Part shown: positions 1-64,000 of the stretch, piece after piece
How positions within the stretch are numbered: the stretch's first letter is position 1
How the letters are laid out: each line of letters opens with the position of its first letter
DNA from: Fonticula alba ATCC 38817
Lineage: Eukaryota; Protista; Nucleariida
DNA length: 64,000 bases
Assembly (NCBI GenBank): GCA_000388065.2
Contig: KB932207.1
Direction: 5' to 3' (one strand)
Notes under the pieces: generated by a model
What the model was told of the DNA's origin: nothing
Database searches by the model: none
What the model saw: only the letters and a program-made list of their open reading frames with translations
Made by a program: the position numbers and the translations under genes

Positions 1-193
1 GGGGGAGGGGAGCACGGAGCGAAGCAGGGGAGAGCGATGTACAATAATGGAGCCAGAGGACATGGTGCACAAGAGTCAGGTGGGCAGAGAAAGAGAGAGA
101 GAGGAAGAGATACACAGGGAGAGAGGGAGAGAGGGAGACATAAAGCGGGCCACATGGGGGATGCAGATGGTCGCGACAGGAGGTGGAACATAC

Positions 194-3100
194 CGTCTCC
201 AGCTCGGCACGGCGTTTCCGCGCGGCATCCGCCTCGTGAGCCTGGCTCTGGCTGGCGTGTGTGGCCGAGATGACCTTCTGCCCAGCAGCATCGAGCTCCG
301 TATGCAGGGCACGGATTTGCTCTGTGCAGGTGTGTGCCGTGTTTGGCATTTGCAGCAAAGAGGAAAGGGATCGGCATGGTCGTCAGGATATCGCCCGGGG
401 CAATTGGACAACCACCAAAAAGTTGGACANNNNNNNNNNNNNNNNNNNNNNNNNNNNNNNNNNNNNNNNNNNNNNNNNNNNNNNNNNNNNNNNNNNNNNN
501 NNNNNNNNNNNNNNNNNNNNNNNNNNNNNNNNNNNNNNNCCCCCCCCCCGCGGGAAAGGGCACGTACGCTGCAGTGTGAGGGCGGTGTGATCGACGAAGT
601 CACGCAGATGGGCCTGGGCCTTGGCAGCCTCGTTGGCCGCGTTCGCGCTGTCCTCCTCCAGCCGGCGGCGGATGAGGAGCTCCTGCTGGGCGGCGGCCTC
701 CAGGCGATCAGCCACAGCGCGAGAGGCGGTGGCCTCGGCCCGGGACGCAGCCAGCTCGGCCTCGGTGGCGGCCAGCTTCCGCCGGACCTCAGCCAGCTCT
801 GTCGTCTGGGTGGACTCCTGCTGGCGAACTTGGCGGTTGTCATGCTCCGCCTGGCTCAGGGCCAGAGAGCTATCCCGGGCGGCGGCCTCAGCGGTGGTCC
901 GCTCGAAGTGGACATCCGCCTGCAGGCGGGTGATGGTCTCCTGGCTGGTGGCCAGCTCCCCCTGCAGCGAGGCAACCTGGGCGCTGAGGGACTCGACGGC
1001 CGCACTGGCGTGCGCAAGCTCGGTGGCCAGGCGCGTCTCCTTGGAGGTGGCCTCCTGCTGGAAGCCGGCGAACTCCTTCTTCAGATGCTCGAGCTGCTGG
1101 TCGAGGGACATGCGCAGAGCACGCTCACTCTCAAGTGAGAGTTGGCTGTGGCGGGGAGAGAGGGAGAGGGGAGGAGGGTGAGTGGGTGCAGGGGGGCGTG
1201 GTCGAAAGGCAATTCATAGATCATATCACGCACAGAGACTTGAAGTCTTGCTCCTGAACACGAGCCTGGAACTCGGTAGACTCAATCAGCTGGCGGCCCC
1301 GGAGTGGGGCAAGGGGACAGACGCATGAGGAGGCCAAGTGCCGAGGAAAAATCACAGGAAGTCAGCACCAGCACCAGCGCAAGCGGGGCGGGGCGGGGCG
1401 GGGGAGGGGNNNNNNNNNNNNNNNNNNNNNNNNNNNNNNNNNNNNNNNNNNNNNNNNNNNNNNNNNNNNNNNNNNNNNNNNNNNNNNNNNNNNNNNNNNN
1501 NNNNNNNNNNNNNNNNNNNNNNNNNNNNNNNNNNNNNNNNNNNNNNNNNNNNNNNNNNNNNNNNNNNNNNNNNNNNNNNNNNNNNNNNNNNNNNNNNNNN
1601 NNNNNNNNNNNNNNNNNNNNNNNNNNNNNNNNNNNNNNNNNNNNNNNNNNNNNNNNNNNNNNNNNNNNNNNNNNNNNNNNNNNNNNNNNNNNNNNNNNNN
1701 NNNNNNNNNNNNNNNNNNNNNNGGGGGGGGGGGGCGGAGGAGAATGTCCACAGCGGCATACGCACCTTCCCAGACTCCTGGAGATCCTGCTTCAGAGTGG
1801 CCGACGTCTGGGAGTGCAGCTCCAGCGCAGCACGCAGCTCCTTCAGCTGGGTCTCCGCCACGGCCAGCGAGTTCTCCACAATCTTCCTGTAAGAGGGGCA
1901 TGTAGAAGGCGTACGAACACACAAAGGGGGGGGGGGGGAGCGAGGAGGGGGCAGTCAGCGGCTGAGAGCGAGCGAGGCAGAAAAAGGTTTATGCGGTCCT
2001 TCCTCCCACGTCCTGCTCCTTTTCAGCAGAGCACGCGGCGCGCTGGATCACGCACCGCTGGTTGGTCTCGCGCTGGAGGCTCATCTGGAAGTTCTGCTCC
2101 GAGGCGGTCAACGTGGCCATGCTCTCGGCCAGGCTGACCTGGGTATCGGCAGCGCGCTTGCTGCTCTGTGCGGCCTCCTCGCGGGCACGCTGGAGGTCTA
2201 GCTCGGAGCGCTGGAGGGCCGACGTCGTTGCCGTCAACCGGGCACGGAGCTGGTCCGTGAGGGTGGTCTCTATATGAATATATATATATATATGTATGTA
2301 TGTGTGTATGTGCCGGGGGGTGTTCGGCAGAGAGGAGGGAAGAGCCAGGAGGGAGGGGTCAGAGTTGGCCAGAGATCCGGGACTCAGCGAAATGTCCGTG
2401 TCAGGCGTGGACGCACCCTTGGCCAGGTTAAAGCGCAGAGCTGTGAGCTCCGACTCCAGAGCAGCGTATGCCCGATTGCGGACAATGCCACCGGTGCCCT
2501 GGGACGAGGAGAGCCCCACATCTGGCTTCTTCTCGAGATCCGCCAGGGACAGCGGTCCATCGGACAAGTGGCCATCCTGCGACCGGGAAAGAGAGGCCGA
2601 GCCAGAAGCCGAGCTGGGGGCCGAGGACCCGCTACGCGAAAGCTCGGACCCGCTGTGGGACAGCTCGGACCCGCTGCGCGAAAGTGGCCCCTCCAGGGGA
2701 GTCGTCGAGTTGGGCGTCACATCCGGCAGGGAGAGCCGGCGCTCGGCCGGCCGGCCAGAAAAGCCAGTGGTGAACCCCTGGAAGGAGCGCCCGGTCTCAA
2801 CATCCGAGTTGGCGAGCAGGGCCCCGCTGACGCCAGCCGAGGAGCCCCCACCGCTGGAGGTGGAGAGCGGGGCAGCTGGCCGCGAAAGAGGCGGGCGCTG
2901 CTTGGCCGCATCGGTGGCGGGCGGCTGCTCGGAGGTGGAGCGCGACCCGAAGGAGGTAAAGCTGGTGCTGAAGCTGCTCCGAGAGACATGGGGCTTGGTG
3001 GCTGGCTCGGCAGCGGGCCTGAGGAAATGGTGAGCAAGCAAGGAGGCGGCAATGGGAGCGGGGGGGGGGGGGGGGAAAAAGGCGGGGCATGGAAGCCAGG

Positions 3101-3610
3101 GCGTACTCAGCAACGACCGGGGCCGGGCGCTTGGCCGGGGGCTCTTCGAGTGCAGGGCTTGGCTCGGCCGCGAGCTCGGAGAAAGACCGGCGCAAGCTGG
3201 CCGAGTCGCGTCCGGAGTCGGAAAACCCGGAAGAAAAGCCCCCGAGGAAGCCGCCGGCCGAGCGAGAAAAGGAGGAGGACACGGTCTTGGCGATGGGCTT
3301 CGATGGGAGGGCCGGCTCATCCATGACCGCAGCGGCGGGAGTGTTGCCGGAGGTGGCGGTGTCGACCGGGGGGCCGGAGGTGAGGATGTCCTTCATGGAG
3401 TCCCTCGGGCGGACGATCGTCGCGGGCTGCTCCGAAGCCGAGGAGGCCTCTATCGAGGTTGTCGTTGAATCCATCAAGAGAGGTCAGAGGGTGGGCATCC
3501 ATGCAGGCGGATGTTGGAGGTGTCCACAAGTGTGTGTGTGTGTGTGTGTGGGGGGGGGGGGGGGAGGGCGCACCTGCAGAGGAGCGAGAGAAGTCACCGA
3601 AACCGTTCAT
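194..3610 (-). CDS. Long coiled-coil protein with Ser/Pro-rich N-terminal half, multi-exon, 3' end beyond window start; function unknown
   Basis: ATG at 3610 (MNGFGDFSRSSA|gtgcgc). GT-AG exons join ORFs 2797..3477, 1989..3320, 1352..1924 and 383..1111, plus small exons ~1243-1290 and ~194-325. Heptad-rich helices (SLDQQLEHLKKEFAGFQQEATSKETRLATELAHA...). Two N-gaps fall in introns. Confidence 0.7.
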
Positions 3611-4122
3611 GGCTCCGGGATCTGCGTGGTGCAGAGGGGAGTGGGGCAGCGAGCAGCGGGAGGGGGAAAGGAGGGAGGAAACAAGCAGATGGGGCGGCGT
3701 GGGGAAAAGTGTGGGGGTGGGGGGAAGACGGATTCGCATTGTCCCAGGCTTAGATCTCGCCCCGGGACAGGGCGCACCCCCTTTGGGCGAGGACAGTCCA
3801 GAGCGGGGTGGGGTGGGGGCACACCCCCGGAGAGCCTACCAGCCTCCAGCCCGGGACAGATCCGCCTGCCTCCCCTTCCCCCCCCCCCCCTCTTTCTCTC
3901 CCCCTCCGCCCCGCTCGAGACCACCCCGCCTTGAACGATGGTTGGCGCGATCGGGAGTGAGAGGGACCGGAGGAGGAGGGGGGGGGGGAGATAGCGTCCG
4001 CCGAATAACGGGGAGCATTCTTCCCGCGAAAGGGGGGCCGAATGCCGGGGCGGGGGGACCTTGTCCCCGGGGCCAGGCGCAATAATTCAAATTATAACGA
4101 CGTTAGAACAGCGTTGTCGCGG

Positions 4123-4174
4123 CACGTGTCCATCGGCGCTCCACCATCCAGACCAGCTGATCTAACACGTGTCC
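4123..4174. promoter_or_regulatory. Two identical CACGTGTCC (E-box core) sites in the divergent intergenic region
   Basis: CACGTGTCC at 4123-4131 and 4166-4174, next to an AT-rich patch (4081-4097), between head-to-head genes. Confidence 0.25.
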
Positions 4175-4508
4175 CTCAATCGCGTAGATCTTGAGGTGGC
4201 TGGGGAAGATGAGAAGGGCTGGGGACCGGTCTCGGTGGTGAAGACGGGGGGGGGGGGGGCGTTCGGCTCCAATGGATGGGCCTTCAAGCGTCGGCACACT
4301 TCGGGCGATCGATCACCCTCCGTCAGTAGAACAAAATCCACCTTCTCTCATCCTGCATGCCCCTCCCCCTCGTTGTCTCCCCCCCTCGCCCCTCGCCCCT
4401 CCTTCCCCGCACCACACTGGCAAGCCAATTGAAGGAGCTCATCATTCTCTCTTCGCCGACTCTTTGACGGTTTCCCCCTCGCTGTTCTCCTCTTCCGCCA
4501 CAGTCATC

Positions 4509-4685
4509 ATGAGCCGCCACGCTAAGATGACTTTCTATGCCACCTGTGCGGTGACAGGCCTGATCGTTGGCCTGGTACACTGGGATCAGAAGAAGACCCA
4601 TGAGGTATGGCTTTCGTTGCTTCTTTTTTTATCCGCTGTCCGTGGCACTCGCTTGTTACTTCCTCGAGGGCACACACACACTCTA

Positions 4686-4731
<46 letters not shown>

Positions 4732-4742
4732 GTATGCATGCC

Positions 4743-4779
<37 letters not shown>

Positions 4780-5111
4780 CTCCTCCCTAGCGAATGATCC
4801 AGCCGGTGATCGATCTCCACCGGGCCCAGGGTACCGCGGTCGGCGACGCATATCATGACCCGGAGGCCGCGGCCCGCCGCCAGAAGAATGTTGCCGAGCT
4901 GGAGGCCCAGCGCGAGCTGGAGTCTTTCCTGCGCCAGCGCGAGCAGCAAGGGACTCAGCCGGGAGGCGCGTCGGCCGCACTGGCAGCTGAGGAAGCCGCG
5001 CTGGCGGCTCGGGCGGCCGTTGCATCAACTGTGCCGCTGCCCTCGTCACCTTCTCCTCCCGCTGAGCCCCCTGCCGCCTCCTCCTCCTCCCCCCCTTCGG
5101 CGACGGCCTAA
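4509..5111 (+). CDS. PET117: Cytochrome c oxidase assembly factor PET117 homolog (2 exons: 4509-4604, 4791-5111)
   Basis: MSRHAKMTFYATCAVTGLIVGLVHWDQKKTHE-RMIQPVIDL...RRQKNVAELEAQRELE resembles the Pet117 pattern (MSRASK.TF...GVH.VQ..ERE.LH.G...D...E.Q.EL). Phase-0 intron gtatgg..ctag. Confidence 0.8.
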
Positions 5112-6439
5112 TACGAACATGCCAAGCAGCCTGGGCTCATCGGATATAGCAGATGGAACTGGACATCTCTTCCACCAAGGAATATATTAGACACATTGGA
5201 AAGAGGGGGATTTCACCCGAGCAAGGTGGCTGAGGGGCTACACAGGGCCGAGCATGTGCGCGTGCGTGTGTGTGTGTGCATGCTTGAGGGAAAGACATGG
5301 AAATAGGGCCTATGTGTGAAAGTGTGTGCGAGCAAGGCCAGCGTCCGGGGCGCCTACCGCTGCCGGCAGGCGTGCCGTGTCGCCCCCTCCTGCCGGCGGG
5401 AAACGCTGAGTCACAAGCGCGGAAAAAAATAAAATAAAATAGATCGCTCACACCTGTTCCGGGCTCCCACGCCAGGGGGCTCTTTCGCCTTCCAACGAGT
5501 CCGCTGGCAGCACGCTCCCGGGTTGGCTTGCTGCCGCGTGACGGCTCGTAGCCCGGGCCCGGGGCGCCCGGTCCGATGGCAGGCCCTAGCATGAGGGGCC
5601 CCGAGCCTCGCTCGCCGGGCCCCGGCCCGCCCGCGGTCCTTCTCTCTCTCCCTCTCTCCCTGCCTCTTCCTCTTTCTCTCTCATGGCCGGGGGGTTCTGT
5701 TGTGGTGGCGACTTGAGCGCCGATTCCGGCGCACGTTGGGGAAACATGTGAGCTGTCTCAGACTGGATGCCGGGGGGGGGGGGGGGGCACCCCCGGCCTC
5801 GGGGCGGGGAGGTGTCCTCTGCTTTGAAGGCGGGCGCTTTGCGACTGCATGTCCGTTGCCTGTGGGGCCTCTTTTGCCCTGCATCCGGGAGAAGCAGGCC
5901 AACGGAAGGGAGGGGGGGGGGGGGGGGGGGCGGTGATGCCATATCTGGGCTCTGGTCCGCTATCCCCTCCTTGCAGTCGGCCCTGAAGCATGCCGAGGGC
6001 GTCGCGCTAGATAGCACGCGGGGAAGGGGGCACGTTCTACAGGCCCACGCCCCCGGTCGGAACCCACGGGGCCGGGTGGGCCCGCAACCTGCAGGAGTCC
6101 CAAAAAAACATCCGTCCCCGGCGCGGGAGACGGCCAGAGGCCCCACACTATCTTCTCATTCGGGGGGGGGGGGGGCGTTCAAGGGACTTGGGCACGGGCC
6201 GTTGGGAGGGCGCTTCGGTGGCTCTTTTTCCCCTCCCCTCCCCACGGTGCCGGAGAGACAGGGCCACGGCGAGCTACCAACTGGGTGGAGGGGGGAACCA
6301 GGCCCGAGGCTGGGGGGCCCACGGGGGGTGGACGGATGGGTGGTGGTGGCGGCGGCGGCGGCGGCGGGGGGGGGGGGGCGGTCGCTTACAAATCCCCACC
6401 CCGGTCCTGGCGAGACACTGTGGGGCACGTACCGATATG

Positions 6440-6447
6440 TATATATA
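6440..6447 (+). promoter_or_regulatory. Candidate TATA element of thioredoxin
   Basis: TATATATA about 100 nt upstream of ATG 6547 in otherwise very GC-rich DNA. Confidence 0.3.
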
Positions 6448-6546
6448 TGGGACCTGGATAGAACGCTCGGCGTCCGCCTGCCTGCACCCCTCCAAGGTTG
6501 TCTCTTCTTTTGTGTCATCCTTTGATCCCCCTCCCTCCTTACCACC

Positions 6547-7169
6547 ATGCTCGCTTCTTTCAACAGCATCGCTGAGCTCGAGGCCCTCCTCGCCAAGCCC
6601 AACCTCGTGCGTGCCTCCAACTTCCTCCCCCCCTCCCCTCTCTCTCTCTCTCTCTCTCTCTCCGACGCACCGACATGGCGTGTGCCAGATTTACTGCCTC
6701 CCGACTTGCTACCTGTCGCTGACCTCTGCCCCCCTCCCCCTTCCTCGCTGCGCGCCCGCGCTCCTCATGCACACACAGACTGTCGTCGACTTCACCGCCA
6801 CCTGGTGCGGTCCCTGCCGCATGATCGGCCCCATCTTCGAGCGCTTCTCCGGCCAGTACACCGATGTCACCTTCGTCAAGCTCGACATCGACGATCCCGC
6901 CTACACCGTGCGCCCCCCCCCCCCGGCATTTCCGCCTGGCTCTCCCTCCCCGGGCTCCTCCCATCAACGCCGCTTCTCCTTGCTGACTCCCCCCCCCCGC
7001 TCCCCCATGCTCCCCGCCCCTCCCCATATGTGCCCCTCAGTCCTTCGTCCAGAAGCACAACGTCACCTCCCTGCCGACCTTCATCTTCTTCAAGAACGGC
7101 CAGGCTGTGGCTCGCTTCAGCGGTGCCGACGCCGGCACCCTCAAGCGCCACATTGAGGCCAACATGTAA
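6547..7169 (+). CDS. TRX: Thioredoxin (3 exons: 6547-6606, 6779-6907, 7041-7169; 105 aa)
   Basis: VVDFTATWCGPCRMIGPIFERFSGQYTDVTFVKLDID and NVTSLPTFIFFKNGQAVARFSGAD; canonical WCGPC; exons join in frame. Confidence 0.95.
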
Positions 7170-7745
7170 TTTGGCTCGCTCTCTTCTTCGCGCCGGGGGG
7201 TCCGGGCGGTGCAAATGCGCGCACGCGTGTGTGGCCCGAGTGACGGAGAGGTGGTCTTCTCCTCTCTACAATCCCGCCTCCAGCGCGCCCTTTCTTGCCC
7301 CCTCTGTAATACAAAATGCCCTGATAATGTGTGCCACTTTCTTCCCTTCTCCCATCCTGCGGGGGGGTCATCGGACGATGCCTCGTCCCGCTGTCGAGGT
7401 TTTGCTGCCGCCGTCGGGCGATCATGTTCCGCCGGCCGCGTATGGCACACACATCCCGACGCAAGTGTTTTGTCAGCCCGGGGAGGGGGGGGGGGGTCCT
7501 TGCGAACAACAGAAGACAAAGGGGAAGAAGAAGAAGGAGAAAAGTCTAGTGTATATTTCCATGGTCACAGCCATGTACGGGCACGATGTGTGCATATGCG
7601 TGAGAAGACAAAGAAGGAGGGGGGAGGGGGAGGGAGAGACAGACAGCGCGGCACTCTTCGCGCTGGGGGTGCTCGCCAGCCTTCGTCCTGGTCCAACGCC
7701 TCGGGTGCATATGCATATTGGCTCCTTTGTGGGTACTCCCGCCCG

Positions 7746-9537
7746 TCATGGGGACGGGGGAAGGGACTCCCGGTGGGCTGATAGACGCCCGGACAGCTCG
7801 CGCATCAGATTCGAGGGAACTCCGCCTGCCGTCGGGCCTGGACGCGGAGAGGCCCACCCGCCGGTGGTTGGTGGCGGGGGCGATCCCGATGGCGTGCCAC
7901 TCATCATCGCCGGGGCCGGGCTCCCCGATCCGGAGGACGGCTGTGAGGAAGATGCGCCGCTGGCTCCGCTGCCGCCAGCGGCGTCAGCCGACAGGGAGTA
8001 CGACGAGCTGGACGACCGGATGCCGAGGGATATCGAGGGGAAGGACAGCCGTAGACGGTGCTTGGGCCGGGGCTCATCGTCCGGGTGGCCGCCCATCGTG
8101 TCCACCGGGCTCGGGGTGGTGGCATTGTCATGAGAGGCAGCCCCAGCAGACACATGGCCCGGGGTCAGGGATCCCGGGGGAGGAGGATGGCCGGCCAGCT
8201 GGCTGGCTGCCGCCCCAGTCTCGGGCCGGGGCTGCGTTGTTGCTGCGGCTGCGGCCGCACCGCCGGGCATTGCATACGGCTTCGGGGGCAGAGGCAATTG
8301 GCTGGCAGAGATCGCCGGGCTGAGCCTTGGCGGGGCCGAGGGCGGCGCGGCACCATAGCCCGACGACGTGGCCGAGTACACTCCGGGCGGCGGGGCCGAG
8401 AAGGGCACCGCCGTCCCCGAGGACATGCCACTCCCGGCGGCCGGACCGCCGGTGGCCAACGAGGCCAGCGGTGGTGGTGGCGGCGGCAGCGACGTCAGAC
8501 GGCCACCGGCGTTGGGCATCGGTGAGGGGATGGCCGGGCGAGGTGACGGCGAGGCCGGTGGCTGCCGAGGCGGTGTGGTGGTGGGCCCCTGCATGGAGCT
8601 GGCGGCCGAGGCATTCGGCCGCAGCGAGAAGGACTTGCGCCGGAGCAAAGGTGAGGACTTCGAGGAAATTGGCGTTGCCAAGGGTGATCCAGGAAGATCC
8701 TCTGTGATGGGCGAATTTGTCCAAGGAGGGGGGGGGGGAGGAAGAGGGGGAACCATGACCAATCCGGGAGCGGAGGGAGGGGGCATATGTTAGAACCGCA
8801 TCACCCACACGAAAGGCGATGGAGGAAAGAGGAAGACACAAGGGCTGGGAGACAGGGCGTGAAGCAAAAGGATCAGGAGGACGCACGGGTGTCGACCTCG
8901 CGTTGGCTGGCGGACCGGCGCTGGCCATCACCGGTCGGCGTGTCGGCATTCGGCAGGGGAGAGGGCAGCGGCGAGGTGGGAGTTGAGTTGAGCTGCAAGC
9001 CAGTCTGGCGCTCGGAGGAGAGACTGCGCTCAAGCTCGGAACGCGTCACTCGGCAATAGCGGTTGAGGGCCGTCAGCTCGAGGTATGTCTCCACGATGTT
9101 GACATCCTGTGGGAAGGCACAAGAGGAAGTATGTGTGTCAGAGACGGGGAGATCTCCGCGGGGCCGGGAGGGGGGGGGGGGNNNNNNNNNNNNNNNNNNN
9201 NNNNNNNNNNNNNNNNNNNNNNNNNNNNNNNNNNNNGGGGGGGAGAGAGGGATGGGCAAGAAGAAGAAGAGGAAGAAGAAGAGGAGGAAGAAGAAGAAGG
9301 GGGCAGCTCCATCGACGCACATTCTGGTGGGCCGGGTTCGACTCGATCGAGTGCTTAAACTGGTTGAAGACGTAGCAAATGGAGGAAAGCTCGCGGTTCG
9401 GGTCGTAAGCAGTGATGATGTTGGAGTACGACTGGATTTGGGTGTAGAACTCCGGCGAGCCGGCAGTCAAGGTCTCGCTCTTGGGCTGGTGCAGGAAACC
9501 ATCGGAGACAGACTGCAAAAGAGGGCGTGGCAATCAT

Positions 9538-9576
<39 letters not shown>

Positions 9577-12500
9577 AGGGGGGACAAAATGAAGGAGCAA
9601 TAATCTGTCAGCGGGTGGCGCCTCTCCCAGGGGGCAAGTTGCATATCACCCGCGAGCTGTCCTGCGCGCCCCGGGCCACGAAGAAGTGAATGGCGAAAAC
9701 GCACCGAGATCCGGACCAGGAAGGAGCGCATCACATCGTGGCTCTCGTTGATGAAGGAGGCCACCTCTGGCACCGAGGAGAGATCCTTGAGGGACTTGTC
9801 CGGGACCAGGTTGGCCACATTCTGCACAACCTTGGCAATGAGCATGAGCGCCCGAGTGGCACGGTCGTCAGGCTGCTCGGTCACAAGGCCAAAGCTGCGC
9901 GGTGACAGCAGGGCCGGACAAAGGAGACGCAGGAAGACGAAGCCCCTGGAAGGATGGAAAGTGCCAGGACGAGGATGCGAACAGTGCAAAGGCCCCGAGA
10001 GGCAGGGCAAGCAGGAGCGAGGTGAGGGATAGTGATGAGTATGTGTGGGAAAGAGAGGGAAAGAAAGAAAAGGGCTGTTTGGCAGGGGGACGCGCGTACC
10101 CAACGCAGGTGTAGTGAGCCTTCGCATCGTTCGGGAAACGAGACATGACCGAGCTGCGGATGCGCGACAGGATGTACGATAGGTCGGCCGGGAACTGGTC
10201 CAAGTTGGTGGATGCCAAGTCAAGAAGGTTTTTGCAGGCGGTCACCAGGCGTCGGGCATTCTTGCGGAGCTCCTCGATGTCATCGACACGCGAGTTGTCC
10301 ACCTGGGCGAAGGAAAGGGGCGGTAACGTGTCAGAATGGAAACAGGAAAGAGCCCCAAAAGCCCTGGGGAGGATCCGGGCGTGTGGATCCTTGTAAATAT
10401 GTGTGCGGGAGGGAGAGAGGAGGGGGGTGTACGTGAACGCACCTCGTAGCTGAGTCGGGTGGATTGGATCGACCGAATCACCGGGCCAAGAACCGAAGCC
10501 ACGTATCCGGTTGACAGAAGACGCAGATACTGCTCGGTCATCTTGGAGGCGATGGTATTGCTGCGGAAGAGGGTGGAGGTGTTTTCTGCACATCCGTGTG
10601 TGTGTGTGTGTGTGTGTGTGCGTGTGTGTGTATGCGTGCGCATCCGGAGGAGCAGGTCAGTGCCGACTCGAGAACAGGGAACGAGAGAAAAAGGGACGGA
10701 TAGGCGGAGGGAGGAAACAGGGACAAAAGGGAAAGCTGATTGGCGCACCCGACGTGGCGATCTCATAATCGTTAATGTACTGGATTCGCTCGTTGGCCAC
10801 GCCGCGCACGGTCCAGTGGCGGACAATCAGCCGAGTAAACCGGTCGCGATCAATTCCATTCTCCTCCAGCAGGGCACGGATCGGGAAGTAGGAGGAGGGA
10901 CTGGCGATGGCGCGATCAAACTTGAAGGACATGTTCACGGGCATGACGATCTCCGGCTGGGAAAATGGGGTCAATTCTCGGTCAGTCTCTGATCATTGGA
11001 GAGGGGGAGAGAGGGGGAGAGAGAGGGAGAGAGAGGGAGGGACAGAGAGGGAGAGAGAGGGAGAGAGAGGGAGAGAGGGGGAGAGAGAGGGAGAGAGAGA
11101 GAGGGAGAGAGGGGGAGAGAGAGGGAGGGAGGGAGAGCGCGGCACTCGGGGCACAAGATATGCCCCAGCAGGAAGCGTGCGTCTGTGTGATGTGGATGGA
11201 CGGCTTTTTGCGTGGGGGTTGTTTTCTTCGAAATCGAAAGGGACCAAGCCATCCCATGTGTACCTGAAGCTCGAAGCGCAGCCGGACAGCAAAGCCGGCA
11301 GTCTGACCACCCTGGAGCTCGGCCAGGGAATTCACCGCAGAACCGATGAGACCGGACTGGATGCCATGCTCCGGGCTGCCGGTCAGCGGGAACCAGAACT
11401 CCGCCGGGTCAATCTGGGAGGTTGGCACGCCATCAGCGTTCTCCTGGACGCCAGAAACCGCCATGATCACGGCCCGCGGGATGATGACCTGACCAATGCA
11501 CACATCCTGCGCGCGGCTGGTCAGACTCGACAGACTTGTCAAGCCGGAAGCGAACACGCGCACTGTGACTGAGCGGAAGTGGGGAATATCCCTGGTTTGA
11601 ACGGGGAGGAGGGAGGGGGGAATGGTAGGAGTGTGAGAGAGACAATCCATGAGAAGCCATGAAAGAGAGAGAGAGAGAGAGAGAAAGAAAGAAAGAAAGA
11701 AGGGCCAATACACAGGGTAAAGGGGTGAAATGCGAGAGGCAGAGAGGACCACGACGCTCTTCCGATCTAAAGAAAGAAAGAAGGGCCAATACACAGGGTA
11801 AAGGGGTGAAATGCGAGAGGCAGAGAGGACTGGCAAAGAGAGAAAAAGGGACGCACTCCAAGGAGAAGGCCTCATTCCAAAGGGGGCGCCCGCTTTCCGC
11901 CCCAGGAGAATACCCACTGACCGACTGGGTGATGGCCTCGGGGAGGGTGGAGTCATCGAAGCTAAGGACGCAGTGGTAGTTGAGGTTCGACGACCGGAGC
12001 AGCGAGGAGGACAAATCCGAAGCGATGGGCAGTCCACGAGCCTCGGTCAACCGAACCAACAGGAGATCGGAAGAGCACACGTTCATTCCAAAGGGGGCGC
12101 CCGCTTTCCGCCCCAGGAGAATACCCACTGACCGACTGGGTGATGGCCTCGGGGAGGGTGGAGTCATCGAAGCTAAGGACGCAGTGGTAGTTGAGGTTCG
12201 ACGACCGGAGCAGCGAGGAGGACAAATCCGAAGCGATGGGCAGTCCACGAGCCTCGGTCAACCGAACCAACAGGCGATCACACAGCCGAGGGAAAAGGTG
12301 GAAGTCTATGGAGCAGTGCGGCGGCGATATGGATGTGTGTGTGTGGGGGGGGGGTGCAAAAAGAGGTTAGCCGCCTGTCGGTGGGATTGCACAGCATCCG
12401 GAGTCCGGAGGATGCTGAGTGGAGGGCCGCAGCAGAAGGAGTCCCATTGTACGCACTGACAGAGTCGATGTTCTTGGCCACCGACTTGAGACAGTGGATC

Positions 12501-14787
12501 CAGTTGAATGCATCGATGATATCCTCGCTGGCGAAGAAGAGAGAGCGCCCCTTCTGTGCGGAGCCGCGTGTCAGAGGAGAGGCAGACCCCGAGTTCGCCA
12601 GCGATTCGGTGGAGCCACTTTCCATGTCATTGTCATCCTGGACTCGAGCGAGGGCGACATTGGGAGACGCTGGCCAGTCGATGCAGAAAACATTCCGCCG
12701 GCCGTAGGCCGACTCATGAATGGGCCGAACGCAGGCATTAAACAGGTGGAAGGTGAACTTCGGCCGGGAGGACTGGATGTGTGCGCGTGCGCGCGTGTGT
12801 GTGTGTGTGTGTGTGTGTGTGAGAAGAGGCATACAAACAAAGGGGAGATGAAGGGGAGGGTTAGATGGCGTGCAACCCCCTCAAAGGGGGTGACGAGGAA
12901 CAACAAGAGAAGCAGGAAGCAGAAAAGCCGCGACAATGGCAATCAAGAAAACGCACGCTCTCGGACTCGAAGATGTATGCCAACTGCGTGGAGGCCATGA
13001 GCACAAAGTAAACGGAGCGCCAACCACCAGGGGCTGAGAGAAGGGCATCATAGGAGCGCGTGCAGGGGAGCAGATCGGCCAGCATATGAGTCAAACGGGA
13101 CAAAGCACAGGTCGATGGATGGAGGGGTGGTGGCGGGCAAGGAGCCAGGCAAGAGATGTGGGGAAGGGAAAGAAGAAGAAGAAGAAGAAGAAGAAGAAGA
13201 GGAGGAGGAGGAGGAGGAGGAGGAGGACAATTGTAGGCCACATACTCAGATACTGCAGACGCCCTTGGCGGAGGCTCTGCGTGAGGGAAGCAACAGAGGT
13301 GCGCAGAGTATTGTCGGAACTAGCATGCTCGGCCACGAAGGAGGCAATCTCCTCATCCTCGGAGTAGGCCCGCAGGGCCGAGTCCATGTTGGCCTGGTAG
13401 GTCATCAGTGTCGGCAAGAGCTCATGCTCAATCCTCAGGGCGGCCTGCATCTTCATCAGGGTGAACTCGATGCGATTGCGCTCCCAGCCTTCGAAGCGCT
13501 CCAGCAGCCCGGGCATCAGGTCCTCATAGTGGCTGGTTTGGCGCTCGTCGCACGTGCGCTTGGCCAGCTCCAGGGTGCTCTCCGAGAGGCGAAGCTTCTC
13601 CCGGAGCTGCTGCGTTTTGGTGGCAATCTTCGAGGGGTTGTCCCGGCGGATGACATCGATCCAGCTCCCGCCGCCAGTGCTGGAGAAGTGAGCCTGGCCA
13701 TCTGGGCCGTCGGTGCCGGATCCGCCAGTGCCGGACCCAGCCGTGGTGCCTGGCGGGAGACTCTGTCCATCCAGGGCCTCCAACTCGCGCGACAGTTTGT
13801 CATGGGCATCCTGCGCGCGTTTCAAATCGGAAAAGGCCTCTTGCAGGAAGGAGTTATACTTCTTGCCCTGGTTGACGAGCTGCGCGGCCCAGTGGGTTAG
13901 CACAGGGGGGAGGGGTGGGAGGGGAGGACGACAAAAGGGTAAATGAACGATGTAGACGCAAATGGGGCGGCGGAGAGACGAAAAGGGACGTACGCTCTTG
14001 CGCATGCTGTCGAGTTCACGAATGAAGGGGGTGAAGGGATCGACAACGAAGTTGCTCATGCGGGTGCACATTTTTTTCTGCGGGGGGGGGGGGGAGCAGA
14101 CACGGAGCAGGTGTCAGTTGTGTTGATGTCGTCGCAGAAGACAGGGAGAGGCTGCCAAGCGGGGCAGGGGCGGGGACGGGGGCGGGGGCGGGGGCGAGGA
14201 CGTACATGGGAGTCGGTGACCTCGGCCATTTGGGTCATGGAATAGAGGAAGGTGTCGAACAGATCGGACTTAGCCAGGGAGGGGAAGCGCTTGCGCACAT
14301 CGCCAACCGTCTGCGAGAGCTTGTACATCGATTTGCTGGTGTTGTCCGTTTTGGCTTGGAGTCAGCATCCGGGAGGCAGGCTCCGATGGCTGGGAGGTGG
14401 AGGGAGGAGGGGCAGGAGCATGCAGGAGAGAGCGGGAGAGGACAGCGGAGCGTCCGGAAGGGGCGAGGGAGGAGGGGGCCAGCAGAGGACAGATGCACAC
14501 CTGTATTCCTCCTCGATGGCCAGGCGGCGTTTGAAGAAGGCGACAACCTCCTTGGTGAACTCGAGGGTATCAGCTGTGTGGTTGGACACCACATCGAAGC
14601 GGTTCTGCGCAGCATGGATGTGCACGTGGGCGTATGAGTGGAGGCCGGTTAGCGGAGCAACACGCGGAAGGTGGACCACCCGGCGGAGAACGAAGAGGAG
14701 GGGAGGGGAGTGGGAGGCGGCAAAGATCTGGCCGGGGGGAGGGGCACCGGGATCAGGACGAACCGTGAGGGATTGGGCGAAACTCAT
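7746..14787 (-). CDS. F-BAR-PH-C2-RasGAP protein with Pro/Ser-rich tail (RASA1/p120GAP-type catalytic module)
   Basis: N-terminal F-BAR ([40 protein letters not shown]...[14 protein letters not shown]), PH ([55 protein letters not shown]), C2 ([19 protein letters not shown]), RasGAP with arginine finger TLFRSNT and signature [15 protein letters not shown]; more than 15 GT-AG exons. Confidence 0.9.
11001..11136 (+). repeat. Polypurine (GA/GGA) tract in a RasGAP intron
   Basis: About 135 nt of only G/A (gagagagggg/gagagagagg units). Confidence 0.9.
11750..11768 (+). other. Illumina TruSeq universal (P5-side) adapter remnant; assembly contaminant
   Basis: CACGACGCTCTTCCGATCT matches the 3' end of ACACTCTTTCCCTACACGACGCTCTTCCGATCT. 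Confidence 0.95.
12064..12082 (+). other. Illumina TruSeq indexed (P7-side) adapter remnant; assembly contaminant
   Basis: AGATCGGAAGAGCACACGT matches the start of AGATCGGAAGAGCACACGTCTGAACTCC. Confidence 0.95.
13169..13226 (+). repeat. Compound (AAG)n(AGG)n microsatellite in a RasGAP intron
   Basis: Directly visible; similar tracts at ~9255-9300 and (complement) ~25655-25710. Confidence 0.9.
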
Positions 14788-16259
14788 GACCGGATGTAGG
14801 AGGGGGCGCGAATGGCGCCCGGGCGATCGCACAGCCCGTTGGAGGAGGAGGAGGAGGGACCGGCGGGGGGAGGGAGGAGGCGCGGCAGAGGCGAGGAGGG
14901 GGGAGGGAGGGAGGGAAGTAGACCAGGCGTGCCGGGACGTGACCGAAACGCAGCTGGTGAGGGTGGGGATGAGAGGTGGGCTGGTCGGGAAGTGGCGCGG
15001 CCCGTGCTCTGCCTCCAGTGGGAAGAGACGGAGGAAAGGGCAGAGGGGGGGGGGGGAGGAAAGTCGAGAGGGGGAGCGAGAGAAAGAGAGAGAGAGACGG
15101 GGGGAGGGAGAAGGGTGGGGAGGAGGGGGAAGTGAACAGATGGGGGAGGAACAAGATGCCGTGCCGGGATGGCCCGGATGGCTCAACAGGCACGGAGTTG
15201 AATCTGGTGCTGGGTCGGGGGGCCGACGGACCACACACCGGGGGGGCGACAAGGGAGGGGGGGGGTAGTCGGCAGAGGCTGCAGGCGCCTCTGACCAGAG
15301 GGCGCGGGATCCGGCGCCCCCGGGCGGGCCAACTCCCCCCGGCGGCATCCCGGGGGAATGTCTCGACGATCTGTGGTACCCGGAGGGGTGGGAAGAGCGG
15401 GGGGGGGGGGGGGTAGCACAGGTCTGGGTGCCTCCTGCTGCGTCCAGGCCCGGCGGGAGAGGCCTCCGCCGGCCACCGCCCCCTTTGGCATTCCCTCCCG
15501 GGCCCCCTCCCCCGGCCGGGGACACAGTGGTAGGGTGCGCGTGCGTGCGGACGCGCGGGGCTGGCCGGCGCACAGCGGCACATTCGAAAGGCCGACTGTG
15601 CCAGCAACCCACACCTGCGGGCGGTCTGAAACCAGCTGCAAAAGTGGGCTCGCACCCTGGCAGCCCATGGAGTGGGGAAATTCCCCCGGGCCCGGGTGCG
15701 AGACAACAAGGTGCCAGGCCCCGTTTCACCGGGCCCGCCTCTCCCCTCCGGGCCAGGGGAAGGGCCGAGATCGCGCGCCCATCCGACCGGCCGGCCGGGG
15801 TGCGGGAGCGCGTTGCGCGAGTGGGTGTATCGGGGCATCTGTGTTTGCCCCTGACCGAAGGGCGCACGAGACCGAGCAGCGATTTCCCCCGCCCCCCCCC
15901 CCTGCCCCTGCAGGCCCTCGACCCGCGGGAGGTGGGCTGCGGGCGTATGAGCGTCTGGGCACAGGTCCGCGCACCAGACCAGCTGGAGGCGGAGATCTCC
16001 CCTCCGGGGAAGCGGGGGGGAAAGGGGGGAGGGAGACGGCCCGACGCAAAGAACCCCTGGTGCGGTGCGGAAGCGTGGCCAAGGACGCGCGCGGTTGGAC
16101 CGGGCCCACATGAATAAAGGGACGAACGAATGGGTATGAGCTGACGAGGGGCGTCGCTCCATCGGCAGTCCGTGGCCGTCCTTCGAGCATCGAGGGCAGC
16201 GGGTGCGGGGGGCGGGGGGCGCGCCTGAGACGGCGCCAGCGGTATCTGCCTGCCGCCCG

Positions 16260-16296
<37 letters not shown>

Positions 16297-19200
16297 NNNN
16301 NNNNNNNNNNNNNNNNNNNNNNNNNNNNNNNNNNNNNNNNNNNNNNNNNNNNNNNNNNNNNNNNNNNNNNNNNNNNNNNNNNNNNNNNNNNNNNNNNNNN
16401 NNNNNNNNNNNNNNNNNNCCCCCCCCCCCCCCCCCCCCCGCCCCCAGTGCCCGCCGGCTTCGCTGGGGCTACGTGCCTTCAACTCCGCCGGCGCCGCTGC
16501 GCACAGACACACCCGAGCCCGGGGATGCTCGTACCTGGGCATGCCCAGCGCCCAAGACACTCGTGAATGTGTCACTGCTCGCACCCGGCCGAGTGTGCCC
16601 GGCGAACGCGGGTGCGGCACCGGATGAAAACCAGCCGGGGGCTTAACCATGCGCACGAGCTTGTGGCGTGCGGCGGCCCTCTCTTTCTCCCGGGCCCCGG
16701 GGATGTGCGCGGTCTCATATGCAAGTGTTGGCCTCCGAGGCATGGGAGGCGTGGCCCCCCCCCGCCCTCCCATGCGCGGGCCCACCCCACCGTGCGGCCG
16801 AATCTGGGGAGCGTGCGTTGGCTAGGCGCACCTGCGCCTGCCACCGGTTGCCCGCGGGCAGGCCTCTCCCCCGGGCCTAGGCGGAGAGACCCAGGCGGTG
16901 GGCGTCGTGCCAGCGCGCCCCGGGGAGAGCGCGCCACGGAGAGCGAGAGTGAGTGAGAGATGACCTGCCAACTAGGGCCGGGCGGCGGCGGCGGGGAGTA
17001 GGGGGGGGGGGGGCGCCGTCGGTCCTGGTTGTGGGCCGGGCGGCCGAAGCCCCGCCGCCTTGGCCGGTGACCCCTCCTCCCTCCCCTCCGGGAGGGGGTC
17101 TGGGCCTTGCAGCTGTGCCCCGCCGTGGGCGTATCCTCCCGTTTGAGGGCGCGACCTCTCGCTCGTTCTGGCCCGCCCGCCCCCCCCCCCCCCAGCCACT
17201 CTCCGGCCAGAGTCTGGCCACACTCGGCCTGGGGCGCCCATACGTACGGTGCGCTTCCGCCAAGACGCTCGCCCCGGTCGGCCGAGCGCCGCCACGGGCA
17301 CCGGCCGGCCGGCCCGCGCCCAGCCGCCAGGCCCCGAGACAATGCTGCTACCAACCCGCGTGCATATCCGCACACGCCTCGGGTTTAGTTGCGCGGCCGC
17401 CTCGCACGCCGACTACCCACGGCCATCAACCGTCGGGGCATATGATGAGATTGGGCGCGCCTTTCCCCCGGCCCTCGGCCCCCCCCCTCGGCCCCCCGGG
17501 CCACACCCCGCCTGGGCGAGGAGACCACGATGCTCGGCCGGCTTGCCATACACGGGCCGGCCCGCCCTCGCGGCCCTGTGTGTGCATTCTCTCCTCGGCC
17601 ACGCGAGGAAGAGGCAATTTGTCCGCATCCGGATCCGGAACCAAGCCGCGGTCCCGAGGGTGCTCCGGCCCCCCGTCCCCCCCCCCCCCCCCCCCCGGGG
17701 TGCGCGGCGCCCCTCGCCATCCCTCCGTGAATCCCCTCAGGGGAAAGCTCACACACACACACACGCACACACGCTTGCTGGTCAGGTCCCGCGGTCCCCG
17801 GCCCCTCAGGAAAAGGGATAGACCGCGGCCATCCGTCCCACGTCGTCTGCCGCGTGGCTGGGACAGATCAAATGACCGCATTTATAGAATATATATTATG
17901 CGCCGCTCTGCCCGCGCACCATGGGGCGCCACTATCGAGAAGGACATTGGCGGCCCCCCCCCCCTTGATTTCACCTTACGCGAGCAAGCGCGCCAGAGCC
18001 CGGCGCATGCGCGCCCTGGAAGCAGGCAGCATGAAGGCAGCAGGGGCCGGCATCAGAGGAGAGCATAGTGTTGGGACGCAGCGCGCCTGGACGACCGGCC
18101 CAGCGGGCGGAGTTCGCCCAGCGAAAGCTGTGGCCATGGACGTCGACCATCCTCCTCTCCCCCCCCCCCCTCCCCCTCATGCCCCCTCGCGCTCGACTCA
18201 TGTGCACACCACGAGGTGGGGCCGGGCCTCCCCGCTCGCCGGACCGAGAATCCCGGCATGCCAAAAGCACCGGAGGGCGAGGGCATGTGGGCGGCGTCCC
18301 CCCGGGGGCCGAAGACGGCGGAAAGCAATCAGCCGGGCCGACCCCCTGGATGGCCTGATGGCCTGGGGATATTCGGTCGCCCAAGGATCGAACGCGGGAG
18401 CTGAACCCTTGCCGGGGAATGGGGGGGATTTCCCCCCCCCCCCCCATTCCCCTCCCCCCGGCACCGTTGGTGCCCTCCTGCCGCGGCTCTTTGCACCCCG
18501 GCATTTGGCCTTCATCCTGTTGAGCCGGGGAGGGAGTATTTACCGCGGGGCCACCACACCCCGGTCGGCCGGCCCGGCAGGCAGCGACCGAGGTCAGCTG
18601 CCAGGGATGCCGCGCCCCGTCTGTCTCTCTTCCTCGCCGTCTGTGTCGGTCCGTCATCGAGGACGCCTCTGTCCCCCTCGGCCTCCCTCGGTTCCGGGGA
18701 AAGAGGCACCCGGCTGCGGTATGCGCCTTTCCGACCCGTCCGGGGGACGGCCCGACTCCTGCTGCGGGACCCGCGGCGGCCGGTCGATCGGCCGGGCAGG
18801 GAAAAAAGCTGCGCCCGCCATCCCCGGGACTCCTCCGTGCCCCCCCCCCCCTCCTTTTGGTCTGTGGCCCCCATGCCCCGGTAATGGGCCCCGAGAGCAT
18901 GCCGGCCTGGGGGGGGGGGAGATCACTGTGCCTCCCGCGTCGCCCACCGGCCTGTGGGTCGCACTGGTACCGAGACAGCGCGAGGAATGCTCTCTCGGCG
19001 GGGGACCCGGCGGGCCCCGCCCCCAGGCGAATCGTAATATTGTCCCCGCCCCCCTGCCTGAGCCCATATGCCCCAGGCATGCCAACCTCGCTGGCTGATC
19101 CCCACCCGCTTGTCTGCCTTCCCCGAGGCCGTCGGACGGCCGCGTTCCTCCCAAGGCCGCCGCACGGCCGCGTTGCTCCCGAGGCCTTGACACGCAGTCG

Positions 19201-21024
19201 GGGACGACCAAGGCAATGGCATGCCGGACGGTCCCCGGGGCCTCTTTTTCCGGGCCGCTCACCGGCTCGGCCTTTGGTCCTCCCTCCTCCCTTGGGACCT
19301 GGCCGCTCGTGCCCCCGGTTCTGTCTGTGCCCCCCCCCCCCCCCGGCCATCCACTGGTGGGATGCTCACACTCGCGGCGGTCCGGCGGCCAGCGCCTCAC
19401 GTGTCCCGAGAAGCCGAAAGGCGCGCCCCCCGCCCCCCCTCCTTCGCTGGGCGGCGGAGGAACGAGCGAGTCCTCCGCTTCCGGGCGCCCCGTCAGCCTA
19501 AAGGGCCGATGCGTCAGTGCCCTGACCGCCGCATCTCCTTACGCGCCTTCCCCCGCCCCCCCCCCCCCCCTCCCCACGGAGACGTCCGAGCTTGATCAGG
19601 CACCATGAGAGACCGGCAGCCCACGCTGCGCGACGCTGGCCCCGCCCCACGACAAAAGGGGGCGGCCACGCCCTGTCATTGCTAGGGTGTGTGAGCCGGG
19701 GAGGGGGGGCCGAGCCTCGGGACCCGCGTGTGGACTTCTTCCCACCTCGGGGGGAGAGTCTGCAGAGCAAGGGCAGGAGCCAGGCCCTCCTCCGTGTTAA
19801 GTGTCCTTTCGCCGCCTGCGGTTTTGGGTGCTGACCTCCCCCCCCCGCTGGCGGGCAGCCACACCGGCTGAGGCCACAGATTCGGGCCGCGGGGCCGGGC
19901 GCAGGGGGACACAAGGCAAGAGTGCCCTCGGTCCATGGCCTCCCTCTCCGCATTGAAGGACACCCATTTTCTCCTGCCCTCGTCCACGCCTCATCCTTGG
20001 CCAACTCGTCCAACGCCGGGTCGTCTGCACCCGACGGGGGTTCTACCGAGCCGAGCGGCTCGTATCTTCGCCCATTAGCAAGACCACATGATTGGGGGAC
20101 ATCATGCTCGCCTGGCCGCGAACCCCTGTCGGTTTAGAGGCCAGTCAGTTAATGCCCACCTGCCTCCCTCCTGCTGGGCTTATTCTGCGCCGTGTCGTCG
20201 CACCTCCGCCCCGCCTCCGCCCCAGGAGGCTGGGGGAGAAGCAGGCAGGGGGGTATGGCCGAGGTGATTACGAGAGTGCTCTGTCCCTGCTCCCTCCCCC
20301 GGCGGCTCCCTCAGCACACGAATGAGCCCAACCAAGCCATGCACCAGAGACACACATGAGCCCCGTCAGCCGAGAGGCATCTTTCTGTTGGAAAAGTATT
20401 ATTGGTACATCACGCATCAAGCGTGGAGAGGGGAGGAGCCGGGTCCCCAGGGAAGAAGGCAGCACATGTTGTCGTCGTCTGTTGTGTGCATGTGTGTGGG
20501 GTGAGATGCGTGACACAGGACATGCGCATGCACAGGCCCCCATCCGCAGGGATGGGTGTTGGAAAATGTGTTTGAGTGTGGGTGGATGGGTGGATGGGTG
20601 GGGTGGGGGGGGGGCATCTTTCTCTTCACGGATGCGGAAAGGGGAGGGGAGGGGCAACGAACGTGGCGCCGGCGTCGCCATGCAGTCCCCCGCCCCACTG
20701 CACCGGCGACTCTCTCATGCCCCACCCCCTCTCACACTTGCGCACGAGACACGCCGATACACCAGCACTGGCATTTGCACGCGCAAGGGGGTTCTCTGAG
20801 GACACGCCGACAAAGCACACATCTGTCTATGTGACGCGCGACTGTGACAGGTCTCGGCCCTGGATGCGGGGCGCATGGGCAGCGGCGAAAGAGGGCTCAC
20901 GGTGTGTGTGCGCGAGAGGAGGGGAGGGGGGGGGAGGGGGAGGAGCGCCGGCCGGCAGTTGGGGGAGGCACCCCGCGGCGGAGCGCGCACATGCACACGC
21001 TCGCATGCGGCATAGCCCGGACGC

Positions 21025-21333
21025 TTAGAGGGAGGCCTCATCGGCCTGCTTGGCGGCGTACTCAGCCTCGAGGGTGGCAAGCTGGGCAGCGCGGCTGGCG
21101 AAGGCAGCCTCGTAGCGCTCCTTGTTGCTGACCATCATGAACTTGGTGGGCAGAGAGTCCGGGTTGGTGTTGAGGAAGGGCATGGGCTTCTTCATGTTGA
21201 TGGCGACATCCTGGCCGTTCATCAGGCGGCCAAGGTAGTAGGTGGCGCCGACGGTGGACAGGGCAATGACCGCATAGATGGGCACGGCGGCGGGCTCGTA
21301 CCAGGTCTTGAGGATCGAAGCGAAGCGGGACAT
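21025..21333 (-). CDS. NDUFA4: NDUFA4/MLRQ-family mitochondrial inner-membrane subunit (102 aa, single exon)
   Basis: MSRFASILKTWYEPAAVPIYAVIALSTVGATYYLGRLMNGQDV..P: one TM helix in the P-I-x-x-x-x-A...G-A-T-Y-Y-L-x-R-L...D-V pattern of the MLRQ family. Confidence 0.7.
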   Translation of the reverse strand: MSRFASILKTWYEPAAVPIYAVIALSTVGATYYLGRLMNGQDVAINMKKPMPFLNTNPDSLPTKFMMVSNKERYEAAFASRAAQLATLEAEYAAKQADEASL

Positions 21334-22217
21334 GGTGTGCGTATGTGTGTGTGTGTGTCTGGGGTGGCGGAGGGGAAAGGAGGAGGGGGGAGGGGGGAGG
21401 GTGACGCGGAGATCTTCCAGAGAAACTCCTGCAAGGCGTTGACAAGCCGGTGCCCCCGGCGGGTTGGGAAATCGGTGTGCGAAATAGTTGCCCCCCCCCC
21501 TCTCCACCGGCTCTCCCTCCCGCGCCCGGGCCTCCTCGAGAGCATCCGGCCGCGGTAACCACACACCCCCCCGGGCGGGCGCACGTCCAGAGCACGGGAG
21601 GGTCAGCGACCCCGGCGTCCGAGGCTCTCCCCTGACATGCAAAGGGCCAAGTTGGGCCCGTTTGCCGCACACCGCCCTGGGCGCGCCGCTTGCACAGCGA
21701 CACGGCGACCCTCTTGCTGCCCCGGGCCAGACTGCCGCCGGTTACCCACCGCCCGGGGGGGGGGGGAAGTCGTGGGCATGGAAAATCGCACAGCGGACCG
21801 TCGCCCTCCGGGAGGGGGGGGGTCGGGGAGGCCCGAAACAAGGTGCTCCGGTGGACGGCCCGGAGCCTGAACCACCGCCGCGCCAGGTCCCCCAGCGTCA
21901 AGGCCCCTTGGGCGCGCCCCACAGCGACATGTGTTTGTGCGAAGGGGCACGAAACACGCTCATACGGCCTTCGAGCGGGAGGAGGGAAACTCTTTGATTG
22001 CGTGCTCTGCCCAGGGTGGCGAGACCCGGCAACCGGCGGGGAGGTCGCCCATCGGCGTCGGTGTCCGGCTCTCCTTTGCCCGCCCTTGACCGGGGTCCCA
22101 ATTCCGAGGGAGCCGCCGCCCGGCGATGCCCCCCGCCCCACCCTCACCCTCGCGAATGCGTGCTGCCACTCGGTTGTCGGCCGTTGCTTCCCCTGGCCGC
22201 CAGTGTGCTGTTGCATA

Positions 22218-22269
<52 letters not shown>

Positions 22270-22513
22270 TCTCCGCCGTGCCGCCACGCCATAACCCCCT
22301 CTCACCGGGGACACCTCGTGCTGGATAAGAACGCCTCTTCCAACCCTGGGGAATATCATTCCGTCGGAAGTGGATAACATGACCCCAAATCATAAACATA
22401 TGATCGGCCAGACCGCCGGTCAGGCGGAAGCGCGCCGCAGCTCGAGTGACCTGTGCCCCCGGGGCTCCGGGCGCTTGCCAGCCCCAGTGCGCGTTGACGA
22501 GCTCGCCCGGCTA

Positions 22514-22566
22514 TGCTGCTGCTGCTGCTGCCGCTGCCGCTGCCGCTGCCGCTGCCGTTGCCGCTG
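22514..22566 (+). repeat. (GCT)n/(GCCGCT)n microsatellite in the divergent intergenic region
   Basis: Directly visible; (GT)n at 22222-22266 nearby. Confidence 0.85.
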
Positions 22567-23643
22567 CCACATCCCCCCTGCGCTGCTCCCAGATCCATAC
22601 TGGCCTCAGAGCCGCCAGGCGTGTCCCAAGCCCGCCGGAGAGGACACGGATATGTCTTCGGCGTGTGTCCCATGCCTACCCGCTGCCTGGGCCAGCGCCG
22701 TCCGTGGTGGGCTGTGCCTGTGGGGGGGGGGGGTACGTGCGAGCGTGTGATTGGTCGCTCGGCCATTGGTCTGTTTCGAATTGCGCTCACCGCCCTGCTC
22801 CCCCCACACACCATACCGCCCGTGGAGCGGGGGATCCTCAGACGCAAGTCACGGCAGCTCCACCCACAAAGCCCCTCCGCTCTTCCCTATCTGCCGGGCC
22901 CCATTTTGTGCCGGGATGGTTCCAAAGTGTTTGGGGCGGCCGGTGGCAGAAGAGCACGGACAATGCATGGTGTCTCTCCCCGGCGGGAGCCGGCACCCTC
23001 GTTTCTTTCCGTGTGCCTCTCGGGGCCGGGCTTCCGGGCATTCTCTGCCTTGGCCGCCCCCGTCCCGCTGGCCGAGGGGGGAATCCCCCCTCCCCCGCCC
23101 CCCGACCAACCAAGAGAGGCCACGCACGGTCGAGCAAGCTGGCCGGGCTGCCAGCTTCGGGGAGGATGGCCGGGATCTGCCTGCGTACGCAAATCTCGGG
23201 AAGTGGCCAGGTAAATAATAACAAAAACAACAATAGTCGACGACTCCTTTTCCGGAAGGAAACCCAGGGCGTGCTGACCGCACCCGTGCCCCGCCTGGCC
23301 GACCTGGGGAGGGGGGGGGGGGGGGGGGGGGCAGCGTGTGTGGACCGAATGGTGCCGATCAACTCCAACGGGCTGGAGGCCGTTCGGGGGGGGGGGGAGG
23401 GGGGCGAGGCCGGAGGCGAGCCCCTCCCCCCTCTCGTCGAGTTGTCGATCCCCGCCCAGTGGGCCATTCGCCCTTGGACGGTTCTCGAATCGATAGACAC
23501 GCCCTGGCAGCCGCGGGGCCCCGAGGGAAGACTCTTGCCGGCCCATGGTGCGGGCCCCGTATGGTCCCCTGCGATATGGCAGACTCCTCTTCCCTCCTCT
23601 GTTCCCTCCCCCCTCTCCCTGCTTCTCTATCTTGACCGCCAGG

Positions 23644-23938
23644 ATGTCGCCGCCCAAGCGATCCGCCCGTTTTGTTCTTTCAATCGCCCTCTTCGCTCTG
23701 CTGGCGTCTCTTCTCCCGGCGCTGGCCTCTTCGAAGGTCTACTTCCGCGAGACTTTCTCCACCCCGGAGTCCCTCGGCCGCTTTGTCCAGTCCAAGGCTC
23801 GCGATGACTATGGCACTCTGCGCGTGCGTTGTCCCTTCCTCCTGTCTGCGGCCCTCTCTCACTTGTTCCTTCTCTCTCTCTCCCTCTCTCTCCTTCTCTC
23901 TTTGTCTTTGTCTCCCTCTCTCTCTCTCTCTCTCCTTC

Positions 23939-23969
<31 letters not shown>

Positions 23970-25456
23970 CCTTCTCTCTCTCCCTCCCACCCTTCTGACT
24001 GACCCCCATCGTCCTGGTCCTTCCCCCACCCTCCGGCTAGCTCTCTCCCGGGGAGATCTTCGCCGACGCGGCCAATGCCCAGGGCCTGCAGACCCACGGC
24101 CCTGGGACCCAGTTCATGGCCACGGCCAAGCTGGACGAGGTTTTCTCCAACCGCGACCGGCCGCTGGTCTTCCAGTACCAGGTGAAGCACGAGATCGGCC
24201 CGATTTGTGGCGGGACCTACCTCAAGCTCCTGGGCCCCGACGTCGACCAGGAGACCGCCAGCTCGGACACCGACTTCCACCTGATGTTTGGCCCGGATGT
24301 CTGCACCAATGTCAATCGCATCCAAGCCCTCATCAAGTACCGCGGGAAGAACCACTCCCTGCGCGTTGTCATCCCCCCGATGAACGACGGCCTCAGCCAC
24401 ACGTACACCTTCATCATCCGGCCCAACCTCACCTATCAGATCCTGGTGGACCACCAGATTGCCGGGTCCGGCTCGCTGGCGGCGCACTTTGACCTGATGC
24501 CGCCGTCGCGCATCCCCGACCCCTCGGTCCGCCGGCCGGATGACTGGGATTCGGTGGCCTTCATCCCGGACCCGAATTCCCGCAAGCCGGCCGATTGGGA
24601 CGACGAGCCGGAGTTCATCCCCGACCCGGATGCCGTGAAGCCCTTCGACTGGGTGGACGAGCATGATGGCGATTGGGACCCGCCGATGACCCTGAACCAC
24701 AACTACCGCGGCGAGTGGGTGCCGGAGACCATGCCCAACCCGAATTACAGCGGTGTCTGGGTGCATCCGATGATTCCCAACCCGGAGTATGTTCACGACC
24801 CGGATGCCTATGTCCTGCCGGACATCGGCCACATCGGGCTGGACGTCATGCAGACCCGGCCGGGGGCCGTCTTCGATAACATCATGCTGACCGACGATCT
24901 GGACGAGGCCCGGGCCTTCTTCGAGGAGACCGCCGGCGAGGAGCGTCTGCAGGCCGAGCGCGAGGTCCGCGATGTGCGGGACTCGGCCGCCGCCGAGCGT
25001 GCCCGCCTCGAGCTCGAGGAGATCCTCCGTACCGAGAAGGCCTTCGACCAGGCGGTCTATGGCAGCCAGGAGATCGACGTGCACTCGACGCAGCTGGACT
25101 CCTGGCGCGATCTGCTGTCCATGAATGACCGTGCTTCGCGCAGTGCCCGCATGGTGGCCGAGATCGCCCTCCAGTCGATCAACGTCGCGCAGACCCTGCG
25201 CCAGCGCGAGTTCACCCAGGGCGGCGGTGTGGTCATTGCCGATGAGGCCTCCGAGGCTGCCATCGCCACGCGCAATGCCATCCAGGCGGTTGGTCGTGCC
25301 CGCCACGCGTATGCCTCCTGGCTGTCGCGCAACGCCAAGGCCAAGGCCCAGATGGAGGAGCGTGCCAAGGCCATGGAGGAGGCTGCCAAGGCCGAGGAGG
25401 CGGCGAAGGCGGCTGCCAAGGCCGAGAAGGCCGATGCCGGACGCGATGAGCTCTGA
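23644..25456 (+). CDS. CALR: Calreticulin-like ER protein (exons 23644-23823, 24041-25456), C-terminal RDEL
   Basis: Signal peptide, VYFRETF, VKHE...CGGTYLKL, MFGPDVC, P-domain repeats (IPDPxxxKPxDWD; GxWxxPxIxNPxY), GLDV.Q..PG.VFDNI, ends GRDEL*. Confidence 0.9.
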
Positions 25457-25941
25457 GAGGCCATCCTTCCCCGGCCATGCCCTTGCCCCCTCCCCTCTTT
25501 CTTCCCCCTCCTCTCCCCTCAGATAAGCATGCTGTGTGCGGGTGTGCGGGTGCGCGTGTGTGTCTATGTACGTGCGCGGCACCTCCTCTCACGCATGAGT
25601 GTATTATAAACCCGCCCTCCTAGACTTGGGGGGTTTGCGCGTGGCTCCCTCCACTCCTCCTCCTCCTCCTCTTCTTCTTCTTCTTCTTCCTCTCTCTCTC
25701 TCTCTCTCCTCCCCTCTGCTTCGCCCCCTCTATCTTCCGGCCCTGTCTCTTTCTCTTGTCTGTGTGCGCAGCCTCTGCGCCCTCCAATACATCCTCCTCC
25801 TCCACTGCGACTTTCTCTGGTGCATGCCCCGAAGAAGGCCACCATATGAGGCTATATTCTCACACAGAGTGGCACTAGCCAAACCGGTCAGGGGGATTGT
25901 CCATCCCCCTCCCCCGGATGGCGGCGGGCCGGTTGTCTGTG

Positions 25942-28900
25942 TCACCCACCATGGCTGGCTGCCACTGACGCTGGCTGGCCGAAGATCTCCTCCATCGCAT
26001 CGAAGAGATACCGCTCCAGGCTGCCGGGACCTGGGACCAGGGCGGACGCGGCCTCCAAGTTGACCCAGAAGTCCACCCCCCGGAAGCCCAGCGGAACGGT
26101 GGCCAGCCCGGCGTCGATGGACCCCAGGTCTGGAGCCTTGCCGGCCACCAGGGGGCTTTGCAGCGACCCGGGCTTCTCCGAATCCCCCCGGTGGAACTTG
26201 GCCACGCCGTCCAGGATGGCGGCCCGAGCTGTGCGCATGACTGTGGCCAGGTACGTGCGCTTGATGGGAACTGTATTTTGGCGAGGTAGGCACGCAGGCG
26301 GGCGAGCGGACGTGTGTGTGTGTGTGTGTGAGAGAGAGAGAAAGAGAGAGGGAGGGATAAAAGGAGCTAAGCAAGATGCGAGAGCACCGCTGGTCCGTCC
26401 AGGGTGGTTTTCCTCCATCCGGTGAGCGAGCGGCGTACCTTCTGCTTCCGGCGGATGGATGATGACCGGGGCCGATACCCGGCTGGCGCCATGGCGACAT
26501 GCCTCGAGGATGGCCGACCGAAAAAGCGAGAGAATGCCCGAGGGGGTGGCCTCCGGTGCCAGGATATGCAGCCCCACATGGCAGAAGGGGAGGTTCGAGT
26601 GTCGGGTAGTGACAATCCCGACTGCTGCTGGGGTCAGTATATCCTTCCCCTGAAGACCAGGAACAGAGGCAGAGTGCCCGGGAAGCTGTACGGACCTTCT
26701 GGCGAGCGGGGCTGCCGGCGGAGAGCCTCGACCGCGGCAGTCCACTGACTGCCTGGCGGCTGGAGAAGCAACTCGGCCACGGGCGAGGCTTGAGTGGCTC
26801 GGGTGAAATCTGGCGGCAGGTCGCAAATTCGAGGCAGACGGCGCCTGTCAGAGGTGGACATATGGCGTGGGGGACGCCCAGGAGGAGGAGGAGGAGGAGG
26901 AGGAGGAAAGGGAACGTACCCGGGTCAGGACCGGCGAAGGCATCTGACAGGCGCACCGCGAAACGAGCACCCTTTTCCCCGAAGAGTGACATGCGCTCGG
27001 CCACCTCGCCCGGCCGGGGAGCCCGTATGGAAGCCGCATGGCGTTGATGCTGGATTGGCGCATGAAAGGGCGAAAGGTACAAGGGGCCGAGGAGGGGCCC
27101 GGGAAAAGTCATCCATGCAAGAAAAAAAAAGAGAAGAGATGTCTGGTCAGAGGGGCAGCGCGTGTGCATGAGGGAAAGAAAATGGACCAGGATGGAGGAG
27201 GGCACCCGGGAGGACGTACTGCCTGGCAATAGTGCTCGACCAAGGCCGGGTCCTTGGAGAGGAGGCGCACGCGAACGTGGTGCTGGCCAGCAGACCCGGC
27301 ACCAGTGGCGTTAGTCCCCCCGGGGGAGGCCAGCTTGAGATTCCACTCACCGAGGACATACTCCGCGGCGGAGGGAGGCGACCGGGCCGGTCCAGTCCGA
27401 CTTGCCGGACTGGCTGCCGGGTCGACTGTCCGCTGGAGGCTGGAGAGAGCCCGTCGGCTGAGGGACATGGAGCTCCGAGAGGATTCGGCCGGGGTGGCAG
27501 GCGCCGGGGTCGGGGTCGATGGCGACACGACGCCCGACAGGGATGCCGAGCTGCTGGATTCCGACAGCGAGGAGGAGCGCTGCCGGTTGGTGAAGCTCCC
27601 GGAGGACAGGCGCCCAAAGGCCCCGGCGAGTGATTGCCGTGCCGTGGCTGCCAGTGTGGTGATCGACTCGCTGGAGGCAATCTGGCCAAATACTGGAAGT
27701 GAAGCGGTTACGAGGGCGGTGCCGGCCGCCATGGGTCAGCCGGGTGGCAGAGTGACAAGTTGGTGATGGGAGACGAGGAGGCACGCTGCGCACCGGAGGA
27801 TTGGGAGGATCCCGAGGTGCTGGATTCCTGGAGCTCTTTGTCCACCAGGTGGGGACGGTCAAAGAGCAGCGAGATGGCGTCGGTCTTCGTGGTCGTGGTC
27901 GTGGTCGTGTGTGTGTGTGTGCCGACATCGACAGTTAGTCAGCATCAGAAGGTGCCTGCCCGATGGAAATACCATGCATCTCCCTCGGCCCAGGCGGTGT
28001 GCGGGATACGGACCACATTCCCCTGGGCCAGGCGAAGGGCGGCTCGTGCGCGATCTGGCTCAATGCCGAGGTCGGTCAGCTGCAGCATCGGCGCGTCGTG
28101 GACGGCGGCCGGAGTGGCACCCGGGGTCGGGGCTGAGCCCTCGCGCGGCGATCGGGCCGGCACATCACCAGTGGCCAGGAGGTTGGGTGTCGAGTCGGAT
28201 GGCATCAGGCCCGATGCTGACAGGGCATCCATGTCGAAGAGGTTCTCCGACAGGATGAGCAAGTCCTCGGGCATCAGCTGTCGGGCCAGATCGTATGCCT
28301 GCACCACCTGCCGGCGGAAGATCCGCCCCCGGGCCAAGGTGTCTTGCTCCAGTTGTGACTGCAGAAGGGTCTGCTGGGTCTGGTGGCCGGCGAAGAGGGA
28401 GAGGCAGGTCAGCGGAGACCCAGACGGGATGGCTGTGATGTGCAGGCGGGCAGAGGGAGAAAGAGCGAGAGCGAGAGCAAGGGGGGGGGGGCGAGGGAAA
28501 CATCTCGTCAAAAGAGAACGCCCTGAAGCATGGTGGCCCGAAAGGCAGGCTACTCACCTTAAGCAAGTCCCACACGACCGACACATTGGCCGGGTCGAAC
28601 TCGCGGCTGCGCGCTTCGGCGTCGCTCCTGCATAGGCGAGCAGGGTCCGTCGTCGCGAAGGAGGAAGAGGCGGCCGATGGGGGGCAGCACAGTGGTTAAC
28701 AGGCGCAAGCAGAGGGCCACATGGCAGCATGGCCGGGAGGGAGGGACGCATTGCAGGCACACCTGGCCATGGAAGCCGCGCTATCAGTCGCGGACAGCTG
28801 GTCAAGATGCCCGAGGGAAAGTTGGTCCATCAGCGCCAAGACCGCCGGAGCCAAGGCCGGGAGGGCCATCAGCCGGCAAAAGGCTCGCGCAGCCATGACG

Positions 28901-29491
28901 GGAGTATCATCTCGCCGAGTGGCGTTCGGGCTGGAGGCAGCCACTTCAGGAGGTGTGGTGGATTGCGCGTGCGACAGGGGGGTCGTCTGGCCGATGGGGC
29001 AGACGCCTGGGTTAGCTTGTTACATCGCCGGCGGAGAGGGGCGCCGGCGGATGGGTGCGTACCGGCTGCGAGGTGGGGTCGGGATCGGCCGGGGTGGATC
29101 CGGGCGCGAGTGCGGCACCACGCAGGTCGCTTGGACACTGGCCTGCAGCGGCCTGGCGTGCGAACCGCAGGTGGGTCTGCTGGACCGTTTGGATGAGAAT
29201 CGGGGCGGCGCGCTCGAACCAAGCATCCGCCAGTTGGCAAACACGCGAATCGGCCACACCCGGAGCAAAGAGCCCGGCACAGCGGTCACGTAGGACCGCT
29301 CGCAAGGTTGCCAGCACCGGCTGCCCCTGGTCCATGGCCAGCTCCAAGCGGAGAACCAGTGCCTGTGGTATGGCCGAGGCGTCGGGTGTGTTGGCTGCCC
29401 GGTCGGCGCCTGGGGGTACTCGGACTGGCAGGGCCAAGCCGACCTTGATCGGCAGGGGGCACAAAACCTCGGTGGCCAGGGACTCGGGCAT
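25942..29491 (-). CDS. FERRY3: FERRY3/C12orf4 (DUF2362) homolog with internal UBA domain
   Basis: C-terminal IVTTRHSNLPFCHVGLHI...LFRSAILEACRHGASRVSAPVII...LERYLFDAMEEIF parallels C12orf4 (ITRHSNL...[23 protein letters not shown]...LSNMLPQIF). ATG at 29491 (MPESLATEV). Multi-exon. Confidence 0.7.
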
Positions 29492-29829
29492 GCTTGGCGC
29501 GCGTGTGCGAGCTCTCAGCCGGCCTTCTCGTGGGAATGGGCCACAGCGATCGGACGGGGCAAGGAAAGGGGGGGGGGGGGGGGGGGAGGGCCCGGGGGCG
29601 GCGGCAGACAGAGGAGGCAAAAGGCAGGATGAGGGCCAGTGTGTGAGAGAACGACCGCGGGTGTGTCCTGCGGATGCGGAGCCCCAGAAAAACGCCGCNN
29701 NNNNNNNNCCCCCCCCCCCCCCCCCGTCCATCCCCTTCCTGGCGATCGGCGGGGGGCGGAGCGACAGGCGACTCATGTCCCCGGCTGCTTCGTGGGGGGC
29801 AGGGCGCGTTGGCAGTTGGAGCTTGTGGG

Positions 29830-32800
29830 TTATGTACGATCGGGGGCGTCGGCCGGCCCCTCGGTCTCTTGGGGCTGGAGCTGGAGCTGGAGAATTTCCC
29901 GGGCAATGGCGGCCACCCGGGTCTGGTCGACAATGGTGTCCTGGTAGATCTTGTACAGCCAAGTCGGGTCGGAGCAGCAGATGTGCGGCGGGACCGCGGT
30001 GGCCTGCTCGATGTTGCGCTGCTCGGCCGGCGGCAAGTGCACGATGCCGCCCTTCAATGGCGCACGCTTGGGGTGGGGAACGGAAGCCCGTCGATCGGAA
30101 TTCTATTGGGCGAAGAGCGTCCATGCATCGGGGCGTTGTAGCGGGCGGGCGGGCGGGCGGGCGGGAATCCAGGCGCAGGAGAGGTAAGGCTGGCGTGGAG
30201 GCAGGGCGGGGAGGCGATACTGGCGGAGGTGGAGGTCTCTCTCGCTCTCTCTCTTCCCCTCTCTCGGAGGAGCATGGTGCCTGGTCCGGGACAGGGGTCA
30301 GCGAGAAGGCCACATGGCCACGTACCGCCCATGCGCGATAGATGCACCCGGCAATGCGGCACTCATGCATGTAGGGGGTGTAATTTTCCGGCTGCACCCC
30401 AAAGGGAAAGAGCTCAATGACGCCGCCGGGGGTGGTGGGCAGCCGCGGCCCGCGAGGGTGCTGAACCGGGCTGGCTGCCATGCTGGCCGCCTCCAGGAGC
30501 AAATGGTCCCGCAGGGTGGCCTCTACCAGCCAGCCGCCGGGCTGGTGCTCCTGCTCGTGGGAAGCGGCCGAGGGGGCCTGGGCCAGGGCTGCCAGGGCCA
30601 GGGCCGCCCCATGCATGGCTACTATGATGCGTGCTCCGGCCAGGCGAGTCATGAAGCTCTTCAACGAGGACACATTGAAGAAGGGCACATTCTCCAGGCG
30701 GAGGACCGCCACGCAGAGGCCCGTCTCGCGGGCAAGTTCCTCTGCATCAAGCCGAACGGGGGTTAGCAAGACTGGGGGATGGTGCTCGGCTGGATGGAGA
30801 CGCGGGAGCCCCCGGCAAGGGGGCCGCCAAAGGCAGGGGCCCTCGTGCGCCTCCGCTTGCGAAGAGCTAGTCCCCCGTACCGGTCAGCTGGATCTCGTTC
30901 AGGATGCGCCGATCGCGCGACCGGCCCAGGATGAGAATCTCCCCGACGCCGGTGCTCGGGACCGAGCTGCCCGCGACTTCCGGACAGAAGGCCGCCGAGG
31001 GGGCCCCCATGTCCAGGCTGGACGCCGGGCCGGATGGCAGGTGGTGCCCCGGGAAGCGCCGGCCAGCCAGGCCGAGGCGCAGGTTCAGGAGTTTCATCAG
31101 GGAGGTCACCTGCGGGCCGGCGACGTTCTTGTGCGGCAGCGGACCCTGGGGCGAGTTGAAGCCATAGTGATACCAAGTTCCCTTGCGGGATAGGCCCATG
31201 GATGCCTCCTGCGGCGTGGCGGCCGGGCGAGAGGTGAGCAAGCGAGCCGGGCCACAGGGGAGGGGGATGGGTTTGCGACGACGCCACCGGGTCCGCGGGC
31301 GAGGGCGAGGCAGAGGGGGGGAGGGGGGGGGGGAGCGAGGCATGCGTGGCGCACTTCAAAGCGGATGAGCGACCCCCGGGGGAAGTCGACGAAGCTCATG
31401 ACCTTGCGATCGGAAAACAGCTGCAGCAAGGGAAGGTAGTCCCCTGCGGCATGGTCATCGAAGAGGATGATGCTGGTGGCCAAGCGGGCGACGCGTCATG
31501 TTAGGGGGTTGGCGGGGGGGGGGGGGAAAGAAAAGGCACGGCAACAGTCCGGGCCAGCAAGCACAAGCCACGGTAACCTACTTGTGGTCAAACGGGAGGC
31601 TCCGATGGAGTTCATCCGCCACATCTGGATGCAGGCCTCGGCCGGGCCCTGGGGCTTCCTGCACCCGGCGCAGGTCCCGGTCGACGGTGTGCGAGAGGCC
31701 CGCCTGTTCGGCCGGCGTGCGTCCATGGCGGGGCTGCCAGGCGTCCATGGTGTGCAGGAGCCCGAGCAGGTCATCATGAATGGTGTGCATCAAGTTGTAT
31801 GGCAAGAAGCGCGCCAGCAAGTAGCTCCGGCCGCGAATGATCTGACAAGGGGCTTATGGGTCAATTCAAGATATTGAAGGACGTATGCATGTATGCATAT
31901 GTGTTTGAGTATGTATCTGTGTGTGGATGTGCGTGCATGTGCGTGCATGTGTGTGCATGTGTGTGTGCGTGGCACGGTCGGGCGCCAAGGCCCCTGGTGT
32001 ACCCGGTTCTCCAGCTGCGTGTACTTCGGATACTTGCGAATGTTGCCATGGTCCATGATCTTCAGGTCCACCTTGTAGGCATTCGACACGGTGCTGAACT
32101 GAACAATCGATTGGAACTCGCCGCGGGTCGTGTCATCCAGGCCCCGCACAACGGACCGACCCTGGGACAGCAGCAGCACAAAGGTCCCCTGGTCGACATT
32201 GAAGTAGAGGTTCCGAATGAGGCAGAGCCTGGGGACATGCGCGGGGCCAGCACAGGCAGGGCCCCGGGGGAGGAGGGCCCAAGAGACCGGGAGACGAGGA
32301 ATGACGGCGTGGCAGGCATTGGTCGGTCAGCATTGGGTCCCTGGCGAAAGGCTCGCCATCATTGCGCCGGGGGTCACATACCGGGTCCCATCGCGCTCGC
32401 GCATGCAGTCAATGTCCGATGGCAGGAAGCGCTCGACATCGCTCCCGGCATCGACTCGAACCTGCGGCAGGACCGCCCCGAAGGCGGCATTCCCTTGGAG
32501 CATGGCCTGCGAGGAGACCGGTTCCGGGGCCGCGGCCGGGCCCACGGCATAGACACTGTTGGCCAGGGGCCCGCCACAGGCAACCCCCGGAAGGAAGGGG
32601 CACTCCACCGAGCATAGCCCGGGCTCATGGGCCGAGTAATGCCGGTAGCGGGGGTGTCGCGCGCCGGCATCCTCGTCGGCTGGCGACCCGCACCAGCACT
32701 CGGTGCCATTTTGCAAGCCGGCCCAGGCGAAGCCCTGGTCCCGGCAGTAGCCCAAGCACTGGACCGGATCCACCGGTGGCTTCAAGTGCCCGGTGCCGGC

Positions 32801-33581
32801 CGGGTCCACCAGGGTCGGCAGGGCGCGCCCGATCCGGCCATTGACCCGGTCGGCGAAGCACCCAAGGAAGGCGTCCTCCAGCCCGGGGATCGCTGGCCGC
32901 AGGGGCTCGGTCCTGGGAGGGTGCATGAGTCAGTCTGCGGCGGGACGGTCCCCGACGGCCCGAGCCGCCAGGGCCCGGGCAGCATTCCCCGGCCGCCGGT
33001 GGTCCTGCAATGGAGGATGACGCAGGGGGGGGTGAAAAGAAAGGGCCCATTCAATCTCTTAATGTGTGCATTCTCCCCCTTCGCCCCCTCCCCCCACGCC
33101 GTGGCCCGAACAAACCTGTCCTCGCCGACGGCCAGCTGCCAGACTGGCGAGTGCTCATCAAAGTGTCGGAAGAGCCAGCGGCTTCGAAGGGCCTGCATAT
33201 CGAGGGCCATGCCCTGGCCAGGGTCCGTGCCGGTCGACTGCGCAGTTGCCCCAGCGCGGTGGGGCTGGCGTTGCAGCACCTGCCGGATGAGGGATCCGCC
33301 CTCGGGTCGGCTGGAGCCGGTGGCTGGCGACCGCTGGGCTGGTTGGCCGGCTGGTCGGCCACCCAGGAGGGTTAAGTAGCCAAGGGTCCCGAGGGCGAGC
33401 TTTTCCAGCCGGAAGGACGGGGCAGACAGAGCGCCGAGCAGGATGCCAAACGGGCGGCCGTGGGAGCGTTTGGGTCAAAACCCGTGAACCAGCATGCGGG
33501 AATGCCGAAGTGCCACCGGGGCGCAAGTCCACGTACAAGCCCCATCAGGGTGACTATCCGTCGAGTGGAAAAGCGAGCCAT
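29830..33581 (-). CDS. POMGNT2: Type II membrane WSC-domain + GT61 glycosyltransferase, POMGNT2 (GTDC2)-like
   Basis: Signal anchor MARFSTRRIVTLMGL-LALGTLGYLTLLGG; WSC (GCFAD..CLGYCRDQGFAWAGLQNGTECWCG..CSVEC..CGGPLANSVY); GT61 motifs LARFLPYNLMHTIHDDLLGL, GLSRKGTWYHYGFNSPQGP, RDRRILNE, AMHGAAL, VIELFPFGVQPENYTPY, GGIVHLPPAEQ, PPHICCSDPTWLYKIYQDTIVD. Confidence 0.88.
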
Positions 33582-34437
33582 GCGACGACTACACCGGGGC
33601 AGGGGAGAGAGGCCGTGAAGGGGCCCCCCGCCGATGCTCGGCCGATCGGCGCGTGTCGACCAGTAGCCCATATGGAAAAGATCGGGCAGCGAACGGGGAG
33701 GCACTCCCGTCGGACAAATGTCCGGGCGCAGAGTGTGTAGCTACGCACGAGGCCCGGGCTCAGATCGGCCGGCTACAGGCAGCGTGATATGACGCTGGGG
33801 AAAAGGAAAGTCAAGCGAGCAAGATCAAGAGAGCCGGTGAAGCGAGGGTAGAGGCAGCGGAGGAGGCGGGAGAAAGCAGGCGAGGCAGATGAAAAAGGAC
33901 GGGCGCCGGGGCTTCATGTCAGGGGGGGGGGGATGCCTTTCCGCGGGGCGCATCCTAAAATAAAATAAAAAACACCCCCCCCGCCATGGCCAATCGTTGT
34001 GGGCTAAGATGCGATCTGATGTTCCAGAACTCGCATCGTCGTATCGCATTCCTCCCCATCAGTTGGCGGCTAGCGTGGATTTCGGAACATCCGGTGCCAA
34101 GGTGCGTGGTGTCCTTGTGCACAGCGGGCGGGGGGGGGGGGGGCGGTCCGATTGGCCCGCGCCCCAGGGGTCGGGGGAGTGTTTCGGACTCCTCTTCCTT
34201 GCACCCCCGCTGCCCGGGGTGCCTTTTTTTTTTTTGGCCTTGCTCCCTCCTCTGCCAGGCGGGCGCCGGGCCTTTCCGAGGAGTCGAGTGCGCCCCCAGC
34301 GGCCAATGGGCGGTCTTGGCCCGTGGGTCATTCCTCTCCCATCCCCTGTGTCCCCTCCTTCGCCCTCTGTCCCTGCCGCTCCTCCCCCCCCCCCCCCCCC
34401 CCGCGCCGCCCTTCCCGTCTGTCTTGCTGCGAGGACC

Positions 34438-37400
34438 ATGGCCAGCCAGGCGGAGCGCATCGACGCGGCCAAACGCGAGATCCGTCTGCTTCTGTCCGCC
34501 ATCAACATCGACTACTTCGAGGTGCGCATGGTCGCCATAGCCCCTTGTCCATGTTTCGCTTCTTCCTGGTCGTTTCCTTTCCACCGTCATCTGACCCTCC
34601 TTCCGCCCGTGCCACCTCGCAGAGTGAGAGCTTCGACCCGCAGAGCTTCATCCGGACCTTCACCAAGCCCCTGGTTGACGTGCTGGAGTTTGCGCAGAAG
34701 CCTGCACCCACTGGCGCTGGCTTCGCACATGACGCCCAGCCGCACCAAGATACGCCCCCCGGTGTGTCTGAGCTGGCATGCGTCCCCCTTGCCCACATTT
34801 CACGAATCGCCAGCATGGTTGGCCGGCCTGGCCGCCCCCCCCCCCCCGTCCCCCGCACTGACTCCCTTCTTCGCCACGTCAAGACTTCCCGCACAGTGAC
34901 TTCCTCGAGATTTGCGAGTATGCTCTGCGACAGCTGAATGCCGTGCTGGACCATGCATCCGAGGACTCCTTCCATGCCACGCGCGACCGGAACATCGCGC
35001 ACAACACCTACAAAGATGCGGTCAACTATTTGGGTCTCTACTTCCAGGTTGGTCCTTTCTCCTTTCTTCTCAGCGGCAATGCCCCTCTCCTGCCCCTGTC
35101 CCCTTTTGTCCATTCGAACGTGTCTGACCCTGCAGCGAGTGTAGAAAGCATTTGGCCATTTGTCGGATCTGCAGTCATCCTTCGATGAGATGACCCGAAC
35201 TGCCATCTATACTGGTCCGTTTCACCCCCCCCTCTCGCCTTCCAGGGGCCTCCTGCTGCGCCCTGTCCCCCCCTCTCTCCCGCGCGGGCGGTGGCCCGTG
35301 ACGTGGTCACCCTCCNNNNNNNNNNNNNNNNNNNNNNNNNNNNNNNNNNNNNNNNNNNNNNNNNNNNNNNNNNNNNNNNNNNNNNNNNNNNNNNNNNNNN
35401 GTCTTCCTGTGTTTGTGTATTTGTGTTTGTGTGTCCCCCCCCCCCCCCCCCCCCCCCCCTCCTGCCTCCCCGTCTCTCTGCCAGCTCCGACTAATGCGTT
35501 GGACAAACAGGCCAGCAGCTGGAGGTGCTGGAGAATGAGCGTGCTCGTGCCGACGAACTGTTGGTCCTCCTGCGCCACTACGACGACTTCAATCGCCTGG
35601 CTACTGAGCATCGGCTGAAAATGTCCCAGCATGGTGCTGCCCCCGGGGCCGGCATCTCCGTCTCGCCCTTTTCCCAATTTCCCACCACCTTCTCGAACCC
35701 GGAGTTGCTCGACGAGGTATGTGGCTGTGAGGGCCTTCCCTTGACGCGAATCGCGCCATTGCTGACGTTCGCCCTCCCCCCCTCCCCCCTGCTATCCATC
35801 CGCCTTCGCGTTTAATGTCTCCTCTTCTCAATGTGTTGCAGGCCATTCGCATCATCCCCCTGCTGCTGGACCTGGCACGACAGGTGGCCGCCGCCGGGGG
35901 GGGAGGCCCGGCCTCCGGCGATCGCCTGCACTCGCCCCTGGGCATTGGGGCCGGCGATGCGCAGCAGCCACAGCCAGCCGCCAAGGCCGCCACCAAGAAG
36001 TCCCCGGCCACGGCGCCGTCTGCGGCGTCCTCCACCACCCCGGCTCCGGGCTCGCCGCTGGCCTTCTGCCCGTACTCAACGCTGGCCCATGTGGAGGATG
36101 CCTACCGGCGCATTGTCAACCGCGGTCTACAGCATTTGTCCCTGGCCCAGAAGAAGCACGACATCTTTTCGATGCGCTTGTGGGTGATCAAGCTGACTCG
36201 CGCCGGGGCTGGCCACTGTGCGCGGTCGCTCTATATCCGCGGGCAGGCCGTATGCACTCGGCGTGGCCTGGGCCCGCTCAACCTGGCCTCCGATGTGGAT
36301 CCCTTCCGCGCATCGAGCCTGGCCGACCCATCGGGCTTGTGCGTCGCCATCTCGTCCGGGCCATCACCGCCTGCTCTCCTCATCCTGACACTTTCGCGCT
36401 CGCACCTGCCGCACCCACGCACGTCCCGAATCCTGCCTCCTTTGTCGCCGGCCCTTCAACAGTAGCACCTGGGCCCCGCAGCTGCCCAGCATGGCCACCG
36501 TCGAGTCGTTGGAGGATTTGACTCAGTCACTGAAGGAGTCTTGCGAGGAAGAATGTCGGCGCATTCGCCTGGTTTTCGGCGAGGAAGCCCCCTCGGTCAT
36601 CTGGGACATGGTCACCTTCCTGACGCAGCATCTGGTACGATCGTGCACCGCGACCTCCCTCCGCCCGGTTGCCCGGTGGCTGGCTCTCCTTTCCCCTTCC
36701 CGATGGCCAGTCGGGAATGACTCACGCCCTGCATCAATCGCTGTCACCGCCACTGCCGCCCACAAAAAAAAAAAAAAAAAGATCGCTCCCCTGGCCAAGA
36801 CCCTCCTTGACAGCCTGTATCGGGACGTCGCGCCAGCGAAGGCCGATGCCCCGGCCGCATCGGCGGGCGCGCCACCGGCCACCGGCGACCCGGCAGCGGC
36901 CAACCCCCGGGTGGCGGCCGATGCCTTGACCATGTACCTGCATTCGCTGGATGCCGTTCATGACATCATTCGCTCGTGGCTGGCGCTGGCGGTGTCCTGC
37001 CGGGGGTCGGTCCGGTCGTCGCTTGCCGGGGCCGGCATCGCCGGGCCCGGGGCCGCCGGGACCGCAGTCGGGCTGCTCTCTGACAAGGAGACGCCCGAGG
37101 ACTTTGCGGAGGCGGCGGCCGCTTCGGCCACATCGCTGGCACTGGCCGCGGATTTGGAAGATTCCCACCGCCTCCTTCGGGCCACGCTGGCCGAGCATCT
37201 GAATGAAGAGCGCTACTGCAAGATCGAGACCCGGGCACTGAAGGCCTCCTTCGACCGGGCTCTCCTCGGCTTTAACACCTATCGACAGACCAGACGCCGG
37301 GCCATCGAGCAAGCGGCCAGCCAGCAGCGCTCCTTCGGGCTGTCGCTTTTCGGCGATTCGAACAATTCCCCGGAATCGGACCCGGAGTTCCTCGTCATCC

Positions 37401-38365
37401 GGCGCCTCGGTGGTGTGGGCCAGTATTGGAGTGATTTGACGTGTGCCGAAATCACCCAGTCGGCCACGGAGTCCTTCCGGCGCATGTCACGTCTGCTGCC
37501 CCGTCAGGCCGCGTACGTTCCCTTGCCTGTGGCGTCTCTCACCATGGACGGCACCCACGGATTTGCCACTGCCCCAATGACTCACCCCTTTTTGGCGACA
37601 TTATGCGTGGCCCCTTCGCTCGTTGCGAAAAAAAAAAAAAACAACAACCCACAAACAAACAAACCCTCCTCCCAGCCCCGATCGCATCTCCAATCTCTAC
37701 ACCAACTCGCTGCTCTTCACTCTGGAGAACCGGTATCTCGTGCCGGCCATGGAATTCCTCCTGCATGATGTTCCGGTGTCCTTGGTGCATGATGGCCCGA
37801 ACAAGGCCACCACCCCGGCTGAGCCCATTTTCTCGGTGTCCCTCACGCCGCTGGGCATCCTGACCTCCTTGCAGATGGCCTTCACCATTGCCGACACCAT
37901 CCAACAGCACTTCCGCTCGGGTGTCGTGGCACATACGCTGCAGATGACGACCAACCCGGCGACCGGCATCGCCGGCGGGCCTGCCCCGGCGGCCAGCTCG
38001 ACCAGCTCGACCAGCAACAAAGCCGACATGGCCGCCTCGTCCAGTGCCTATCGCAGCTGCCTGGTGGCCCGGAATTCGCTGCTCAGCAACCACGAAAGTC
38101 GCATCAACGTCGTGGTCGATCGGTTCATCGAGTGTACGTCCCGCCCCGCCCCGCCTCTGTGCCATCTTGCCTCCCCTCTACGGGGCTTTTCTCGACGGGC
38201 CGACTCGACTGCAGGCTGTGCCTAACTTGCCGGATGTTCAACAGCCACAACACGACAGCTGGCCCTGCTCCTCTCGCGCCAGGAGCGCTCCGATTACCGA
38301 ATCCAGCATGACAAGAAGGAGCAAGCGTCCCTTCGCTCGGATGACACCTCGGCTGTGCGCCTGTC

Positions 38366-38396
<31 letters not shown>

Positions 38397-39218
38397 TTTG
38401 CGATCCAGCATCCCTGACCGACATGCTTACATGTTGCTCCCTCGTTCGCCGGCCGGGACCGTTCCGATGCGACTGCCGCGGGCACCTCCCACCTCCCAGG
38501 CCGTTCGTGGGGTGATCACATACATCTCTCGGATTCAGGAGGCCCTGTCAAAGTCTCTGGACGGGATCAACCGGTCAACCCTGGCGCAAGAGCTCGGCCT
38601 GCGCTACCATGCCACACTTGTGACACATCTCTTCGGCTCGGACTATGTCCTGCTGGCAAACGCCGCGGCGGCCGGCGGGTCAGGCTCCTCGGCCGGTGGC
38701 AGTGCATCATACCTTCCCCCGGCATCGGGGACAGGCAAACCGGCCAAAATTGAGGCAGCGCTGCAGGGAGTCACCGGTATTGGTGGCATGGCCCTGTCCC
38801 GGGATCTCGGTACTTACCGCGCCTGCCTGAGTCGTTTCGGGTCGGCGGTCGTGGACAAACAGTGCGCTGCTTTATCCCCGTCCTCTCTCTCTCTCTCTCT
38901 TCCCCCCTGCCGCCTAAGCAGGCTTCCCCATCACGCTCCCGCTGGCTGACCTCCGCGCCCCCGCGCCCCCGCCCCCTTCCCCTCTCGCCGTGCATGGCCG
39001 ATGGCAGGATGGGCGAACTGGTTGATCTGTCGGCCCTCTTCGTTGTTGGGCCGGAGCAGCTGGCGGATGTTGTCCGGCGAGTGATGAGCTCCGGTGTGGC
39101 CGATCGCCACCGGGTGCAGAAACTTCTCTTCCTACGAGCCGACTCGGCGCCCGGGTCGTCTGTCGAGTCGGTGCGTGCCGCGCAGCTTGTGTCCGCCGCT
39201 GCCGGACAGGCACTCTGA
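34438..39218 (+). CDS. EXOC5: Exocyst complex component 5 (Sec10), multi-exon, with low-complexity insertions
   Basis: FDPQSFIRTF; LSDLQSSFDEMTRTAIYTGQQLEVLENERARADELL; ESCEEECRRIRLVF; LAQELGLRYHATLVTHL; GIGGMALSRDLGTYRACL; ELVDLSALFVVGPEQL...LFLRAD. Confidence 0.85.
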
Positions 39219-40071
39219 GAATGACGCTGCCCACCCACACCAGCACAGGGGGGCAATAAACCATGTCTGCCAGATGTGTCACACATTTTGGCGCGCCCGA
39301 CACTACGTGAGCAAGCAGGTGTGTCCCAACGCACAAGGAAAGAGAGGGAGATAGGAGGAGGAGGAGAGAGAGAGGGGGAGGGGAGAAAAGCGAGGCAAGT
39401 AATTCGGTGTTTATAGTGGGTGTTTTTCTTTTAGATCAGGGGATGAAGATAGGGGAAGGGAAATCGCTGAGGGAGCGGTGCGTGAAGGATTCTACAAGGA
39501 CGCCAGGCAGAGGGAGGAAGGGAGGGAGAGAGAGAGAGAAATGCGAGGAGGGAGCGGGGAGAAGAAGATGGGAAAGGAAAGAGGGGTAGTATACAGCCCT
39601 CTCAGTGGCCTGCAAAAAGAGAAAGGGGGGGGGAGGAGGAGGAGGAGGAGAGCGGGGGACACAGAGCGGGCCAGGGAAATGGGTCATATTTCGACCCTTG
39701 CGTCGTTAGCCACTCGCCCTGCCCGCCCCTTTCCCGCCTCCCCCCTACCTGCCTTCCAGCTCTATCTCAATCGCTCCTCTCTCCTTCCGCCTCTCTTTGG
39801 ATCGCGCGTGCGAATTGGCAAAGGGAAAAGGGCGAAGACCAGGCCGACGGTCGAGGGATGCGCGGGAAAGAGACCATCGCATGCGAGTGTGCCTCATGTG
39901 CGTCCTTGTCGATGCCCAGCGCGATGCACACATCCATATGCATATGGAATGCACACACCCAGGTGGCCGCTTTTGTTGGACGCCTGGGCCTACTCCTCGG
40001 ACAGCATCGCTTTCTCCGCCTTGGCGGGCTTCTCCCTGTCTCTCTCTCTCTCCTGCTCTCTGTCTGTCTTT

Positions 40072-42865
40072 TCAGGGCCAGATGGTGAGGGCCGCCAGGA
40101 CGGTCTTCATGTCGGTCCGCTCGCAGACATCTGGATCCCAGCAGAGCTGGAGCGTGTCCACAATGAGGGGGATCTCGTGGGACGCATGGATCGGGAGGCT
40201 CTCGTGCCCCTCGCCCATGGATGCCGAGGTGCTGATGGAGGCGGAGCGCAGGCCGATCGAAGAGGAGGACCCGGTCACCAGACTGTCGGAACGGTTGTGC
40301 AGCGACTGCGACAGCGAGGAGAAGGCTGCCCCGGGGGAGGAAACCGGGAAGACATCCGGCCCACCATCCAGCCCGGCGGTCCCGCCGGAGGACGGAGACA
40401 GCGGCTCACAGGGCGATAGAGCGCTGGCCGAGGAGGGGGCCACCGAGGACGAGCCACGCGGGGCCAGATCCGGCAGCTCCGGACGATCACCATTGACCAC
40501 ATGGGTGATGATCTCATCCAGAGTGATACCTAACGGGGGGGGGGGAGAGAGAGAGGAGCCGTAGGTCAGCATTTGTCGGCGGCATGGGGAAAGGCGAAAC
40601 GAGGTCCCCGGGTGCGTGCCAAGTGGCAGGCGAGGAAGGGAGAAGCCCGGTCAGGGACCACAAAAAGCCGGGGAGCGCCAGTCACCGCCGAGAGTCGACG
40701 GCCAGCCTGGGTGCGATCATCCTCCCGAGCATGTGCTCCTCCTGTTCTTCGCGCTGCCCGGGCGCCCTGGCCAAGCATTGTCGTGTGCGTACCCTGCCAC
40801 GCGCGACGGCGCGTCACCAGCTCGTACAGAACCACGGCATAGGCATAGGCGTCCGCCTTGCGGGACATCTCCGGGCTGAACTCCAGCACGTCGGAGGCGG
40901 GAGAGGCGTGATGCCCGGCGGCGGTCATGGATTCGCGAGCGCGCTGGAAGTTGCGCAAAACCTCCGGCGAGCAGTAGGGAGCCGTCCGGCGGTTGACGCG
41001 GTTGATGGGGATGTAATTGTTGTCGGCCACGCTGCGAGCCTGGCCGAAGCTGCCGAGCACCGCCTGGACGGCCCAGTTGGCCGGCGGCGGCATGCCATGA
41101 ATCGGGCCATCAATCGGCGCCGGGCCGGTGATAATCTCCGCCTGAGAGGAGTACCCATACCGGTCGATGTCCTCCTGGGGGAGGTAGCCGAATTGCAGCA
41201 TGTGCGACGCCGCATCGCGATTGGCATTGACCGCGAAATCGAAGAGCTCCGCCGGCAGGGGAGCCAGCCCGGGGTGCAGCTTGCTGGCTGGCCGGCTGGT
41301 GGACAGCGGGGTGATCCAAATGTGCTCGGGCATGACATTCCGGTGGACGAACTCCGACTTGTGAATGTATGCCAGGGCAACGGCTGGCGTGGCGTGTGTG
41401 TGTGTGTGTGTGTGTGTGCGTTTGGGTGAGTGCCAGAGGGAGAGAGGGTATTTGCGCGCATGCGAGGGCGAAGAGGAGGAGGCTGGGGGGAAGGCTGGCA
41501 GAAAGTGGATCCCGGAATCGAAGGGAACACATAGGTGGGGCCCGCGGGGGGGAGAGAGAGAGAGAGGAGACGGCTGGAGAGGGAAAGGCGAAAGGCCATG
41601 CTGCACGCACAGATATCAGTGGCAATCTTCAGTGCGGTGGCCGGGGCGATGGCCAGCGGCGAGTCAATCAGGTGGCGCAGGGTCACCGGGCCGAGCCAAC
41701 GCTCGACCAGAATCGGAGGGCTCGGCGACTCCAGTGGCAGGTTCAGGAAGGCGGGGGGCAGGAAGGACTTGGGCGCGGCAATGTCATCCCCGCCATACAC
41801 ACCAGCCAGCTGAGTGATGTACTGGTTGGCGGAGTTCCGAGGGCCGAAGTTGAGGGCAGCCAGGGCAACGGCCTCGCGAAGGAAGCGGCTCCGGGCGTGC
41901 ATCGTGGCTGTGTGCGTGGGTGGGTGTGAGAAAAGGGGGAGAGAGAGAGAGGGAGAGAGGGAGGGAGGGAGGAGAAGCAGGGAGAGGACCAGACAAAAGG
42001 AAGGGGCGAGGGGGGGGGGGGGGGCCGGCCTGGGCGTACGGGGGGACGGCTGGACAGTGACGACAAGGTCACCCTCGGTGGTGCTGTCGCTCGTCTTCAT
42101 GACGGCCGTGTGGATGGTCGGGGCGCCGACACCCGGAGACACGCCATCCGGGAAGGACGGCGCGCAGGGGATGGTGTCGGACTCGGCATCAGAGACGGCC
42201 CCGGTGGCCGAGGCATCCGCACCGGAGAAGGTCTCCTCATCGGTGGAGGGGGCCGTCCCGGGTCCGGCCCCGGTGACCAGCGGGTGCGAGGCAATCAGAC
42301 TCGGGGCCACATCCACCACAAAGGAACTCAGCGCCGCATGGATCAGCGGCACGGAAACCACCGAGCCGGAGGGATCGGTCGCGAGACCGGCCGCCGCGGC
42401 GGCCGCCACAGCAGCCACCGTCGGGGACGAGGGGACCGCCGAGTCGGCGGCCTCGGGCTTGGCATCGGCCTGGGTCGCAGCCATGGTCATGGCCAGGGCG
42501 GGCAGCGCGCGCAGCCGCTGCGACAGATCCTGTGCCGAGGCGAAGGTGATCGGCTGCAGCCGGGCCGGCAGTTCGGTGATGTCATCCTCCCCGCTGAGGA
42601 CCGTCCCATCATCGTAGATGGCCGGGCAGGAGGTGGCCACGGCCGGGCCGGCCAGGTTGGTCCCGGTCTTGGTATTGTAGGCGGGCGCCAGAGAACTCTC
42701 CATGTCTCGCTCGGCCTGCTCCTCGCGGCGCTGGCGCCGGCGGTTGCGGAAGACACAATCCACCACCGAGTAGGCCACAATCAGCGCGACGATGGTGAAC
42801 GGGACGATGATTCCGGCCAGCAGACGGCTATCGTCGCGACCGGTGCCACCGCCTCCGGGAGGCAT
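40072..42865 (-). CDS. Single-pass membrane, TKL-like pseudokinase; additional upstream exons possible
   Basis: TM LLAGIIVPFTIVALIVAYSVVDCVF followed by RNRRRQRR; kinase fold motifs FLREA, LVERWLGPVTLRHLI, ALAYIHKSEFVHRNVMPEH, VLGSFG, TAPYCSPEV, KADAYAYAVVLYELVTRRRAWQG, GDRPELP, LQLCWDPDVCERTDM. Confidence 0.8.
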
Positions 42866-43096
42866 GGTCGGCGCTCCGCGCGTGACAACGCGGGCTGGAG
42901 ATGGACAGGGGGAGGAGGGGAGCCCCAGAAGAGTGGCAGTAAGCAGCCGGGGGTGGGGGGGGGGGGGGGTTAGAAGGACGGGGGGTAAATAATGCTGGTT
43001 GCCGGGGGGGGGAAGGGGGGGGGGGGGGGGGAGGCAAGATCCCGAGGACGCACGGAAAGGGGGGTGGCTCGGACCACGTCGCGGAACCCGGCCGCA

Positions 43097-43156
<60 letters not shown>

Positions 43157-43175
43157 CGCCGCGGGGCCCGCCGGC

Positions 43176-43207
<32 letters not shown>

Positions 43208-43977
43208 CACCCCCCCCCTGGGGGTCGGGTGGCGGGGGGGGGGGGGGGCGGCTCGCCGCATCCGGCAGCAATCCGCGCTCAGCCAGGCGTTCAAAAGAGC
43301 GCCAGGCTCCTTGTCCCCGGCTGGCGCCCGGCCCTGGAGAGCCCGCATGCAGCCCGCTCGGCCCCCCCGTGGACCGTCCCCGGGGGGGTTGCGCGCCATG
43401 CCCCGGGAAGGGCATCTGTCGGCCGGGGCCGGGGGACCGCCACCGGGTGGATGCCCCCCCCCCCCCCCCNNNNNNNNNNNNNNNNNNNNNNNNNNNNNNN
43501 NNNNNNNNNNNNNNNNNNNNNNNNNNNNNNNNNNNNNNNNNNNNNNNNNNNNNNNNNNNNNNNNNNNNNNNNNNNNNNNNNNNNNNNNNNNNNNNNNNNN
43601 NNNNNNNNNNNNNNNNNNNNNNNNNNNNNNNNNNNNNNNNNNNNNNNNNNNNNNNNNNNNNNNNNNNNNNNNNNNNNNNNNNNNNNNNNNNNNNNNNNNN
43701 NNNNNNNNNNNNNNNNNNNNNNNNNNNNNNNNNNNNNNNNNNNNNNNNNNNNNNNNNNNNNNNNNNNNNNNNNNNNNNNNNNNNNNNNNNNNNNNNNNNN
43801 NNNNNNNNNNNNNNNNNNNNNNNNNNNNNNNNNNNNNNNNNNNNNNNNNNNNNNNNNNNNNNNNNNNNNNNNNNNNNNNNNNNNNNNNNNNNNNNNNNNN
43901 NNCCGGTCTCGAGCAGGGGGGCTGAAATCCTGGGGGCTGTTGAGGGCGGGGCACGAGGAGTGAGCGCGGCCGGACGA

Positions 43978-44027
43978 CCGGTGCGGTGCGGTGCGGTGCG
44001 GTGCGGTGCGGTGCGGTGCGGTGCGGT
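43978..44027 (+). repeat. (GCGGT)n pentanucleotide microsatellite
   Basis: About 10 tandem units at a gap edge. Confidence 0.9.
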
Positions 44028-44497
44028 GGGGGGGGGGGGGGCAAAGGCGAGCACACGCAGTACTTGCCGGGGGCCGGACGGCTCATGATCCGCCGCAGGC
44101 AGATAACACCCGGACCGACGCCCTTGGCCCGGCTCGGCCGCTGTCGTCGCCGGATTGATGATCGGCCAGCCGGATGGTCCTCCTCCGGTGAGACAAGAAC
44201 GGATGGGCCCTCGCCCGGGCCCTGCGCCCGCGTAGGCGGATTAAGCCTTGAGCAAGGGGTGACACACAGGCCACAGGCCGCACACACACACATACACACA
44301 GACCTCACCAGGCTTGCCCCCGGTTTCCGCCTCCCTCTCGCTCCTCGCCCCTGTGTCCGTTGCGATGATGGAGCCCACCTGGCGCCCTCCGTGCGTGTGT
44401 GTGTGTGTGTGCCTGGCTCGGGTCTTACGCGTCTTGGCGGCGCATGCCCCTGCGCGCGCACCACGCCTACACGAACACGAAAGCCCCCCATGCCCAT

Positions 44498-44549
<52 letters not shown>

Positions 44550-44671
44550 CGCTCGGGCGGGTGCCGGCGGGGGGGGCCGGGGGGCGGGCGGGGCGGGGGG
44601 GGGCGGCGGGGGGGGCGGGGGCCGGGGGGGGGGGCGCGGGGGGCCGGGGCCCCGGGGGGGGCGCCCCCCCG

Positions 44672-44742
<71 letters not shown>

Positions 44743-47700
44743 CGGCTCTCGTGTGGGGGGGCCCCCCCGGGCGGGGGCCCCCCCCGGGGGGGGGGGGGGG
44801 GGCGGCTCGCCGCATCCGGCAGNNNNNNNNNNNNNNNNNNNNNNNNNNNNNNNNNNNNNNNNNNNNNNNNNNNNNNNNNNNNNNNNNNNNNNNNNNNNNN
44901 NNNNNNNNNNNNNNNNNNNNNNNNNNNNNNNNNNNNNNNNNNNNNNNNNNNNNNNNNNNNNNNNNNNNNNNNNNNNNNNNNNNNNNNCCTGGCGGAGCGC
45001 CAGATCTTCGGGCCCGAGCAAAAGGCGGCCGCCGGAGGCGCGGTGTTATCGCGCGGCCGGGCGTGGCCACCAAGCCAAACAGCCGCGCTGGCGCCGTCAT
45101 CAACCGGCATTTGTCCAGTCCTGGAGGCCAGGCCGGCGGTGCCGCGGCCGCCATAGCCCCCGCCCCCCGCCGGGCGTCCATCGGAAATGGAGAGTCTCAC
45201 TCGGCCCTGCCTACGGACAGACCGACCGGCTGGCAACGGGCGCTCCTCATGCCCCGCCGGCGGCCCTGCGCCCGAGCGCGCCCGCCCGAAGCAGCCGAGT
45301 GTCGACAGATGGGTGTGCCGCCGCCGCCGGGCGCGCGCACGCGCCTCGGAAACGGCCATGAGCGAAAGGCCGACAAGCGATCACCACACGTCCCCCCCCG
45401 CCCGTCCGCCCCGCCCCGCCCCGCCGCCGCCCGGGCGCCGCTGCACCGCGTGTCCACCCCTGCCCCCCTCGGCCGGGCGTCCTGGGCAGGCCTTGGGAGG
45501 AGAGGAGTGCATGCGCGTGTCCGGCCTCGAAGCACGCACGCACACGCGCACGCTTCCCGCGAACGCAACCTCCGGGCCTGGGAAAGGATCCCTTTCCCGG
45601 GTAGCCAGCCTGCTTCCCGGACCCTGGGCGCGTCTTCCCCCGGCCTGGTGGTGGGGGGGGGGGGGGGGGGGGGGGACCAGAGGGGGCGGTGGCCCCGACC
45701 ACGGGCGTGGGCTCCCTCCCGCCCCCGGGGAGCCCTCGGGAGGTGTCCGACCCGGGCCACACCCGCGCGCGCGCACACACACACACACATACACAAACAC
45801 ATCCGGCGGGTGCGCCGCCCAGACCCCTGCCACACGAGGAGGCAAGCCCGGCAGAAAGCCCGAGCCAGAGAGACCAGCTGAGTGGCGAGTGCCGGCCGGG
45901 GCCAGGTGCCCAGGGCCTCCCGATCCGGGGGGCCCGGGCGTGCGACCGAGGGCGGCTGCAGGGCACTGGCAGCCACGGAGGCTCGTGTGCGCGCGCGGGC
46001 CCGCACAAGGGGGGCGCGGCTTTTCCTTTCGCCGCCGGAGCCCTCCGGGGTCTTTACCAGGGCCGGGACCAGCCCGGAGAGCGTGCCCGCCGGGCGCCTC
46101 GTCCGGCTGGTCCCCGGCACCGAACCACACACCGGCCCTGGCCGCCGCCGGGGGCGCGGGGGCGCGGGGGGGGCGGGGGGGCGGCGTGTGGCCCGGGTGC
46201 GCGAGACGGCCATGCGCGCGGGACCCTGAACCCCCCCGAGCATGCAGGAGGCGCGCGGGGCCATCCTGTGGGAATGCCAAATTCCGGGAAAGTGAAGCCC
46301 TGGCAGGCGTGCGTGCGTGCGCGCTCGCTCGCTCGCTCCAACCCGGCCCCCGGCCCGGCGCCATCCAAGACCCCCAGCCCGGGTGTATGTCTCTCGAGCG
46401 GGCGCCCGCCGCGTGACAGGACCGCCGAGAAGCCGGATCCCCCCACCCCCGGTCCCGAGGGGCCGGGTCGGTGTACTGCCCGTGAGAGCCCCCTCGGCCG
46501 GCGGCCGAGCCCATGCTCGGAGATTAACTCTCGTCGCTGTGTCGGCACGCCCTCGGTCGCCCGCCCGCCCGTCCGCCCGCCCGCCCGCGCACCCCCGCCG
46601 GCCGGCCAGCCGACCACGGGCATATCTCATTGCCGGAGCTGGGAGGCCGGGGGGGGGGCGACGCCCGAACGACTACCAGGCGCGCGATCCAAGCCTCTCC
46701 CCCCCACACCAAGCCATGCTGAGATTAATCGCCCCCGCCTCGGGGATCCCTTGGCCTTGGTGCGGCGAGTCGGCGAAACATGCCCTGCCCGAGAGGGGGA
46801 GGAGGTCCCGGAGCATGGAGGCGGGAGGGGGTGCCAGAGGCCCGTGTGTCCAAGACACGTACAAGGAAGCCGCGGCCGCCGGCGGGGAACAGCAGACATC
46901 CAGGGCCACCCCGTTGGCAGGAGCGGCGGCTGCTGGCCAGCCGGCGCCGGAAATATCGCCCCCCCCCCCCCCTGCCGCCCCAGGGGGCTGGCCGATGGGC
47001 CGCGCCTCTGTCCGCCCTGTGCCAAAGGCGTCTGCGCCCCCGCCTCCCGCCCGCTCGCTCGGCGCGTCGGCGCGTTGGTGCGTCGGTGCGTCGGCGAACG
47101 GGGGCGGACCAGCATTGACAAGGTTGCTCCTCTCTCTGCTGGAGGAATGCCCGGCCGCCGGCCCCTGCACTGGGTGACTCTTTCCGCCTGTCCCCGCGGC
47201 GGCCGGTGCGGCACTCGCGAAGGCACGACGCCTTCATTGGCATTACTCATGGGTAACGTGCGGGATCCAGGCTCCCCCTCCATGCTGGTCTCCCACGCCC
47301 CAGGGGCCCGGAGAACACACAGGCGCCTTATGCCGCCGGCTCCGCCCCCCGCCCTTGGCCGAAGACCCGTGGAGGGGAACGCCGCGGGCGGGGCTGGCCA
47401 GCGCCATGGAGAGGGCACCGGGGGAGCAGATGAGCACGGCAGGTAACCGGGCGGGCGGGCGGGCGGGGAGGGGNNNNNNNNNNNNNNNNNNNNNNNNNNN
47501 NNNNNNNNNNNNNNNNNNNNNNNNNNNNNNNNNNNNNNNNNNNNNNNNNNNNNNNNNNNNNNNNNNNNNNNNNNNNNNNNNNNNNNNNNNNNNNNNNNNN
47601 NNNNNNNNNNNNNNNNNNNNNNNNNNNNNNNNNNNNNNNNNNNNNNNNNNNNNNNNNNNNNNNNNNNNNNNNNNNNNNNNNNNNNNNNNNNNNNNNNNNN

Positions 47701-50205
47701 NNNNNNNNNNNNNNNNNNNNNNNNNNNNNNNNNNNNNNNNNNNNNNNNNNNNNNNNNNNNNNNNNNNNNNNNNNNNNNNNNNNNNNNNNNNNNNNNNNNN
47801 NNNNNNNNNCCCGCCCTTGGCCGAAGACCCGTGGAGGGGAACGGGGGGGGGGGGGGGGGGCGGGGGGGTGGGGGGGGGAGGGGGGGGGGGGGGGGGGGGG
47901 GGGGGTACGGGGGGGGGGGGGGGGGCGGGGGGGGGGGGGGGGGCGGCGAAAAGAGGAAAAGACGCCGAGGCGAGAGGAGACACCCCCCCCCCCCCCCGCC
48001 TCCCGCGGTCCACCCCCGGCTTCCGGAGAGAGTGCCCCGGCAAGGGGGAGGGGCATGAAAATACCAGCTCGTAGAATTCCCCGGCCAGGGGTGCCCTCAC
48101 ACCGCTCCAGGCGGCTTCCAGGAATCTCGCACCCTTTTCTCCCCATGGCAGTAGGCAGGTCTTCCGCGTCTTACCTCAAACCAGGCGCCCGGCGGGCTGG
48201 CCTTGCCAATCGTCCCCCCCCCCCCCCGAGCCATCCTCCGCCGTCCCGGTCCAGGCCAAATCCAAGAGCACGGTTGCCGAAACAAACAAGCGGATCCCCG
48301 CACCGGGCCGCGTCCCCTCGGCCGATCCATCTGGCTCGGCGCTCTCGCGGCCCTGTTGAATACACAGAGAGAGAGAGAGGCACAGAGCAAGCTTGAGGTC
48401 CAAGGCCAGTCCGGTGCTGGCCCGCCCGCCCGCGTGCAGGCACGCCGGCTTCGCGGCCACCTCCTCAGCGCCCAGATGTCCCTGCCCGGTCTCGTCCGGA
48501 TTCTCGGGAAGGCCCTGCCGCCGGGGGCCGGCGCAGCCCGCCTGGCACCCGGCCCATGTCGGACCCCTCACGGGCGCTCCGAGCCACACAGGGTTGTCTG
48601 GCACTCCCGCCGCCCCCCCCCCCCCCCCCCCACCGGACAGGGTGTGGAGCGCGCCAGGATCCCATGTTTCTCGGTCAGCGAGTACTCATCGCCTACTCAA
48701 CCCCCCCCCCCCCGCCCCTGAGCCCGGGGTACAGAGGCGGCTGACCCTCGCCCCCGGGCGTCGCCCTAGCCCGACGGCGCCCTCCGCCGCGCAACGTACA
48801 CCTCCAGAGACACACCGACACCCCCCCCCCCTCCGCATGCACGTATACACATCCCCGCACACCGCCAGCCATCTGTCTCCCCTCCCCGACTCCCGGGCAG
48901 CGAGACGCCTCCCGCCCCCCCCCCCCCCCCCCCCGGGTGTGAAAGCCCCGTTCCCCGCACCGGCCGGCGCTTCCGCCGAAGGGGGCCGCGCCTGCCCGGC
49001 ACACAATGCCCTCCTCTAATAGAGCGCTTATCCCCGCTAAATGGGGCTTTTTTAAGGCTGCACGACCTTGTGGAACATTTTCCCTGTACGCGTGGATGTC
49101 CTTCTCTGTGGTGTGAAATATATTCCACATAACTTCCCCCCGGCTCTTCCGCCGGTCTGCAAGGGGGAAAGGCCCCCCCCCCCAATGCCCCTCCCGCCGA
49201 GAGGGGGATGCAGTGCACAAAGCTGTGTGCCTGAGGGAGCGAGCGAGGGGGAGTCGAAGAGCGCAGACACAGGCAAAGGCAGGGCGAGAGGCATCCACAA
49301 AGATGCTTCGCCTGTCTTCTGACCGCCCAGCCCATTCGCCGGCCCCCTCAGTTGCCGGGCATTCGCCCCAGGTGGCGGTGTCATCGCCCCGTCGTGCCCG
49401 GTCTGCTGATCATCCTAATAGCCAGCGGCCGGAGCCAGAAAGCCCACCAGCCACCGACGCACGGCCAGCGCGGAGAGACGCGTGCGTGGGAGCTCTCTGG
49501 CCAGCCCCCCGCAGGCCGGGCAATCTGGAACCAAGGACCAATCTCCGAAGGAAGATCCCCCATGCTCTTAGACACTCCAGGATCACACCCTCGCGGGAGG
49601 CTGGCCGCCCGCCGTCCATTTCACGCAGCCAGAATATACCGTAATGATTTCCCCAAGAAGAGAACATCATTTCATCATCACGCCCAGAAACATGCGTTGG
49701 CACCCAAACGGAGTGCGGTGTGACTTCCCGCTTCGCGGCATGCGCGCGCGCGCGAAAGGGCGTCTGCATCATCACCCCCCCCCCCCGCGCGTCTCCCTCT
49801 GCCTCGGGTTCTCCCCCCGCTAGGTGCGGGTATACATACGCGCAAGAGTCTTCTTTGCCCTGGGGCCCCGAACGAGCGTCCGGAGGCTAGAGGAACCTGG
49901 CCCGGCTGGGGGGGGGGGGGGGGAGTGACCCGCCCGCCTCCTCAGCCCTCCTGGCCTCCTTCGCCTCGCGCCGCCGACCCGGAAAGGGGCCCCGGACGCA
50001 GGGGGAAAAGGGAAGAAAAAAGCCCGCTGCCCCCCCGTCCCCCGGCCGAGAGTGCCACAGGTCAGCGGTCTCCCACCCCATTCCCCTCCTCCCGCCCTTG
50101 TCCACCTGGCCCACCTATCCCCCTCCTCCCGCCCTTCCCCTACTTGCTTTCCTTCGTCTGTTCCCTCCCCACTCCTCTCTCTGCCTGTCCTCCTCCCCTG
50201 CAGCC

Positions 50206-51484
50206 ATGTCCTTCAGCCACGATAGTGATTCCAAAATCACGTTCAACACCTCCGGCGGTGTGAGCGTCACGCCCTCCTTCGACAAGATGAACCTCAAGCC
50301 GGACCTTCTGCGTGGCATCTTCGCCTACGGTGCGCCTTCCCATTCTCTGTTCATCTGTCCATTTCTCTCTCTCTCTCTCTCTCTCCCCCCCCCCCACCCA
50401 TCCTCCCTGGCTCGCCACTCACGGAAGACCCTCCCTCCAGGCTACAACAAGCCGTCGGCCATCCAGCAGCGTGCAATCGTCCCCATCTGCAAGGGTCGCG
50501 ATGTCATTGCCCAGGCCCAGTCGGGTACCGGTAAGACTTCGCTCATTTCCATCTGTGCCCTGCAGCGCCTGGACCTCAATAGCCGTGACACCCAGGTTCT
50601 CATCCTGTCGCCGACGCGGTGCGTTTCCCCTCCTCCCACCATGTGCCGGCCGCAGCCTTGCCACTTGCCCACGCCACTGACGCCCTTCTCCGCCATCTGG
50701 GCCTTCCCCCCTTCCCGGGTCGCAGTGAGCTTGCCGTCCAGATCCGCAATGTCACGTCCGCCCTGTCGGACTACATGTCTGCCAACATCCACGCCTGCAT
50801 TGGTGGCACGTCCACCCGAGAGGACCAGCAGAAGCTGGAGCAGGGCCAGCAGATTGTGTCCGGCACTCCTGGCCGGTGCGCATGCCCATGCGCGCCATCC
50901 TTCCGCCCCCCCCCCCCCCGGCGAGTGGTCTCGGCCGTTCTAACACCCTTCTTTCTGTTCCCCCCCCCTCCCCTCCCCCGCATCGGCCGACCGCCCAACC
51001 AGTGTCTTCGACATGATCCGGCGGAAGGCCATCAACGTGCGCAACATCAAGATGCTGATCCTGGATGAGGCGGACGAGATGCTGTCGCGCGGTTTCAAGG
51101 AGCAGATCTACGACGTGTACCGGCACCTTCCCCCCGGCCAGGTGGTCCTCGTTTCGGCCACCCTGCCGGGCGAGATCCTGGAGATGACCAGCAAGTTTAT
51201 GTCCGACCCCATTCGGATCCTGGTCAAGCGCGATGAGCTGACCCTCGATGGGATTGCCCAGTACTTTGTGTCGGTTGAGAAGGAAGAGTGGAAGTTCGAG
51301 ACCGTGTGCGATCTGTTTGACTCGCTGACAATCCCGCAGTCGATCATCTTCTGCAACACCAAGAAGAAGGCACGTCCCGCCCCTTCCGCCGAGGGCCTTC
51401 ACCTGCGGGTGTCTGGCTTTTCTCCCTCTTTTCCCGTTCTTTTCACACGCACCGACGCAGCAGCAGCAACAGCATCAACAGCAT

Positions 51485-51579
<95 letters not shown>

Positions 51580-52255
51580 ACAACAACATCCTCTCTCTCT
51601 CTCTCTCTCTGCCCCCCCTCCGCCCCCGCACAAACGCCCAAGCTAACGCGCCCCACCCGCTCGCACAGGTTGATTGGCTTACGCAGAAGATGCGCGCGCA
51701 GAACTTCACCGTCTCTGCCATGCATGGGGAGATGCCCCAGAAGGAGCGCGATCTGATCATGCAGGAGTTCCGCTCCGGCAACTCGCGCATCCTCATCACC
51801 ACCGACATCTGGGCCCGTGGTATCGACGTGTCGCTGGTGTCGCTGGTCCTCAACTACGATCTGCCTCTCAATCGAGAGCAGTATCTCCACCGCATCGGTC
51901 GCTCTGGTCGCTTCGGTCGCCGTGGTATGGCCATCAACTTTGTCAAGCCGGACGAGGCCTCCCAGCTCCGTGAGATTGAGCAGTACTACGGCACCATCAT
52001 CAGTGAGATGCCCATCAACCGTACGTCATAGCATCTCCGTTTGCCGCGCCCCCTGGACTCGGTGTAATTTCCCTCCCCCCCCCCCTCTCTCTCTCTTTCC
52101 TTCCCCCCTTGCCCCCTGTGCTTATCTTCTTGCACATAGGTCTTCTCACGCACACTTGTCCACCCACTGACACTCATGCATGTCCCTTCCTCCCCCCCTC
52201 CCCCTTCTGCCGGTGGGCATTTCCGCTCATCCACCCAGTTTCCGACCTTGTTTAA
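50206..52255 (+). CDS. EIF4A3: DEAD-box helicase eIF4A-III (exon junction complex core); 6 exons, last exon 52239-52255
   Basis: Q motif, [73 protein letters not shown]; spliced end MPINLSDLV* parallels eIF4A3 MPMNVADLI. Confidence 0.93.
51457..51590 (+). repeat. (CAG)n-rich trinucleotide repeat inside eIF4A3 intron 4
   Basis: About 45 CAG/CAA/CAT units. Confidence 0.95.
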
Positions 52256-52928
52256 AATGCCGACCTTTGGCAAGCCATTTTTCTCCTCCCCCTCCTTGGC
52301 GTGGTCGAGTCAGTCCCTCTCCCTCCCACTTTTTCCCTTCCTCAGTGTTTCTTGCGTGCGGGTGCGATGTCCCCCCTCCCCTCCCCTTCGTCCCCCTTCC
52401 CCTCGCCCCAGCGTGTCGAACTAGTCAGCCGCCGCCACCGCCGCTGGGGGTCCCGGCTCGCAGGGGACCTCCCTTTCTCCTTCTCTCTTTCTCCCCTCCC
52501 CCCCCCCCTCTCTCTCTCTCTCCCCCCCCCATCTCCACGTCCAATGTACCATATCCCCCCTCTTTAAGGGGAGCGGTGCTCGCGCTCCCTCAGAGAGGCC
52601 TGCATCGCGGCACGAACTCCGGCGTCCTGAATGCCAAGGAAAATACAGAATTCCCCCCTTTTGCTGTCCTACCTTGCAGCTCCCCTTCCTTTCTGCGGTA
52701 ATATGGCGCACAGCAGGAGGGTAGCGGGCACACGCTCTTAGCACACTTATGCCCTGTGGGCGGGGCTAGTCCACCCGGGGNNNNNNNNNNNNNNNNNNNN
52801 NNNNNNNNNNNNNNNNNNNNNNNNNNNNNNNNNNNNNNNNNNNNNNNNNNNNNNNNNNNNNNNNNNNNNNNNNNNNNNNNNNNNNNNNNNNNNNNNNNNN
52901 NNNNNNNNNNNNNNNNNNNNNNNNNNNN

Positions 52929-52966
<38 letters not shown>

Positions 52967-53098
52967 CGTGTGAGAGGCCCAAGAAAGAGCCTTGGTGGGT
53001 GCGCCGAGGAGGATGCCGCCTGATTCCGAGCAGGAGGGTGCGAATGACGACTGAATGCATGTGCATGTTACGCCCCTCGCGGCGAAGAAGGACAATGT

Positions 53099-53101
53099 CA
53101 A

Positions 53102-53184
<83 letters not shown>

Positions 53185-53207
53185 ACAACAGCAACAACAA
53201 CAACATC
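53099..53207 (+). repeat. (AACAGC)n hexamer repeat upstream of SCAMP
   Basis: About 13 perfect units plus (AAC)n. Confidence 0.95.
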
Positions 53208-53422
53208 GTCGCCGGCGACCGAGGCAGCCTTGTCATCGAAGCGGGGCAGGGAGCATTCGCTGCACACTGGCCGTGTGCGCAAGATGCAGACGTGGGGGGG
53301 GGGGGGTCCATTTTCTGGAGGTGCCGCCAGCAAAGCGGCATCGCATCTTTCCCACTACCTTCTCCTCCCCCCCCCCCTCCTCCCCTCCCCCCTCCACCCC
53401 CCTCCGCCTCCACTTCCTTGCC

Positions 53423-54856
53423 ATGTCCAACCCGTTTGACGCGTCGGGCGCCGACGACACAGCCCTCCTGTCCGCGGCCGCCACGCAGGGCGGTGCTTAT
53501 GGCACCTCGCACACCAGCGCCTACGACTCGGGCACCCCGTTCCCCAATGCGTATGACACGTCCAGCTCCGGTCATGGCGGGTTTGCCCCCATTGGCGGGG
53601 CCTATGGCACCAGCGACAACACGGCATCCATGTATGACAGCTCATCGGACACGCCGGCCCCGGCGGCCGCTGCCGCGGCCACCAGCCAGCCAGTCGTCTC
53701 TGGGTCCACCCCGGCACCGAATTGGCCGCCCTTCCGGCCGATGATCTACCACTCGATTCAGTGCGCTCGCCTGGCCCCGGCTTTCCTCCTCCCCCGCTGT
53801 CCACCCGGCCATGGCCAATCGTGAGTATTGACGCGTGCGATTATCTTGGCGCCGCTTCTCCCCTCCTCCCCCTCGCTCCCCACCCCAAGGGGCGACATCC
53901 CGACCCCCTACCAGTCCCTGGCGAAGAAGGCCTACTTCTTGAACTTTGTCATGCTCACGACCCTGGTGCTGAACTTCTTCGGTGGTATTGCCATTGTGGC
54001 TACCGGTACGCGCGTTCCCTGCCGCCCAGCCAGTGGCCATCGGGGCCCGGCTTCTTTTGTGTTTCTTTTTTCCCTTTTTCCTCCTTTCGCTGATCCCCNN
54101 NNNNNNNNNNNNNNNNNNNNNNNNNNNNNNNNNNNNNNNNNNNNNNNNNNNNNNNNNNNNNNNCTGCCCGCGCTCCCTCCTGTGCCCGGCCTTCCGACCC
54201 TCAGGCAACAGCGTGTGGGATCTGATCTATTCGGTGATCTTCCTGCTGCTCGTCCCGCCGGGTGCCTTTTACCTGTGGTACCTGCGCGCATATCGCGCCC
54301 TGCAGCATGACAGCGCCCTGCAGTTCTGGATCTTCTTTGCGTCGGGCGTGGTGAACATCGGCTTTGCCCTGTACGGTGTCCTGGGCCCCTACAAGACCGG
54401 CGCCGTGGGCATCATCAACATGATCCGGCTGTTCGACAGCGGGAAGATCGGCGGCGGTGTGGTGGCCCTGCTGTCCACCGTCGGCTGGGTCTTCTGGTCC
54501 ATCCTCTCCTTCCTGATTTTCACCTCCATGCTGCGCCGCTACCGCGAGCGTGGCCACACCTTCCAGGAGGTGCGTGCACTTTTTGTTTGGGCCTCTGTCT
54601 CCTCTTTGCCTCCCTCCCCTGCTCTGGGGCCTCCTCCACGCACCGTCCGTGTACCTGGGTGGGAGCATGTCCCCTCCCCACCGGCCTCACTGACCCGACC
54701 CCACCCTGCTTCGGATCGTGCCCCTTCCTTCCGCGGCACATGCCTGCGCGCGAATAGGCCCGCAACCAGGCCATGACCAAGGCCGCCACCAATCCCGACG
54801 TCCAGAGCGCCGCCCTTACCGGTGCCACGGCCGCGGCCCAGAGCTACTATGTCTAA
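53423..54856 (+). CDS. SCAMP: Secretory carrier membrane protein (SCAMP)
   Basis: N-terminal NPF motif (MSNPFD), NWPPFRPMIYHSIQGDIP, E-peptide-like FYLWYLRAYRALQHDSALQFWIFF, four TM helices, ends TKAATNPDVQSAALTGATAAAQSYYV*. Confidence 0.9.
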
Positions 54857-55451
54857 AAGCAGGAGGGCCTGGCAGGGGCACTGATCGTCCCCCCTCCCCC
54901 CTTCTCGATGCGCAGAACGTCCCGGTGGTGAGCACCGTGCGCGCCCGCGTGCCCACTATTTTTTGGGCAAGCCAATAAAAACAATCCCTCTGATCGAGGT
55001 CAGCCCACTCGTCGAGAGGGGGCAGCGGGGTCGGGCTCGCGCAGACACCTGCATTCGAGGGGGGTACCTTCGGCCGGCGCCGACCCGGGGCTGAGAGTCT
55101 CAGGAGGTTCTGATGACTGAGGGGCCAACGGTGAAATTGGCGCACCCAGTGGCAGATGCTTCCTCCCCAATGGAATGCTATTCTACTCCTAGTACCAACG
55201 CTTGGGCTGTGCCAGGGAGCTTTTCTGGCCCCCCTCTCTTGAGGGGGAGCCCCTCGCGTTTTCCGTAGGTCCACGCATCCATCCTGCCCGGCGCGAGGTG
55301 TGCACCCGAGAGGGGGAGGGGGGGAGAGCAGGGAGGGAGACGGGCCATTGTTGGGTGTCGCCCGGGCGGGCGACGCCATGAACGCACGTTCATTTGGGCC
55401 ACCACGGCCAGGGCCCGTGCTGCCGGGCGGCTTTCCCTTTCTCCAAAGAAG

Positions 55452-55485
<34 letters not shown>

Positions 55486-55755
55486 TCCCACCCCCCCCCC
55501 CCCCGCCCCCCCCCCCCTTGCAAAGTATATATCCCCCACGCTTGATCCACCCGACTGAGTATCGCCACGCACCTAACCCGACACCCGATTTCCTGTCCTC
55601 CTTTCTCCCCATCGGACTTTGCTTTGTCGTCCTGCCCTGGCACCGTTGCCGGCAGTTCATCATGGCCGAGTATGTATTCTATTGCACTATTCGCCTCGAC
55701 TCTCCTGCCCAGCGCTGACCCCTTGGCTTTTTTTTCCTCCCCCCCTTTTTTTAGC

Positions 55756-56281
55756 ATGTCTGGTTCCCCCGGTGCCAATGAGATGACCTTCGAGCAGATC
55801 AAGGAGACCGCCCTCTTCCAGATGCAGATGAACATCGTCCAGACCCTGACCTCGGTATGTCCCATCTCTCTGCCCTTCGCTCCCCCTTTTCCTTCCTCCC
55901 TCTTCCTCCCCCCGTCCATCCCGCGCAACCCCGGTCCCCAGCTCACGCTTTCCCGGCTCCCCCTTTCAGGCCATCTCCGACAAGTGCTTCGAGCGCTGCG
56001 TCACCAAGCCTGGCTCCCGCCTGGACTCCAGCGAGACCGTACGCCATCCAGTTTTCTCTCTCTCTCTCTCTCTCTGCCTTTGATCGTTCCTTGAGAAATG
56101 CACACCACTCTTTCCCATCGGGGCCGTCCTCTGACTCGCTTTCCCCCTACCTCCTGGTTTGTGCTCTGTGCTCTGTGCGCAGTCCTGCGTGTCTCGCTGC
56201 ACCCAGCGTTTCCTGGAGGCCCGCTCCATCGTGGCTGCCGCCTATGTCAAGGCCAGCTCTGCCTCCCGCGAGTTCGAGTAA
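55756..56281 (+). CDS. TIM13: Small Tim chaperone, Tim13-like (exons 55756-55854, 55970-56038, 56183-56281; 88 aa)
   Basis: Twin CX3C: SDKCFERCVTKPGSRLDSSETSCVSRCTQRFLEARSIVAAAY. Confidence 0.8.
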
Positions 56282-56499
56282 GTCTCCCCCCCTCCTCCTC
56301 CCCACCTGCCTTACCGTGCCGCCCGGTTCACTCCATTCCCCATACTCTTTCAGCCCTGCTCTCCTGCCATCATTTTCCTCCCTGGCCGACTGAAGATAAA
56401 TCACCACTTTCCAATCTATGTGTCTATCTATTCCTGCGAAGAGGAGTAGGGGGGGGGGCATGGGGCGAGGAAGAGAGGGGAAGGTATGTCGAGGGGAAC

Positions 56500-58356
56500 C
56501 TACGTCGATGGGCTGTCGTCCAGCGCACGTAGGGCTCGGCGCACCCGCGCTAGCAGATCCTGCGGAGGCGGGGTCAAAGCGAGGGGGCACCGGCCGAGGG
56601 GGGGGGGGGGGGGGGTCAGTAAGCAGCATGGCCGCTGGTCGACGGCAGCCAGTGTGGGGGAATGGTGCCAAAGCACACGTACCACCGCACGCCAGAGGGC
56701 ACTGTCAATGAAGCTGGCTCCTGGATCGGCGTAAACATAAAAGCTGTCGGGCAGAGCATGAGCCGAGCGCAGGACCTCGATATCGGAGCAGGGCCCAAGC
56801 GGAGGGGCCCCATCACCGCCGAAGCTGGATCCGCGGCCGCCCTGCAGGATGAAATAGTTCTGTCTATGGGCGTAGCTTTGCTGCACCCGGCGCCAAGTGC
56901 TGGAGGTCCACCGCAGGGGCCCGGCACTTTGGGCCGCGTCCAGCCCGGCCACCGAGGGGATGAGCAAATGCTGGTCCACCCAGGTGACTGACAGGTCCCA
57001 TGAATACTGGACCAGCAGGAGCAGTTGCAAGAGGAGCTGCCGCGCGGCGGCCACCACCTGGCCCGGGGGCCCGAGGGTGGGATCCGGCTCGCAGGAGGCC
57101 AGGCTGGCCGCCTTGGTGGTCCCATCCGCGGTGCCGCTGTTGGGCGGGGTGGCCACGGGGCCGGCAAAATGCCCGGCCTTGGCATTGTGCCGGCCACTGA
57201 AATAGGCGTCGGTGAATTCGCTGAAGGTAACCCGTCGGTCTTCCTGATATGCCGGGGCCGGGGGTGCCGGCACGGGGCCAGGAGCAGCGGCCGTCGGATG
57301 CCGGGAAGATGGCAGGCAGGCGCCATCAAAAAGGCACGGACACTGAGCCCGATGGCCCCGGTAGCCGGAGAGCGATTGGTAGATTGGCCGCGCGATCGTG
57401 TGGAAGAAGGAGGAGAAAATCCCGGGCGAGGTGGGGGACAGGACGGCCGGGCGTCGGGCCGGGCCGCCGGGAGTGGTCGGTGCGACCAGGCTCGAGGTGC
57501 TTTGAGGCTCGACCGCGGGCGACAGGCCAAGCCCCCGATCGCAGCAGTCACAGGGAGCCCGGTCGGCGGGCGGGGGGTTGGCCGAGATCGCCCTGCGGAC
57601 AGCATGGTCATAGGGCGGCGGCGGGGAGGCGATTAATGGGACAGCATGTCGGTACTGCTGTCCCTGGAGAGCGGACACCGGGTGGTCATGGCCGAATGAG
57701 GGGGAAATTGTGGGACCAGCGGCCTCGGCCGGTTGATCGGCCGCCTCGAACAGCTGCAGGGCCTGGAATTGGTTTGAGCGCATCTTCAGCTCGTTCAGCA
57801 CGGCGTTGTATTGCTGAAGGATCTCGATGCGCTCGACGACGGCGGCGATGACACTTTCGACTGTCGCATGGTCCGGACCAAATGCCAGGCAAACAGGGAG
57901 AATTGTGGATCAAGGTCAGGGATCCATGGGGCCTTGTGTGTGCGTGTGCGTGCGTGCGTGCGTGTGGTCAGGCAGGCAAGACAGGAGATACATACACTGT
58001 GCGGACTTGGAGTGCGCGCCGGCATCCGTCGACAAGATCTCCAAATAGACCTCGGTCGCCTGGTGCAGACAACCGAAAGCCACATCAAAATGCGCAAGGT
58101 CCACCTGCAGCAGGAACTCCGAGAGGAGGTGTGAATCGGCATTGGCCGGCTCCTGGGCGGCCTCCTCGAAGGCGCGCTGGAAGTGCCTCTCAGCTGCGTC
58201 GGTCTGGGCAGGTGTGGAGAAGGGGAAGAGGCGCTGGGCCTTTGCCCGGCAGGCGGCCTGGAGAATGTGCTCCGGGATCAGGACAAATGCCGCAGATTCA
58301 TGGGCCACCGCCTGGTCCATGCACTTGCCGAAAAACTTCGGCAGCGAGAAGGACAT
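56500..58356 (-). CDS. Hypothetical protein with possible N-terminal MIT-like helical bundle
   Basis: gccATG at 58356; exons join ORF 57916..58356 to 56500..57801 (AQ|FESVIAAVVERIEILQQY); DLAHFDVAFGCLHQATEVYLEIL...VIAAVVERIEIL loosely fits a MIT pattern. Confidence 0.55.
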
Positions 58357-58741
58357 GGCGGTGGGACGGAAGAAGACGATGGGACTTCAGTGGGGAGGGG
58401 GCGCAAGGGAAAAGCAGAGCTGGNNNNNNNNNNACACACACCACAGGCATACACACATCATGGACCACACGCGCACGCGCGCCGTCGATGACACACCATC
58501 GGAGTCACGTCGCGGGGTATCGTTTTGGGCGGTCGCAGTCAGCATCCACGTACAAGAGGAGGATGGAAAAGTGGGCAATGACGTGTGGGGGGATTTTTTG
58601 TTTGTCTTCCTCAGCGTGGGGAGCGCGCGCGCGCGCCATCAGACGCGCGCATGCGAGCGTGTGGCACACAGGCACACACATGCATACACGCCTCCCCATT
58701 GCACACACTCCCCCGCCCCCTTCCCCCCACAAGCGAGGGGG

Positions 58742-58790
58742 GTGCGCGCGCGCGCGCGCGCACGTGCATGCGCGCGGGATTCCGCACGCA

Positions 58791-58821
<31 letters not shown>

Positions 58822-58922
58822 CCAACACACGCCCGGAGGAAAGAGAGAGGAGCGCGCGCACAGGCGGCAGCACACAACATACACACATGGGAGGGAGCCA
58901 GACGCGCGCGCGCGCGCGCGCG
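58742..58922. repeat. Cluster of alternating purine-pyrimidine tracts ((CG)n, (CA)n)
   Basis: 35-nt perfect RY alternation at 58742-58776, (CA)n ~58784-58821, (CG)10 at 58903-58922; further (CG)n at ~58623 and ~59567. Confidence 0.85.
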
Positions 58923-60036
58923 GGCAATGTGTGGGGGGGGGGGCTGAAAACTATCCCAAGTTTACGCGAAATACAGAATCTTCAATTTTTGAAAGAGCTC
59001 GAGAGACCGCACGAGCGTGCGATAACGCGCGCTGCTTTCCGAAGGAGCGGAGGGGGGGGAGAGGGAGGCACATCCGGCGGGGGGGTCCCCCCGGGGCGGG
59101 TGCCTCCGAGCCGCGTACGGGCTCATTCGCTCCCCCCCCCCCCCCCCCCCCCCGGCATCTCTCTCTCTCTCGCTCTCTCTCACTCTCGGGCCCTTCTCTC
59201 TCTCCCTGGTGGTCTTCCCCCAGCCGGCGAGCCGGCGAGGGGGGAGCCTACCCCCTTTCCTGGGGGGCGCGCGAATGGCGACACGCACGCGCCGGCCTCC
59301 AATCCTGCCGCCCCCCCCGGGGGACCTGGGGGGCTTGTGCGAGGTCCCGCTCACCTTCTCCCCGCAAGGAGGGGAAGGTAGGCGGCACCGCACACCAGCC
59401 GCCGCGGGGGCGCGCTCCACCGCACACATGGAGTTGCACCATTCCCTCGCGCGCCGTCCCCCGTCGGGGTCGGACCTCGGCCCGGCCAGCGGCGGTGCCC
59501 TGGGAAACCACCCGTCTGCGCGTCTCGGTCCGTGTGAACGGCGGAGAGGCGAGCGGGGGCCGGGCAGCGCGCGCGCGCGCGGCGGAGAGGCGACTCGAGG
59601 AGAGGGGCGCGAGGTGGTGCTGTGGCGGGAGAGACCACCCCCCGGCGGCCGGTGTGCGACCCACACCCCCCACCGCAGAGGGGGGGGGGGAGGTGTCTCG
59701 CACGCCAGGAGCGCAGGGGCAGCAAAGCAAGGAGGGGAGGAGGCGCGCACACCATGCGCACCCTCCCGAGAGAGGGTGGGAGAGAGGATGGGGAGGGCAT
59801 GCTCGCGAAGAGCCGCGACACGAGGGGGAAAGAGAGAGAGAGAGAGAGAGGGAGGGAGGGGGGGGGGATTCGAAGAGCCGCGCATTGCAGCGGCCGCCCC
59901 GGGGGGGGTCAGTACTGCACGCACTGGTCCCTCCCGGTGCTGCCTGTCTCTCCCTGCTCCTCCGGAGAGGGGAAAGGGGAGGAGGAGAGGAGGGGGGCGG
60001 GGGCTCCCGGCTGAGGTGTCAGCGCTAGGGACGTAC

Positions 60037-60105
60037 CTGGTTGTTGAACTGGAAGTCTGGATGCTTTCCCCCTTTGGAGAGGCGAAAATACCGCCCCTTT
60101 ATATA
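60037..60105 (-). promoter_or_regulatory. Candidate TATA box plus non-coding first exon (minus strand)
   Basis: Minus strand: TATATAAA (60105-60098) followed by ~60 nt and a strong donor CAG|GTACGT at 60037/60036. Confidence 0.35.
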
Positions 60106-60202
60106 CCCCCCCCCCCCCCCCTGTCCTGCCGCTTGGACCCCCCCCCCCCGCAGCCCATCTCACCTGTCCTTCCGCATGTCGCTCTCTGGGGTCTTGCCAA
60201 AG

Positions 60203-60792
60203 CCGTTCTCATCGTGCTCGATCGTCTGTGTGACCTGTCCACGCCCATGCGTTACTCCTGGACGTACCAGGTGATGCTACACGACATCCTCAACATGAAG
60301 CTCAACAAAGTGACTCTCACGGTGCGCTGTTGCCCCCTCGAATTCCACTCCGGTCCCCGCCTTTCCCGGTGCTCCTAATCCGGAGGCCTTGGTTATTCTT
60401 CTCCCCTTACGCCGACCCAACCAATTGCTCATTCTCCCCCTCCCCTTCTCTCTCTCTCTCCCTCTCTTTCTCCCTTGCTTCCTCTCTCGCTCCCTATCCT
60501 GCTTCTCATGTGGACCCCCCTCTTTCCCCGCCACGCTCCCGTTCAACCACCTCACGTCCGCCTTAGAATGCCAACTCCGAGCGTAAGGCCTATTTCATCG
60601 ACCCGTCGGCCGGGTTCTTCCGAGACAACGCACGCCTGGACTTTTCGGATGTCGCTCGCAATGTGGATGCCGCTCTGACGGATTACCGCGTGCGCTATGA
60701 GCAGATCACCCAGATTGGCTCAGCCGCGTCGGCTCAGGCCGGTGCCATCCAGTTCGAGCAGATGTACGTCCCCCGCCCGGCGGTCAGCAGCG

Positions 60793-60854
<62 letters not shown>

Positions 60855-61781
60855 AATCCCAGCCTGCGCTAACTTGTCCCAATGGCCCCTCCCATCCCCA
60901 CTTCGTCCCTTCGTCGCTCAAGCCCCACGCACAAGGAGAGCGCCGATCGCCTGCTGTCGGCCATGAGCGAATTGCCGGAGCTCACGCGCAAGAAGGAAAC
61001 CATCGACGCGCACATGACCCTGGGAACCGAGCTGCTTGGGCACATCAAGGCTCGGTCCTTGGATGCCTTCGTGAAGGCCGACCCGGCGAGCCTGAATGTC
61101 GGCAGCCTGTTGGCCATCATCCGCGACATCAGCAAGGGCACGCCGGCCGACAAAACCCGCCTGGCCTTCCTCTTCCTGGACGCCATGCTGATGGAGGAAA
61201 TTCGGGCGTCGGCCAGCGCCGGTGGTGGCGGCGGCGGCGGTGTCGGGGTCGGTGGCGGTGGCGGGGCCGGGACGGGCCCCGGGGCGGCCGGCCCCGGGTC
61301 CCAGCCCTTTAGCCAGCATCTGCCCGAGGTGCTGGAAGCCCTGCGCCAGGGCGGCTGTGACACGGCGCCGGTGGAGTACCTTCAGCTGTCGCGCTCGCTG
61401 CATCTTATGTCTCGCTTGCCGGGGGCCGGGATGGCCGGTAGCGGTGGCGGGGCCGGCGGTGGCGGCGGGCCCGGTGGGCGGATTTTCCCCAGTCAGTTGG
61501 TGGACTCCCTGTCGGCCAACTGGTCACAGCTGGCCGGCGACACGGCCGTCGGGTCGATGCTTCGCCAAGGGGCCAAGTCCCTGCTGTCCATCCTCCCCGG
61601 GCAGCAGGCCACGCCTCTGGTGACGCGCGTGGTGGAGGAGGTCCTTAACGGGGCCCCGAGCACCTCGGTTGGCAACCTCCTGTGGCTAGACCCGCGGTCG
61701 CGACGCCGGGAGGCCCAAGCTCCGGTCGGGCGTGAGGCCGCCTTCGACGAGGCCATCGTCTGTGTGATTGGCGGTGGATCA
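60203..61781 (+). CDS. SLY1: SLY1/SCFD1 C-terminal portion (exons 60203-60321, 60567-60763, 60923-61781, cut by gap)
   Basis: VLIVLDRLCDLSTPMRYSWTYQVMLHDILNMKLNKV; FFRDNARLDFSDVARNV; LLSAMSELPELTRKKETIDAHMTLGTELLGHIKARSLD; FDEAIVCVIGGG. Confidence 0.85.
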
Positions 61782-62427
61782 NNNNNNNNNNGCGGAGGAA
61801 GGGAGAGGCGCGAGGGGGGAAGTGGGCAGAAGCTGGGAGGAGGGCGAAGCCGTGTGCCTTCGGGTCGGGACAAGATCTACCCCGGCGAAGCTGCGCGGCA
61901 AAAGCGCCACGACACCCGGGGCAACAGGCCAGAAGCTGAGCACGAAGAGAAGAGAACAGAGTTAATGCTGCCATTCGAAAAAGGGGGGCGCAGCAATCAG
62001 CCTGGAGGTCCGGAGCGCCGAGAGCCCCCGAGGGGCGATCTGAACGGCGATCGCCATGAGCGGAGTCACGCGCGGCCAGCGTCACGCGCCGGGGCCTGAT
62101 CCTCCCCCGGCTAGACACTTCTTTAATTTCCCCGTTCTGGCGGGCTTGCCCCCCCCGGCCAGTGGCCCCATCCCAGCGTCGTCCCCGGCCGCCCGCTCCG
62201 TGACGGCTGGCACAAGGGGACGGCCTTCGGGGGGGGGGTCCCAAGCATGCGCGGGATCTGTGCCAGCCTCCTTCCGTCTCCCCTCCTCCCCCCTGCCCCC
62301 CCTCCCCCCGACCATCCCTTTCTCCTGCCCTCACTCCCTCGCCGCCTTTGTCCTTTCCCCAGCCCAGCCCTCTCGCGGTCCTCGTTCCCCACCGCCTCCC
62401 GACGCCCCCGGCGCAGTGATGACCACC

Positions 62428-63807
62428 ATGTCCTCCTCGATCGCCGGCCCTGGCATCACTTCCCTTCGCGAGAAGCAGATCGGTGTGTGTCAACCCATGC
62501 ATATGAACGCGTTCAGGCATGCCCAGATGCCTTTCTCTCTCCCTCCCTCCCTCCTCTCTCTCTCTCTCTCTCGAGTCGCGCCACACGTCCCTCGCTCCTC
62601 TACCGGGGCCCGCGTCTGCGCCCATGTCTGACCCCCATGTACCCTCGTTTCATTTTGCTTATTTCCCTTTCGCTCTGCCTGGCCCGGGCCATTCGCCCGT
62701 CGCAAGCCGCCATCCATTCCATCCTCAACTTGCACAAGGGCACACCTCCGGCACGGGCTCCGGGGTCCAGCGGCCCCGGAGGGGCCCCCGCAGGCAACAG
62801 CCTGCTTGCCTACTCGGCAGCCGCCACCGGGCCCGGCAACACAGCAGCCGTCGGCAGCGGAGGCCCCGGGTCCCCGCAGAGCCCCGGCCCCGAGGATGGC
62901 ATCACCTGGAAGGTCCTGGTGTACGACCTGAACGGTCGGGATATCATTGCGCCGTTGTTTCCCCTGCCGAAGATGCGCGCCCTGGGAATCACCCTGCATC
63001 TGTGCGTTCGCCAATGCACACACCTGCCACCCTTGTGCCAGTGTGTCAACATTCGCCTGTCCATCTGTCGCGTGGCTGGCCCATCCTCCTGGGTCTCCTG
63101 GAATTTGCTTGCCACTCACATTTGCTCGTGTTCTCGCAACACCTCTCCTTTCCGCTTTCTGCCCCTCCCCATTTCCCTCCCTCTTTCTCCCTCCCTCTTT
63201 CTCCCTCCCTCTTTCTCTCTGCCTCTTTCTCACTCCTTCTTTCTCCCTCCCTCTTTCTCACTTCCTCTTTCTCACTCCTTCTTTCTCTCCCTCTCTCTTT
63301 CTCACTTCCTCTTTCTCACTCCTTCTTTCTCTCCCTCCTCCTGCCCTCCTCCTGCCCTCCTCCTGCCCTCCTCCTGCCCTCCTCCTGCCCCCCCTACCCT
63401 CCGACGGTAATGCGTTCAAATGTCCAGGAATCTGCACAGCGAACGCTTCCATGTTCCCGATGCGCCAGCCATCTACCTGGTCAGCCCGACGGCCGAGAAT
63501 ATCGACCGCATCGCACGCGACCTGTCCCTCGGCCTGTATCAGTCTTTCCATCTGTGCTTCCTGTCACCAGTGTCGCGGGACCTGCTCGAGCGCCTCGCGG
63601 CCGCATGTGTGGCGTCGGACGCCGCGGCCCTCATCGCCCAAGTGACCGACGAGTATCTGGACTTCGTGGCCCTGGAGGACCGACTCTTTAGCCTGCGCCA
63701 AGAGGCCACCCTGGTGGACCTCCACTCGCCGGGCAAGACCGAGGAGCAGATCATGGCCGTGGTTGACCGGGTGGCTGGGTCGCTCTTTTCCGTTTGCGTG
63801 ACGCTTG
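62428..63807 (+). CDS. SLY1: SLY1/SCFD1 N-terminal portion (exons 62428-62482, 62707-63001, 63428-63807; continues past window)
   Basis: accaccATG; SLREKQIAAIHSILNL; WKVLVYDLNGRDIIAPLF..KMRALGITLHL; VPDAPAIYLVSPTAENIDRIARDL; QVTDEYLDFVALEDRLFSL; DRVAGSLFSVCVTLG. Confidence 0.9.
63170..63390 (+). repeat. Pyrimidine-rich minisatellite in a SLY1 intron
   Basis: Repeats of ctttctcactccttc.../cttcctctttctca followed by (cctcctgcc)n. Confidence 0.8.
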
Positions 63808-64000
63808 GTGCGGGGCTTTCCCCCCCTCTCTCTCTCCCTCTCCCTCTCTCTCTCTCTCTCTCTGTTCACTCTTCCCGCGGAATGCTCTCCTCCTCCTCCT
63901 CGCACAGACACATACGCACATAAGCACATACGCACATAAGCACATACGCCGAAGCACATGCATGCGCATTTCGGCCTGCCTGAATGCATCATAGACGCTA

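What the first reader, a model, noticed from the sequence alone, without database searches (positions are those of the whole stretch)
7746..14787. F-BAR-PH-C2-RasGAP: a p120GAP/RASA1-type GAP whose SH2-SH3-SH2 module is replaced by a membrane-bending F-BAR
Seen: an F-BAR ([13 protein letters not shown]...[13 protein letters not shown]) spliced in frame to PH, C2 and RasGAP with intact arginine finger and FLR signature. The PH and GAP text tracks RASA1 closely (W+..YF.L......L..FESE...+PK....L..C.V..+H+S.+GR.N.F.I; GFVFLRL.CPA.L.P). Established: animal F-BAR-GAP fusions (srGAP, GMIP) carry RhoGAP, not RasGAP, and RASA1 is recruited via phosphotyrosine. Inference: curvature-recruited Ras inactivation, e.g. 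at macropinocytic/phagocytic cups, in a lineage with little tyrosine-kinase signalling.
Basis: partly seen in the sequence, partly recalled or inferred. Interest (0 to 1): 0.75.

Follow-up and report, generated by a model that had tools for sequence, protein, structure and literature searches.

The report
F-BAR–PH–C2–RasGAP gene of Fonticula
The amoeba Fonticula alba has one real, expressed gene that joins a membrane-binding F-BAR domain to the PH-C2-GAP core found in human p120RasGAP; this domain combination turned up in no other protein, but the gene is already in public databases as an unnamed protein, and a Dictyostelium protein (RGBARG) already shows the BAR-plus-RasGAP idea.

Summary
Window 7746-14787 (minus strand) holds one 16-exon gene. 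Its spliced CDS translates exactly to NCBI hypothetical protein H696_04547 of Fonticula alba (1365 aa).

- **Transcripts:** spliced contigs from four 2012 runs (two samples, one study) remove the introns. Single contigs run from the F-BAR exon through PH, C2 and RasGAP into the tail.
- **Assembly gap:** the N gap at 9182-9236 lies inside intron 9107-9320 and breaks no frame.
- **Artefacts:** a 211-nt tandem duplication in the C2 exon, and an 81-nt one in the next intron, each have Illumina adapter remnants at the junction. The transcripts carry a single copy of the first, so both are read as assembly artefacts.
- **Domains:** F-BAR is supported by Pfam FCH (44 bits), by PDB hits that are almost all F-BAR domains, and by a three-long-helix model that matches FBP17/CIP4. 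The PH-C2-GAP part aligns in one piece with a RASA1-type protein (E 4e-37). Its best solved match is the p120RasGAP C2-GAP structure. The arginine finger, the FLR motif and the C2 W/R Ras-contact patch are all conserved.
- **Relatives:** no other protein with FCH plus RasGAP appeared in any search.

Recruitment by membrane curvature at engulfment cups is untested. In Dictyostelium RGBARG, the nearest precedent, the BAR domain did not concentrate at curved membrane. I rate this a new variant of a known kind, of moderate interest.

The parts
7746..14787 (-). Whole CDS of H696_04547 (1365 aa): 16 exons and 15 GT-AG introns
   Evidence: The spliced translation is identical to P0001.
13264..14787 (-). 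F-BAR domain, about residues 1-320. Encoded by exons 1-4 (14787-14764, 14604-14501, 14335-14206, 14077-13994) and most of exon 5 (13879-13246). A disordered Gly/Ser/Thr loop at about 155-195 lies between the second and third long helices.
   Evidence: Pfam FCH PF00611 scores 44.2 bits against a cut-off of 27.8, over residues 11-81. PDB phmmer hits are FBP17, Imp2, CIP4, FCHo2, GMIP, GAS7 and Cdc15. The AF2 model has three long helices at pLDDT 74.9. Foldseek gives FBP17 at 3e-8 and CIP4 with TM 0.61/0.73.
12457..13263 (-). PH domain, about residues 321-452. Strand beta1 is at the end of exon 5; the rest is in exon 6 (13033-12957) and exon 7 (12772-12457). It carries a disordered insert of about 40 residues (387-426).
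   Evidence: Pfam PH scores 25.0 bits in the whole protein (cut-off 25.1) and 30.5 bits when the domain is scanned alone. The AF2 model gives a beta-sandwich plus a C-terminal helix. It aligns with the PH of the RASA1-type protein P0009.
11264..12305 (-). C2 domain, about residues 457-645. Encoded by exon 8 (12305-12083 continued by 11871-11857) and exon 9 (11591-11264). W602 and R639 are the equivalents of RASA1 W689 and R707.
   Evidence: There is no Pfam C2 hit. The region is collinear with the Pfam-positive C2 of P0009. The AF2 model gives a beta-sandwich. Foldseek aligns 9bz4 C2-GAP over about 505 columns and also hits isolated C2 domains at E about 2e-5. W and R are invariant in alignment A1.
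11872..12082 (.). Artefactual 211-nt tandem duplicate of the C2 exon. An Illumina adapter remnant sits at 12064-12082. This stretch is not part of the mRNA.
   Evidence: The copies are 196/197 identical. The junction on the minus strand reads ACGTGTGCTCTTCCGATCT. Transcript contigs and P0001 hold one copy only.
11750..11830 (.). Second artefactual duplicate (81-nt period) inside intron 11856-11592. Its junction carries the adapter remnant AGATCGGAAGAGCGTCGTG (minus strand).
9321..10956 (-). RasGAP domain with its C-terminal helices, about residues 646-974. Encoded by exons 10-14 (10956-10749, 10585-10443, 10302-10100, 9945-9705, 9512-9321). The arginine finger R722 is in LFRSNT. The FLR motif is at 834-836. 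The [12 protein letters not shown] helix follows.
   Evidence: Pfam RasGAP scores 116.6 bits. The alignment to p120GAP is shown. FR, FLR, K and Q are invariant in A1. Foldseek hits 1wq1, 1wer and 9bz4.
9182..9236 (.). Assembly gap (N x 55) inside intron 9107-9320. It does not touch the coding sequence.
   Evidence: Joint 9105/9320 (cut +1) is seen in contigs of all four runs. The intron reads GTGCGT..CACAG.
7746..9106 (-). C-terminal region, residues 975-1365. Exon 15 (9106-8887) is followed by exon 16 (8701-7746), which encodes a 318-aa low-complexity tail: 20% Pro, 19% Ser, three runs of at least four prolines, and an RRKSFS motif.
   Evidence: Translation and composition are. Intron 8886-8702 is supported by identity to the NCBI model. 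The laid stretch started at 8900, so the reads did not show this intron directly.

Best explanation
This is one expressed gene of Fonticula alba (H696_04547). It encodes a 1365-aa Ras-family GTPase-activating protein with the layout F-BAR, PH, C2, RasGAP, Pro/Ser-rich tail.

Shown: the gene model, the splicing, the four domains, and the conserved catalytic residues and C2 Ras-contact residues.

Inferred mechanism: F-BAR domains are obligate crescent dimers that bind acidic membrane. The protein should therefore sit on the inner face of the plasma or endocytic membrane as a dimer carrying two GAP units. The PH domain abuts the F-BAR without a linker and would add phosphoinositide selectivity. 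The C2-GAP pair then switches off Ras or Rap by the arginine-finger mechanism, with C2 helping catalysis as in p120RasGAP. The proline-rich tail probably recruits SH3, WW or EVH1 partners.

In short, the membrane-targeting job that phosphotyrosine/SH2 does in animal RASA1 would be done here by direct lipid binding through the F-BAR-PH unit. The likely sites are protrusions and engulfment or endocytic membranes of this bacterium-eating amoeba.
For: - **Gene model:** identical to the public protein.
- **Expression:** spliced contigs appear in 4 runs. X1 record 1 (4169 nt) runs from beyond 8900 to beyond 13879. Exactly 77 letters separate 12772 from 13246, which is the length of exon 12957-13033.
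- **One gene, not two:** exon 5 encodes both the last F-BAR helices and PH strand beta1 (residues 321-326). Pfam PH starts at profile position 15 at residue 328.
- **F-BAR:**
- **PH-C2-GAP of RASA1 type:**
- **Catalytic and contact residues:** R722, FLR 834-836, and C2 W602/R639 are invariant in A1. The role of the W689/R707 patch is described in PMC11831179.
- **F-BAR basic pair:** the FBP17 alignment puts query K33/R35 under 'VKER' of FBP17. That this pair binds lipid in FBP17 is my recollection, not a tool result.
- **Precedent:** a BAR + RasGAP protein shapes engulfment cups in an amoeba, RGBARG (PMC7416115).
Against: - No biochemical or localisation data exist for this protein.
- Pfam does not call the C2. 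The structural models are of medium confidence (pLDDT 68.5 and 74.9, from alignments of 6 and 5 sequences).
- Dimerisation and lipid binding of the F-BAR were not tested.
- In RGBARG the BAR domain was not enriched at curved areas, so curvature sensing cannot be assumed.
- The substrate (Ras, Rap or an Rsr1-like GTPase) is unknown.
- The joints 13246/13033 and 12957/12772 were not listed in the joint table. They are inferred from contig offsets and from the NCBI model.
Confidence: 0.75

Rival explanations
1. The fusion is an annotation or assembly chimera. On this view an F-BAR gene and a separate PH-C2-RasGAP gene lie head to tail and are joined only by read-through or by contig assembly.
For: The assembly is poor here: there are adapter-bounded duplications and N gaps. 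The joint 13246/13033 is not in the listed joint table. In run X3 the F-BAR part lies on a separate 858-nt contig.
Against: Contigs of X1, X2 and X4 run continuously from the GAP exons into 13246-13879, with exactly 77 letters in between. The intron is a canonical GTATGT..CAG of 212 nt and is in frame. There is no stop, start or intergenic space. PH strand beta1 is encoded on the F-BAR exon, so a separate downstream gene would have a truncated PH and no start codon.
Confidence: 0.03
2. The architecture is real, but the F-BAR is not a curvature sensor. It serves as a general plasma-membrane anchor, a dimeriser or an autoinhibitory module, as found for the BAR of RGBARG. Spatial specificity would then come from PH-lipid binding, from Ras binding by the GAP domain, and from partners of the tail.
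For: In RGBARG the isolated BAR domain bound the whole plasma membrane, was not enriched at curvature, and was masked by neighbouring domains (PMC7416115). Here the F-BAR and PH abut without a linker, like BAR-PH units. The Atlas feature search of residues 1-460 returns BAR-PH families (a lead only).
Against: Many F-BAR domains of the FBP17/CIP4 type, the best matches here, do tubulate membranes. This is from established knowledge and was not tested here.
Confidence: 0.4
3. The GAP acts mainly on Rap or on an Rsr1/Bud1-like GTPase rather than on Ras proper. It would then work in polarity, adhesion or cytokinesis, where many fungal F-BAR proteins act, rather than in engulfment.
For: SynGAP, which prefers Rap1 (PMC11831179), and a fungal C2-GAP protein (P0011) are also clear relatives. 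RGBARG is dual Ras/Rap. The F-BAR matches include the cytokinesis proteins Imp2, Cdc15 and Hof1, and the best Atlas structural match is a fungal FCH-DEP-RhoGAP cluster.
Against: The GAP and PH sequences are closest to RASA1, a Ras GAP. Sequence alone does not fix the specificity of RasGAP domains.
Confidence: 0.25

Closest known systems
p120RasGAP / RASA1 (animals and other holozoans)
   Same: The PH-C2-RasGAP core is collinear. It is the best sequence match (121 bits to 9bz4) and the best fold match. PH motifs are shared (W.S.YFVL, YIFESE, HES..GRRNVF). The C2 W/R patch, the arginine finger and FLR are conserved.
   Different: There is no SH2-SH3-SH2 module; an F-BAR sits in its place. The PH and C2 carry long disordered inserts. 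A 318-aa Pro/Ser-rich tail follows the GAP. Identity is only about 25%.
RGBARG of Dictyostelium discoideum (RCC1-RhoGEF-BAR-RasGAP; PMC7416115)
   Same: A BAR-superfamily membrane-binding domain and an active RasGAP domain lie in one polypeptide of a phagocytic amoeba. It is the functional precedent for membrane-anchored Ras shut-off at cups.
   Different: RGBARG has a classical BAR, not an F-BAR. It also has RCC1 and RhoGEF domains. No PH-C2 module is named in that paper's domain description. The lineage (Amoebozoa) is unrelated, so any likeness is convergent. I did not compare the sequences here.
F-BAR-RhoGAP proteins (srGAP, GMIP/HMHA1, yeast Rgd1/Rgd2, Dictyostelium MEGAPs)
   Same: An N-terminal F-BAR is followed by a GTPase-activating domain. 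GMIP and Rgd1p F-BAR structures are among the fold matches, and the best Atlas structural match is a fungal FCH-DEP-RhoGAP cluster with TM 0.62.
   Different: Their catalytic domain is RhoGAP (PF00620), which is a different fold and targets a different GTPase family from RasGAP (PF00616).
SynGAP/DAB2IP family and fungal C2-RasGAP proteins (e.g. Steccherinum EIP91_008915)
   Same: PH-like, C2 and RasGAP domains occur in the same order. The alignments are significant (E 1e-15 to 6e-25).
   Different: They score lower than RASA1 and have a different PH type (PF25321). They have no F-BAR, and the fungal protein has no room for one before its C2.

Membership tests
F-BAR (FCH + extended coiled coil) domain | FCH motif scoring above Pfam's gathering threshold | tested here: met
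   PF00611 scores 44.2 bits against 27.8, over residues 11-81. Exon 2 alone scores 30.2 bits.
F-BAR (FCH + extended coiled coil) domain | A bundle of about 300 residues with three long helices that superposes on solved F-BAR domains | tested here: met
   The AF2 model has helices 3-59, 67-154 and 196-287 at pLDDT 74.9. The first 19 Foldseek hits are all F-BAR domains; APPL BAR-PH and other BAR domains begin at rank 20. About 300 columns align, with TM 0.5-0.73. By sequence, the second half is in register with FBP17.
F-BAR (FCH + extended coiled coil) domain | Crescent homodimer with a basic concave face that binds or bends membrane | not testable with these tools
   Only the alignment of query K33/R35 under FBP17 'VKER' is seen. 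No dimer model or lipid assay was possible.
RasGAP catalytic domain | PF00616 above threshold, with an arginine finger (FRxxT) and the FLR motif | tested here: met
   116.6 bits. R722 lies in LFRSNT and FLR is at 834-836. Both are invariant in A1 and align to p120GAP.
RasGAP catalytic domain | Stimulates GTP hydrolysis on a Ras-family GTPase | not testable with these tools
   This needs a biochemical assay.
RASA1 / p120RasGAP family | N-terminal SH2-SH3-SH2 module | tested here: not met
   There is no SH2 or SH3 hit in P0001. The same scan finds them in the RASA1-type protein P0009.
RASA1 / p120RasGAP family | Collinear PH-C2-GAP core that is closer to RASA1 than to other RasGAP families | tested here: met
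   One BLASTP alignment of 590 columns, E 4e-37. PDB ranking is RASA1 121 bits, SynGAP 95, NF1 79. Foldseek's top hit is 9bz4. No full phylogeny was made.
RASA1 / p120RasGAP family | Conserved C2 surface that contacts Ras (W689, R707) | tested here: met
   W602 and R639 fall in invariant columns of A1. The definition of the patch is from PMC11831179. The D687 equivalent is Glu.
C2 domain | Pfam C2 (PF00168) profile match | tested here: not met
   Residues 455-640 give no hit at E 0.01 or better.
C2 domain | Eight-stranded beta-sandwich fold placed immediately before the GAP domain | tested here: met
   The AF2 model has strands between residues 463 and 649, mostly at pLDDT 50-80. Foldseek aligns 9bz4 C2-GAP over about 505 columns. 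Isolated C2 domains match at E about 2e-5 with TMt 0.65-0.77.

The most novel reading that the evidence does not exclude
F-BAR-PH-C2-RasGAP is a Fonticula-lineage invention that wires direct membrane-shape or lipid sensing to Ras shut-off, convergently with Dictyostelium RGBARG. It would also show that the p120RasGAP PH-C2-GAP core predates the split of animals and fungi, and that the phosphotyrosine (SH2) front end of animals is only one of several interchangeable targeting modules.
Probability: 0.35. Interest if true: 0.55.

Novelty: new variant of a known kind. Interest (0 to 1): 0.4.

Why it matters
Where and when Ras is switched off shapes the protrusions and engulfment cups of amoeboid cells. 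Animals aim p120RasGAP through phosphotyrosine. Fonticula sits on the fungal side of the opisthokont tree and has little tyrosine-kinase signalling. It seems to aim the same catalytic core through an F-BAR-PH membrane module.

This gives a natural experiment in swapping the targeting module of a GAP. It is also a second, independent case, after RGBARG, of a BAR-family domain fused to a RasGAP. And it is evidence that the RASA1-type PH-C2-GAP core is older than animals.

It is a single protein in a single species, and domain shuffling among GAPs is common. The interest is therefore moderate.

Tried and rejected
- **Single-exon Pfam scans:** these gave only fragments. FCH and RasGAP were found; PH and C2 were missed. 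They were superseded once the full protein P0001 was recovered.
- **Search for the same architecture elsewhere:**
  - phmmer with the big F-BAR exon against 1.84 billion representatives found itself and four weak, short F-BAR-like fragments without RasGAP.
  - Word searches with the whole protein, with 326-910 and with 1-330 found no second protein holding PF00611 plus PF00616. These searches are insensitive, because only 8000 candidates are scored.
  - A metagenome scan with residues 200-470 found nothing.
  - ESM Atlas feature searches gave only RasGAP or BAR-PH clusters scoring below 0.9.
  - The Atlas structure search gave a fungal FCH-DEP-RhoGAP cluster.
- **Literature:** searches for F-BAR/FCH with RasGAP, and for Fonticula with RasGAP, found no description of such a fusion.
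- **PDB:** phmmer with PH-C2 alone found nothing.
- **Earlier notes:** a word search of the scan's own findings found nothing.
- **The 211-nt duplication:** I considered that it was a real exon duplication. I rejected this because of the adapter sequence at the junction and the single copy in transcripts.
- **ORF 14362-16785:** I read the long minus-strand ORF (807 aa) as an effect of GC-rich sequence. The transcript-supported start exon is 14787-14764.
- **Not done:** a proper RasGAP phylogeny, because too few reference sequences could be obtained.
Full report
**What is there.** The minus strand of window 7746-14787 carries a multi-exon gene in GC-rich DNA (58-73% GC) with short introns. Scanned as single exons, exon 2 already passes Pfam's FCH threshold (30.2 bits) and two exons hit RasGAP (47.8 and 23.8 bits).

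**Expression and gene model.** Four public 2012 runs (two samples, one study) hold about half of the sampled words of this stretch. When laid on 8900-14850, their contigs skip ten stretches. Nine of these have CT..AC ends on the plus strand, which is GT..AG for a minus-strand gene, so the runs are RNA.

Single contigs connect 8900-9105, 9320-9512, 9705-9944, 10099-10299, 10749-10956, 11264-11591, 12083-12305, 12457-12772 and 13246-13879, and then run on further. One example is X1 record 1, 4169 nt long.

The joints 13246/13033 and 12957/12772 are not in the joint table, because rows at repeats were dropped. However, the contig has exactly 77 letters between 12772 and 13246. That is the length of the GT-AG-bounded exon 12957-13033.

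From these joints and the sequence I built a 16-exon CDS. It translates without a stop to 1365 aa and is letter-for-letter identical to P0001. The exhaustive search had returned P0001 as the only strong hit. The word search names it 'hypothetical protein H696_04547 [Fonticula alba]' in NCBI and 'Ras-GAP domain-containing protein' in UniRef.

The last intron (8886-8702) lay outside the stretch I laid reads on. It rests on the NCBI model and on its consensus GTGCGT..CAG ends.

**The assembly gap.** N 9182-9236 lies within intron 9107-9320. Contigs of all four runs skip this intron, and the frame continues as NPAHQN|DVNIVETY in P0001. The gap has no bearing on the protein.

**Assembly artefacts.** The C2 exon appears twice, at 11872-12068 and 12083-12279, with 196 of 197 bases identical. 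At the junction the minus strand reads TGGAATGA-ACGTGTGCTCTTCCGATCT-CCTGTTGG. The middle part is the 3' end of an Illumina adapter.

The transcripts hold one copy. In them, 12083 is followed by 15 letters equal to 11857-11871 (table 5c). P0001 likewise needs 11872-12082 removed.

A second duplication, with an 81-nt period (11688-11749 and 11769-11830), has AGATCGGAAGAGCGTCGTG at its junction and lies inside an intron. I read both as assembly artefacts.

**Domains.** On the full protein, Pfam gives FCH at 11-81 (44.2 bits), PH at 328-450 (25.0 bits against a cut-off of 25.1; 30.5 bits when the domain is scanned alone) and RasGAP (116.6 bits). It gives no C2.

*F-BAR.*
- phmmer of residues 1-330 against PDB sequences returns FBP17 (1.5e-7), Imp2, CIP4, FCHo2, GMIP, GAS7 and Cdc15. 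A second stretch (219-272) is in register with FBP17.
- An AF2 model (pLDDT 74.9) has long helices at 3-59, 67-154 and 196-287, with a disordered Gly/Ser loop at about 155-195.
- The first 19 Foldseek hits are all F-BAR domains. They align over about 300 columns with TM up to 0.73.
- The best Atlas structural match is a fungal FCH-DEP-RhoGAP cluster with TM 0.62.

*PH-C2-GAP.*
- Residues 330-914 align in one BLASTP alignment (590 columns, E 4e-37) with P0009. Pfam reads P0009 as SH2-SH3-SH2-PH-C2-RasGAP. One member of its cluster is named 'Ras GTPase-activating protein 1'.
- Among solved structures the ranking is RASA1 C2-GAP 9bz4 at 121 bits, SynGAP at 95, NF1 at 79 and IQGAP at 29.
- An AF2 model of 320-960 (pLDDT 68.5) shows a PH sandwich with its C-terminal helix, a second beta-sandwich, and the helical GAP domain.
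- Foldseek's best hit is 9bz4, aligned over about 505 columns, which covers both C2 and GAP. Isolated C2 domains also match at E about 2e-5.
- In a six-sequence alignment, the invariant columns include the arginine finger (F721-R722), FLR (834-836), K868 and Q871 of the alpha7 helix, and W602 and R639 of the C2. The last two correspond to RASA1 W689 and R707, the centre of the C2 surface that contacts Ras and raises kcat (PMC11831179).

**Is it one protein?** Exon 5 (13879-13246) encodes residues 115-326. That covers the last F-BAR helices and also strand beta1 of the PH domain (321-326 in the model). Pfam's PH match starts only at profile position 15, at residue 328. Cutting the gene at intron 13245-13034 would leave a truncated PH with no start codon. 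Together with the continuous contigs, this makes the 'two genes' reading very unlikely.

**How it probably works (inference).**
- F-BAR domains are dimeric, membrane-binding crescents.
- With the PH domain abutting it, the N-terminal 450 residues should form a lipid-binding unit that holds two C2-GAP units on a membrane.
- There the GAP would inactivate Ras or Rap.
- The 318-aa tail is 20% proline, with PPPPPP and PPPP runs. It looks like a docking region for SH3, WW or EVH1 proteins of the actin machinery.

Whether the F-BAR reads curvature is open. In RGBARG, the one studied BAR + RasGAP protein, the BAR domain bound the whole plasma membrane and was not enriched at curved regions. Positioning at the cup rim needed the GAP and GEF domains as well (PMC7416115).

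**Comparison and novelty.** The core is RASA1-like, but the defining SH2-SH3-SH2 module is absent, so the protein is not a RASA1 family member in the architectural sense. A basidiomycete relative (P0011) aligns over C2-GAP (E 6e-25), with a weak PH-like match at its residues 103-124. It has no room for an F-BAR. This suggests an old opisthokont PH-C2-GAP core with lineage-specific front ends, rather than a literal 'replacement' of the SH2 module.

No second protein combining FCH and RasGAP appeared in any search, and no paper describing one was found. These searches were not a true architecture query, so absence elsewhere is not proven.

The protein and its two Pfam hits are already in public databases, without a name. 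F-BAR-RhoGAP and BAR-RasGAP fusions are both known. I therefore rate this a new variant of a known kind, with moderate interest.

Noticed in passing
window 11872-12082 and 11750-11830: Two tandem duplications (211-nt and 81-nt periods) have Illumina adapter remnants at their junctions: ACGTGTGCTCTTCCGATCT and AGATCGGAAGAGCGTCGTG on the minus strand. These are adapter-mediated misassemblies in the public genome. Other windows of this assembly may hold more.
   Followed up: yes
window about 6547-7160, + strand (WCGPC motif at 6782-6817): A thioredoxin-like coding stretch (VVDFTATWCGPCRMIGPIF) lies convergent with the GAP gene's 3' end. It seems to be split by introns.
   Followed up: no
window 8886/8887: The transcript contig of run X2 ends about 14 nt below 8900, right at the donor site of the last intron. 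The contigs of X1, X3 and X4 run on for about 1170-1185 nt. This may reflect a mix of spliced and intron-retaining molecules at that intron.
   Followed up: partly
window 9540-9585, 10587-10646, 10999-11140, 12774-12829, 13150-13235: Long (GA)n/(CT)n, (TG)n/(CA)n and (CTT/CCT)n microsatellites fill most introns of this gene. They caused the read-laying tool to drop some joints.
   Followed up: no
P0001 residues 387-426 (window about 12550-12670) and 150-195 (about 13640-13775): Disordered Gly/Ser/Asp-rich inserts sit inside the PH domain, between its strands, and between the second and third long helices of the F-BAR. They are absent from the animal and fungal homologues in the alignments.
   Followed up: partly
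window 14362-16785, minus strand: An 807-aa stop-free ORF overlaps exon 2 and runs upstream across an N gap (16297-16418). It is Pro/Gly/Arg-rich and looks like a by-product of about 70% GC. Nothing supports it as coding.
   Followed up: no

What the first reader, a model, noticed from the sequence alone, without database searches (positions are those of the whole stretch)
29830..33581. POMGNT2-like O-mannose GlcNAc-transferase with an N-terminal WSC domain and no fibronectin-III tail, in an apparently non-animal genome
Seen: spliced exons give signal anchor, then WSC, then a GT61 domain with long motif-level matches to animal POMGNT2 (NLMH..HDDLL, GLS.K.TWY.YGF..PQGP, ELFP..V.P..YTPY, CC.DP.WL..IYQDT.VD). 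The stop comes about 25 aa after YQDT, so there is no FN3. Established: animal POMGNT2 builds the core-M3 glycan on alpha-dystroglycan and uses a C-terminal FN3 domain; WSC domains are carbohydrate-binding modules of fungal wall sensors and some animal Golgi enzymes. Inference: a pre-metazoan O-Man/GlcNAc-extension pathway acting on other surface proteins, with WSC replacing FN3 for substrate targeting.
Basis: partly seen in the sequence, partly recalled or inferred. Interest (0 to 1): 0.8.

Follow-up and report, generated by a model that had tools for sequence, protein, structure and literature searches.

The report
Fungus-side POMGNT2 enzyme with WSC domain
The amoeba Fonticula alba, a relative of fungi, has a real gene for a sugar-adding enzyme of the family that in animals starts the muscular-dystrophy-related sugar chain on dystroglycan, but it has lost the animal enzyme's protein-gripping tail and carries a sugar-binding WSC module at the front instead, a layout shared only with a few early fungi.

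Summary
The window comes from Fonticula alba. The gene is H696_04551: minus strand, nine exons, 856 aa, and all eight introns are GT..AG. It encodes a type II signal anchor, a WSC domain and a GT61 catalytic domain.

- **Family:** the catalytic domain is POMGNT2-type. It is not EOGT-type or plant-type.
- **Residues:** every invariant donor-binding and catalytic residue is present, as is the POMGNT2 C-lobe insertion (CC...WLYKIYQDT).
- **FnIII tail:** it is truly absent.
- **Fusion:** it does not depend on a splice. One exon holds both the WSC domain and the first conserved GT61 element.
- **Relatives:** the same WSC-GT61, FnIII-less layout occurs in the blastoclad fungi Sorochytrium and Paraphysoderma and in an intronless environmental ORF. 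On the GT61 columns alone these group with Fonticula (97/98 support).
- **Ancestral state:** aphelid, filasterean and most other family members, chytrids included, keep an FnIII-length tail. FnIII therefore looks ancestral, and the WSC form looks like a derived Holomycota variant.
- **Acceptor contacts:** the clade has also replaced His125, which contacts the acceptor peptide in the bovine enzyme.

"Pre-metazoan POMGNT2" was already known from choanoflagellates. I found no description of the fungal-side spread or of the WSC variant. Activity, substrate and expression are untested, and my single RNA-read call failed.

The parts
29830..33671 (-). Whole coding region of H696_04551 (856 aa, nine exons: 33671-33537, 33399-33116, 32912-32382, 32228-32003, 31841-31582, 31472-31355, 31208-30881, 30741-30326, 30102-29833; stop 29830-29832)
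   Evidence: Exact mapping of P0001 onto the window. All eight introns are GT..AG and 109-223 nt long. GC by codon position is 0.69/0.50/0.82, a coding-like pattern that the introns lack.
33358..33557 (-). Type II signal anchor (aa 39-59, IVTLMGLLALGTLGYLTLLGG), split by intron 1 and preceded by the Arg-rich stretch RRMARFSTRR
   Evidence: Highest Kyte-Doolittle window in the protein (mean 2.0 at aa 39-57).
32546..32872 (-). WSC domain (aa 154-262), eight cysteines: C158, C192, C196, C212, C214, C240, C244, C252
   Evidence: Pfam PF01822, E 6e-10, above the curated cut-off. It is 34-40% identical to the WSC domains of the three relatives, and all eight Cys are invariant. The model has pLDDT 72 and matches Kremen (E 5e-5) and yeast Wsc1 (TM 0.66-0.69).
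32382..32419 (-). First conserved element of the GT61 N-lobe (aa 305-317, SDIDCMRERDGTR), lying in the same exon and open frame as the WSC domain
   Evidence: It aligns to the family consensus ssv.C.g.....r.C.f.nl and to the intronless ORF P0058. The uninterrupted ORF 32327-32926 appears.
29866..32419 (-). POMGNT2-type GT61 (GT-B) catalytic domain, aa 305-845, exons 3-9
   Evidence: phmmer against PDB finds POMGNT2 only, E 2.5e-35. The model matches POMGNT2 structures at E 1e-37 with TM 0.70. Against Swiss-Prot models, POMGNT2 scores 1e-38 to 1e-40, plant GT61 1e-14 to 1e-17 and EOGT 1e-12 to 1e-13.
31773..31796 (-). NxxHxxxD motif (N408, H411, D415, matching bovine N163, H166, D170): UDP beta-phosphate contact, proposed catalytic base and mannose contact
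   Evidence: Alignment to 7e9j. The columns are invariant in 116/116 family members. Residue roles come from PMC8360118.
30897..30923 (-). RxxxRxxxN motif (R614, R618, N622, where R614 and R618 match bovine R294 and R298): UDP phosphate binding
   Evidence: The R294A and R298A mutants are inactive in the bovine enzyme.
29935..29979 (-). CCSDPTWLYKIYQDT (C808, C809 and Y819, matching bovine C436, C437 and Y447), part of the C-lobe insertion typical of POMGNT2
   Evidence: This is the strongest aligned block to POMGNT2 (81 bits). CC is invariant in 116/116. The insertion (bovine 395-451) is described as conserved among POMGNT2 orthologues. The match of the family profile to EOGT stops before this region.
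31584..31730 (-). Fonticula-specific insertion 1 (aa 430-478) at the 3' end of exon 5. It is modelled with low confidence, and an alternative upstream donor cannot be excluded.
   Evidence: GC by codon position is 0.90/0.51/0.73.
30428..30574 (-). Fonticula-specific insertion 2 (aa 684-732) between the HGA motif and VIELFP. It is probably a disordered loop.
   Evidence: No GT..AG pair could remove it. GC by codon position is coding-like, 0.80/0.57/0.88. pLDDT is below 50.
29699..29708 (.). 10-N assembly gap 122 nt downstream of the stop codon. It is a caveat for the claim that no FnIII exon follows.
   Evidence: No FnIII-like coding sequence was found elsewhere in the window, and the three relatives also end 17-28 aa after YQDT.

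Best explanation
This is one real gene for a type II membrane glycosyltransferase of the secretory pathway. Its order is cytosolic tail, signal anchor, low-complexity stem, WSC domain (a cysteine-knotted carbohydrate-binding module), linker, then a GT-B catalytic domain of the POMGNT2 branch of family GT61. Shown here: the architecture, the clade membership, and the retention of every invariant donor-binding and catalytic residue (N408, H411, D415, R614, R618, H671, C808, C809; E644 and Y819 are also kept). Also shown: the absence of FnIII and the replacement of acceptor-peptide contacts (bovine H125/T127/N160 are A367/K369/L405 here). Inferred: it is an inverting UDP-sugar transferase, most likely using UDP-GlcNAc. 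H411 would deprotonate a hydroxyl of a protein-linked mannose that Pmt2/Pmt4-type O-mannosyltransferases added earlier. The mannose-contacting residues (H411, C808) are kept, but the elements that read the peptide around the mannose in animals are gone. Acceptor choice is therefore probably different, and the N-terminal WSC lectin-like module probably helps by holding the enzyme on glycan-rich substrates. The POMGnT1 stem lectin and the lectin domains of other glycosyltransferases work this way. In evolutionary terms it is a derived Holomycota variant (Fonticula plus Blastocladiomycota) of an enzyme that the opisthokont ancestor already had with an FnIII tail.
For: Gene model. Single gene: the WSC domain and the start of the GT61 N-lobe share one exon and ORF. 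The intronless environmental ORF P0058 has the same order and aligns end to end (E 3e-71). Sorochytrium P0089 has WSC plus GT61. Paraphysoderma has WSC coding sequence about 250 nt upstream of its GT61 on the same strand. POMGNT2 branch: (family profile: POMGNT2 2.8e-198, EOGT 3e-21). Residues: with roles from PMC8360118. No FnIII. Clade: UFBoot 97 / SH-aLRT 98 on columns without the WSC, stable when long branches are added. In the AU test the constrained tree was 26.7 lnL better, p 0.81. FnIII-length tails occur in Paraphelidium, Capsaspora and most other family rows, including the chytrids Entophlyctis and Caulochytrium, and the profile's C-terminus matches FnIII domains. Pmt2/Pmt4 orthologues are reported in F. 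alba (PMC8147084).
Against: There is no biochemical evidence for donor, acceptor or linkage. GT61 enzymes use different donors (UDP-Xyl, UDP-Araf, UDP-GlcNAc). In the bovine enzyme both deletion of FnIII and the H125A mutation abolish activity, so an enzyme lacking both may do something else. The Fonticula branch is very long (2.6 substitutions per site), and it went elsewhere in two earlier trees. The WSC domain was not confidently placed relative to the catalytic domain. A second FnIII-less clade has no WSC, so WSC is not a necessary substitute.
Confidence: 0.6

Rival explanations
1. Same fold and clade, but a different job. The enzyme decorates a polysaccharide or a matrix/wall glycan, for example a mannan-like or glucan-like polymer of the Fonticula stalk matrix or spore wall. 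It does not extend O-mannose on proteins. WSC serves as the polymer-binding module, and the donor may not be UDP-GlcNAc.
For: The peptide-reading elements are lost (FnIII, H125, T127, N160). The atlas lists clusters in which WSC sits with polysaccharide-active or carbohydrate-oxidising enzymes (GH16, glyoxal oxidase) and with a protein xylosyltransferase. GT61 donors and acceptors vary widely, and the plant members act on xylan.
Against: The residues that touch the mannose and the glycosylated residue in the bovine complex (H166, C436, C437, F159, F247) are all kept, as is the whole C-lobe insertion that shapes the acceptor groove. These would be expected to drift if the acceptor had changed class.
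Confidence: 0.28
2. Annotation artefact: the WSC part and the GT61 part are two neighbouring genes wrongly joined.
For: No RNA evidence was obtained. In Paraphysoderma the two parts are annotated as separate genes.
Against: Exon 3 is one open frame that holds the WSC domain and the first conserved GT61 element. An intronless environmental ORF has the same fusion. The GT61 part alone would have no signal anchor. In Paraphysoderma the GT61 homology continues upstream of the annotated start, towards the WSC coding sequence, so there the split is the artefact.
Confidence: 0.03
3. It is a GT61 of another branch (EOGT-like or plant XylT/XAT-like), or a recent transfer or contaminant from an animal.
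For: The Pfam GT61 score for P0001 is below threshold (23 against 27 bits). The top phmmer hits to the GT61 part are animal proteins.
Against: EOGT (9wjk) is in the PDB copy but is not hit by P0001 at E<=1, while POMGNT2 scores 2.5e-35. In the structural ranking POMGNT2 is 20 or more orders of magnitude ahead. The gene has eight canonical GT..AG introns of 109-223 nt, its GC content is like the rest of the window, and it lies on a 2.1-Mb contig. The tree places it among Holomycota.
Confidence: 0.02

Closest known systems
Animal POMGNT2 (AGO61/GTDC2), GT61; structures 7E9J/K/L, 6XFI, 6XI2, 8KB7
   Same: It has the GT-B catalytic domain with NxxHxxxD, RxxxRxxxN and HGA motifs, and the C-lobe insertion with CC...WLxRIYQDT. 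All donor and mannose contacts are conserved. It is a type II membrane protein. Identity is 22-24% over about 550 aligned columns, with TM 0.70.
   Different: It has no C-terminal FnIII domain, which is essential in the bovine enzyme and reads the acceptor peptide in trans across a dimer. H125, T127 and N160 are replaced. It has an added N-terminal WSC domain, a long stem and two lineage-specific insertions.
WSC-GT61 proteins of Blastocladiomycota (Sorochytrium milnesiophthora KAL7750731, auto-named POMGNT2; the Paraphysoderma sedebokerense locus) and the environmental ORF P0058
   Same: They share the same domain order, the same lack of FnIII and the same loss of the H125 histidine. Their WSC domains are 34-40% identical with all eight cysteines kept. 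They form one clade on the GT61 columns.
   Different: They are only 28-31% identical overall. Fonticula has extra insertions and a far longer branch.
FnIII-bearing POMGNT2 homologues of unicellular opisthokonts (Capsaspora 'ago61', Salpingoeca rosetta, Paraphelidium, chytrids such as Entophlyctis and Caulochytrium)
   Same: They share the same catalytic subfamily outside animals.
   Different: They keep an FnIII-length tail and have no WSC. In Paraphelidium, Cladochytrium, Opistho-2, Monosiga and S. rosetta the H125 histidine is also kept, while Capsaspora has Leu there.
POMGnT1 stem domain and other lectin-assisted glycosyltransferases (own knowledge; the POMGnT1 stem is mentioned in PMC8478517)
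   Same: A working analogy: a carbohydrate-binding accessory module beside the catalytic domain of an enzyme that extends O-mannose.
   Different: The fold and family are unrelated (GT13), so the similarity is in function only, and it is untested here.
EOGT and plant GT61 (XAX1, XAT, XYXT, MUCI21, N-glycan beta-1,2-XylT)
   Same: They share family GT61, the fold and the diphosphate-binding residues.
   Different: They are much more distant (11-15% identity, Foldseek 1e-10 to 1e-17). The family profile matches EOGT only over positions 134-389, without the C-lobe insertion.

Membership tests
GT61 / POMGNT2 subfamily | GT-B catalytic fold of GT61 | tested here: met
   The AF2 model has pLDDT above 90 for most of aa 290-845. 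Foldseek matches POMGNT2 crystal structures at E 1e-37 with TM 0.68-0.71.
GT61 / POMGNT2 subfamily | Donor and catalytic motifs NxxHxxxD, RxxxRxxxN and HGA (bovine N163, H166, D170, R294, R298, H345) | tested here: met
   N408, H411, D415, R614, R618 and H671. These columns are invariant in 116/116 family sequences.
GT61 / POMGNT2 subfamily | C-lobe insertion conserved among POMGNT2 orthologues (bovine 395-451) with C436, C437 and Y447 | tested here: met
   HPKRAPLKGGIVHLPPAEQRNIEQATAVPPHICCSDPTWLYKIYQDT aligns at 81 bits. C808, C809 and Y819 are present.
GT61 / POMGNT2 subfamily | Closer to POMGNT2 than to EOGT or plant GT61 | tested here: met
   I made no tree with EOGT or plant outgroups because no such sequences were obtainable, so the family tree is unrooted.
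Canonical (animal-type) POMGNT2 | C-terminal FnIII domain, essential for activity in the bovine enzyme | tested here: not met
   The protein ends 34 aa after YQDT. No FnIII-like coding sequence occurs in the window.
Canonical (animal-type) POMGNT2 | Acceptor TPT-motif contacts H125, T127, F159, N160, F247, C437 | tested here: not met
   F404, F535 and C809 are kept. H125 is A367, T127 is K369 and N160 is L405. The H125 column is His in 103 of 111 sequences.
Canonical (animal-type) POMGNT2 | Transfers GlcNAc in beta-1,4 linkage from UDP-GlcNAc to protein O-mannose | not testable with these tools
   This needs an enzyme assay.
Core-M3 pathway context | The same genome encodes protein O-mannosyltransferases (upstream) and B3GALNT2/POMK (downstream) | not tested
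   Pmt2/Pmt4 orthologues in F. alba are reported in PMC8147084. An earlier scan note reports a divergent POMK-like kinase. I could not search the genome myself.
WSC domain (PF01822) | Profile match above threshold, eight conserved cysteines and the WSC/PAN-like fold | tested here: met
   39.6 bits against a 27.8 cut-off. Eight invariant Cys. The model matches Kremen and yeast Wsc1 WSC domains.
WSC domain (PF01822) | Binds carbohydrate | not testable with these tools
   This needs a glycan array or pull-down.

The most novel reading that the evidence does not exclude
Fonticula and zoosporic fungi retain an ancestral opisthokont pathway that extends protein O-mannose with GlcNAc. Together with the POMK-like kinase noted elsewhere in this genome, it may build a core-M3-like glycan. 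In the Fonticula/blastoclad lineage the enzyme swapped protein-reading (FnIII, His125) for glycan-reading (WSC) substrate selection, aiming it at matrix or wall glycoproteins. Animal dystroglycan glycosylation would then be one surviving specialisation of a much older adhesion or matrix glycan system that Dikarya lost.
Probability: 0.15. Interest if true: 0.75.

Novelty: new variant of a known kind. Interest (0 to 1): 0.5.

Why it matters
The published survey of the dystroglycan glycosylation enzymes that I read traced POMGNT2 only as far back as choanoflagellates (PMC8478517). This gene and its relatives put the family on the fungal side of the opisthokonts as well: Fonticula, aphelids, chytrids and blastoclads. 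The enzyme therefore dates at least to the opisthokont ancestor. From my own knowledge, Dikarya extend O-mannose with more mannose and seem to have lost it, though I did not test that here. The WSC-for-FnIII clade is a natural experiment in how a glycosyltransferase chooses its acceptor. The catalytic and mannose-binding residues are frozen, while both peptide-reading elements are gone and a lectin-like module has appeared. Expressing this enzyme would show whether FnIII is truly indispensable for O-mannose GlcNAc transfer, and what WSC domains recognise when attached to a Golgi or ER enzyme.

Tried and rejected
1. RNA-seq confirmation. Both sequencing-run runs showed no RNA run to hold the stretch. 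There is therefore no transcript evidence.

2. Word-indexed homologue search with P0001. It found almost nothing (1 and 3 hits), which I attribute to the protein's low-complexity words crowding the 8000-candidate limit. The exhaustive phmmer search and a search seeded with Sorochytrium worked.

3. First trees. FastTree with 181 rows and a quick IQ-TREE with 72 rows put Fonticula with the long-branch protein P0149 near animals. I rejected this as a long-branch or search artefact. The constrained WSC clade had a better likelihood, and the careful and enlarged trees recover it.

4. The two Fonticula-specific insertions as unspliced introns. For insertion 2 no GT..AG pair fits, and its codon-position GC is coding-like. 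For insertion 1 an alternative donor cannot be excluded.

5. A hidden FnIII exon downstream. Neither tblastn nor an HMM of 148 family tails found anything.

6. An outgroup-rooted GT61 tree. No EOGT or plant sequences were obtainable as tool objects.

7. Literature on GT61 or POMGNT2 in chytrids or Holomycota, on WSC-GT61, and on AGO61 in Capsaspora. Nothing relevant was found.

8. A genome-wide search for POMT, B3GALNT2, FKTN and LARGE. This was not possible with these tools. The scan notes hold only a POMK-like entry.
Full report
**What is there.** The window is GC-rich eukaryotic DNA. A word-indexed protein search with the long minus-strand ORF returned an identical database protein. This is P0001, "hypothetical protein H696_04551 [Fonticula alba]", also named "WSC domain-containing protein", 856 aa, on a 2.16-Mb contig.

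P0001 maps exactly onto nine minus-strand exons between 33671 and 29833, with the stop codon at 29830-29832. All eight introns begin with GT, end with AG and are 109-223 nt long. The coding sequence shows the GC pattern expected for coding DNA across the three codon positions (0.69/0.50/0.82). The introns do not show it.

**Domains.**
- The strongest hydrophobic window is aa 39-57. It follows an Arg-rich stretch, as in a type II signal anchor.
- Pfam finds WSC above its curated threshold. All eight WSC cysteines are present.
- A model of aa 146-268 (pLDDT 72) matches the WSC domains of Kremen and of yeast Wsc1.
- The rest of the protein, aa ~305-845, is a GT61 catalytic domain.

**Which GT61.** The evidence points to the POMGNT2 branch.
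- Against all PDB sequences, P0001 hits only POMGNT2 (E 2.5e-35) in four collinear blocks. EOGT is in the same library (9wjk) but P0001 does not hit it.
- A profile of 116 family members scores POMGNT2 at 2.8e-198 and EOGT at 3e-21. The EOGT match covers only profile positions 134-389.
- The AlphaFold model of aa 141-856 is confident over the catalytic domain. It matches POMGNT2 crystal structures at E 1e-37 with TM 0.70.
- Against Swiss-Prot models, twelve vertebrate POMGNT2 proteins come first (1e-37 to 1e-40). Plant XAX1, MUCI21, XYXT1 and XAT3 follow (1e-14 to 1e-17), then EOGT (1e-11 to 1e-13).

The first refutation condition, "groups with EOGT or plant enzymes", therefore fails.

**Residues.** I used the bovine structure paper (PMC8360118) and the alignment offsets.
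- Donor and catalytic residues are all kept: N163, H166, D170, R294, R298, E324, H345 and Y447 correspond to N408, H411, D415, R614, R618, E644, H671 and Y819.
- The mannose and Thr contacts H166, C436, C437, F159 and F247 correspond to H411, C808, C809, F404 and F535.
- Eight of these columns (bovine N163, H166, D170, R294, R298, H345, C436 and C437) are invariant in 116 of 116 family sequences.
- The C-lobe insertion (bovine 395-451), which the structure paper describes as conserved among POMGNT2 orthologues, is the best-conserved block of the Fonticula protein.
- Three acceptor-peptide contacts are changed: H125 is A367, T127 is K369 and N160 is L405. The H125 column is His in 103 of 111 sequences.

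**No FnIII.** Most family members carry about 120-150 residues after YQDT, and the family profile's C-terminus matches FnIII domains in the PDB. Fonticula stops 34 residues after YQDT. Neither tblastn with 148 family tails nor an HMM built from them finds anything FnIII-like in the 64-kb window. A 10-N gap lies 122 nt downstream of the stop codon, which is a small caveat.

**One gene or two.** It does not separate the two domains. It splits the first conserved element of the GT61 N-lobe, whose family consensus is ssv.C.g.....r.C.f.nl. The first half, SDIDCMRERDGTR, lies in exon 3, in the same uninterrupted frame as the WSC domain.

Independent support comes from relatives:
- A 2.9-kb metagenome contig carries one continuous 779-aa ORF (P0058) with WSC followed by GT61. 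It aligns with P0001 from the WSC domain to the C-terminus (E 3e-71).
- Sorochytrium milnesiophthora (Blastocladiomycota) has a 754-aa WSC-GT61 protein that NCBI names POMGNT2.
- In Paraphysoderma sedebokerense the annotation splits the locus, but WSC coding sequence lies about 250 nt upstream of the GT61 homology on the same strand.

The second refutation condition, "separate genes", therefore fails on sequence grounds.

**Distribution and history.** An exhaustive phmmer search of 1.84 billion representative proteins gave 437 relatives at E<=1e-3. Named members include:
- animals;
- the choanoflagellates Monosiga, Salpingoeca rosetta and S. punica;
- Capsaspora, annotated "glycosyltransferase ago61";
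- the aphelid Paraphelidium;
- the chytrids Cladochytrium, Entophlyctis and Caulochytrium;
- the two blastoclads.

Only the Fonticula, blastoclad and P0058 proteins have a WSC domain, and all of them lack the FnIII tail.

I built a maximum-likelihood tree (LG+C20 PMSF, 54 sequences) on columns that exclude the WSC domain. It gives (Fonticula,(Sorochytrium,(P0058,Paraphysoderma))) with ultrafast bootstrap 97 and SH-aLRT 98, and a well-supported 26-row set (98/89) also contains this clade. In the quick tree of the same alignment the chytrid and aphelid rows are its nearest neighbours. The WSC clade survives adding two long-branch sequences.

Earlier, quicker trees had paired Fonticula with one of those long branches. 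The AU test showed that the constrained WSC clade actually had the better likelihood. The Fonticula branch is very long, so some caution remains. However, the shared architecture and the shared loss of His125 are independent characters that point the same way.

FnIII-length tails occur on both sides of the tree: in Paraphelidium and most of the rows around the chytrids on one side, and in Capsaspora, S. rosetta and animals on the other. FnIII is therefore most simply ancestral, and the WSC form derived. A second FnIII-less clade has no WSC or any other detectable added domain. Loss of FnIII therefore does not require WSC.

**How it probably works.**
- Shown: the architecture, the clade membership, and the residue conservation and losses.
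- Inferred: an inverting GT-B transferase in the ER or Golgi lumen that binds a UDP-sugar, most likely UDP-GlcNAc. H411 acts as the base on a hydroxyl of protein-linked mannose.
- From the literature: the upstream step is plausible because Pmt2 and Pmt4 orthologues are reported in F. alba (PMC8147084).
- Inferred: acceptor selection must differ from the animal enzyme, because the FnIII domain and His125 that read the dystroglycan peptide in animals are missing. The WSC module is the obvious candidate for holding the enzyme on glycan-rich substrates.
- Main rival: the acceptor is not a glycoprotein at all but a wall or matrix polymer.

I put the main model at about 0.6 and this rival at about 0.28.

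**Comparison with what is known.** POMGNT2 before animals is not new. Bigotti and Brancaccio (PMC8478517) reported the whole enzyme set in choanoflagellates. Capsaspora's copy has long been annotated, and NCBI's pipeline already names the chytrid and blastoclad proteins POMGNT2. WSC domains fused to other carbohydrate-active enzymes are also common.

I could not find, in about 8.4 million searchable papers, any discussion of POMGNT2 or GT61 in Holomycota or of a WSC-GT61 architecture. The third refutation condition, "already widespread and described", is therefore not met. The layout is rare (four instances here) and apparently undescribed. By family rules this is a member of the POMGNT2 sequence subfamily. 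It fails two features of the canonical animal enzyme, so I class it as a new variant of a known kind.

**Context from the scan.** An earlier follow-up on the same contig reports a divergent POMK-like lumenal kinase. Another first-stage note reports a second GT61-like domain fused to a POFUT-like domain. I did not test either. The scan has not reported this WSC-GT61 gene before.

Noticed in passing
L003:4166-6492 (Paraphysoderma sedebokerense JAHLJZ010000041.1): The GenBank annotation splits what looks like one WSC-GT61 gene into a 73-aa 'WSC' gene and a 428-aa GT61 gene whose model starts 8 residues before the NxxH motif. The GT61 homology continues upstream to 4725.
   Followed up: partly
Family members P0086, P0083, P0163, P0159, P0027, P0158, P0161, P0112, P0126: A second, well-supported clade of POMGNT2-like proteins ends 23-32 aa after YQDT, so it has no FnIII. 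Those checked have no WSC or other Pfam domain and keep the His125 histidine. The organisms are unknown (Logan/ENA/JGI).
   Followed up: partly
Family members P0021 (Aplysia), P0039, P0044, P0050, P0055, P0079, P0084, P0087, P0097, P0101, P0132: A clade that includes Aplysia carries a 410-500 aa N-terminal extension before the catalytic domain, with no Pfam match in the one checked (P0021).
   Followed up: no
P0120 (1250 aa), P0147 (1270 aa), P0034 (Salpingoeca punica): Other unusual architectures occur in the family: a C-terminal leucine-rich-repeat region (P0120), an ~800-aa C-terminal extension (P0147) and a weak N-terminal Trypsin_2 match (P0034).
   Followed up: no
window 31842-32002 (intron 4): This intron is CA/CAT-rich and has lower GC (0.52) than its neighbours. 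Its stretch 31927-31974 tripped the read laying filter.
   Followed up: no
window 29800-33700 (sequencing-run index): Four 2025 runs labelled 'organism A' hold 31-69% of the sampled words, and the highest share is close to the exonic fraction (~0.66). They may be transcript-derived. A soil metagenome run and a sediment metagenome run hold 65% and 38%, which suggests Fonticula-like organisms in the environment. None of this was verified.
   Followed up: no
same contig, about 1.06 Mb before the window (scan note s1-065409): An earlier follow-up reports a divergent POMK-like lumenal kinase in F. alba. With this gene and the reported Pmt2/Pmt4, it would make three steps reminiscent of the core-M3 pathway.
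   Followed up: no
window 430-61791 (13 N runs): The window holds 13 assembly gaps (1862 N in all), including one at 29699-29708 just downstream of this gene.
   Followed up: partly
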